DNA of 63,718 bases, counting the filler, from Olpidium bornovanus S191 (taxonomy: Eukaryota > Fungi > Olpidiomycota), in assembly GCA_017911155.1 (NCBI GenBank). It is 25 parts of 25 records of this genome, joined end to end, with 100 filler letters (N's around TTAATTAATTAA, not from the genome) between each part and the next. Parts side by side here need not be neighbours in the genome. Positions count along the whole stretch, not along the records: positions 61,897 to 63,718 come from JAEFCI010000257.1; 24 more parts are not named here. The stretch is one strand, 5' to 3'. Of this stretch, positions 1 to 63,718 are shown piece by piece (position 1 is the stretch's first letter; each line of letters starts with the position of its first letter). The position numbers were made by a program, and so were the translations under genes. The notes under the pieces are model-generated. The model saw only the letters and a program-made list of their open reading frames with translations, ran no database searches and was not told where the DNA came from.

Positions 1-1380
1 AAGTTGGCCAAGCGCCCCGCTCTGCGGGGCCTCGCGAGTATCAGGGTTCTAGTGTACGCGCACGGTGGTTGAAGTTGGCGAAGTGTGTCGTCGCGTAGAT
101 TCAAAGGTGGGTTATCCATGCTGGGCGGAAACGGGAATTACTGTTAGCACCGCTGTCGCCGAAGTCCGCAAGTAGCCCGAAGCGCAACGCCGTTGGTATG
201 CCCGCCTCTCTTCAAACATGCTGACGCAGATGTTGTTTTTTCGATCCAAGCATGTCGCGTGGCGGTTGCCGACCGGATTCCCGCTCCAAAACCTTTGCCC
301 AGCGCAACGACGCAAACATCACGCGAAAGACCGGTCGCTATTTGGTACCGCGTCCGCGAATGTCTACCTCTTGTCGGGCGCGATGCGGCCGCGCACGTCA
401 CGATTAAAGGCGCCTATTAAGAGCATCGCAATTGCCAGGGTCTACCAATTTTCACACCATAATCTGGTTTTTCACCACGACTGGCATCGGGATCAACAGG
501 GTATACGCCCGCGGTCCGGTTTCGCGGGTTCGCCAGTTAGTTTTACTAAGCCTTCCGCTCCGCTCCTGTGGAAAACTTTTCGGCTTTCGCGCCTCGGTGC
601 TCCAACCGGACCGCAGACCGATTGAAGGCAGCGTCGGAAACTCGGTTGAGCTTTTCTTCTTTTGCGCGGTAAATTCCCGCCGACGTGTGCGGCGTGCCAT
701 CCTGACGCCGAAGTTTGTCGTCTTGCAATTCGCCGCCAGAAGGTTACCCGGTTTTCCGCCTTGCACCTGCGCCAGCCAGCGGATCGAGCGAAAGCGCTTC
801 AGAGTAAGCGTCTTTGCCTGAGCTTCGTGCGTATCCGACGTCGCCGAGACAGGTGCGCGAGCGTGTTTCCCCGACAATTGAAACCGCGGGCGAGGCAGAG
901 CGGCGGCAGCGTAAGACCAGGAGTGAAAGGCGCCTGGTTCCGCAACACCACACCTAAAGAGAGCTTGGCCGGGTCGTCGAACGCGGGACTGCCGTCGCGC
1001 CGGCGCAGCTCTCGCTCAAACGCTGCGGGTCGTCGAACGCGGGACCGCCGTCGCGCCGGCGACGCGTCCGCGTCAAAGCAGCTCTCGCTCAAACGCTGCA
1101 CTCCAGCGAAAAACGGGTCGATACGGCCGGCCCCTGCGAGGACGGAGCACAAACGACCTTGCGGCGACTCGCCGGGACACTTGATCGCCGGCCGTCCGGG
1201 CAACCGCCGCAAAGTTAAATGCGGACCAGGCTTTTTACGTTTCCGATGGCAAGAGCCTGGAACGTGAGCCCCTGCGCAACTACCCGATTCAGCTCGACGC
1301 GCCCTTCCCGCCGTCACCAAGCTCTCGACCTTTAGCCTTTCCTTCCGACAGCGTCCTCAAACGCCGCACCCGCTTCGGAG

Positions 1381-2300
1381 ATGGCAAGTTTTGGAAGTGC
1401 ACGTGACCTAAGCGCAAGTGGTTCTCGAAGGAAAAATGCTTACAGCCGCTGGACGGAATGGGAGTTAGAGAAGCTTGTGTCCCTTGTCCGGAACTCCCTG
1501 CGATAGGCGGCTTCTCCACGGTGGAAGGAGATTGCTGCTCACTTCCCGAGATGATCCATAGATGGTGTTGTACATAAGTTCTACGCCCTGCAACCGGGAG
1601 TCAGGTCGCAAGTTAAAGTGAAATGGTCTGAACATCACCCAGGTTGCAACGCTGCATGTGAGCCAGGGTGTATTAACGCAAGGGCTCGTTGCAAGTCTGC
1701 CTAAATATTCGGTGCCGTCTATTCAAAGTCAGTGATAAGTCAGTCCGCTTTCAACACCATCCTCAGGCCTCAACGACATCTGACCTCTCTCCCCTGTCGA
1801 ATGACGGAAGGCGTTATTGGCATTCTGCGCAAACACCCAAATCAGATGGGCAGTTCCATGGAATGTCATGAGCAACGCAAACGCAAGCCCTATTCTGATC
1901 TGCTTCCGAGGAGGCACCGTAGGAGATGGAGCACTGATGATGTTGGGCTGCTGAAGCGGTTGCGAATTCTAAGCCCACAAGCCGACTGGGCCTATATTAG
2001 CGAGGTGCTCGGGCGCGCCGCAGATGCCTGCAGGCACATGGTGCGTGGTTGTTATGTGGGCAATACGAAACGATTCAAAACTGGTGTTTGGTTGATGGCT
2101 CGTTTTACAGATGTTTGAGGTCGCTGGACGTTCAGTTTCCCCTACCAAATATTGTTAAGTATAGGAGTAATACCGGCAAGTCGGTAAAATGGTCCGAGGC
2201 AGAGGTCGAAAAGCTCGTTTCCTGCTTCACCGAAATCGAGGACCGACCGAGTTGGTCGGGAATTGCGGGAAAGTATGCCTGTCCGCTCAGCCGAAGCATG
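1381..2300 (+). pseudogene. Degenerate multi-repeat Myb/SANT-like gene
   Basis: Frame from 1381 reads RWTEWELEKLVSLVRNSLR*AASPRWKEIAAHFPR*SIDGVVHKFYAL. Further repeats: KVKWSE (about 1615), RRRWSTDDVGLLKRLRILSPQADWAYISEVLGRAADACR (about 1920-2035) and VKWSEAEVEKLVSCFTEIEDRPSWSGIAGKY (about 2185-2275). Contains in-frame stops and frameshifts. Confidence 0.7.
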
Positions 2301-2400
2301 NNNNNNNNNNNNNNNNNNNNNNNNNNNNNNNNNNNNNNNNNNNNTTAATTAATTAANNNNNNNNNNNNNNNNNNNNNNNNNNNNNNNNNNNNNNNNNNNN
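2301..2400. other. Artificial contig-joining spacer (N44-TTAATTAATTAA-N44), first of 24
   Basis: Identical 100-bp spacers with stops in all six frames at 2301, 4732, 6433, 8732, 10600, 13109, 15165, 17511, 19204, 23515, 25312, 28492, 30625, 34430, 35949, 39751, 42078, 45343, 48601, 50463, 51901, 53399, 57977 and 61797. Confidence 0.99.
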
Positions 2401-2859
2401 GGCGATCTCACCTACGCAATGGGATTATATTCCGACAGCAAAGCTGCCGGTACATCGTTTTTGATAGTAAGCTCCTCGTCCACGTATTTGTTTCGGCTTG
2501 GTTAGCCTATAATCGGGAGGGGTTAGGAATTGTTGGAGTGACACGCGGATTTTTACCTCGCGCTCGCGTTCGCGTTTGTCTGCATGAAAAACCGTTATGT
2601 CGGTTATTCACCAACAGCTACAACATCAAAATAGAAAGACCAATTTTACCACGGAGCTGGCCGTGACTTTTTTTTTGCTGCTAAGCTTTTGCCGCGGCTG
2701 CATCGACAACGGGGCATGGGACAGCGTTGACAAAACATTGTAAGGAAAGTTCAAAAACTTCTTTTGGATTTTCTTTTGGACGTGCAAAGCAGTGTTGGGC
2801 GGCAGCATTTGTATGTAAACACTGCTCAGCTCCAGACCATCCGTGAGATGGAAGGGAGC

Positions 2860-3260
2860 ATTGTCGAGAAAGAATAGGACATGGCATCTTTTTTATCTGA
2901 TTAATGAGCCGGTCGGGCGAATGGCCAGAAAAAGGGTAGTGATAAGTGCTACATAGTCTATTGGGTCGCGCATACATAGTCTTCTCGATAGCTACCATCC
3001 TGGCCATGCTCTTCCTTGCCGTCATCGCCATCACCTACACTAAAAATGGCCGCCGCCGCCGCCGGCAGGGCGACGTTGCCGGCGCCTTTGTTATCGCTTG
3101 GTCCCTGTTCCGCATCTACCTTGGACAGCCTGCCTGCTCCGTCAGTGGTACTGTCCTTGCCCGCGCCGCGGTCATCACTGTCTACGCGTCAAAGTCCGTC
3201 CTCGCGATGGTCCGTGGCGCCGGCCAGGGAGCCGTTGGAGCCACTGCTGGCTTTTGTGGT
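2860..3260 (+). CDS. Fragment of a predicted multi-pass membrane protein of unknown function
   Basis: Hydrophobic segments IVFSIATILAMLFLAVIAITY and GDVAGAFVIAWSLFRIYLGQ in ORF 2946..3383. Gene structure unresolved. Confidence 0.4.
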
Positions 3261-3737
3261 CGATATAAAAGCACTCTAGTGTGTTTTTACCCTAAAGCAC
3301 TCCTAAGTAGAACATTAGTATTACTCTTAAAAAATCCAATTATGAACCGGCCATGGAAGATTCAACCGCGCTCCCAATGCTGAGCGTGCTTTTTGATGGC
3401 CCGCATCGGGTTCCCCGCCATGCCCGTAAACCAGCCCCACGGACGTGTTTGTTTTAGTTTTGGATCTCCCGAAATTTTCTCCTTTTGTTCCCCGCTTAAA
3501 TAAGCTAGTGCCAATTCAGATTGGCGGATGGCCAATTGGTATCTCATGGCGATGGTAAGTATGATAGGTATGGTGAGTATGGGCAGAAAAGTAACAAAGA
3601 AAAAATTCGCGTGCGCGAAACCCCCTTCCCGAGGGGAACGAAGGACCTTTTTTTTTTTTTTTTCGTTCTTTTCCTTTCCCGCGCGAAGCGCAGGCGGTTG
3701 AGAGCTCCGAAACCGTGCCCCAAAAGCCGCCGGGCAC

Positions 3738-4207
3738 ATGGCGGCTTTCCGCGCGGACCGAACGGTGCCGTCTCGGGTGGAAGCGGCCTCTCCTTGGCCG
3801 GGCGACCCGCCGGGCCGGCCCGAGCGCCGCGGCCGCGCGCAACCCGGTTACGAGCCCGAACCGGAGTGCGGCGGGCGTGACGGCGCCGCCAGAAGAAACG
3901 ACGGCGCGGCGCGCAAAGACGTCGAGCACGGCGGGGATGCCGTCGCCGCCGCCGGCGCTGATCCAGGAAAGAAGCGACGTTTGCACGCAAGAGGTGGGGG
4001 AAAAAGAGGCTTTCTCTTCGTTCGGAACAGAGAGGAAGTCCTTCCTCACATTGATCCCGCTCGTGCCCGGTTTGAGAGGGGGCGGCTGGGAGGGAGAGTG
4101 TGAAGTGGGCGTAGGGAAAGCGATAGGGGCCGAAAGTTTGGCGCCGGCCGGACCAGATCGAGAGCGCCGCCTGATTTCTTTTTGTCCTTGCGAAATTCCT
4201 TGGCAAA

Positions 4208-4243
<36 letters not shown>

Positions 4244-4615
4244 CTTAACCGGGCTTTTCCCGCTCACGTAAGGCTTAATTCTGCGACAGGCCGGAACGGC
4301 ACGCTGGCGTCGACGAAATCGGGCAAAGCTCAATTGCCTGGTTCGCTGCATGACATCGTTGACGTTTACGTACGTTTGTTCCTTATTTCCCCCACTGCCG
4401 CTGACCCGGTATCCCACGTCCTGCTACCTGTTCCGATACCTGTTTCGATCAGCGAACGTCCTGTTTGTCCTGGACGCCTGTTGAACCAGGCCACGTCTTT
4501 TTTCCCTGTTTGCTGGGTTGTTTTCTCAGGATAAACACAACATGATGGCCAGGCCGAGACTCCGGCGTTACCTGCGCCACTTCGGACAATATCCGGAATA
4601 TCACCGGTACTAAGC
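3738..4615 (+). CDS. Hypothetical multi-exon gene
   Basis: GC3-rich ORF 3738..4103 followed by two apparent exons after CAG acceptors (RNGTLASTKSGKAQLPGSLHDIVDVY; DKHNMMARPRLRRYLRHFGQYPEYHRY*). No family recognised. Confidence 0.3.
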
Positions 4616-4692
4616 TTTGGTGCCGGATCGCCCCAGTTCCGCTATTATTTAGCTCTGCATTGACGCGTTGCGTGGATTCACGCGCCCGCCCG

Positions 4693-4731
<39 letters not shown>

Positions 4732-4831
4732 NNNNNNNNNNNNNNNNNNNNNNNNNNNNNNNNNNNNNNNNNNNNTTAATTAATTAANNNNNNNNNNNNN
4801 NNNNNNNNNNNNNNNNNNNNNNNNNNNNNNN

Positions 4832-4873
<42 letters not shown>

Positions 4874-4876
4874 CGT

Positions 4877-4917
<41 letters not shown>

Positions 4918-5427
4918 CGGAGTTTTGCGGTGCCACACCGGAAAACCGACTTGTTCTAAGGGGCCTTTCCCCCTCGCCTCCCCCCACCCCCCACCCCTTT
5001 CCGCACAGCCGGGCCAATCAGAAATTTTCCGCCGGAGCGACCTCTTTTCTTCCCGCCTCCTTTTGGCCGGCGTGGGAGGGCGCCCGCGTGGGCCTTCGCC
5101 TTCCCATCTTTCCCAAAACGTGCCGGATCCCGTGCTCGTAGCGCGCATTATCTTTTGGCCTCCCTGGCCCTTCCCCCTTCGTCGGCCGGGTCGGCCTTTG
5201 GGCCCGCGCTGTTTTTTGCTTTGCTGTGATATAGCCCAAAGAGTCTTCCCCCCCCCGCGCCCCGCGGTTCGTCTTCCCGCCGCTTCCTTCCCACGTCGTC
5301 CCCCGCCAGACAACCGGGAGAAGAAGTGCCGGGCGACACAAAGCGGCGCCTTTTAGAGTCCTTTTTCTCCGGCGGCCGCGTTCTCGTCCTCCCCGTTTAT
5401 TGACAGGCAGAAAAAAAAAAAGAAAAC

Positions 5428-6432
5428 ATGGGGGCGGCAGTCGATGCGGACCAGTCGTCGTCGCGCTCCATGGAGGAAGGCGAGAACTCCATTGGACGTC
5501 ACATGGGACTCTTGGCCGGGACTTCCCTTATTGCGGGGTAAGGCTCTGCCTTGGTGCTGGTGAAAACGTCAATTGGTTGCCTCCGACGCGACAACGCCAC
5601 CTTTTTTGGGGGACCAAACGTTGATCATTCTTCGAACTGCGTGACCCGTGTAGATATGTGGTTGGAAGCGGCATATTTGCTGCCCCCGGTGACGTTGTGT
5701 GTACTTTTACTCCGCCGGCGCCGTCTTTGCGCGAAAGGGTCGTCACTTCCTTATTGATTGTGTACTTTTTCAGTACACCCTGGTCGATTCCACTGGCGTT
5801 GCGCTCATCCTCTGGATCATCGGCGGCCTTTTCGCTACCTGCGGAGGTTGGACGCGAACGCTGCAGTTTTTCTTTTTTTTTTTGAACCGCCCGACGATTT
5901 GCTTTTGCTGAATCACACCTGTTCAACCCTCTTGACAAATTTTTGTTCAGCTTTGTCGTACGCTGAGCTTGGTATGTAGGGCGCCGTTGAAAAATGGACG
6001 CGCCGCCGTTTTTGTCGGAATGCGCTGACCGCTCCGGCTTACAGGGGTTTTGTTCCCGAAAAATGGTGCCGAGCAGGTCTACCACACGGAGGCGTTCCAT
6101 CCTATCCTCGGCATGGGCTTCAGCATCAGCAACAATCTGTTCATATGGCCTGCAGTCCAGGCCGCCACTGCCAGTATCTTCGGCAAATACCTTTACACGA
6201 TGATCCACTACGACCCCAACCGTGGCCCAGACGACCAGGCTGCGATCGCCTCGGACGACATGACGCCGCAATTGCTCGGCGTGTTAATTACAACGCTTGT
6301 TTGTTTGCTCAACATGGCCCACAAGAAAGCCGGAACGCAGATACAGACGGCGTTCACTGTCGCAAAACTCCTCGGCCTTGCCCTCGTTATTGTTCTCGGC
6401 ATTGTCGTGTTCGCCAAGGGCGAGGCGTCCGA
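5428..6432 (+). CDS. APC/LAT-family amino-acid permease (MUP1/SLC7-like), 5' part, multi-exon
   Basis: Spliced translation: MGAAVDA...GRHMGLLAGTSLIAG / VVGSGIFAAPG / STGVALILWIIGGLFATCG / LSYAELG / FPKNGAEQVY...IQTAFTVAKLLGL. Has the GSGIF and YAELG signatures; truncated by the contig end. Confidence 0.92.
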
Positions 6433-7006
6433 NNNNNNNNNNNNNNNNNNNNNNNNNNNNNNNNNNNNNNNNNNNNTTAATTAATTAANNNNNNNNNNNN
6501 NNNNNNNNNNNNNNNNNNNNNNNNNNNNNNNNAACGTGATCAGCTTGAATGCAGCGGCGCGTCGTTGGTTGGACTCCCCAACTTGCCAAGCGTTGTTGGC
6601 GAGCGAGAAGGTTATGTGACGTTTACATGAAGAATTTGGGGCGGCGCCGCCACTCTAGTTGAAATTTTGTACGGTCTTGCCGAAGCAAGAGGGAATTCGC
6701 AACATCAATGGGGACAATTCTCGCTGTGGCTCTGGTGATCTGTCGGTGTGCTTGCCAGGCGAAGGGACAACGGCCGACTGCGCGGTGGACGCGAATCACG
6801 CAGACGCAAAAAGGCAGGAGGGGAGAGAGCGGGGAAACGCGCAGGGTGTGCCGGCATGTTCGCGAAGTTCTGGAAAGCTTCGGCCGTTTTGCTGGCAAAA
6901 ACTCGGCCGGCGGCATATTTATGGTAGTCCGTCGATGTTGGAGGTGGCCGTCGATGTGGCGGTGTGACACATGCGATTGTGCTCCCGCTGGTAAAACTTG
7001 TAGAAG

Positions 7007-7037
<31 letters not shown>

Positions 7038-7080
7038 AAAAAAGAAAAAGAAAAACTCCGCAGTTAACGGGTTTGCTACC

Positions 7081-8001
7081 ATGGACTCCGCCGCCTGCCT
7101 GAGGAGAGCTGCCGCGTCGCCCTGCCGCGTCGCCGCCGCGCTGCGGCCTGGCTCGCTGCAGCGGCGGACGACCGCCGTTGGCGCGTGCGCCGCCTTCGCG
7201 ACGTCGGCGGCCGGGCGGCGGGTGGCGGGCGTGTCGCCGGACCCGGCGTCGCTGCCGGCGGACGAGAGGGGCGAGCCGGGGACGTGCAGGTGGACGTACA
7301 AGACGATCTGCTACCAGCCCCGGCGTCTGCCGCGGCGGCCGCCGGGCCTGCTGCGGCCGCCGCCGAATCTGGAGCGCAAGTGCGTGCTGCCGCCTGACGC
7401 GGTCACCGTCGAGGCCGCCTACCCGTTCGCGGGCCCCGTGCCCTCCGCGGTGCCCGCCGACGTCGCCACCCTGGCGGCGGCGGTGCGAAGGGAGCAGGCC
7501 GACCGCGCGGCCCGCGCCGACCTGCGGCTCCGGCTCTTTTCTCCCGACAACCACGAGAGGGTGCTCCCGGGCGACGTGGTGGTGCTCGAGACGTGGAACG
7601 GCCTCGGCGCGAAGCGCCCGAACTCCTTATCCCGGCCCGCGGAGAAGCAGCAGCAGCGGCAGCCCGCCGCAGGCGGCGGCGACCCCACCGCTCTGTCCGT
7701 CGCCCGCTTCGCCGGCGTGGTCGTCAAGATTACGCACAGGGGCGTCGCCTCGAGCTTTGTCGTCCGCAACGTCGTCCAGGGCGTCGGCATTAACGTCCAC
7801 TTCCCAATCTGCTCCCCGCTCATCAAGAGCATCCGCGTCGCAAAGCGCAAAGCCCTCCTCGTTCCGCCCAAACTGTCCCCGAAAGCTCCCGCCTACGTGG
7901 CCAAGAAAGCGAAGGCCACCCTGAACCGCTCGTTCTCGGTCCGGGAACTCTACGCCGCCGTCAAGGAAAAAGACGCTTTCTGGGCGGTCCCGAGGAAGTG
8001 A
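7081..8001 (+). CDS. MRPL19: Mitochondrial ribosomal protein bL19m (yeast Img1-like)
   Basis: Arg/Ala-rich presequence-like N-terminus, then PGDVVVLE...RFAGVVVKITHRGVASSFVVRNVVQGVGINVHFPICSPLIKSIRV, the L19 core. Intronless, ATG 7081 to TGA 8001. Confidence 0.88.
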   Translation: MDSAACLRRAAASPCRVAAALRPGSLQRRTTAVGACAAFATSAAGRRVAGVSPDPASLPADERGEPGTCRWTYKTICYQPRRLPRRPPGLLRPPPNLERKCVLPPDAVTVEAAYPFAGPVPSAVPADVATLAAAVRREQADRAARADLRLRLFSPDNHERVLPGDVVVLETWNGLGAKRPNSLSRPAEKQQQRQPAAGGGDPTALSVARFAGVVVKITHRGVASSFVVRNVVQGVGINVHFPICSPLIKSIRVAKRKALLVPPKLSPKAPAYVAKKAKATLNRSFSVRELYAAVKEKDAFWAVPRK

Positions 8002-9447
8002 AAGAAAAAAGTAAAACAGAGGAGGGGAGCCCCGCCCGCGTTGATGTTGTCCTGTAGCCTGTTAAATTTCACGTTGTTCCAGCGATTCGGCCTTCCTCTG
8101 CCGCCGCCGCGACAATACACCGTCGTGCTCGGGGCCATCTCGTCTCTTTGACTTAAAGTACAAAAAAGATGTCGATGTCTCCGTACGCATTTGTTTTCAA
8201 TAATAGAAGTTCGTGCTCCACCCACCAACCACCGCACGAAGCAAACTGTCTTTGCCTTTTTTGCCCCAAAGCCGACACGACGCGAAGCAAACTGCGCGTG
8301 CAATATCCGCACATCATCAGCTTTTGCTCTTGTTTGATTTTTTGTATCGTTTTTTTTTCGTTGTTTAGCTTTTCGTTTTGTTTTAGTTTTATTGTGTTGT
8401 GTTTTTGTTTAGTTTAGTTTTTTGGGTTTTGTATTTCTTTTTTGTTTTGTGTTGTTTTTGTTGTTTTGTATCGTTCCTTTGTTTCGTATTGTTTTTGTTT
8501 TTCCCGCCATTTGCTGCAGAGTTGGATATGATGACAGCATTGGCATGACGGCGACGGCGGCGACTGCAGAGGCGTTACGGCGGCAGGATTCGCGGCAGGC
8601 AGCCCGAGGATTCATGGGTCTAGGGTAACCAAACGTACCCGCTTCACGTAAACCCCAGGTCGAGCCTTGCTCCGCTTCCGCTGTTCTGCGAACGGTTTCC
8701 GCGCGCCGAAGCCGTTTTTGTTTCGCTGATGNNNNNNNNNNNNNNNNNNNNNNNNNNNNNNNNNNNNNNNNNNNNTTAATTAATTAANNNNNNNNNNNNN
8801 NNNNNNNNNNNNNNNNNNNNNNNNNNNNNNNCATGTTGGATGCGAAAAAAAAAATTTTTCTCTGACGAACGCTAAACCCGAGAAAACTTACTTTATCTTT
8901 CCTGGCTTCATACGGGCCGCCCCGCCCCGTTCTCTCGTTTGTCCATAGATCTCTCCATATACACGCATGCCACGCGCGTTTGAACAGCTTCTACAATCTT
9001 TATTTCCCCCCCCCCCCCCGCCTTTCTCTCTCTTTCTCTCTCGCTCTCGCGCTGTCGGTGTGGTAATTTCGCGAAAACGGCCGACAGTGACAGCGCGCGG
9101 CAATGCGGAGGCGGCCCGCGCGGCGAGCTGGTCCGAGCCGGCGCCGCGAGAGAAAAACTCTCCGACTGCTCGGGAATTGTGGGAACCCTCGGCGTGATCT
9201 GGGAGGGTGAGAGGGGGGGAGTAGCGATGTTGGCGTTGCCACGTACGGGTGGCGTCGACGCGCGACGGCGGCGGGTGGCGGCGGGAGAAGAAGTTGTCGG
9301 GTCTGGCGGGCGGGGCGCGGGGCGACCTTGCGCCGCGCGGGGGGGAACGCCACCGCCGCCGACAAACGCGCCGCCGGGACAACCGCGGGGGAGGGATCGT
9401 TCCTCGGCCGGTCGGACCTTCCCCAGGAAGGGGCTCGAAAAGCAGAA

Positions 9448-10374
9448 ATGAAGTCGCGGGCGAACGTGCGGTCGACGCCGCTTGCCCGCCCGAGACCTTC
9501 CTCGGGCGGCGCCGTCGCCTCCCGGCCGTTCTCGAAAGCGCGCGTCCCGCGCGGCACAACCCACGTCGAGGTGGAGCGCAAGTTCCTCTTCGACCCGTCC
9601 CTGGTGGCGCGGCTGCTGCTGTCCGGGCCGCGGCGGGCGGGCCCGCTCGGGCCCGTGCGGGACCTCGGCGGGCGGACGTTCACGGACGAGTACTTCGACG
9701 ACGCCGGCGCCGCCTACCCGCTCACGACGCGGGACGTGTGGCTGCGCGCGCGCGACGGCGCGCTGCAGATGAAGATCCACGACGACGCGGGGGCGGGCCC
9801 GGGCACGGACACCTTCCTCGAGGTCGTCGGGGCCGGCGCCGTCGCGGACCGCCTGGAGCGGTATTCGGCCGAGGGCGTGCTCCGGGCGCGGCGGCGCGGC
9901 GGGGGCCGGGAGGAGGAGGAGGAGGAGGAGGAGGAGGAGCAGGAGGACGGGGACGTCCGGGCCCTCCTGCGCGCCCGCTACAACCTCACGCCCTTCTGCC
10001 GCATCACCACCTCGCGACGGAGCTTCGTCCTGCAGGACCGCTTCCGCCTAGACCTCGACTCCGCCGACTTCGGCCACCGCGTCGGCGAGCTGGAGCTCGC
10101 CGTGCCCCTGCCGCCCGGCTGCGGCGGCGGCTGCGGCGCCTCCCCGGAGCGCCGCCGCGAGATCGCCCGCGCCGCCGAGCGCGAGATCGCAGACTTCTGC
10201 GGCCGCCACGCCTGGTTCTTCGAGGCGGCGGCGGCGCCGGCGGCGGCGGGCGCCGGCGGGGCGCCGGCGGAGCTCGGGAAGCTCACGGCGTACATCAGGA
10301 GGTTCAACCCGGAGCAGTGGAAGGCGCTGACGGAATCCCCGGCGCTCAAGAAAAAGCTGTTTCGCGGAAAGTGA
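9448..10374 (+). CDS. THTPA: CYTH-domain protein, thiamine-triphosphatase-like
   Basis: EVERKF (ExExK) motif, FTDEYFD, LTTRDVWLRAR, RRSF...DLDSADFGHRVGELEL. Confidence 0.85.
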   Translation: MKSRANVRSTPLARPRPSSGGAVASRPFSKARVPRGTTHVEVERKFLFDPSLVARLLLSGPRRAGPLGPVRDLGGRTFTDEYFDDAGAAYPLTTRDVWLRARDGALQMKIHDDAGAGPGTDTFLEVVGAGAVADRLERYSAEGVLRARRRGGGREEEEEEEEEEQEDGDVRALLRARYNLTPFCRITTSRRSFVLQDRFRLDLDSADFGHRVGELELAVPLPPGCGGGCGASPERRREIARAAEREIADFCGRHAWFFEAAAAPAAAGAGGAPAELGKLTAYIRRFNPEQWKALTESPALKKKLFRGK

Positions 10375-10515
10375 AAACCAAAAACCAAAAAAAAGGAAAA
10401 AAACCGGACCCCCCCCCCCCTCCCCCCCCTGCCCGCGCCTTTTCCCCGCCCTCATGCACGGTTTGGTCGGGAGCGGTTCCCGTCGCGACGCGGGGCCGCG
10501 CGTTCGAATGCAAAC

Positions 10516-10576
<61 letters not shown>

Positions 10577-10699
10577 TTTTTTTTTTTTTTTTTTTTTTCN
10601 NNNNNNNNNNNNNNNNNNNNNNNNNNNNNNNNNNNNNNNNNNNTTAATTAATTAANNNNNNNNNNNNNNNNNNNNNNNNNNNNNNNNNNNNNNNNNNNN

Positions 10700-13021
10700 A
10701 CCGGACAGGGACGCGAAGTCGTTGTCCTGGAACTGTTGAGAGATAAGCCAGGGGATGAGATCCCCAGAGCTGCGCTGACCGCGGGAGAGGCTCTTGATAA
10801 TGCTCTCCTTGGAGATCATGCCCTCGAGCGCGACCTGGATGACGCAGAGGGGCTCCGGAAGGGCGGTGTCGCCCTCTTTGATCGGCGGAAGAAGTACGAA
10901 AAGGTGGTGGGCAGGAGCGTCGGAAAGAAGTTGGAGATCATCGGGTGTGTTCTTGTAGTGGCTGGCCACGTACAGAGCCATCATCCGCTGGAGAAAGGCC
11001 TCGCTGACCGGGTGGTAGCTGAACAAGGTGTCCCGGTTGACGTGGTAAAGCTCACAAGCGGAGGGGCACGGGCAGCCGGCGAGCTGTGAGGAAAGGGTGG
11101 GGCCTGTAGAGCAATCCAGGCAGAGCAACTTGTTGAGCCAGCGTTCCACGTGGTCGCCCTCGTTGTACCGGATAGGCTCGTCCAGTTTGATCTCACGGAG
11201 GACTCGCCCGCCGGCCGCGGCCCCACCGGCGTCACCGCCGACGGCCTCGTTCGCTCGCCGCGGCTTGGCATCGCGGCCGACGACCACCCCACCCTCTGTC
11301 TCGACCCTCGACGGGCCCCGCCCGACGAAACCGCGTGACCGGTCGCGCAGCTGCTGGATGAGCTTCAGGGAGAGCGAGCGGCCCGTGCCCTCGTACCCGT
11401 TGACGGTCGATGCCATGAACACCAGGTACGAGCCAAGAAGACCTTTGACAATGGGCAGCGGTATGGCGGCCGCCTCGTCAATAACGACAAGTTCTGCCTG
11501 CCCAAGAACGTGGGCGTCCTGCGGCTGGATGTACTGGATCGTCTGCCGGTGTTGGCGGAATACGTTCACCCTCACCACCGCCTTGTTGAATTCCGGGTTC
11601 GTCGACTGCACGATATCGTAATCGAGGTGCTCCTCGTACTTGAGCGCGTCAAAGCCTTTAAAGACAAATTCAAAGAGGGTCTTGAGGTTTTCCGGACTCG
11701 GCGAGGTGACGAAAATGTTGGCGTACCCGTGGGCAACGGCCGCGGCAATTGCTACTCCGAGGGCAGCGGATTTACCGCGGCCCCGGGCGGCAGTCAGCGT
11801 AACGATCGACTTCAGCGTCTTCTCCGAAATGGCGTCCACGAACGTCAGCAGGGCCTTCGCTTGGTCCAACGATTTCGCGCAGCCGACTAAAAGGCCAATT
11901 GGCTCCGTGCCCGCCAGGGACTCCTTCAACTCCTTCAACTCCAATTCTTTTCCCGTTATCTCCCCCTAGTCGGGATGACCGCCGAGGCACGTGAGCGAAC
12001 TGTTGAAACCGTAACATAAAACAAAACGGACGCAAAGCGACATCGGCAAAAGCGGAAAAGCGACGCACCGCAGGCTTTGGCGGTCGCGGCCGGACGTCTC
12101 TGCCAGCGGAAATGGGGAGCACGTTCAGCTCGTCGTCAACCACCAGACACGTCTCGCAAGTGCTGAGCGAAAGAATGAACCGCTCGTTGAAACGAGCCAC
12201 GACATCATTGTGGGCCTCCGTCCGGTATCGCGCGTGGACGTCCTAATAACCCACGTAAGGAGTGGAACGGGGAACACGGAGACGAGAAAACCGCGCATGA
12301 GGACCCGACCACCTTTTCCGCCCGCTGTCCGTTTGCACGAGCACCAGGGCATACCATTGTCATGGTATACAGTTGCTTCAGCGACTTTATTGTCCTCAGC
12401 AGGATAACGACGATGCCCCCGCCGTCCACGGTCTCTATGGTTCGCGCCAATAAATTGGGCGTGAGAGCCTCAAAGTCCTGCAGCACGCACATCCCGTACG
12501 TGTTCCCGAGGATTTTATGCGACTCCTTGTAGTAGCAGTAGCGGATGTTGGTGACGGAAACAAAAAGCTCAAACGGGTCCTCGGTGTTGGGCTCGCGGAC
12601 GCCGCGCTTTATTTCCTTCTTGATTTTGGCTTCCCGCTTCTTCCGGTGGCTGGACTTGACGGGGGAAGACCGGAATTCGGGATTTCAGAAAAGCGAGGGG
12701 CCGGGGGTTGCGGTGTGCCCGCGCGCCGCCTCTCCGGCGCGCGCGCACACAACGGGCGGCAAGGGTGGGGGGGGGGGGGAGGGGGGGGGGGGGGGGGGAA
12801 GAGGTGGTTTTCACTCCTCACCTGCTGAAGCCGAGCTCCTTCTTGTAGCACCAGAGCACGGAGGGCCGGGCGGCGACCTGGGCCTGGGAGAGCAGCCAGT
12901 GCAGGTTCACGACCTGGTCCTTCCCCCTGTCGCCGACGACGACAAAGATGCTCCTGTGCCTGCTCTGCACGCCGTTCCTGACGAGGGTGTGTATCCTCGA
13001 GTCCAGCGTCTTGCGCACCAT
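10700..13021 (-). CDS. NAT10: RNA cytidine acetyltransferase NAT10/Kre33, 5' part, multi-exon
   Basis: MVRKTLDSRIHTLVRNGVQSRHRSIFVVVGDRGKDQVVNLH; VLQDFEALTPNLLARTIETVDGGG; TAARGRGKSAALG; IDEAAAIPLP; STVNGYEGTGRSLSLKL; SHYKNTPDDLQLLSDAPAH. 3' end truncated. Confidence 0.97.
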
Positions 13022-13208
13022 GGCTGTCCGCTCCTCCGGGCGGGGGGGGGGGGGAAAGGGGGGGGGGGGGGGGGGGGGGGGGTGGGGGGGGGGGGGGGGG
13101 GGGGGCGGNNNNNNNNNNNNNNNNNNNNNNNNNNNNNNNNNNNNNNNNNNNNTTAATTAATTAANNNNNNNNNNNNNNNNNNNNNNNNNNNNNNNNNNNN
13201 NNNNNNNN

Positions 13209-13239
<31 letters not shown>

Positions 13240-13347
13240 AAAGTAAAATAAAAAGGAAAACTCCACGTCGGGCCAGTTGACCTAGAGTTTCGACGAGTGT
13301 CGTCGTCCTCCCCTCTTCCCTCCCCGTCTTCCCCGGAACTCCCGGCC

Positions 13348-15112
13348 ATGGCCCGCTCAGAGGGGCGCGCCGATGGCTTTCGTGCTCCCGGAGAACCAAG
13401 CGCGCAAGCCCCGCGCCGCGGCCGCCTGCACTTCCAGTGCGCCGCGGAGGACGCTGCTGGCAAAAGGAAGCGGCGGAACCCGCTGTTGGTGACTTTGGAA
13501 GCCCTCTACCCCGATGCAGGTAACCGTTACGCTGCTGGAGAACCTGGCCGCTTACAACGCCGGACTCCTGATTTTTGGCGTCCGCGAGCGCCGGCGGCCA
13601 GTCCCTTTCGGCGCTGCAGGTAACTTTGTATGCGCCGCGGGCTTCCTTTGTAAAACGCTAACTCTGCCGTGTCCTCCCGCCGCTCACGAAATAAAAAAAA
13701 TGAAACGCGTAGAACCCTTATACCTCGCGCACTGCCTCTCTCAGTACGAAGACCACCACGTCGAGCGCGTTGTCGAAAAGATACAGTCCATGAACCGCGG
13801 CGAGTATCCGCGGCGCCCGGAGGGGATTGACGATCCGAATTCTGTGGACGCCAAGAACCGGTATCTTCGGACGTTGAACGAAATGTTCCCTGACTGCGAC
13901 GTCGCTCACGTGAGGGAAAAGGTATTGAGGGCGGAATACGACCACGTCCGGGCCGTCGCGGAGCAGCTCGTGTCTTCCGGAGGAGACAGGTACCCGCGCC
14001 GGCTCCGGCCGGGGCAGATCGAGGAGCGGGATTTCCTGCGACCGCCAGAATACATCAAGGGGTCGACGGAGATGCTGTGCAACGAGTTCCCGTCGGCGTG
14101 GAAGTCGGCCGTGCGGGCCGTGATGGCTGAGGTGAACAACGACTACGTGGAAAGTCACCGTCGCCTGCGGGAGATCGAGCGGACGACGTCTGGATGGTGG
14201 AGCCGCTTATTCAGCTTCCTGAAGCGCAGGCCGTTCGATTCGCTGGAGATGCGTTTCCCGGAGCTGCTGCGCGACGTCGGACGCCTGCGCGCCGCCCAGA
14301 TGGCCGAGCAGTCCGATCGGGACCGGAAGGTGGCGCGCGCGGTGAACAAGATGGAGTACGAGCAAGCCGGCCAGCTCATCGCGTGCAGCTGCTGCTTCGA
14401 CGATTTCGCGTTCGAGGACCTGTGCGCCTGCGAAGACGGTCATCTTTTTTGCGTCGGCTGCGTGCGCCGGTACATCGCGGAGGGCCTGTTCGGCGCGGGC
14501 GGCCTGCGCGGGCGGCCGGTCCCTTGCATGTACTCTGGCTCCGACGGGAACTGCCCGCGAAACCTCCCCGACCGCGTCCTGCGCGAAGTTCTTGCTCCGG
14601 ACGTCTACGCCCGCTACTGCGACTCCGTCGTCGAGGAGGAGCTCCGCCGCGCCCGCCTGAAGCTGGTCAGGTGCCCCTTCTGCGTCTACTGCGAGGTCGA
14701 CGAGAGCTCCGCCCGGTTCCGCCGTCTTCGTAACGCCAGCGTCCCGATTGCCCTGGTGCACCTCGGCTCCGCGATCTCGCTCTCCCGCCTTCTCGACCTA
14801 CGCGACTTTCTATGGAACTTGGCGGCGACTTTCTTCATCTTCGGCTCGCTGTCTGCTTTCCTGGCCGGCCTCGGCGCCGGCGGGTGCCTCGCCGGCAGCA
14901 GCCCGCGTCGGGAATGGACCGCATTGTGCAGGAAACTTCAACGCCGGGGCTCATCGCAGATATTCCGTTGCCTCGGGCCGCACTGCGGCAAAACGTCTTG
15001 CCTCAAGTGCGGACACGAGGTGACCTCGCCCTTGCACAAGTGCCATGAAAAGGCCCAGGATAGCCTGCGGCTCTATGTAGAGCGTGCGATGGCCGCCGTG
15101 CACCTGAGGACG
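13348..15112 (+). CDS. RBR (RING-IBR) E3 ubiquitin ligase, RNF216/TRIAD3-like, 3' truncated
   Basis: RING1 CSCCFDD...CEDGHLFCVGC...CMYSGSDGNC; IBR CPFCVYC...CLGPHCGKTSCLKC...HKC. Start position approximate. Confidence 0.85.
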
Positions 15113-15271
15113 GTAGGGGCGCAAATTTTGCTTGTTTTTCTTTTTCGACTGCCCATCGGTCTGTNNNNNNNNNNNNNNNNNNNNNNNNNNNNNNNNNNNN
15201 NNNNNNNNTTAATTAATTAANNNNNNNNNNNNNNNNNNNNNNNNNNNNNNNNNNNNNNNNNNNNCATGTAG

Positions 15272-15468
15272 GCAACTCGATAAAGGGTATTGGCCCGCAC
15301 AGGGCCCTCCAGCTCTTGAAGCAGCACGGGTCGCTCGAGAAGGCGCTGGCAAGCTTGGATAAGAGCAAGTACCCAATCCCGGCTGAGTGGCCGTATGAGG
15401 ATGCGCGCAGGCTGTTCACCGAACCACACGTCAAAGACCCCGCCAGCATTGAGGTGACCATTTTTTTT

Positions 15469-15504
<36 letters not shown>

Positions 15505-16110
15505 TCTGGCGCGCAACCGCTCGTAAATGGGTCAATTTTGGTTCTAAATTGATGATTTCTCCGTACCGGACGGCCCCTGATGATTCCTCCGTACCGGACG
15601 GCCCCGTATGGCACTTTCCTCTGACGCAGCTAAAATGGGAAGCGCCGGATGTCCCGGGGACGGTGCAGTTCTTGGTGAATGAAAAAGGATTCAAGTGAGG
15701 ATGTTTCCGCGGAGTCTGGGGCGGTTTCTTGGTGCGCTCACTGAACCGTTCCTAATCACGGTCACACAGCGAAGAGCGAGTTCGCAAGAGCCTTGAAAAG
15801 CTTGAGAAGAACATAAAGAAGGCAACTCAGGGCCGGCTCGACAGTTTCTTCAAGGTTATCCCGAATCAAAACGGGAATGCTTTAAAAAGAAAGGTCCGTC
15901 CGGAGGTGGGGGATTTGTTCTGGAGTTGGCCTTCTTTTTCTACAGGGAGAGAGCCGTCGATCGCTGGCAGTTCGGCAATCGTGCCAAATCCGACGCCTCT
16001 TCCGATTTTCTACGAAACCCGAAATTATATTCCAGGCTGACGAGAAGGCGAAGGCAACGGCCTCCCAAAAAAAGAAAGCAGCTGGCGGGGCAACGAAGCC
16101 TAGGCGTTGA
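15272..16110 (+). CDS. FEN1: Flap endonuclease 1 (Rad27), 3' exons
   Basis: SIKGIGPHRALQLLKQHGSLE (H3TH), WPYEDARRLF, LKWEAPD...FLVNEKGF, PIP box QGRLDSFF, stop at 16108-16110. Confidence 0.95.
15550..15605 (+). repeat. 28-bp tandem duplication in a FEN1 intron
   Basis: tgatgatttctccgtaccggacggcccc followed by tgatgattcctccgtaccggacggcccc (one mismatch). Confidence 0.9.
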
Positions 16111-17080
16111 AGACATGACGTTTTCCCCATCCTATGCCTTTTTTGCATTCCTGCACGCTGTCCCGTCCGTTGCCTTTCTTTACCACACGCACCATCTGCT
16201 TTCCTCTCCACGTCTGAAACGTTATTGCTGAGGACAGTCTTTTTTCCCGCCCCTGTGCGCACGGAGCATGTGGGTTTAAGGCTCGCGTATCTGGACTAGC
16301 GGATGTATAAAGTCTGATTTGCTGCGAGTGTGGACGAAACCGCCTTCCCGAGTCATTCTCGGACCCGCAAAACAGCTGTTAGGTGCACCAGGCGTCGCGG
16401 CGGGCCTGAAATACACGGGGGGGAAGGCCCCACGAAACGTGCGGAGGTCGGTCTCACTGGCTCCACCCGGAGAAAGGGAATTTATCCGCGAAAATTCCAT
16501 ATCTTGATTTAACGCCCGACAGCAATTTCCCCCCGCGCCAATCGCCGAGTCCGCACGAAGGAAAGGGAGGCGCTTTTGCGTCTGGGAAACTGGGACGCCC
16601 AATTATGGCGAGTGGGGCGCTTGCGAGGAAAGGGTTTCCGGCCCAAAGGGGCGTGCGCCATCGGCTTGGTTTTTGTGTCGAAACCTGGGACCGCGCGGAC
16701 GTCTCCCCCCCCTCCCCCAACTCAGGTGACATGTCTCGAGACCAGAAAGAGCCGAAAGGGCGCGCGCCCCCGCGGTTTCTCGACTTCGTAACGACTTCAC
16801 CTCCGGCTGACGTGCAAAACAAATCAGCCGCCGCACCGTAAAAACCGCCGGTGAAGAATTCAGAGCGGTTTCTCCGCTGCGGCACACTTCCGCCCGGTAA
16901 ACGCGTCGTCGCTAAAAAAAAAAAAAAAAAAAAAAAGCGAACTATCTGACGGAGAGCGGGGTGTCCCGCGGATCTATAGGACGCGGAGGGCAACCCGCAA
17001 ATGGTACAATGCAGAGAGGGGGAAGGGGGGGGGGGCCGCCAAATTCTAGAGACCCCGACCCCCCCCCCCCTTCCCCATTC

Positions 17081-17227
17081 TCAACATCCGACGTGCCAAA
17101 TCTCCGCCGCGTCGTTCCTCGTGAACGGGAAGTTGCCTATGCGCCTCCCGCACACTCTGCACAGAGTGTCCGGAGTGACAACCACCGGCGGCTTCAATTT
17201 CTGCGCCGCATTGAGTTCTGCGCTCAC
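17081..17227 (-). CDS. Last exon of a Vps39/Vps3 (Vam6/TGFBRAP1)-family protein (C-terminal Zn finger)
   Basis: After a CAG acceptor: VSAELNAAQKLKPPVVVTPDTLCRVCGRRIGNFPFTRNDAAEIWHVGC*, matching the CxxCxxxIG...HxxC pattern of the Vps39_2 domain. Confidence 0.75.
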   Translation of the reverse strand: MSAELNAAQKLKPPVVVTPDTLCRVCGRRIGNFPFTRNDAAEIWHVGC

Positions 17228-17652
17228 CTGGAAAAAAATAAAAAAAATATGGGGCCAGGTAAGAAAACGGGACGTGGCGCACCAAAAAAAAAAAAAAAAA
17301 AAAAAAAAAAGAAAAAAATAAAAAAAAGAAAAAAAAAAAAAAAAACCTAAAAAAAAATAAAAAAATAAAAAAAAGAAAAAATAAAAAATAAAAAAAAAAT
17401 ATAAAAAATGAAAAAAAAAACTAAAAAACATAAAAAAATCAAATAAAAAATAAAAAAAAAAAATATAAAAAATGAAAAAAAAACTAAAAAACATAAAAAA
17501 AATCAAATAANNNNNNNNNNNNNNNNNNNNNNNNNNNNNNNNNNNNNNNNNNNNTTAATTAATTAANNNNNNNNNNNNNNNNNNNNNNNNNNNNNNNNNN
17601 NNNNNNNNNNCATGCGCAGCGACGGTGGAGGCTTGTGCATAGAGCCAAACAT

Positions 17653-18611
17653 TCAGAGCTCGAGTGTTAAAAATCGCACATCGAGCGATGAGTCCAACGC
17701 CGACGGCCCCACATGCAGCCAGCCTAATGCACTCGCAGGGGGTGTGCGGACACGAAGGCGTTGCAAACTTACGTTCGGCTGCACACAACTCGGCGACGGG
17801 TGCGTGAAGGATGTTGAAGGCTTTTCCACCGAGACCACGGTGAAGAGATCATTTCCTTTGCCACCAGCATATGCAGGTTGACGGCCCGCCGGTCTAAGAT
17901 TTGTCAGAGAGTGGCAGTTGACCATCCAATAGCGAACGAAATTGTCATCGTCGCACCCTCGCCTGACTATATCACTTATGTCTTGGTCCTCCCGGAGCCA
18001 GTCCACGAGGTCATCTACGTTGCGCACTTCCCCACCGCCTTTTAGCCGGGGAGGCCTGGAGGCGCGGTGGACATGGTCTTCTTCGCTCAAATCCTCCTGG
18101 AGCCACTGTTTGAGTTCGTTGATGTCGGAAACATCTGTTCCACTTCTCCGTTCGACACGGGAAGTGAGGAGATTGTAAACGGATATCGGTCCGTCATTTG
18201 ACATCGGAACGGCCACGCGCTTGAGAAGTACGAAACCAACACCTCAGAGAAGGTGGCGCTGCGCACCCACCGCTTCGAGTTCCGGTGGTCCTCATCGACA
18301 ACATCCAGACGGTCAAACCACTCCCGGGGTATCAAATCCGTTCTTGCCAGCGCCTCCGCGTCGCGGTCGCGTACGTTTCCCCCGGCAAGCGGCGTCACAG
18401 GACGTCGCTGGTCCGCCGCCTTCGCGCTGTCGAGGTACACCACGTCCAAGCTGTCGAGCCAGTCGGCGGGAATTACCTCCGCGTCGTCGTCGGACATGTT
18501 CGCACCACCCTCTGGCTCCTGCTTTCCCGTGCCCGGTGTCTGGTTCCCGTTTCCCAGGCCGCCTCCTGCGTGTGCTTCGCCCGCGGCGTTGGCGCCGTCT
18601 TCCCCGCGCAT
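17653..18611 (-). CDS. Hypothetical acidic protein with internal repeats (probably two exons)
   Basis: Overlapping ORFs 18087..18743 and 17653..18216 join in frame through a putative ~47-nt GT-AG intron. Repeats: EVIPADWLDSLDVV / DLIPREWFDRLDVV and DINELKQWLQED / NVDDLVDWLRED. Confidence 0.5.
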
Positions 18612-20697
18612 GATCTCTCGCCGCTGCGTTCGGCGAGAGTGGGGGAGGGTGTGCAGGTAAGGCGGTCCCTTTCTTGCTTTCGGGAGTGTCAAAAACCCTG
18701 AAGTTGCTGGAAATCGCACGCCCCCCGCACCGCCGGTCCCCAAGGATGTTCTTTTTTTCCCCTCAGTGAAACGGATGATGCCACGCGCCGATCACGTGCT
18801 TTCCCCGCGGGGCGAACGCCGGCCAACGCCGCGTCCGGCAGCGACAAGCAGGACCGTCCGCGGCATCTCAATTGGGCCAACGGCAGACATCGGCGCCACA
18901 AAGCGGGAGGGCCGCGGAGTCGTCGTTCGATTGATCGCGCGAGCGAAGCGGCGGAAGCCGCCATGCTGCCACGCATCGTGCTTTGTCCCGTCGAGCGGAA
19001 CACAAACCAAAAACAACGGCGAAGCTCCGCCCATTTCTCTCTGCCTTCTCACTCCCGGTCGCGGCTGCTGTGCATTCATGCCATGTTGGGTATATAGCGT
19101 TGCGTTGCGATTAGCAGTACTGTCCCGCCTTCCCGCACTGCAAGTTGTGGTTATCCAGTCTTTCTTCGAACACAAAAACGAAAACACGCCAACAGGTTAT
19201 GAGNNNNNNNNNNNNNNNNNNNNNNNNNNNNNNNNNNNNNNNNNNNNTTAATTAATTAANNNNNNNNNNNNNNNNNNNNNNNNNNNNNNNNNNNNNNNNN
19301 NNNCGGTAAAATCCAGTTGGGTATCGCCTGCATTGACCGCCAGGAAATTGCGGGCGTGGTGGTGTGTCCTATTTCGGCCCGTGAAAGGTCAAAATTTGTC
19401 GCTTTTCAGTTCAATAACTGCATGGGTTTGATTCTGTTACTCGTTGGGCGATTGCAGTTTTCAGCTGCTGTGGTGGCAGCGTAAGCCGCTGCAACGAGTG
19501 TTCATGTTCATAGTTACATAGTTGCATCAATGAGTCGATCCTCCAGATGGCGTATGACATCTTGGATGTCAGTTCGATTTGCAAAATAATCGGTCCTCCT
19601 GCTGGTTGGGCAAAGACTGCTTGGATGCCATGTTCGAAGACTGAGTCATTGCTACCATGTACTGTTGAAAGCTCTCAAGTCATTAGGTTCAAGTGATCTG
19701 CAATTTGGTTTCCAAAGACGCTACAAGGGGCGGTGGGAAGGGGGGATTTGCCTTCTTTATACTGCGCCCTTTGCGTAGGACGGCGCGCGTGTGTTCGCCT
19801 GGCTGCAGAGTCGCTCTCTTTTCTTTTTTTAAGAAATCTAGTGGGCCCATGGTTGCCATCACTTCCATTGGGGGCCATTGCGCCGGGTCATTGGCGGCTT
19901 CTTGGAGCTCGGTCCAGCAAGGTGGCAGGGAGAGGGTAGCTCCAGGTCGCGTGACTCAGAGTTGGGGTTCGGCCCGTGATTGTCAACGCGGGTGGCACGC
20001 AAAGGACTCCAGGCCCGCACACTCACCACCACGACCGTTGCGTTGGGCGGAACAGGCCTCCGCCTTCACGCGTTAGCGTGACGTGGCGGTAAAGCCGGCG
20101 CTCCGTCTGAAGGACCGCCGGAAGGGAGAGGATGGGGTGCGAACGGGCCTTCATATGGGCCAGTTCTTGATCACTGCGGCTTTGTTTCTTACCGGGGTGT
20201 GTTCGTTGTGTAATACTGGAAGCTCGTTGCCCGTGTGAGAAAACACCGCAAGCAGCCAAAAAGGCGCGCTGGGGTTCTCCAATACACATTGGGTCACGGG
20301 TGGATACGCCCGCTGGCGCACAACAAGGCTTTCGACGGTAGTAGTAAACGCTGGGTAGGAAGGCTCTACAATTTGCGACTTTGAACTGCACTTACCTCCA
20401 TAGCGATCCGGTGCACGCTTCCATTTTGCTGTGAGGCAATGAGGCAGGCCATGACCGCCATGCAATACCGCGCACCACCGTCCTGAATTCGCAGAGCTGA
20501 CAATGCGAACGTTGTTGGCCAAACTTGATAACTCTAAGCCAAAACGAAGCACCACCTTCAAGGTGCAAGGTATATCATAAACCGCATTGTGCGAAGTGAA
20601 ACGCGGGCGACATCTCACAAAATAATATGCGACTGCAGATAAACGCGGATATGATAACGACAGAAACAATTGCACCATCAGGATATCAAAGGAAAAG

Positions 20698-22866
20698 CTA
20701 AATCCTCCTTCTCGGCCGCTGCCGTGTGTTCGTTGCAGGGATAAGCAGCGGCCGGGCTTCTCCAGTGTCGGTAGTTGGCGGCGGACCCTGCTGTGTGACC
20801 GCGTGATGGCCCTGCATTGTCGGTGCTGCCTCTGCAGTCGTCGTCAAAACCTCGGCCGGGGCTGCCTCTGCAGCTGTCGTCAAAACCTCTGCAGGTGCTG
20901 CCTCCGCAGCCGTCGTTGAAACCTTTGCCGGTGCTTCCTCCGCCGTCGTTGTCGAGACCTCTGCCGGTGACCCCATTTCGTCTTCTAACATATCACCGGA
21001 GGCGTCCACCGGCGTCAAAAGCTCCCAATCCACGATCTCAGGCGGCACGTCTTGCAGAACTGAAGTGTCTCTAGCAGCGCTGGCGACGTCTACGTCCAGT
21101 ATCCCCTGCTGAAACATGCCAGTCGGGTTGTGGTAGACGTGAATGTAGCTGCATTTATCACCATTTGGACAACACCCTTTTGCAAAAAGCCCTGCTCGGA
21201 AAAACGAATCACGGTGTTGGGCGTAGACCAGGCGGATCAAAACTAGAGAAGAAAGTGGCATCCGCCTTCCGAACGGACCACAGATAGCTGAGTGCCAGTT
21301 GACAATTGGCGAGTAGGTCGCTAGCAGCCTGCGGCCGGCATGGTGCCGCCCAGCCATGGCAGATCTTGCGTTCCGCGCCTGCTCCACGTCGGCGTATTGA
21401 ATGTAGACGTTCCCGTGCAGCTTCTTATTGTTGTTCCGGCAGCACTTGTTCAAGTTTGATTTGCATGTATGTGAGATTTTGCACAACAACAAGCTTCCGT
21501 GAATGACAATTCGGATGCCTGGTGTTACCTGAAATTGCAGGATTAGGCCCTGTTTGCGCAGCTGAGGGAAAATCAGTTCGAAAAACCTGAGGTAGCGTTC
21601 GCTCGCGTCTTCGTCAGTACGCTGAGGGAGGCGAGGATATTAGTAGAATTCGTCTACCAAATAATGCAGCACGCGGAGGAGGACAACTCGCCTCGAGCTC
21701 ATCGTCACCGACATAACTGCAATCGAACATCGCCGGGAAAACCAGCATCGAGCTTGACGAAGGGAGCGGGTGCTCCTGGGTACACTGATCGCCAAGACGG
21801 CAGATACCTGACTTGACGAGGTGCGGACAGCTCTCCTGGTGTTCCTGTGCGATACAATTCGTTTGCAAGGACAAGCAGGCAATAAAACGAACCCCTTGTC
21901 GCTCCGCGACGTACTGCCACCGTTCTGCGAACTCCTGACGATATGGCTGGGCGACGGCCGGCGACGCGCCGTCTCTTCGCAGCTGGAATACCCGAACTTG
22001 CACCGATGTCTGACAGGCTCAAGGATCCTTTGTTGAGCGCCGGCAGAGCATACGACGGTGGAATCCAGCTAGTGAGTTTCTTCGCGAGCGCTGTGGCCTT
22101 TGCCAGTCCTGCCTGTATGTTTGCGGAAATCTGTCGAGCTAGTTGCTTCGGAAAACTCAGGACAATTGGATTAGTGCAAAGTACCTTTATTGCATGCTGT
22201 CGCTTTTGTTTCTTCTCCGCCTCCGCGCGCCGGATCGCGTTCTCTTCCTCGATCTCTTGTTCGCGACATTCCCAAGCCTCTTTTCGAGTTTTGCTAATCG
22301 TGGGACAGGGGAACTTAACGAATGGTGTAGATAAGACTGAGAGCGGTGAAGGTGACTACGATGGAAAACGTACTATTCCTGCTCTGCTCGTTCAGCAGCG
22401 GAGCGCGCTTCTTCCGAAGAGATTTCCGCGCGGCGCTCTGCGGAGGCGTGACCCGTGTGAGTCCCGCACATATCCTTGCCGGTCCGATATTGGTTTCGTC
22501 ACATAACATACTGTCCCTCCGTTGCTGGCGTGCGATTGCAATCTGCTGACGAACCCGCCGTCTCCTCTCCAGTTTCCTCTGCTTCCTGAACTCGTTTCGC
22601 GGAAGCCGGGCCGGCTTGCCGGAGGCGTTTGGGGTGGAGGCGGCGGGCGCTAAGCCGCTCCCGTTGCCGCCGGCTTTCCCCTCGTTGGCGCCCACAGACA
22701 GCGTCGGAAAGGGTCGGTCTTCCGTCGACGACGCGGAACTTTCCCGGGCGCCGTTCGCGGCGGGGGTCTCATCGACGACGTCTGCCGCTGCCGCTACCTC
22801 CTTTGCAGCCGTAGTCGCCAACATGCCGGTGTGTTCGCCGACCTCGGCTGCGGCGCTCCTGTGCAT
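20698..22866 (-). CDS. ZRSR2: U2AF35-related splicing factor, ZRSR2/URP-like, multi-exon
   Basis: N-terminal charged coil (RKQRKLERRRRVRQQIA), CCCH (CPHLVKSGICRLGDQCTQEH), UHM (ERYLRFFELIFPQLRKQGLILQFQ...LHGNVYIQY...AMAGRHHAGRRL...YSPIVNWHSAICG) and second CCCH (CPNGDKCSYIHV). The long N-terminal extension favours ZRSR2 over U2AF1. Confidence 0.8.
20821..20968 (-). repeat. 36-bp coding tandem repeat x4 in the ZRSR2-like C-terminus
   Basis: AEVSTTTAEEAP / AKVSTTAAEAAP / AEVLTTAAEAAP / AEVLTTTAEAAP. Confidence 0.9.
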
Positions 22867-23614
22867 TTTTCGCGTGGTAAGGTTACACCAGCTGTGTACA
22901 TAGAGGAAGTCGCCCTGCCCTCTCCGCCAGAACAAACGTTATGAGCCCGAAGGACTTGGGAATCAACAATGCCAAGCCGGCAGCCGAACAAATTACCGCA
23001 AGTCTTCCGTCGCCGTCGTCATCCTCCTACCGCATCTCCGGCCGGTCTCCAGCTCCATTCCTGGCATATTCTCGTTCTCCACGAGTTCTACGACGAACAA
23101 TCTTGCCGAACGGCCCTGCAATGCTCATTCACAGGGTGCGGGGCCGTCCTATCCCCCGAACCAGTCAACAAAGGAATAAAATGTTTTTGCTACTATGCAA
23201 ATGACGGAAAAATCAATAGTATGCTTCTTAGGATAAGCTGTAGTTGATGACCATAATTGTTTGCGGCCGGGAAGGAGAAGTTGACGTATGTGAATTAGCA
23301 TTTTTTTGTGGAGGTCTGCCAGTGACAACATTCCCATCTGTGTCTGCTAATGGGGTGTTTGCGGCAAATGAATAAGTAGCCTGCTGCCATAAGTCATACT
23401 GTGAAATCTCACACATATAAAACATCAGCTATATGAACGAAGACATGTGCTGGCACGTACGCGACTTGGGCAAGCTCGGCCTCCGGCTCGAGAGCGCAGT
23501 TGGCCGACAGTCCANNNNNNNNNNNNNNNNNNNNNNNNNNNNNNNNNNNNNNNNNNNNTTAATTAATTAANNNNNNNNNNNNNNNNNNNNNNNNNNNNNN
23601 NNNNNNNNNNNNNN

Positions 23615-25311
23615 CATGCCGCCTTTTGAGGAAACCTTCGCGCTGCGCGCGGTCGCGCGGCCGTAGAGAATACGGAGAAGAACGTGGAGGAGCTCCGGCC
23701 GGTGCGCACGCTGGATGACTGTGGCAGGATGCGCCGGGTCCAGTTGGAACGTCGAAAGCTCATCGCGGAACTTGACGTCGTCCGCGAGGTTGCGAAGGTT
23801 GTCGGCGTAGGGGATGATGGCGGGACTTCGCCAGGCGACCACGACCTCCAACGCCATCTTCTGCACTTTCAAATCGCCGCGTGCCAGAAGCCGGAAGATA
23901 ACTGCCCTGAACCGATCGGTCTCGTAGATGCCCTTCAGGTTCCGGAATTTGGCAAATAAATCCAGGTACGCAGCCAAAAGCGCCTTGTTGGCCTTTGCGG
24001 TGGGGGCCAAAAAGACTTTTTCCGCCGGGGCCGACTTCCCCGCTTCGGTGCTCTCCTCCTCCTCCAGTTCAATCAGGCCGAGAAATGCAGGGACGATATG
24101 GCGGTTGTGCTGCTCAACCAGCTTTGGCATCTGGGAAAGGGCGCTGATGATCAGGCAATTGTAGTTCCAAAAGTCCCCCCTCTCGGCGGGCAAGGACGGC
24201 GGCTTGCAAGCGCGGATGAAAGACATGATGAGGCCATTCCGTGAAACAGCATCAAGCGTCGTCATGGCGGCCGTGATGGTCTTACGGGCGCGGGTTACTT
24301 GAGGGCTGGCAGCGTAGGGCGAGGGTCGCTGGTTTCCTTCGCTGCCATCCCCCTCGTCCTCATCCTCATCTGCGAATACATCAAGCGCTTCCTGCGCCAA
24401 TCCTGCTACGCGCAGCCCACATCCGCCGTTCTGGAACTTGTTCAACTGTTCGTGGATGACGTTCCAGGTAGTAGCCGGGGAGACCTCGGAGGCGACCTGA
24501 AGGGCGTCCATCGCAGGCTTCCACATTGGCTGGAAGTTGAGTGTAAGCATGGCTGGCAGTTTAAAGATCAGCCCAGTTAGTTAGAGTCGAGGATGCATTA
24601 AACCAGGACCTCAAAAACTGCAAAAAAAGCGGCTATTCCAACATACCCAGGGCTATCCTCGGTAAAACCTCCTCGCACATTTCGGGCGCCATTCCGGCAG
24701 CAACGTGGTTCGACAGCTTCTTCAGGTAAAGGGCCTTTTCTCTGTGCGAGTCGAGACCTGCTGGCCGTTCCTCCACTTCCAACGCCATCCGGAACACCGC
24801 GCACGGCTCCGCGTCGTCGACGGTACCAGCAGCAGCGAGCTGCCGTTCGAATAACGCCAGAATCTTCAGAACACTAACTCGACTTCTATGCGACCAGGAG
24901 CTGATCATGCGGACCAGGAACGGAACCGTCTCTGCCATAGTCTGGGCGGTAAGCCTTCCGCAAGCATGGTCGCCACAGTCGTCAGCAAACACGGCGTCAA
25001 AGTATGCAGCCGCTCCTTCGAGAAACGCCGGGTTCCCGGCCGGGTCGGCGCGGTCTTTCAAGTACAAACACAAAGCCCGAAGCAGGCGGACGTCGGCGAG
25101 CTTGTCCTTAGCAGCTCCGACCTTCGATGGACCCCCATTCATCTTTTCCTTAGGATTCGTCGAGGCGCCCGCTGAGCGGTACAGTTGAGCCATGGAGCTT
25201 AGAATTTTCCCAATGAGAACTTGAGCGACATACTGAGGCCCTCCGCAGGCAATAATGCTGCTGTTCGTTCCAGCCGAGCAAGCGGCGTCCATTGGCGCCT
25301 CGAGAAGTGCG
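23615..25311 (-). CDS. UTP20: U3 snoRNP-associated HEAT protein Utp20 (DRIM region), internal fragment
   Basis: LLARGDLKVQKMALEVVVAWRSPAIIPYADNLRNLADDVKFRDELSTF...HRPELLHVLLRILYGR, plus upstream ALGMLTLNFQPMWKPA. Confidence 0.88.
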
Positions 25312-26499
25312 NNNNNNNNNNNNNNNNNNNNNNNNNNNNNNNNNNNNNNNNNNNNTTAATTAATTAANNNNNNNNNNNNNNNNNNNNNNNNNNNNNNNNN
25401 NNNNNNNNNNNCCGCCCGGGGGCGGGGAGTGGGGGGAAAGGGGGAGGAGGCGGAGGGGGGGATGGCGGAAGGCAGCGCGTCCTGCGGGCGGAGGGCAGCA
25501 GCAGCATCAAGTTCAACGCAAGAATTTTCATGATTTCAATGGCGCCGGCGGCAGGCGAGGAGACGACGGTTGTCCGCGTTTTTTTTTTCTTTCTGTTGCA
25601 TTTGGCGGGGTTTCCGGGGAAGGGAGGGGGGGAAGGGTCGCGGCTGGTGCGAGGATGCCGCGTTCTCCAACTTTTTTGTTTTGTGTTTTTTTTTTTTATT
25701 TTTTTTAGCGCGCGCGTGCGTCCGCGCCCCCCCCCCCTCCCCCCCCCCCCGCCCGCCCGCCAGGTCCCCACCAACCACAGCCTCAGCCCCAGCCCCCACA
25801 GCCCCCCAGCACCCCCACAGCCTGTTTCGGGGGGAGTAAGGGAAACGGCAGAAAGAAAAAAAACAAAAAAAAGCAACGGTGGGATCTAAATATACACGTG
25901 CGAAAATCGATGCCCGGCTCGCGCGCCAGAAACCGCTGCAACGCTCCGGAAGTGTGGGCCCACGCGGATCCGTTTGGCGGCGGTCACGTGTGCAGATCAG
26001 CATGGGAAAAAAGCTTGCGAATCTTAAAAGAATTCAGGGGGTGAAGAAGGGGAAAAGTTGGGAGGGGAGCGTTCCGACATGCGCCGTGCGCCGCCGCAGA
26101 CGAGGTGGCAGACTTCCCGATTTCCCCTTCTTCCGAAGGCGCAGGGGTCGACGGCACCCCAAACGGGCGAAAACCAGAGGACTTTTTACCAGTTGAGCTT
26201 TGTTTCCTCTCTTCGTTCTTTGCGACCATCGCGCCAACAGGGATAAACTTCAAACTTCATTGGCCCAAACTTTGCTTGCGAAGTACGTAGGAAGCCTGTG
26301 GCCCCCCGGATGGTGGGACGAGGTTCGGGTGCGAGCGGGGAGAACCAGCCTCTATGAGGTCATCGAGCGTACACGCCGATGAGAATGAGGACACACCCTG
26401 GACTGGCCCTTATCCACCCTCACGTTGCATCGGCCGACAAGGCTGGGTGTGGCGGTTATGACAGTCGGGCAGGAGAGGAGGACATAGCACACCGGGGGC

Positions 26500-26775
26500 T
26501 CTGTTCGCCAGGGCAAAGGAAAGGGTAACGGCGAATACACGTGACAAAGGACGAATACATTGGCAATCACCAACGGCTCTGTCTCCAATACGCGCCACGC
26601 GCGCGGATGATCGCAGGCCGAACAAGAAGAAAACACCTGGCATTTCTGTATCAAGACCACGGTGGCCAACCTTGACCCGATCATCGTTGCTGACTTTGAC
26701 CTGGATGACAAGTGCTCCTTTGCGGAAATTCGCTTACATTTAATCCACCGCGTGAAAGCCTGGCGATAAAGGGCA
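26500..26775 (+). mobile_element. Possible decayed Ty1/copia gag remnant
   Basis: ANLDPIIVADFDLDDKCSFAEIRLHLIHRVKA resembles the end of copia gag (UBN2-type); surrounded by stops. Confidence 0.3.
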
Positions 26776-26821
26776 ATCCTTACGCGAAAGGTGCCTGTGC
26801 TGCTGGGATCAGCAAAGCTGA

Positions 26822-26990
26822 TGCTCGTCCCGCAGTCTTTTTCCTCCAAACCCGTGACAGAAGAAAGAAGAAGGGAAAAAACGCCGAGTTCACCATCGCC
26901 ACGCTTTGCTGCTCGTCCCGCAGTATTTTTCCTCCAAACCCGTGACAGAAGAAAGAAGAAGGGAAAAAACGCCGAGTTCACCATCGCCAC
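26822..26990 (+). repeat. Near-perfect direct repeat, 81-bp units at 88-bp period
   Basis: tgctcgtcccgcagt(c/a)ttttt...caccatcgccac at 26822-26902 and 26910-26990. Confidence 0.9.
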
Positions 26991-27337
26991 CCCCCCCCCC
27001 ACCTGCCCCTGCCTGTCCGCCAATCGCCCCTGTCACGTCTATGCGCAAAAGGCGTAGGGGTCAAATCAAGCTCCGGCAGCTCCCACCGCCCCCTTCATGC
27101 ACGACCCTCGCGACCTAATGGCAAACACAAACCATTCTTCGGGTGATAAAATGCCATGAGTGCGTGAAACCATGAGAGTTGTGGGAGTAGAGGCCATTGA
27201 CCGCCTTCCAACTTCTAATTGTGACTGACATGTGATTTTCCTGGCCATCGTGGGCCAATGGTGGGGCTTTGAAGTTCACCAGTAATGCAGTCCATGTCAA
27301 ATATGGCTCTGGTGGTGAGCCAGACATCGGGTGTGAA

Positions 27338-27408
27338 GGGCAGATCGCTCAATCGTAGAGCATCCTTCCGGGTAGGGGAAGGTCCAGAGTTTGACCCTCG
27401 GCCAAGCC
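27338..27408 (+). pseudogene. Degenerate tRNA-like element, copy 1
   Basis: A-box-like CGCTCAATCGTAGAGC, stem TCCTT/GGGGA, B-box-like GAGTTTGACCCTC. Acceptor stem is poor. Confidence 0.6.
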
Positions 27409-27546
27409 GCTGTCAGTTTTAACAAGTTATGAGCGCAACCCTGGACAGGCGGCTGAGCCCTGTGGACGGCCAGAACCTAAATGTGCCTGGCTTGAGGGGA
27501 GGTGTTGAAGATGGCTTTGGTGGCAAACCAGACACCTGGCGCAAAC

Positions 27547-27617
27547 GGCGGATAGCTCAATGGTAGAGCATCCTTTCGGGTAGAGAAAAGTCTCTGAGTT
27601 TGACTCTCTGCCAGCCC
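27547..27617 (+). pseudogene. Degenerate tRNA-like element, copy 2
   Basis: GGCGGATAGCTCAATGGTAGAGCATCCTTTCGGGTAGAGAAAAGTCTCTGAGTTTGACTCTCTGCCAGCCC; A and B boxes recognisable, stems decayed. Confidence 0.6.
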
Positions 27618-28289
27618 ACTGTCAGTTAAAACGTTCGTTTTAACATATTCCTCTCCCTGGTGAGCGACGGGGGTTGGCTTCGAGCACATTTGACGCGCTC
27701 TTCGGCCCAGGTGGCATCAGAGGTTTTTGCACTTCCCTTTGGTGGCGCTTCCTCTCGTATTCCCGTTTGTGGAGCCCCCCCGAGCTCCCGCAAAGGGTCC
27801 ACCGTCGAAAAAACTAGAGGTCGTCGACACCGCGGCTGAACTGCTTTTCCCTCACTCGTGACACTGGCCTTGTCGGAATTTCCAAGGCCACCCGGCCACA
27901 CTCCTTGTCTTGTTGCGCAGTCGGGCTGCTGCGCCACGAGAGGCTGCTGTCCCCACGGGAGTCGCCGTTCGTCCTCAATGGTTGGATCCTTTCCTTCCCC
28001 GGCTTTGCGGCCCGGGAGGAGTTGGCAACATCCTGCTGGTTTGGCACATAAACCTATAGCAGCCAATCAAGCCCCGAAGGCGCAGACGCAAAGACGCAGA
28101 GCTCGGAACAAGTTGGAAGCAGAGTTGACGGAGGTCTTCTCTACAAGGCTGCGTGGTGGGAATCGTCCTTCCGCTACACTTTCTAATCTGCGTTGGGCAA
28201 AGGCTTTCTAGCGGGAGCTTCAGGGATTTACTAAACCAGTTTTCATTTTTTTTGATCTTGCGGAAGTCGGAAAATTCCGGCGATTATAC

Positions 28290-28331
<42 letters not shown>

Positions 28332-28654
28332 GCCCACGGAAAACGGGCTTTTTCAAGCGAACGTGCGCGTCATGCCAAAAAGGAACCTTGAAAATTGACC
28401 AATAAAAATCGAAATCAAACCGTAAGAGGCTTACCCCGTCTTCAAGCTGAACCCACCCCTTAAACTATGTTTCATTTTCACGAAAAGTATCNNNNNNNNN
28501 NNNNNNNNNNNNNNNNNNNNNNNNNNNNNNNNNNNTTAATTAATTAANNNNNNNNNNNNNNNNNNNNNNNNNNNNNNNNNNNNNNNNNNNNAAAGCGGGG
28601 GTGAGGCGGGGGTGCGAGGCGGGGGGGGGGGGGGGCCCCCCCCCCCCCCTCCCC

Positions 28655-28757
<103 letters not shown>

Positions 28758-29729
28758 CCTCGCTCCCCGAACGCGCCTAGCAAGCATCCTCGCCTCACGC
28801 CCCGCCTCGCCTCGCCCCGCCGCTCCCCGCTCAATTGGCGCGCCGGCTCCCGCCCCCCTCTCCGCGCCCGGCCCGAAAGGGTGCCCTCCCCAGCCGGCGA
28901 CGCGCGCCAAGATAAGACGCGCGCGCGCGCGCAAGGTCAAGAAAAGCCCATCTGAGTCGGATGCGAGTCCCGCGGAACTCGCTCGCCTTTGAACGCGCGT
29001 TTGGTGCAAGGTAAGTCGATTTGCCCTTTTGTTTGTGGTGGCGGTTCGGCTCGGTGGCGTAGATGGCGCGTCCGGTGTGCGCACTTCCTCGTTGCTTGGC
29101 TTCCGGTCTACCTGATCGCCAAGGGAGAAACTTCTTGGGGAGCTCGGGTAGCGTGTATACCTGAACCCCGAGGGTGAATCCCGCGGTGCTCGGGAACGAC
29201 TAGCTTGTCGCTGATTGTACTGTGGGGTCGTCATCGCGTGGTCGGCCGGTTACTTTGCACATCAATCCCAGCCGGCCAGCCCTTCCCAGCGGTTCCTCTC
29301 GGTGCTGTGTTTTGAAGACACAAGGCGTCCAATGGACGCCACGTAGCATCCGAGTTTCCCGGGAAGGGTCCACACCGAAACCACCGAAACCGAACCGTCA
29401 CCAGGCTAACTTCCCAATGAGTTCTTTACCAAAAACTGGTTTCTTTACCCATCGAGGGGTTTTTTTCCCCGGAAAAGAAAAGGGAAGCTTGTCAAAACAC
29501 CTCCACGCGGTGCTTCCTGGGCAACGGTCTCTGTGGTAGCCCGCAGAACCGGCTAAGTTTGACCCCGCCCTCGAGCAAGTTTCGGAGACGCGCCAAGCCA
29601 GCACGCAGCGGAAGCGGGAGCTGTTCGCGGCGATACCGCCCTCAAGGAGCCCAAGAAACCCAAGGAACGCTAGAGCCATCCCCCGCTCACCCCCTGCCCC
29701 ACACGATTGACGCGGCCCTGCGAAACTAG

Positions 29730-30380
29730 GTTATAGATTCTATCTAATGGAGAGGCTTTTGTAATGGATCAAATGCGATTTTTGAGTAATATTTCCTCCT
29801 TTGAATAATCCCTTATTTGTATTTACAGTGTAATTTACGTAACCAGAGGCCGACCGATTCGGCTATCATTTATGATGTGTTCCTGCTACATGACAGAGTT
29901 ATTAAAGCAGGTAATTCTATCGGAACAATTGTTCGCTATGTTTAATTTTCATATCCATAAGTAAATGAATATCAACTTGATGTTCGAGAAATTTTGAACA
30001 CCAAACGTTTATTTGTAGGCGGTACAGAAATCAACCAAGATATACTAGAAGATTTGTTTGTTTCACCCGATGAAGAGGGTTTTAGTGTTTTATCTGTAAC
30101 CGGCACAGGGGATTCCTCTTCTACAACTTCTGGTGCTTTACAAGTTGCCGGAGGTGTGGGGATTGCAAAATCTCTGTATGTAGGAGGCAGTAAAATTTCT
30201 GTTGTAGGTCCTGGTGGGGCTGGATCAACATCTTATATAGATTTAGTCACGTACACTTCCTTCACTGGGGTTCCATCGAGTAGAATAGTAGCTACTGATG
30301 TAGGGACTTTTTCATCTAGTATAGATTTCCAAACGAAAAATCCGGGAGCAGAAACAAACCCGTTGGTCACCAGATTACGC
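29730..30380 (+). mobile_element. AT-rich island encoding a decayed virus-type fibre/structural protein fragment
   Basis: ORF 29994..30515 contains TGDSSSTTSGALQVAGGVGIAKSLYVGG and SIDFQTKNPGAETNPLVTRLR, motifs typical of large-DNA-virus/phage fibre proteins. Intronless, A/T-ending codons, composition shifts at about 29730 and 30380. Confidence 0.65.
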
Positions 30381-30724
30381 GGCTTGCAAAACAGGGAATG
30401 CCGACGCTCCCTCGACGACATTCGTGACCTCAAATCTCAAACAAGCTTTGATGCGACAGTTTTTGCTTCCGTCCAAGTTATCTGTTCGCTGCGGACCGCG
30501 CCGCCTGCAAAATAGATTCCAAAAAGGAACTTCGCTAAACGTAGTCCAAAGATGCGAAAACTGCCAATAAACGCCCGGCTGTACTTTGCTGCATTTCTGT
30601 CCCAATTCAATTCCCCGTCGCATGNNNNNNNNNNNNNNNNNNNNNNNNNNNNNNNNNNNNNNNNNNNNTTAATTAATTAANNNNNNNNNNNNNNNNNNNN
30701 NNNNNNNNNNNNNNNNNNNNNNNN

Positions 30725-31260
30725 GAGGAAGGTGACCATCCTCGCGCGCCTCGCTGGGCTTTCCGACGCGGAGACGTCTTCGCTCGACGTCGCCTCCCTC
30801 GTTCCAAAGCCCCTTGAGAATGCCGGCACCGCGGAAGAGTTCATGAACCGCCTTCCTGAGTTCGATGACGAGTTTGCCAGGAAAGCTCAGGACGCCGCCG
30901 AACGGGGGCACGTGCTCCGATACGTCGGTTTCGTGGACGTCGAGAAGGGAGTTTCGGGAGTCAGGCTGGAGAGGTAAAGAGATATTTTATAAAGCCTGAA
31001 AAAGAAATTGCGTCATCGCCGTCGGGGGTTGGCCAATGGAACGTTAGGACACGGTTTACTCATACGGAAAGATCCCGTTTGCCGCCAGCTATCCTCCGAC
31101 GCACCCGTTTGCCGCACTTTCGGGATCCGACAACATCATCGCATTCACTACCGACCGGTTTCCCAGCCCGCTCGTGATCCGCGGAGCCGGCGCCGGTGCT
31201 GCCGTCACCGCCTTCGGCGTTCTTTCCGACATCTTCAAGGTCCTGGAGCGAGTTTGCTGA
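30725..31260 (+). CDS. HOM6: Homoserine dehydrogenase, 3' exons
   Basis: RKVTILARLAG...VLRYVGFVDV / YPPTHPFAALSGSDNIIAFTTDRFPSPLVIRGAGAGAAVTAFGVLSDI. May be the C-terminus of an aspartokinase fusion; the 5' part is missing. Confidence 0.93.
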
Positions 31261-31559
31261 CGCTCCTTTCCATTTTTTGTTGTTTTCACCCCCGGCCTTG
31301 GCGCCTCATCGCCCTTTTCGGTGGGCGGGCATCACTTTGAGCGTTTAAAAATATTCACCCTTTGCATCGCTGTGTCGTCCGAGGCGGTGCCCAAGATGAT
31401 GCGTGGGTTCATCCAGAGCCAACGGCAGCAGCACGAAATAATATTCTCTTTTTTCATCTCATTTTTCTGCGCTCAGAACTTGTAGACCAAGAGGGCCAAA
31501 TAAGCTTGGCTTCCTCCTGCACCGGTGCCGCGGCAACGCTTGCCCTATAACATTGCCGC

Positions 31560-32490
31560 TGTAAAACCTGGGGGAGGTTTTTTGCCGAATTGCAAACGGG
31601 CGGTTGAAGAACCCAAACGCGATTAACACCCGATCATCGAGTGCTATATCAACCTTAAGAAGGACAAAAAGGCAGCGCGTTAACAGAACTCTGGGAAAGC
31701 CGGAACCAAGGGCCTTGATGGTTAATTTATCAGCTAGTTCAAAAGCCAGTGGATTCGGAAATGGATGGCAGGTGTGCAGCCAATCAGTGACATGGTTACT
31801 TCAGGCACAGTCCGTGTAGATCTCTTTGTCACAGTCAAGGGGGAGTGACAGTCAGGTCGTCATGACGAGTGACGGAAGATCTGTGGAGTTCGCAGCTCGG
31901 AGTTTGCAGCTTTCTCCGTCCTTCCCTTTTTTCTCCTCCTCCTCGAGCTTGTTATTCTTGTAAGGCCTTTACAATGTGACATATATTGTCACAGAAACGG
32001 CATGTAGCAGTCTTGAAACATTCACTGGCCGGATTTGTGTTGTTCTCCTCACCAATAGCACTTCTTGCTGACGAGTTAGATAGGATGTGAAGCCATGAAC
32101 GCCACTTCATCTTTTTGACTCCGTCCCTTTTTCCGGCAAAGAACTGCTCCTTATTCAAATGAGAGCTGCAGACGTGGGCGAAGTCAGAGGGCTTTTCATT
32201 CTCAATAATATTGTCCCTCACAGCGGTATTGGCATCATATGGACGAACCCCTTTGTGCAACACAATACTCGTGTACTCATCGGAGGTTTTGTGCACCAAG
32301 TTGGTTCAGTTTCTCTGCCTTTCTTCCAATCCTTGCCTGAAAGAGTTGTACCCTTTCTTCCAGGGTCTTCCAATCCTTGCCTGGCACTAGAAGCTTCCAT
32401 GATGTGCATGAGCTGATTGTCTTCCACGCCGAAGACGATCTCGCCCAGGGCATCCCCATCCTTTTTGAAGTCATTGTCAAAGTCGGGGTC
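31560..32490 (-). mobile_element. Decayed Ty1/copia gag-pol remnant
   Basis: Gag-like SDEYTSIVLHKGVRPYDANTAVRDNIIENEKPSDFAHVCSSHL, degenerate knuckle CRFCDNICHIVKAL, protease-region DWLHTCHPFPNPLAFELADKLTIKALGSG; many stops and frameshifts. Confidence 0.75.
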
Positions 32491-33239
32491 TTGATCTTCA
32501 GGAGGTTTGACTTATTCAGCCAGCTTTCGTTCCCTCAGCAGAAGAGGCGTCCGCAGGCTCCAACACGCGTAATTTTTTCCATCCAGCTTGGTGATAGAAC
32601 GCCTGAAGCCATTGTTGGTTGGGACGACGATCGCGGGTACGCGATGGTGACGGCTTCGCGGCGGCGGCAAAGGTGGTGCGTCCTCACGCGTCAGTCAGTC
32701 ATGCGGCGACGGCTCACGCGGCGACGGCAGCGCCAGGCCGTGAGTCCTTGCGCAGTTCACGCGGCAGTGACGACGGCGGTTCGCCACGGCGACGGTTTCG
32801 CGGCGGCGGCGGAGGCGTTGAGTCCCCGGGGGCGCGCAGCGGCGACGACGGCTGGTTCGCGACGGGGGTTGAGGCGGTCGACGGCAGAAGGCGGCCGGTT
32901 TAGTCCTTGGGGCGCGTCCAGTCCGTTGGGCTCGTGACCTTTTCCATCCCAAAGGGCTCTTTCTTGGTGATTCATTCGCTCTCTTTCGCTCGATGTGAAG
33001 AAAGAGGAAAGAGGAAGAGGCGCCACGTGGGCCTAACGCGTTTGCGTCCGACGGCACCGCTTCTTTCGATCACGTGACGGACGCGGGGAGTTGGCCGGTC
33101 CGCGAACGGGCCGCACCCGGCGCCACCCACCGTCCGCCCCCCATTCCCCCTCCCGCCCGCCCCGCCCGCCCCGCCCGCCCCGCCCCGCTCGGCCGTCCCG
33201 TTCTCGCTGGTCGTTCGTTTTTGGCAAGAAGCAGGACAA

Positions 33240-34240
33240 ATGGCGGGCGCGGACGGCGGTCGGGCGTCGACGGCGGACTTCGTCGCCCCGCTGCTCGACG
33301 TGCTGAGGCTGAACGTGCCCAGCAGGTACCTGCTGCTGGAAGACGAGCTGCTCACTCTGGTCGCGGCTTTCGTGGCCGTGGTCGCGCTCATAATAGGTCG
33401 GGAGAAGTCTCTTGTCTACCGCCGTGGACTACACGCGCGCGCGCACTGCTTTTTCCGCCCCGTCCGCGCTCGTAAAAAAGCAAAAAAAAAACTCACGCAT
33501 TTCTCCCTCCCTGCCGCCCTTTTCTCTCTCCTTCTCTCGCCCTCTCTCTCCCTCGCTTCCTTGGGTTCCCACACCAAATCAATTTCTTTTAGGCGCCTTC
33601 GTTCTTGTTCTCCTTCGGACGCGGGCCAAGGTCGGAAGCGCGGTGCTGATCTGCGGGCCGACGGGTGCGGGCAAGACCGTGCTGTGGCACCAGGTAACAA
33701 AAATGGGAAGAAAAAAAAACAACGAAAAAAAAAAACTGGAGGCTGACGCTCGAAGACGGCGGACCTCCTTCCCCTCTTTGCGCGCTGTGCGAAAAAACTC
33801 GGCCGAAACGCCTGCCCGGGGATGGTGTGGGGCGGGAACCCGTTAGCTGCGGTTCGGCGAGACAGTGCCGACCGTCATGTCACTGGACGAGAACGCGGCG
33901 GTGTGCGCGCTGGACGAGGAAGAAACCGTGAGTGATTCCCACTCGATCGGGTCGGGATCCCCACCCTGCCCCTCACCACCAGGGGAAAAAGGGCCCGCCG
34001 ACTCCGCGGGGAGGTGCGAAGAGGAACTATTTTTGGGGCGCGTGGGGGCGGTTGTTTTCCCTGTGTTCAATTCGTCTCTCTCTCTCCCTCTTTCGCAGAA
34101 ACGTGTCGAGATCGTCGACCTCCCCGGCCACGAGCGGCTGCGGTACAAGAGCGCGGATTTTTTCCCGCTGGCCTGCGCTGTGGTCTTTGTGGTTGACTCG
34201 GCGAGGGCCGCCAAGGACTTGCGGGTGGTAGCAGAGTACG
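33240..34240 (+). CDS. SRPRB: Signal recognition particle receptor beta subunit, 5' part, multi-exon
   Basis: N-terminal TM (LLTLVAAFVAVVALII), P-loop VLICGPTGAGKTVLW, TVPTVMSLDEN, IVDLPGHERLRYK, VVFVVDSA. Confidence 0.9.
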
Positions 34241-34559
34241 GGAACTGAGGCAATTCGTTTTCGGGCGTTCGGCGTCGACCCCCTTCCCCCGAGGTTTTCC
34301 CCTTGTTTGGTCCGCCCGGGAAATTAACCAAATGAAGGGGGGGAGGGGTTGCGTGGCGAGGGAGACTTTTTCCTTACTCGCTCACCTTTCCACGCCGCGG
34401 CGTCCAAACCGCGCTCGAACTTCCCCCCCNNNNNNNNNNNNNNNNNNNNNNNNNNNNNNNNNNNNNNNNNNNNTTAATTAATTAANNNNNNNNNNNNNNN
34501 NNNNNNNNNNNNNNNNNNNNNNNNNNNNNCCATGAGATATCGGCCAGAACCACGCCGGG

Positions 34560-35926
34560 GTCCATAATCACAAACTTCTTACGCTTCTTCGATAAAGCTC
34601 AGCGCGTACTCGCCCAACAACTGCAAGACTATTAACAACACGCGGCCAAAGAGCAGGCGGTTAGGCATCACGATTTCCTGAGTCTTAAAAAAACGCAGCA
34701 AACAAAGACCAGAATTTTCCCGGTACTCACAATTCCCACCCAGACAGTAAACCTCTTGCGACAGAAGCATCCACAGCGCGAGCGGCAGGTAAGGCAGGCA
34801 CACCTTGAAGTCGAAATCGAGAGTGCGCAGCACAATCTCCTCGGCGCGGACCAGCGCGGCGTACCACTTCTGATATTCCTGGTCAATCGGAATGTATACA
34901 GAAATCAGAACATGTACGCAGAAATATATATATCGGCCCTCAAATTTTTAGCTAGGAAATTCAAATGAAAAACCAATAAAAGCGACTGCGGAAATCTGAA
35001 TAAAAGTTAGTCGACGCTGAAAAAGCAGACTTACATGGTCATCCGGCGATAACAGCTTATACTCCATCTTCCGCGCGTGCTGGGCAACCCGAGAGATAAA
35101 CTGCTCAATCGGGATGTGCCGTGGGCTCTCCTCGGACTTGCACGATATCCACAGACAAGCCGCGGCGCACTCCTTTATTGCGTCGATGCCCAGTGTATTG
35201 GGGTCCTCTTCTTTCAGCGATCAGATTTCCCCGTTTTCCTCGGCCGACAGCACGGAGGTAGGGAAAAGGAAGCCGCCAATCCACTTACAATATAGTGATG
35301 ATACTTAAAGGAAGACGCCATGTAAAACCTGTGCAAGTACACGGCCGCCGTCGAGATGGCTGTGGTCGGCCTGCGCTTAAAAAGTTGCAGTTAACCCAGC
35401 AAGGACTGCCGGAACTTTTGCCTTTTAGATTGCTTTTACGGAGAAAAAACTAGACTCACAGTTCGAGGTCTCGGCCAATGGCTTCAATGTAGTGAACCCC
35501 GCGCTGCCTATAGTACCTTTCCGTGTCCGGCAGAAACCCGTCTTTGACGCTCGGCGTACTCGTGAAACACTCTGGCGAGTAGAACCAACCCGACTGGCCC
35601 GCTCGAAGTGCGTACTGGCGCATTGTTCGCACCGGGTCCGACCGCAGCGACTTGGGATCAAGATGAGCAAGCCTCGCCCACGTTTCGGCATCAGCCGACG
35701 CCGCCCCGTCCTGCGGCGACGCCGCCGTGGTCGCGGAAGAGGCCGTGGATTCGGAACAGGGAGCCCCCCCCTCCAATGGCGGCGCCGAAGGGGCCAAAGG
35801 GGCGAGTGGAGAAGTCGCCCCAGTCCCCGTCGACCGATCGGAGGAGCAGGAAGCGGAAGAGCGGGAAGAAGAGGTAGAAACCGCGGCGGTCGCGGCCGCC
35901 CCGTTCGCCGACGAGGGAAGCGCCAC
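34560..35926 (-). CDS. Transcriptional cyclin (cyclin T/K; Pch1/Bur2/Ctk2-like), 5' part
   Basis: WFYSPECFTSTPSVKDG...ERYYRQRGVHYIEAIGRDLEL / PTTAISTAAVYLHRFYM / AEEIVLRTLDFDFKVCLPY. Confidence 0.85.
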
Positions 35927-36071
35927 GGCTTTCGCTGCCGGCGGGGGGNNNNNNNNNNNNNNNNNNNNNNNNNNNNNNNNNNNNNNNNNNNNTTAATTAA
36001 TTAANNNNNNNNNNNNNNNNNNNNNNNNNNNNNNNNNNNNNNNNNNNNAAAAAAAAAAACCCAAAAAAAAG

Positions 36072-36111
<40 letters not shown>

Positions 36112-36329
36112 GCCGTCGCCGAACGGAGGAGGAGGGCCAAAAGCGCTCGCGCACGCACCTTTGCGCCGCCAGTCGCCTCCTCCGCCCCTTTGGCCCTTGC
36201 GCTCGCTGCGCCGTGCGTGAGCTGCTCCGCGCGCCCCTCCCTTCCAACCCCGCCGCCCTTCTCGTCGTCCGCCGCTCGTCCCTTGTCGGCTCCCCAGTCC
36301 CAGGGCCACCCCTTCCCTCCCCTCCCTTC

Positions 36330-37919
36330 CCCCTTCCTTCTTCCTCCCCTTCCTCCGGCTTCCGGGAGAGGTCCTGCGGCTCCCGTTGGACGGACCGTCA
36401 GGAGGGACGAACCTTCCGCCCGGTCCTCCGCCAGTTCCTGCTGTCGGATAACGGAACCCGGAGCGGGAAAGCGAAAAAAGAGAGAAGGAAGGCAGGACAA
36501 AAAAAAAAAGAAGGGTGGAAGTCTCGGACAGGTCGGCCTTTCCAGACGCGTTCCCGCCGCAGGAGAGGCACCGCCGGACGCGCTCGCCTTTCCCGAAAGT
36601 TCTGGTCGCGGGGGAGGGCGTTGGTCAGCGCTTGCTTGCGTCGTTGCCGTCGGCAGTCCGGCCGACTTTTTGCTCGAGACTGCGAACTTCGAAAACGAAC
36701 CCTCAAACCTCAAAAGGCCGGCGGGACCGTTGTGCGCGATGCCGCGCATCGGCCGGCCCTTTGGGGATACGTTTGCCTCCTCCTTCGCGCCACTGTGTCG
36801 ACGGTCTTGGGCGAGCAAAAACCGAGAAGCTTGTTCTGGTTCTGCTTCGCCGGGGAGGCCAGGAAAAAAAAAAACTTCGGGTAAGTCCGTGAGACCCACG
36901 CCATAGCAAAGTCGTTTGCTCAGTGACGGCGGACTGCTGCCGCTTCCGCCCTTGGCGGGTTCGCGCTTCACCCAAGCGCCGTTTGTGTTCGTGAACAAGT
37001 CCCCCCCAAATACCCCCTTTGCATGACCGGGCTAAAGATTAAGCGGCGAATCAAACGTGCATCGGAGGCTAACTTACCCAGTTCGTTCGGTCTACCGGCA
37101 AATTCTGTTGAACTTTTTGCTTGACTGCTACCGATCTGCTATGTTTTCAGTCACACGCCGTACGTTGCGCTCCAAGTCGTCCGCAAATCGCGCAATCTGT
37201 CAAGACCCGAGCGACCGTTCCGAATCATTACATTGCATGACCGGGCAGATTCGACCGCCGACCGAGAGTGGGAAAGCACCGATACAACCGGCTGGAGCTC
37301 CTACGTGTTTGTAAGCTGGTGCGCGGCTGGGCGCCTCCAGGCAGTTCCAGTCGTCGCCACCTGCATCCTGCGATGACCTGGGCGAACCGAGAACAAGCGG
37401 GTAAGTACCGGTTGACCCGTACCGTGCTGCTGCGTGTTAAAACGCCGGTGCGCGGCTTTGGGGGGTTTGGAGAGGGAGGGAGGTGGGGGGAGAGAAAGAG
37501 GAGGGGGGAAGTAAAGCGATGGCATCGTTAACCGACTGTCGACTGTTTGGCCGGAATAGCAACGCAACGACGAACTAGGCGAAGGGCAAACAAAATACAG
37601 GGATATTCTTAAGGCGGAGCGCGGGAGCTGAGTCCAGAGTTGCGAGGAGGCCGGTCGCTGCCTCTGGGCGAAACCGTGGTTTGGTGCTTGTGTGGGACGA
37701 GGACGAAGGCAGGCGCCGGCGCTGGGCAGCGGCGGGTTGAGCACCGACTTCTGGGCGGCGGCGGGCGCTGGTTGCCGGTCGAGTAAGGGTGCGGCGGTGA
37801 GCTCCCCCGGCTAGACCGTGGCCAGCTGGTGAGCCGGGAGAACTTGCCAAGATCGACTTGCTGGAAGGCGCCGTCGATGCCCGGCTGGAGGGGATACCGC
37901 AGGCGTCCGTGACGTCCAC
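36330..37919 (-). CDS. Hypothetical multi-exon low-complexity protein
   Basis: Exon-like ORFs with GT/AG borders (MDVTDACGIPSS...; IARFADDLERNVRRVTENIADR; PGEAEPEQASRFLLAQDRR...). No family recognised. Confidence 0.3.
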
Positions 37920-38030
37920 GTTCTCCGGGAGGACCGCGGTGCGAAGTGGTCAAACGCGTCAGGGAAGGCCCGACCGGCGAGGTGCCCGCGCCGGCGGTCC
38001 ACTCGCGGTCGGCCAAAGGGCCGGACCGCG

Positions 38031-39200
38031 ATGCCGTTTAAGGCGGTGTTCAACTACAGCGGCGGGGCTGCTGGGAGGGAGCGGGCGAGCGCACAAGCTG
38101 CGAGCGGTTTGGCGACATATACCGGGAGCCTTGTGGACTATCTTTCGCCTTGCTACAATAGTAAGTGGGGGAGTGGAAGGAGGGGAGGGCGAGTGGGTGG
38201 GCAATCGCCCACCTTCAACAAGGGCTCCCCGCCCTCGCCGCCGCTGCACAGGGGGAGGGGGGATTGGAGGGGGGAGGGGGCGCGACGGAAGGGGGTACCC
38301 GACGGGCGGTCGTTGGGGGGGGGGCTTGCTCAACCTTCTTGGTATACACCAGGTACAGGACACCGCAGGTGTTGACGGAGCAGCGGCGGAAGACCTTCTT
38401 CGACGGCCTGCTCCGCGCAGGAGCGGAACGCGGCGTTGCTGAAGGCCCTGTTTTCCTCAACTCCGACCACCGGGGTTGGCGGCCGCTTTGGGTCCTAAAC
38501 AGCCTGGCCTGAGCTCGCTCGACATATGGAGGCTCATCCGCTGTTCCCGGTTTTGGTTCAGCTACACGAGTGGCGAGAAGTGCTGGCCTTTGAGCCGCAC
38601 CGGGCGGTGACCCCGAGCCACCTCAGCGAGGTGGTGGAGCGCTGCAGAAACGTGGAAATTCCGCCAGAAGCGCTGGCTTTTGACGCGCCGCTGAGGCAGG
38701 GCATCCGAGTGCTTGTCGAGCAGATCGAGAAGCTTGTTCAGCACCACTTCGCGACGGAGGCTAATTTGCGAGGGTTCCAGAAGACCGTCGAAGAGCGCTT
38801 CGACGAATTCCTGGCCCAAGCGCTGCCGACTGGAACCGCCTCGGCCGAGCTCCCCCCTCCGCCGTCAATGCGCTCGAATCACCCGCCGGCGGCGGTGGCC
38901 GTCCTCAAAGACTGGTTCTTCGCAAATCTTGAAAACCCGTACCCGTCGAAAGAGGAGCGAGACCGATTCGCCGGCCAGACGGGGCTGACGCAAAAACAAG
39001 TTTCGGAGTGGTTTGTACGTAGCCTCCCAGGTTCGCCTCCCCGTTCGCCGCCGGGTGAGGGGGCCGGCGTGGGGGGGGGGGTAGAGAGAGAGAGAGAGAC
39101 CGGCGAGGCTGATGGGGAAATGGGGTCTCTCTCTTTTTTTGTTTCGCCTGTTTTACGCAGGTGAACGCTCGTCGCAGACTGCGTGAACGTCCGTCGCGGT
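38031..39200 (+). CDS. TALE-class homeodomain transcription factor with MEIS/PREP-like N-terminal domain
   Basis: Homeodomain AVAVLKDWFFANLENPYPSKEERDRFAGQTGLTQKQVSEWF|VNARRR (PYP loop; intron before VNARRR). Upstream HPLFPVL and DAPLRQGIRVL boxes. 5' and 3' limits uncertain. Confidence 0.9.
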
Positions 39201-39850
39201 GAGGGCGAGGATCACGCCGGAATCCCCCACATGTACGTTAAAGCAAACATCCGGGCTGCCGTTTGCGTTTGCGTTCGGGGGACGGGTGGCCTCGGCAGAT
39301 CCCTGGTTAATGTCGGGCGTCGTACTCCACTTGATTTCATCAGAGAAAACCCGTCATCAACGATAAACCCTGGACAGGTCCCTCTGTTCAGGACTTTTAC
39401 ACATTTTTGCGGAAAACACCTCTCTCGCCCACCTCTGACGCATCCTTTCGTCTCCCTCCCCACACACCCACCCGCACTCCCCGCCCCGTTCCCCCCGCGA
39501 GGAACCTCAATTCCCGCCCAGCCATAACGGCACCCAGCCCGGTTTTAGGCGTAGCCCGCGGCCGCAACAATTTTTAATACACGCCACTAAACGGAAGGAG
39601 AGCCGGCTTGCCCGGCCCCTCCACCCTCTTCCCTTCCCTCCGCCTTTTTCCGCCTCCTCCCTCCCCCCTACACACACACACACACACGTGGTTTTTGGGC
39701 TGTGCGTTCCCCAATCATATGCGAACTCCGTGGGGCGCGGGGGAAACATGNNNNNNNNNNNNNNNNNNNNNNNNNNNNNNNNNNNNNNNNNNNNTTAATT
39801 AATTAANNNNNNNNNNNNNNNNNNNNNNNNNNNNNNNNNNNNNNNNNNNN

Positions 39851-39975
39851 ACGGAAGACGTCTACGTAGAGCAACCAGAAGGATTCGCCAATGGGGTCAA
39901 GGTTTGCAAACTCCACCGAGCGCTCTACGGCCTCAAACAGAGCGGGCGAGCGTGGAACCAATGTCTGCATGTTAC
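39851..39975 (+). mobile_element. Ty1/copia reverse transcriptase fragment
   Basis: EDVYVEQPEGFANGVKVCKLHRALYGLKQSGRAWN, the RVT_2 LYGLKQ signature. Confidence 0.92.
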
Positions 39976-41191
39976 TGCCGCTAGACACACCAAAGGTACG
40001 TCCGCACTGTGGTTTGCCCCTGTCACGTTATCCTTACATCCATACAGTGGAACATTCTAGAATTTTCATAAAATTTAGTAATGCGTGGTTTCTCGGCATT
40101 TTGTATTGAGAGTTAACGGCAACCTTTGGAAGAGTTTTCCGAAAGCCCCAAACCTAACGGTTCAGGAATGACAGGCCACACGTTCCAGCTCCGAGGGACA
40201 ATGCATTATCTTGAATAGCGATCCATAGAATGCCCGACGCCCTTGAAGAATACATTTATAGGCATATTGACATTTTTTTTATCCCGCATAGTTCTGAGCA
40301 TTTTCCATAATAAGATTCGGGTTTATTCATGAATTGACTAGACAGCCAGGCAGAGTGCAAACAAAAGGTTGGTCAGAGGTGGCCATGGGAGCAATGTTAG
40401 GAACCCCGAGTGCGAAACAAACACCTACTGTCTCTGAGAGAGCTTCTACTCCTCCCCACTTTCCTTTCCGACACTCCGCACACACTCTCTCCGCCCCCGC
40501 CAAAAGGGTGGAGAACCAAGTTTTGGGCCCTCGTCGCCATCCCCCACCCAGCATCCCCGCGGCGAAATTCGCATGCAACCCTCCGAACGACAGAAATGAC
40601 GACGGACGTCCCTTCCAAAGGCCCTGCCGCGCATGACGCAATCGACGCACATGCGTGCAATGGGACTCGCGCAGGTAAGAAGCAGCGCGGCCCCTGAGAG
40701 GGCGGCCGGACATTAGAATGGTTAACGCAGCATTTAGGGAGGCTTGTGTCGGGGGGGGGGGACCTGTAGGAGGCGTAGCGTATAAGATTACTTGGACTCC
40801 CTCGTAGATACCGTCCGAAAGTTCACTCCCCACTCGCATGCGAACTCTCCGCGGCCGAACCAAAAACAAAGCTTTTTGACATGTGGCAGATAACGGCGCG
40901 AGCTGTCGCCGCAAAGCGGGTCGTTTTAAGGGGATGGGGGGAAGGGTCATTTTTGTAAAAGAAATCGAGGGAGAACGGGAAGGCTTAGACGGCCCGTGGG
41001 AATCACGCGCCGGCGACGATGCCCTCCCCGTAAACCCGTGTATAATTGGTGCAAAGGTCTGCATTTTAAAAAGGTAAAAATAAGATAGAGTTTCTACGAG
41101 AATCTACAGGACTTCATGTCACGATTCTTCCCGCCGCGCCTCGCGCTCGCTCTCCCGCTTACGCCCGGGCTGTGTTTACAACAATTCCCCG

Positions 41192-42010
41192 TCACAGGAA
41201 CAACTTGCGCACGTCCTTGGGCTTCACGTTGCTCTGGCATGCCGCGCATTTTTTCGCGGACTTTACGTTGGAGATGCACTCGTCGCAAAACACGTGCCCG
41301 CACCGGGTGGTGTGCCACCCGGACTCCGGCATGCGCAGGCAGATGGGGCACTTGATGCGGCCGGGAACGACAATCTTCCGTCTTTTCTTCGCAGGCAGCG
41401 TATCGGATTGCGAAGACCCTCCGTGCCCTGCTGCTGCTGCCGCCAACAACGTGCCATCGTGTCCGACGTTTGCTTCATCGGCCCTCCGCCGCTTGACTTT
41501 GGGGTGGGTTGCGCATGGCCTCGATGCGGATGCCGGAAGCGATGATTCCGAGGGCAAACTCATTCCGACAGACCCGCCAGCGGGTTGCGTGACGGACTCC
41601 AAGCCCTGTTCGCCAATCTCTCCGCTCTCGGCGATGTCGACATACACTTCCAACATCGAATTCCGCGTGTATCCCAATGGCTCCAATCTTCTCACGTACG
41701 CAGGCGCGGGCTTCGGGGCCGGCATGGGAGGCAGCCTCGACCTGTCGTTCGTTTCATCCGGCGGCGAGAGTTCCAATTGACGGAAGCCCCGGCCGGCCAG
41801 GGAGTAGTCCAGGCGGATCTCGCCAGGCGCAGGCCCGCCAGCAATCGTCCGAGAGCTTAAGGATTCGGAAGTTCTAATTGCCGCATCCATCATGATACGG
41901 AAAACGTCTTTTGAAGCAATGAGCGTATTAACCAGTGAGTTGTGGTACACTGAGACCATGCTCCAGAATAATTCCACGAAAACTCCTGAATTTTGCTCTC
42001 TCGCCCCCAA
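41192..42010 (-). CDS. C-terminal C3HC4 RING protein (RNF4/Slx8-like architecture), 3' part
   Basis: CPICLRMPESGWHTTRCGHVFCDECISNVKSAKKCAAC...VRKLFL* at the extreme C-terminus; basic NLS-like KKRRK; SIM-like VYVDI. Confidence 0.8.
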   Translation of the reverse strand: MGAREQNSGVFVELFWSMVSVYHNSLVNTLIASKDVFRIMMDAAIRTSESLSSRTIAGGPAPGEIRLDYSLAGRGFRQLELSPPDETNDRSRLPPMPAPKPAPAYVRRLEPLGYTRNSMLEVYVDIAESGEIGEQGLESVTQPAGGSVGMSLPSESSLPASASRPCATHPKVKRRRADEANVGHDGTLLAAAAAGHGGSSQSDTLPAKKRRKIVVPGRIKCPICLRMPESGWHTTRCGHVFCDECISNVKSAKKCAACQSNVKPKDVRKLFL

Positions 42011-42472
42011 TTACTTTTCGTCCGTACCTGTGTCGAGCAAACTGCTGCCGGAATGGAAACGGATTTGGGACAAGAGGNNNNNNNNNNNNNNNNNNNNNNN
42101 NNNNNNNNNNNNNNNNNNNNNTTAATTAATTAANNNNNNNNNNNNNNNNNNNNNNNNNNNNNNNNNNNNNNNNNNNNGGGAGGGGGGGGGAAGGGGGGGG
42201 AAGACGGGAAGGGGAAGAAGGGACCGAACGTTTTCAAGTACGGGAAAAGATTGATAATAGCGCGAGCCGAAGGGGCGGGGATGGAGACCAAAGGTACAAT
42301 AATGTTAGAATTACAGTGGAAAACGAGGGACGGGGTTGGGGCGGGGAGGGGGAGGAGGGGTCATTTACAACTTTACAAAGTATGTCCAGGCTTTTTCCGA
42401 TCTTTCTCTTCTTTCTCTTCTTTCTCTTCTTTCTCTTTTTTCCTTCTTTTTTCCTTTTTTTTTTCTTTCTTC

Positions 42473-45117
42473 TCATTCCGACACTTTGAGGTTGCTCACG
42501 TAGAGGTACCTCATGAACTTCCTCTGCACTTGCGCGTCCCACGCGATACGCCTCGCAAGGTTGATCCAGTCCGGGACGCCCAGCGGCTCGGCGCACCGCG
42601 GCGAGCCGGCCGCGCCGACGCCGCCGCCGTCGCCGCCGAGCGGGTACTCCTCGCGCGCCACGTACTCGACCTCGTAGCCGGGAAACCTTGCCGGCCGCGC
42701 GGCGGCGCCGTTTCGCTGGTAGAGCGCGGCGAGGTCGACGTAGTACTGCACGTAGTCCGTGATCTCCCCGAACCGGGACCGGGCCCCCGCGACAGCCGGC
42801 GGAGAAACGGCCGCCGCCTGCGCGCATTTAGGATCGCCCCCCGTGTAATATTTGAAAACCCTCAGGCTTGGGTTGTACACCGGTATCACGCTGGGCGTGA
42901 CGTGCACGACGGAATACGCGGCGTCGTCTCCGGCGCCGCCGGCGCGCTTGGGCAGCTTCCTGAACGACTTGATCAGCTCCCCGACGTACGACCTGCTCAT
43001 GACGGACACGACCGCCTCCTGGCTGTTGTCGCGTGTGGAGACCGGGTGGATCAGCGAGTCGGTCCTGTCCAACGCGACGAAGTTTGCTTTCTCGTCGTCG
43101 GACCGGCCGTTTTTACCGTCGTCGCCTTCATCATCGCCGTCTATGTCCTCGTCTACGTCCTCTTCTTCGCCAGTTTCGCCGTTTGCATCCTCTTCTTCGT
43201 CAACTTCGCCTTTTATCTCCGCGTCTTCGTCAACTTCGCCGTCTATGGCCTCGTCTTTGTCAACCTCGCCTTCGTCGTCCTCGTTTTCGTCCCGCTCCGC
43301 TTCCCCGCGTTCGTAGACCCCGGTAGTCCCGACCGAGCTGGCGTACTCCTCCTTCAGGAAGAAAAAGTGGTCGAGGTTGTTGTGCCCAAAGACCTGCGCG
43401 GCGATGACGTCCCTGAATTCCGAGACAATCCTGGTGTATTTCTTGAGGCACCTGGGATAATAGTTCGAAGTGGCGGGCGACACGTGTCCGGATATCACGA
43501 CTTTCATCTTGCGCCGACGGAGGAGGCGCAGGGTGACCTTGAGCCAGGCGAGGTGCGCTTTCCCGGGGCAGCGCTTTCCTTTGCATCCGTTCACGGCCGT
43601 GTTCGAGTTGTAGAAATACATCGTGTTAAGGGATATCGCCGCGATCTTGTTCGGGACGACGTCGCGGACAAAATACCCCCCGCGCTGGAACACGTGGAGT
43701 TGATCTCCCTGACGACAGCAGAGCGAGGGAAAAGTGCTTTGGCGTCAGCGTGCTGCAGAGCGAAAAAGGAAACAAGCCGGCCGTTTCCCCAGATTGCACA
43801 TATCCCACCGGAATAAAAGGCGACCAGGCAGACATGAACCGGTTTATGGTCGGGTTCGGCCCTTTTGGAAGAATATTGTGCGGATATATGTCGTTGTTCC
43901 TTGGGGGAACGAAAGCGAGGGTTCTTCCGTGGTAAGGAAATTCGAAAACAATCGACCGCGCGCGGCAGCGGCCGCCCCGCGGTTACGCTTACCCAATGGA
44001 GGGCACCACTGGAATATTACCCGCGAAGGTCTTGCGAAACATAGTGGCAATGTACCGATTAAGAGCATTTATTTCTTTTTCGGAACGCGGGTTTTTGCGA
44101 TCGCTGTCGTGCCTATGAGCGCCCCGCGCCGTCAGCACGCGGCAGCTAAAAGATTCAGCGGCATTTCTTTTCTTGCGGTTTTCGCCGGGTTCTTACCGAG
44201 CATTGTCTCCTGTCTGGGGCGAAGCCGAAAAAAACATGAGACATGGGAGTGCGGTGCTAACCAGATAAAAATACGCAGGAGAAAAAGCGGGGCAACGGCG
44301 ATCGCATAAAACAGCCCCTCAAAACGCAGAGGGGTTGAAAAACAGAAAATTTGAAACGTCCGGTCGAAACTCACCCAAATAATAAAGTCTATCTTATCCC
44401 CTAGTTCGCGTCCTGCCCAAGCGAATGTGGCGTTCACCAAGGAAAACGGGCTGTCGCAGCTGGTCCCCGGGGCGCCCCACCAGCCCGCCTCGTTGTGCTG
44501 GAAATTTTGGAGAAACTCGCCGTCTTCGCCGGTGCCGTTATTGTTAAATGCGAGCGAGCGCGCTTTCGCCGCTCCGCGGTTCCCGCTGTCAAGCGTGATG
44601 TCGGGTGCATTTCGAAACCTGTGGCACGAAGACGATATCGTACTTCCTGGGAGGTAGAATTCGTCCTGGCGCTCCGGTCAATTATTTTGTAAACGGGGTA
44701 AGAGATGCCAAAAGGGGGCAGTGGCCTGGCGCCGACGGGGGGGCGGCGGCGCGTGCGCTCCGGAGTAGTCGGCGGCGGGAAGTCGTTTTGAACATTGTCC
44801 GCGGGGGTGGGGAGTGGGAGAAGTGCAACGCTTACTGGGTGGATGTCGGTGATGTGCAGGAAGGCTCCGTGGAGATTGCGCGCGCGCCCCGGGTCATTGG
44901 CGGGGGCGGCCCGGCGGAGAGCCTGCGGCGACGGCCGGTCGGACGCGGAGGCGTCGGCGTTTGCGGGGGCGAGGCCTTGGAGAAGGAGCAGGAGCAGCGG
45001 CAGCAGCAGCGCAGAGGGGAAGAAGGCGGTTCTTGCGCCGGCGGCCTTTGCGCGTCTGGAGCAAGAAAAGCCCCCGGGAGAGGCGGCGGCCACGCACGCC
45101 GGCGGCCTGGGTTTCAT
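42473..45117 (-). CDS. PPN1: Endopolyphosphatase Ppn1 (metallophosphoesterase), multi-exon
   Basis: N-terminal hydrophobic segment, GAFLHITDIHP, WGAPGTSCDSPFSLVNATF, ISLNTMYFY, ISGHVSP, FGHNNLDHF, PSVIPVYNPSLRVFKY. Confidence 0.92.
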
Positions 45118-45274
45118 CGGCCCGCGGGGTAGGGGGCCCCGCCGTCTTTCGGGCGGGCGGGTCGGAAGGTTTTTGTTTTTTTTTTTTGTTTTATTTTTTT
45201 TTGAGAAAAAACGCGGGGGGGTTGGAAATGAGAGAACCCCGTTCCCCAACCAAGCGCATAAAGTTTGGAAGAGA

Positions 45275-45313
<39 letters not shown>

Positions 45314-45442
45314 GGCGCCGGCTGGATTTTCGGTCGGCCACCNNNNNNNNNNNNNNNNNNNNNNNNNNNNNNNNNNNNNNNNNNNNTTAATTAATTAANN
45401 NNNNNNNNNNNNNNNNNNNNNNNNNNNNNNNNNNNNNNNNNN

Positions 45443-46749
45443 CAGGCCATCAAAGCGGTACCATCACCGGCAACGGGAGAGTTGGACGCCGGTTCCGACG
45501 AACCTGACATCGGAGACAAGACCGTATTTGTCACCTGTACAGTCAGCGGCGTAAGGACATGCCAGGGTTTCATGGTGCACTCTCGGCCCGTTCCGCTGGG
45601 CGTCTCCGATCCTAGGGATTGTCTCCACCGGAGGCCAGCCTTCCGGCGTTTCAAAATCTGCTTCAGCCGCGATCGCAAAGATCGTGGGCTGAGAGCATCC
45701 CGTACGATTTGCTGCTGGAGCTTCCGGTTGACCCTGGTCACCCCAGGGTTTGAGGTGTCATCCCAGTCAATGGAAGCGTCAGGATACCCTGGGGTCACCG
45801 ACCCGCCGACGCCTTGTCGGCTCTCCGCTGCCGACCGGTCGTCCGGCGTGATCGAGATAAGTTCAGAGTCATTGTCACCACCATCCATCGGAGCAGTATG
45901 GGACGACACCTTTATCGTCCTCAGCAGCCAATCCGGGATAATATGTTGGTTATGGGCGAGGACGATCTGCGGCTGTGCCTCCTCCAAGTCATCCTGGCTG
46001 GCGTACGAAACGTTCACCACGCCGAGATATGTAGCCGTGAACCGCATCATGTCAGGATAAAGGCGTTCAAGCGCCTCATAAAAATCCTTTTCCCTCCTCG
46101 ACAAGGGTTTGCACACTGCTCTTTCCGAGAACCGAAGAAACGGAGCGTGCCCACCAACCTGGTTCGAAAAGGGAACAAGGGGCACGGAAGCGACGTTTGA
46201 ATTGGGAGCTCTGAGCAGGTGGTCCAACTCATCAGGGTCGTCGCTGTCTTCGTCTGAGAGTTCTGGAGGGGAGGTCGGCCTTTCGAACTCGAATGTGTTC
46301 GAGGAGCACCAATCAGCCCGAGAGGGCGCAGGGGACTGGGCGTCGTCTGCTTTCAAGGACTGGCTCTGGAACATCCAGGCGTCTTCGCAACCCTTATGAC
46401 CGGAATGAACAAGCGAAGCGCCAGAGCCGTCCGCGTCCGCGGCCAGGATTTCGTCGGGCACGCCGACTTTCAAACCAAGCGTCTTTGAAAGGCAGGAGGG
46501 CTGTCGCCGAGCGCTCCGAACGCGGCGCGACCCTACGGCGTTCTCCAGGTCGCTGCTGTCCACACGTCGTTTGCTTTCGACTTCCCCGCCCGGTTGCGTT
46601 TTCCGAAGGCCGGTGGCCGGGTCATGGGCTCCAGCAGCGTTGGTCGGAAAAGAAGGTGGAGGCAGCATGGAGTGCCGCTGAGGCGCATAATCGCCGAAAT
46701 CAAAACGCTTTTTGTTACGTTCGCGAAACTTCGCGCTGCAGTCGGCCAA
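45443..46749 (-). CDS. KCS1: Inositol hexakisphosphate kinase Kcs1-like, 5' part
   Basis: VPLVPFSNQVGGHAPFLRFSERAVCKPLSRREKDFYEALE...FTATYLGVVNV, the fungal IP6K N-lobe. Catalytic C-lobe lies beyond the contig end. Confidence 0.88.
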
Positions 46750-59029: not shown

Positions 59030-60828
59030 CCCTTCCGTTCGGTCCACGGTCGGAAAGGATCTTCCCAAGTCGTTCAAGACGCCTTCTGGCGCAGAGATCT
59101 CAGGTACGAGTCGGCTCCAGATCGTGCTCGCGGAGCGAACCGGGGATCTCGCTGTTCTTGAATTCGGGCTGACCCCCCGTCGCCTCCGGATAATCACTAT
59201 AATATATACTATTGTATGCATTACTTGACCGTCCGGAACAGCTATCGGCCTGGGAACGTGGCAGTCGAAACCTGACGAGACCGCGGAAGCCGTCAAGCTT
59301 GCTCTCCATGCCGGCTACCGGCACATCGACAACGCCCCCGGCTGTGAGTTGACTGAGCCTGATTGACCGGTTTGTCTTGTTGCGCTCGGAGCAGATCAGT
59401 GGGACGGGTGCTAACTCTAACTGCGAGTGCACAGACGGCAACGAAGCAGCGGTCGGCCAGGGAATTCGCGCGTCCGGGGTCCCGCGAGAACAGATCTGGG
59501 TTACCTCCAAGGTACTGCGGAAGATTTTTTTATTTGCGTTTATACGGCTGCTACTAAACCGTGAAGTGCGCGCCGGCAATTTGTCGTTACAGCTTTGGTG
59601 TGATAAGCACGTAAGGCCGCAATCCTATCCGGAACGCGTCGTGCGCCGGCCAGGACGCTATAGGTTTCCTCACACCTCGATTCCAGCATCCGTCCCGCGT
59701 CAAACCCGCTCTGCAACAGACGTTGGAGAACCTCGGTCTCAGGTGTGAAATCTCGCACGGGGAAAAGTCTGCAACAGACGTCTTTCGAACATCGATCCGG
59801 GCCTTGACTTCCCTTCCGCGCGCGCTCCAGTTACGTCGACCTCTACTTGATCCACTGGCCCCTGGCCTTTGCACCTAGCGATGAACCATTTGGCATCCGT
59901 GATAAGGACAACAGAGTCATTCTCGAAGCGGGCGTCACCATTGAGGACACTTGGAAGGCTATGGAGGGACTTGTGGATGACGGGTTGGCCAAAAATATTG
60001 GCGTCAGCAATTTTAACATTGAAAACCTGAAACGTGTGTTGAAGGTCGCCAAGAAGCCTATCACGACCAACCAAATCGAAGTGCATCCCTACCTACCCCA
60101 GGAAGAGTTGATTAGCTTCTGCAAGGATCATAACATTCTGGTTAGGATTTATAATTTGCGTTAGTTTTGGAAATAAACGTCACTCCGCGGCACCACGAAC
60201 ATTTGAGGAGAAACAGGCAAGTGACATCCTATTCTGCTTCCCAGGTCACGGCCTATGCCCCTCTCGGCGGCCCCGCAAACTGGAGATCGATCCAAGCTTC
60301 GATTCCTCGCGTCGAATCGACTGACCCGAACCAGCTTAAAGACGCGACAGCCGCTCTCGGCGCCCCCAGCGACCAGGGCCTGATCAAAAATAAGACGGTC
60401 TGCGTCGCAGCCTTTACCGCGATGTCCTCGTGAAATGGACTACGTACGTTTACGCTCCCAGTCAAAACGCAGGTCCTTGAGATCGCCGAAAAGAACATGC
60501 TTGATGCCGGCCAGGTACTCCTTAGCTGGGCAATCCAGCGGGGGACAGTTCGTGAGTTTAGACAGCAAGTTTGAACTTTTCGGCCGCTGGTAACGGTGAA
60601 TCGGACCGTTGGCTGCGCCCGCGCTTCCGAGGTCATCCCAAATGACTTGCGCCTGCGCTGTGTTTTTCAGCGGTCGCCAAATCGACCAGCCCGGAGCGCA
60701 TCAAGTCCAACTTGAACGTCAAGCCACTCCCGGCCGCGGACGTTCATAAGTTGGACGAGCTCCATAAGACAGCAGGCGTCCACCGGATCTACGATTCAGC
60801 AGTGTTTTGGGGCCATCAAGTGTTTTGA
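59030..60828 (+). CDS. Aldo-keto reductase (Gcy1/Ypr1-like), multi-exon
   Basis: IGLGTWQS...[89 protein letters not shown]; stop at 60826-60828; start approximate. Confidence 0.95.
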
Positions 60829-61896
60829 GGCGCCGTCTAGTAAACGCCCACCCCTCCCCCCTTTCTCCTCCCCGCCGCCCATTTTTTCCTTTCCGGTCTC
60901 ACAAACACGTCCCCCGCCCGCAGGCGGCCAGACAACAACGCTCAATATTGCTCGACGTTTTTTTTTGTTTTTGTTTTTTTGGGAGGGGGAAGGGGTTGGA
61001 ATTTCCTGCGGTCCACGCCTTTTTTTTTTTTCGTCCCGTCTCGCACGGAGGTGGGACCCCCTCTTACGCACTACCAACGTGCACTTTTTTCTTCACGACC
61101 AGAAAAAAAAAACCAACGTGCCGCGGAGCCGGTTTGCACTGTGTAGACCGCGTGACACCGTTCGTGCGGGCCTTTTCGCGTCCATTTTTCGGCCGAAATT
61201 CCGTCAGACCCAAAATCTTTACGGTTCGGAAATGAAAACTGAAAGCCGACTTGCGCGACAGACCTGAGCCGCTCCCCGAAGAGTTAGGGGGGGAGGTTTT
61301 TTTAGTAGAACAAATCAAAACATAGGCACGGCAAGGATGGTCTAGTCTAACTCAACAGGATGATTTTGAGAAGGCCCCGACTTCGTCGGGAAGCTCTGCG
61401 GAAGATTGACCATGATACGGCGAGAACGACAGGGACGAATACGCAGCCTTTAGCACCCCTCCTGCCCAGATGGTTTACACGTTTAGACTACGGACCGACC
61501 AATGAGGACCACGCAAGGCCTTCTTCCCCTTTCACACTTTTGTACGCTACCGCTCCACCACGTTACGGACTGTTTTTGCGCAGTGAGCGCGCGAAGAGAG
61601 AGAAAGAAGATCCAGGCTGCTGCTGCGTAGTTTCCGTCCCTGTCGGGGGCCTCGCCGTATCCCGGGTCCCCGCGCTCGCCGCGCTCGCCCGACCTCTCCC
61701 CCCACGCCCCCCCCCCCCCCCCCACCACCCCCCCCCCCCCCACCCCCCCGCCCCCCCCCCCCCCCCCCCCCCCCGCCCCCCCCCCGCGGCCCGCCCNNNN
61801 NNNNNNNNNNNNNNNNNNNNNNNNNNNNNNNNNNNNNNNNTTAATTAATTAANNNNNNNNNNNNNNNNNNNNNNNNNNNNNNNNNNNNNNNNNNNN

Positions 61897-63350
61897 CGAC
61901 GGGCGGCGGGAGTTGCCTGCCGACGGGCGCCGAGGATACCGGTTTCCGAAATGGTCGGCTGACGGGCCGTCAGCCCTACACGAAAAGCGGCGCAGTTTCC
62001 GGTGGCACACCTCCATGGCCTGCAAGAGATGTTCTGCCAAGTCCTCCTTCGCTTGGTAGAAGCACTCCCTCTGGGGGATGATATGGTAATCATGGCCTGC
62101 AGTTTCGACGTATAATCAGCAAGCTCACTACTCGCCAGACACAGCAAGGAGATTCGGGATTGAAGCGCCGAAGGACCCGCAAGGCGCATCAAATCTGCGC
62201 GGAACGAACCTGGGCGACCGTGTGTTGGCAGGTATTTCTCCAGAAGCCCCCTCATCAGTTTGCGGGTGAAGTTGCGCCTGTAGGAGCCTTTGAACACGGA
62301 CTTCGCATTTACGATGAAAATCCTGAAGTCTTTGTCCCTGTTAAGAACGATGCCCATTCTTTCGCCTTTCACATTGGCTAAACAAAGAATAATCGACTCA
62401 GGGCCAATGCCACGAAGAAAGGAAATTTGGAATGCCGCCGACGGAAAACGAACTTCTCACGTCTGGGAATTTCGTCCCAGGGGCGGACGCGGAGGGTGAA
62501 CAGCATCGGGTTCGTGGCCGGGTCAACGCCGTTCTCCTTCGGCTGGGATGTCTTCACTGCGGCGGTAACCCAGTCGTTGCTGAAGCCAAAGAATTTCTCG
62601 ACGTCGTCCCCGTGCGGGGAGACAACCTAGATAATAAAGCGCCGCCTCAAGAATCAGCTACCCGGCGGCAACAGCGTGATACGCCCGGCCTATCGACGGA
62701 ACTTTCGTTTCCCGCCTGGAAGAAGCCAAGCGAACTGGGAAGGAAGTTACCTTGTTCTCCCACTTTGCCTTTACGCGCTCGTCAACTCTGCGCTTTTCAT
62801 CTTCTTTGGTAATCCCAAAAGCCTCCTCCCGGGTGCGAACCCAGCGTTCTTCAAACTCGCGCACAAGCTTGTCGACGTGCGGCGGCGATTTCCACCACGG
62901 CTGGACGGCGCACGGTGGCCGTCTACCCGCCTCGCTGCCGGAATCCCCCTCCTGCCGGCTCTGCGGAACGGGTTCAGGCCCACTCGGGGCATCGCATTTT
63001 GATGGCTGCGTCCGGGGTTCAGATCCCGCGGGCACGCCGAGCGAGACTTCGCGGGATTGCGGAACGGGCGGCAAATTCCTCTGCTGCACCGAAGCATGGC
63101 GGTCCACGAACGAATCCGAAGTCGCAGAACCCGACAGAGGGGTCGGTGGCGGCGGCGTCGGCGTCGGCGGCGGCGGCGGCGGTGTGCCGGCCGGATCAGC
63201 CGGCGACGGGGCAGGTTCCGACGCCCGCTGCGGTTGCGGGCAGCGGCAGAGGCGGGAGACGCCGAAGGAGCGACGGGCAGCAGCAGCCGGGAGGCGCAGT
63301 GGACGGGGGAGGAGGAGCGCAGACGGGGGCGCGGGTGCGCGAACGGGCAT
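61897..63350 (-). CDS. rnpA: Bacterial-type RNase P protein (RnpA)-like protein with mitochondrial-type presequence; 4 exons, 3' truncated
   Basis: Exons 63350-62751, 62626-62461, 62377-62210 and 62096-61897 join in frame through GT-AG introns. They give RIFIVNAKSVFKGSYRRNFTRKLMRGLLEKYLPTHGRPGHDYHIIPQRECFYQAKEDLAEHLLQAM, which aligns with the RnpA beta2 / RNR helix / beta3 / alpha3 core. Confidence 0.7.
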
Positions 63351-63662
63351 GGTCCTCCCGCGGAAAAGGGCGGAGCAGCTTCCGGGAAAGAAGCAATGGC
63401 CCGCGCTGTTTACGGAAGGCTTTCAGTTCGTTCCGTTGTCCAAAACAGAATAAATAATCAATCAAATTGGTTTCCGTGCGCACCCCCCCCCCCCCCCCCC
63501 CCCCCCGCCCCCCATCCCCCGGGGCTTCCAGGTCGCGAAGGATTTCTACCAGCTGGGCGCGTACTCGAGAGCCTTGCTGTGCATGCAGCAATACGTGCGT
63601 GGTGGTTTTCTTTTTTTTTCTTTCTTTTTTTTTTTTTTTTTTTTTCCCCCCCCCCCCCCCCC

Positions 63663-63712
<50 letters not shown>

Positions 63713-63718
63713 ACACCA

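Follow-up and report, generated by a model that had tools for sequence, protein, structure and literature searches.

A nuclear gene that is both expressed and spliced lies on the minus strand of contig JAEFCI010000257.1 in the Olpidium bornovanus S191 assembly (GCA_017911155.1), and the eukaryote to which it belongs was part of the zoospore preparation of this fungus. The C-terminal core of the gene product is most likely a true, strongly diverged homologue of RnpA, the bacterial RNase P protein, as judged from profile, profile–profile and language-model comparisons. On balance we favour the whole reading, in which the protein would serve as an imported, RnpA-type subunit of an RNA-based mitochondrial RNase P. 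The entire contig, 1822 nt long with a G+C content of 61.5%, occupies positions 61897–63718 of the window, which is the whole stretch of 63,718 nucleotides that was analysed. Homopolymer runs were observed at one end of the contig.

The gene comprises four exons, of 600, 166, 168, and 200 nt, which are joined in frame to give 378 codons without a stop. Exon 1 (62751–63350) encodes residues 1–200, exon 2 (62461–62626) residues 201–256, exon 3 (62210–62377) residues 257–312, and exon 4 (61897–62096) residues 312–378. All four lie on the minus strand, as do the other features described below. The reading frame runs off the edge of the contig while still open, so the product has at least 378 residues. 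The three introns all follow the GT..AG rule: intron 1 (62627–62750, 124 nt), intron 2 (62378–62460, 83 nt), and intron 3 (62097–62209, 113 nt). The transcript contigs X2 (1267 nt, word depth 107) and X4 (1203 nt, word depth 14.8), which were assembled from RNA runs of different studies, matched the contig with zero mismatches, and all three introns were exactly spliced out of both. Both transcript contigs ended 11 nt past position 61897. At the other end X2 reached position 63472, which gave a 5′ untranslated region of at least 122 nt (63351–63472). It contained no ATG, and the ATG at 63350 is thus the first start codon of the transcript. Since the gene is spliced, it is a eukaryotic nuclear gene. 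An earlier note on this DNA had drawn the same four-exon model with three GT–AG introns and had proposed checking the splicing against RNA; the exons proved to be in frame, the RNA of two runs skipped the same introns, and the transcripts preserved the frame through the helix that carries the RNR motif.

The RnpA-like core was evaluated against a panel of bacterial sequences. A genome scan with E. coli RnpA yielded only Enterobacterales, and therefore a diverse panel was gathered from PLSDB. It consisted of 21 RnpA sequences, from E. coli K-12 and from bacterial chromosomes filed as plasmids in that database, and covered Gamma-, Beta-, and Alphaproteobacteria, Bacillota, Actinomycetota, Fusobacteriota, and Mycoplasmatota. 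The local hidden Markov model (HMM) built from these 21 sequences had 118 positions. The spliced domain scored 16.6 bits against it (E 2.9e-7, for a single comparison), with HMM positions 38–112 paired to residues 268–344 over 75 columns with two one-residue insertions. This core spans positions 61999–62342, intron 3 included. None of 3000 composition-preserving shuffles reached 16.6 bits (best 6.8), and the reversed sequence scored 1.1 bits. Block shuffles of 10, 15, and 25 residues, which keep the local composition, did not reach the real score in any of 9000 trials either (best 9.8). Comparison of the core with the RnpA alignment by hhalign gave a probability of 79.8 and an E-value of 1.4e-5 over 71 columns. 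Against E. coli RnpA alone, the Smith–Waterman alignment had a z-score of ~4.6 and was equalled by 6 of 2000 shuffles.

The earlier note had placed the spliced core on a string of E. coli RnpA. The string is correct, being present in the MG1655 rnpA product, and the ungapped pairing was reproduced by the Smith–Waterman, HMM, and hhalign comparisons. The homology claimed there is probably right, given the HMM score, the hhalign probability, and the PF00825 neighbours in the ESM Atlas described below. Several results were counted against it. The identity to individual bacterial RnpA sequences was 12–21% over 75 columns; BLASTP of residues 200–316 against E. coli RnpA produced no alignment; a sequence search of the PDB with phmmer returned noise only, with TRIM25 (E 0.65) as the sole output; and the Pfam and NCBIfam libraries, searched up to an E-value of 10, gave no match to single exons or to the GenBank model (whole, 1–316, 200–316, and 225–316). 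The loss of a glycine that is invariant in bacteria was counted on the same side.

The highest score among the group-specific models was obtained with an HMM of three alphaproteobacterial RnpA sequences (18.2 bits), followed by the models for all non-alphaproteobacterial sequences (12.1 bits), for Gram-positive and other bacteria (8.4 bits), and for Gamma- and Betaproteobacteria (5.4 bits). This is a hint, from an HMM of only three sequences, that the core may be of alphaproteobacterial or mitochondrial ancestry. A P-G-H-D-Y stretch ahead of strand beta-4, which is common to the core and alphaproteobacterial RnpA, adds to the score of 18.2 bits.

Exon 3, which is supported by the reading frame, the RNA, the HMM, and the ESM Atlas, encodes strand beta-3 and the RNR helix, and exon 4 encodes strand beta-4, helix alpha-3, and a basic tail. 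The RNR motif is located at residues 287–298 (SYRRNFTRKLMR; 62250–62285) and reads S-x-x-R-N-x-x-R-K-x-x-R, aligned to the bacterial A-x-x-R-N-x-x-K-R-x-x-R. Within it, R290, N291, and R298 are identical, and S287, R294, and K295 are conservative replacements of the bacterial A, K, and R, at columns conserved in 71–100% of the 21 bacteria. Over the whole core, R274, K281, R290, N291, R298, D314, and L335 match the bacterial Arg, Lys, Arg-Asn, Arg, Asp, and Leu columns, which are conserved in 70–100% of the panel. The non-conservative changes are K to S282, R to F292, and R to E302. In addition, Phe276 occupies the place of the glycine that is invariant in 21 of 21 bacterial RnpA (R-x-G, after the conserved Arg of beta-3).

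In bacterial RnpA, the N-terminal third of the domain holds a conserved R-L and an aromatic residue that lines the leader-binding cleft. No counterpart of this third (beta-1/alpha-1/beta-2) was detected in the Olpidium protein by the local HMM, with residues 196–272 scoring −2.4 bits, within the shuffle noise, and exon 2 (residues 201–256) had no profile match to it. In the ESM Atlas, the structural alignment to RnpA clusters started at residue 240, and some of the strands may accordingly exist.

The language-model results form a different kind of evidence from the profiles, and the feature-based and structure-based ESM results are interdependent. When exon 3 by itself (55 aa) was the query, all of the 100 nearest clusters by ESM Atlas features belonged to PF00825, with a best score of 0.92; with residues 225–316, PF00825 was present in 88 of 100 neighbours. 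Exon 4 alone was uninformative in this search. The ESM Atlas model of residues 240–316, a query that ends before exon 4 and whose last four residues are intron-derived, had a TM score of 0.55 to RnpA clusters at low confidence (pTM 0.30). Every family set among the 99 models nearest to this query contained PF00825. AlphaFold2 was run on residues 200–316 without an alignment and gave a mean pLDDT of 38.7. A Foldseek search with this model against the PDB and the Swiss-Prot models returned nothing below an E-value of 0.05 and no RnpA, and because the model was too poor, this blank result neither supports nor refutes an RnpA fold.

The domain was hidden in public data because it is split by introns and because the public annotation moreover keeps one of them. 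The GenBank model BJ554DRAFT_5398, a “hypothetical protein” of 415 aa, is identical to the spliced model for residues 1–312 only. From residue 313, intron 3 is read through and exon 4 then follows out of frame, so the deposited model lacks the last strand and the last helix of the RnpA-like domain. When the domain was truncated at this point, its score against the local RnpA HMM fell to 6.4 bits, which is noise and explains the blank Pfam result. A search of exon 3 against 1.84 billion representative proteins had one real match, BJ554DRAFT_5398 itself, at 100% identity over residues 257–311; the three further matches were false matches to repeat proteins. That a motif divided among exons conceals the domain had been pointed out from the sequence beforehand, and the retention of intron 3 in the deposited model adds to this effect. 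One retained intron in a public gene model suffices to mask the domain, and similar genes may therefore escape notice in draft fungal genomes.

Ahead of the core, the protein carries a long extension. Residues 1–44 (63219–63350) contain 8 Arg, 8 Ala, 6 Leu, and 9 Pro and no Asp or Glu, in agreement with the Arg-rich, acid-free N-terminus described earlier; acidic residues begin at position 45. The maximum hydrophobic moment was 0.63 over 11 residues, and with so many prolines a clean amphipathic helix is less likely. This stretch is presequence-like by composition only. It is followed by a low-complexity linker rich in Pro and Ser (residues 45–150; 62901–63218), in which 28 of the 106 residues are Pro and 14 are Ser, and by a charged, Trp-containing segment (residues 151–200; 62751–62900; E9 K7 R7 W4). 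No Pfam family was found for the linker or for residues 151–255. Protein searches and searches of JGI metagenome contigs with the exon-1 ORF, residues 125–200, residues 140–316, and exon 3 detected no homologue elsewhere for any part; the search with residues 140–316 found only the protein's own GenBank model, and that with the exon-1 ORF was probably swamped by poly-Pro words. The 31-mers of the linker were common to many other transcripts, which was visible as a spike in depth. The Ala/Pro-rich low complexity of the N-terminus agrees with the Olpidium proteome as reported (PMC11878562).

Compared with bacterial RnpA (PF00825, COG0594), the Olpidium protein aligns through beta-3, the RNR helix, beta-4, and alpha-3 with two one-residue gaps, and it keeps the R-N, K/R-R/K, and R positions of the RNR motif, the preceding Lys, and the Asp of beta-4. 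However, at 378 residues or more it is longer than bacterial RnpA, which has about 115–135, and the core is located at its C-terminal end. It also differs in its undetectable N-terminal third, the change from Gly to Phe, and the 12–21% identity. Its gene, unlike the bacterial ones, is nuclear and interrupted by three spliceosomal introns, and Pfam and NCBIfam were blank on the exons and the GenBank model.

Nuclear genes for bacterial-type RNase P proteins are known from other eukaryotes. In Ostreococcus tauri and other prasinophytes, such an RnpA functions together with the P RNAs of the organelles and shows complementation in E. coli (PMC4919922, PMC7050145). The jakobid Andalucia godoyi has a nuclear RnpA that is predicted to be mitochondrial and is highly diverged, with most of the functionally implicated residues kept, together with an mtDNA-encoded bacterial-type P RNA (PMC7050145). 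In this respect the earlier note overstated the novelty of the gene, since nuclear bacterial-type RnpA had already been published for A. godoyi (PMC7050145) and for the prasinophyte algae (PMC4919922). Both comparisons were made by description. The Olpidium gene resembles that of the prasinophytes in being a eukaryotic nuclear gene whose product is an RNase P protein of bacterial type, and the algal organelles use an RNA-based RNase P. The function of the algal protein has been demonstrated, whereas the protein described here is known from its sequence, comes from a fungal assembly, and has a long N-terminal extension. With A. godoyi, it shares the nuclear location and a highly diverged core in which functional residues are kept; in contrast, A. 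godoyi belongs to another supergroup and has a documented P RNA in its mtDNA. In fungi, we found no report of an RnpA-type protein by full-text literature search, the coverage of which was incomplete. The unusual features of the Olpidium protein are the long N-terminal extension and the degenerate N-terminal third of the RnpA domain.

The protein subunit of the yeast mitochondrial RNase P is Rpm2. Like Rpm2, the Olpidium protein has a nuclear gene, and its proposed role is likewise that of a protein subunit in the RNA-based RNase P of fungal mitochondria; the two differ in that the core of the Olpidium protein is of the RnpA type. Apart from Rpm2 in yeast, little has been learned about the RNase P proteins of fungal mitochondria (PMC3790967). 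Fungi, like Amoebozoa, appear to be without PRORP (PMC10941002), and rnpB has been found in all sequenced zygomycete mtDNAs, often near the bacterial consensus (PMC3790967). Given the apparent lack of PRORP in fungi and the presence of rnpB in zygomycete mtDNAs, it is most economical to suppose that a ribonucleoprotein of bacterial type has been retained, and the protein is a candidate partner of the bacteria-like mitochondrial RNase P RNA in early fungi. The RnpA-like protein would be imported into mitochondria; there, the RNR helix would bind the mitochondrial RNase P RNA in the way that bacterial RnpA binds the catalytic domain of P RNA, and the protein would act as a cofactor for the removal of 5′ leaders from mitochondrial pre-tRNAs. 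The Rfam search of the 1822-nt contig found nothing, and the full-text literature search, with incomplete coverage, found no paper linking Olpidium and rnpB.

Two other explanations were considered for the function of the protein. It is rather unlikely, in our view, that the core derives from RnpA and the protein has since left RNase P and now puts the RNR helix, as part of a larger protein, to some general use in RNA binding or processing, in mitochondria or elsewhere. Such a change would accord with the undetectable N-terminal third, where the leader-binding cleft residues would reside, with the loss of the invariant glycine, and with the ~255 residues of unrelated sequence ahead of the core. 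However, the residues that were kept belong to the RNR helix, which binds P RNA, and fungi without PRORP need some mitochondrial RNase P protein (PMC10941002, PMC3790967). Moreover, the RnpA proteins of Ostreococcus and of Andalucia accompany organellar rnpB (PMC4919922, PMC7050145). Even less probable is a convergent or chance resemblance, in which an unrelated fold would include a basic helix whose motif is RNR-like. A precedent exists in the helicase Hera, for which an RNase P-like motif outside RnpA has been described (PMC2566870), and the blank curated profile libraries (for single exons and the GenBank model), the 12–21% identity, and the unusable single-sequence AlphaFold2 model are in keeping with it. 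But the match extends beyond the motif alone, to 75 residues and four secondary-structure elements with two one-residue gaps; none of the 12,000 shuffles came close, and the neighbours in the ESM language model and among the Atlas structures were almost exclusively RnpA.

Olpidium is sister to the non-flagellated fungi. Tentatively, and with more doubt than confidence, it might be speculated that the first bacterial-type RNase P protein in Fungi is present here, that Olpidium still combines an rnpB RNA of its mitochondria with an imported, nuclear-encoded descendant of RnpA, and that equally diverged orthologues are the missing protein subunits of the bacteria-like mitochondrial RNase P in zygomycetes and in some Dikarya. 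If this is true, the ribonucleoprotein of alphaproteobacterial origin was still intact in the fungal lineage when Rpm2 had yet to arise in yeasts. Outside Saccharomyces, with its Rpm2, the protein side of the fungal mitochondrial RNase P is essentially uncharted, and many early fungi keep bacteria-like P RNAs. A nuclear RnpA descendant adjoining the terrestrial fungi would offer a concrete, testable candidate, and it would lengthen the short list of eukaryotes that retain the bacterial protein, namely the prasinophytes and Andalucia.

The source organism of the contig is a matter separate from that of function. The assembly was made from zoospores that were washed from the roots of cucumber and were not axenic; it is a metagenome bin defined by composition, for which 29 Mb out of 187 Mb were kept (PMC7865070), and a later study found its completeness to be low, with a BUSCO value of 27 (PMC11878562). 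These properties, together with the short contig of only 1822 nt with its homopolymer runs and the lack of a fungal homologue in our searches, would fit a real gene on a contig from another eukaryote of the root or zoospore sample, an origin that we regard as unlikely. Identical spliced transcripts were indeed found under more than one organism label: in a run of 2012 under the first label, in more than 12 runs of several studies under a second, different label, and as traces in soil metagenomes. However, when intron 2, exon 3, and intron 3 were used together as query, exactly 0.41 of the words were present in every second-label run, as expected from exon 3 by itself, whereas the 2012 run, which is probably the Olpidium zoospore transcriptome, held 0.66 and thus some intron words as well. 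This exon-only pattern suggested that the second label fits the host or the sample, e.g., infected roots, better than the source genome. As no second-label run holds intron words, Acanthamoeba was set aside as the source. Two large RNA runs of 2026 under the second label also contained zero reads for the gene, and the low complexity of the N-terminus, rich in Ala and Pro, matches the reported Olpidium proteome (PMC11878562). The pattern among the runs favours Olpidium, or a constant associate of Olpidium, as the source of the gene.

The GenBank model BJ554DRAFT_5398 of the candidate RnpA-like gene, which lies on the minus strand of contig JAEFCI010000257.1, kept intron 3 (window 62097–62209, minus strand), and exon 4 was then read out of frame. 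Therefore, residues 313–415 of the deposited protein (415 aa) are not real. In the 2012 run, an RNA run that is probably an Olpidium zoospore transcriptome, 0.66 of the query words drawn from intron 2, exon 3, and intron 3 were present, so that some intron words were among them. Thus, a transcript that retained the intron may have guided the annotation of BJ554DRAFT_5398.

At the downstream edge of the genomic contig (window 61897), where the reading frame is still open, the transcript contigs from two independent runs both stopped exactly 11 nt past the contig end. This identical stopping point suggested a repeat or a branching point of the assemblies near 61897, and argued against the mRNA truly ending there. 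At the other edge, long homopolymer runs were located directly upstream of the 5′ UTR (63483–63506) and at the contig end (63611–63712). Their plus-strand order was C24, T9, T21, C17, and C49, and they are G and A runs in the orientation of the gene. RNA contig coverage ended at 63472, short of the first run. Either low complexity near the promoter is genuine here, or the runs may be an artefact of assembly or sequencing and have terminated the contig.

Within the coding region, the CCG/GCC-rich stretch at 63148–63183, which encodes a poly-Pro/Thr run, is a common low-complexity coding repeat of the source organism. Its 31-mers recurred in numerous further transcripts of the RNA runs, and this accounted for the spike in word depth over the stretch (552 vs. 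107) and for several loose ends.

The ESM Atlas feature search with residues 225–316 (exons 2–3; window 62210–62554) returned 88 RnpA clusters and 12 unnamed eukaryotic clusters. The latter scored 0.89–0.90, slightly above the RnpA clusters, and comprised proteins of 118–169 aa, with Streptophyta, Ascomycota, and Basidiomycota as the most frequent taxa. Such clusters could represent eukaryotic relatives that have escaped recognition, or they could be neighbours by chance.

Dozens of records in PLSDB, which together with E. coli K-12 supplied the bacterial RnpA panel for the local HMM, were whole bacterial chromosomes (2–12 Mb) that carried rpmH-rnpA-yidD and were labelled as plasmids (e.g., NZ_OL790811.1, NZ_CP030101.1, and NZ_LT559118.1; loci L082–L101). 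Most of these records were without gene tables.
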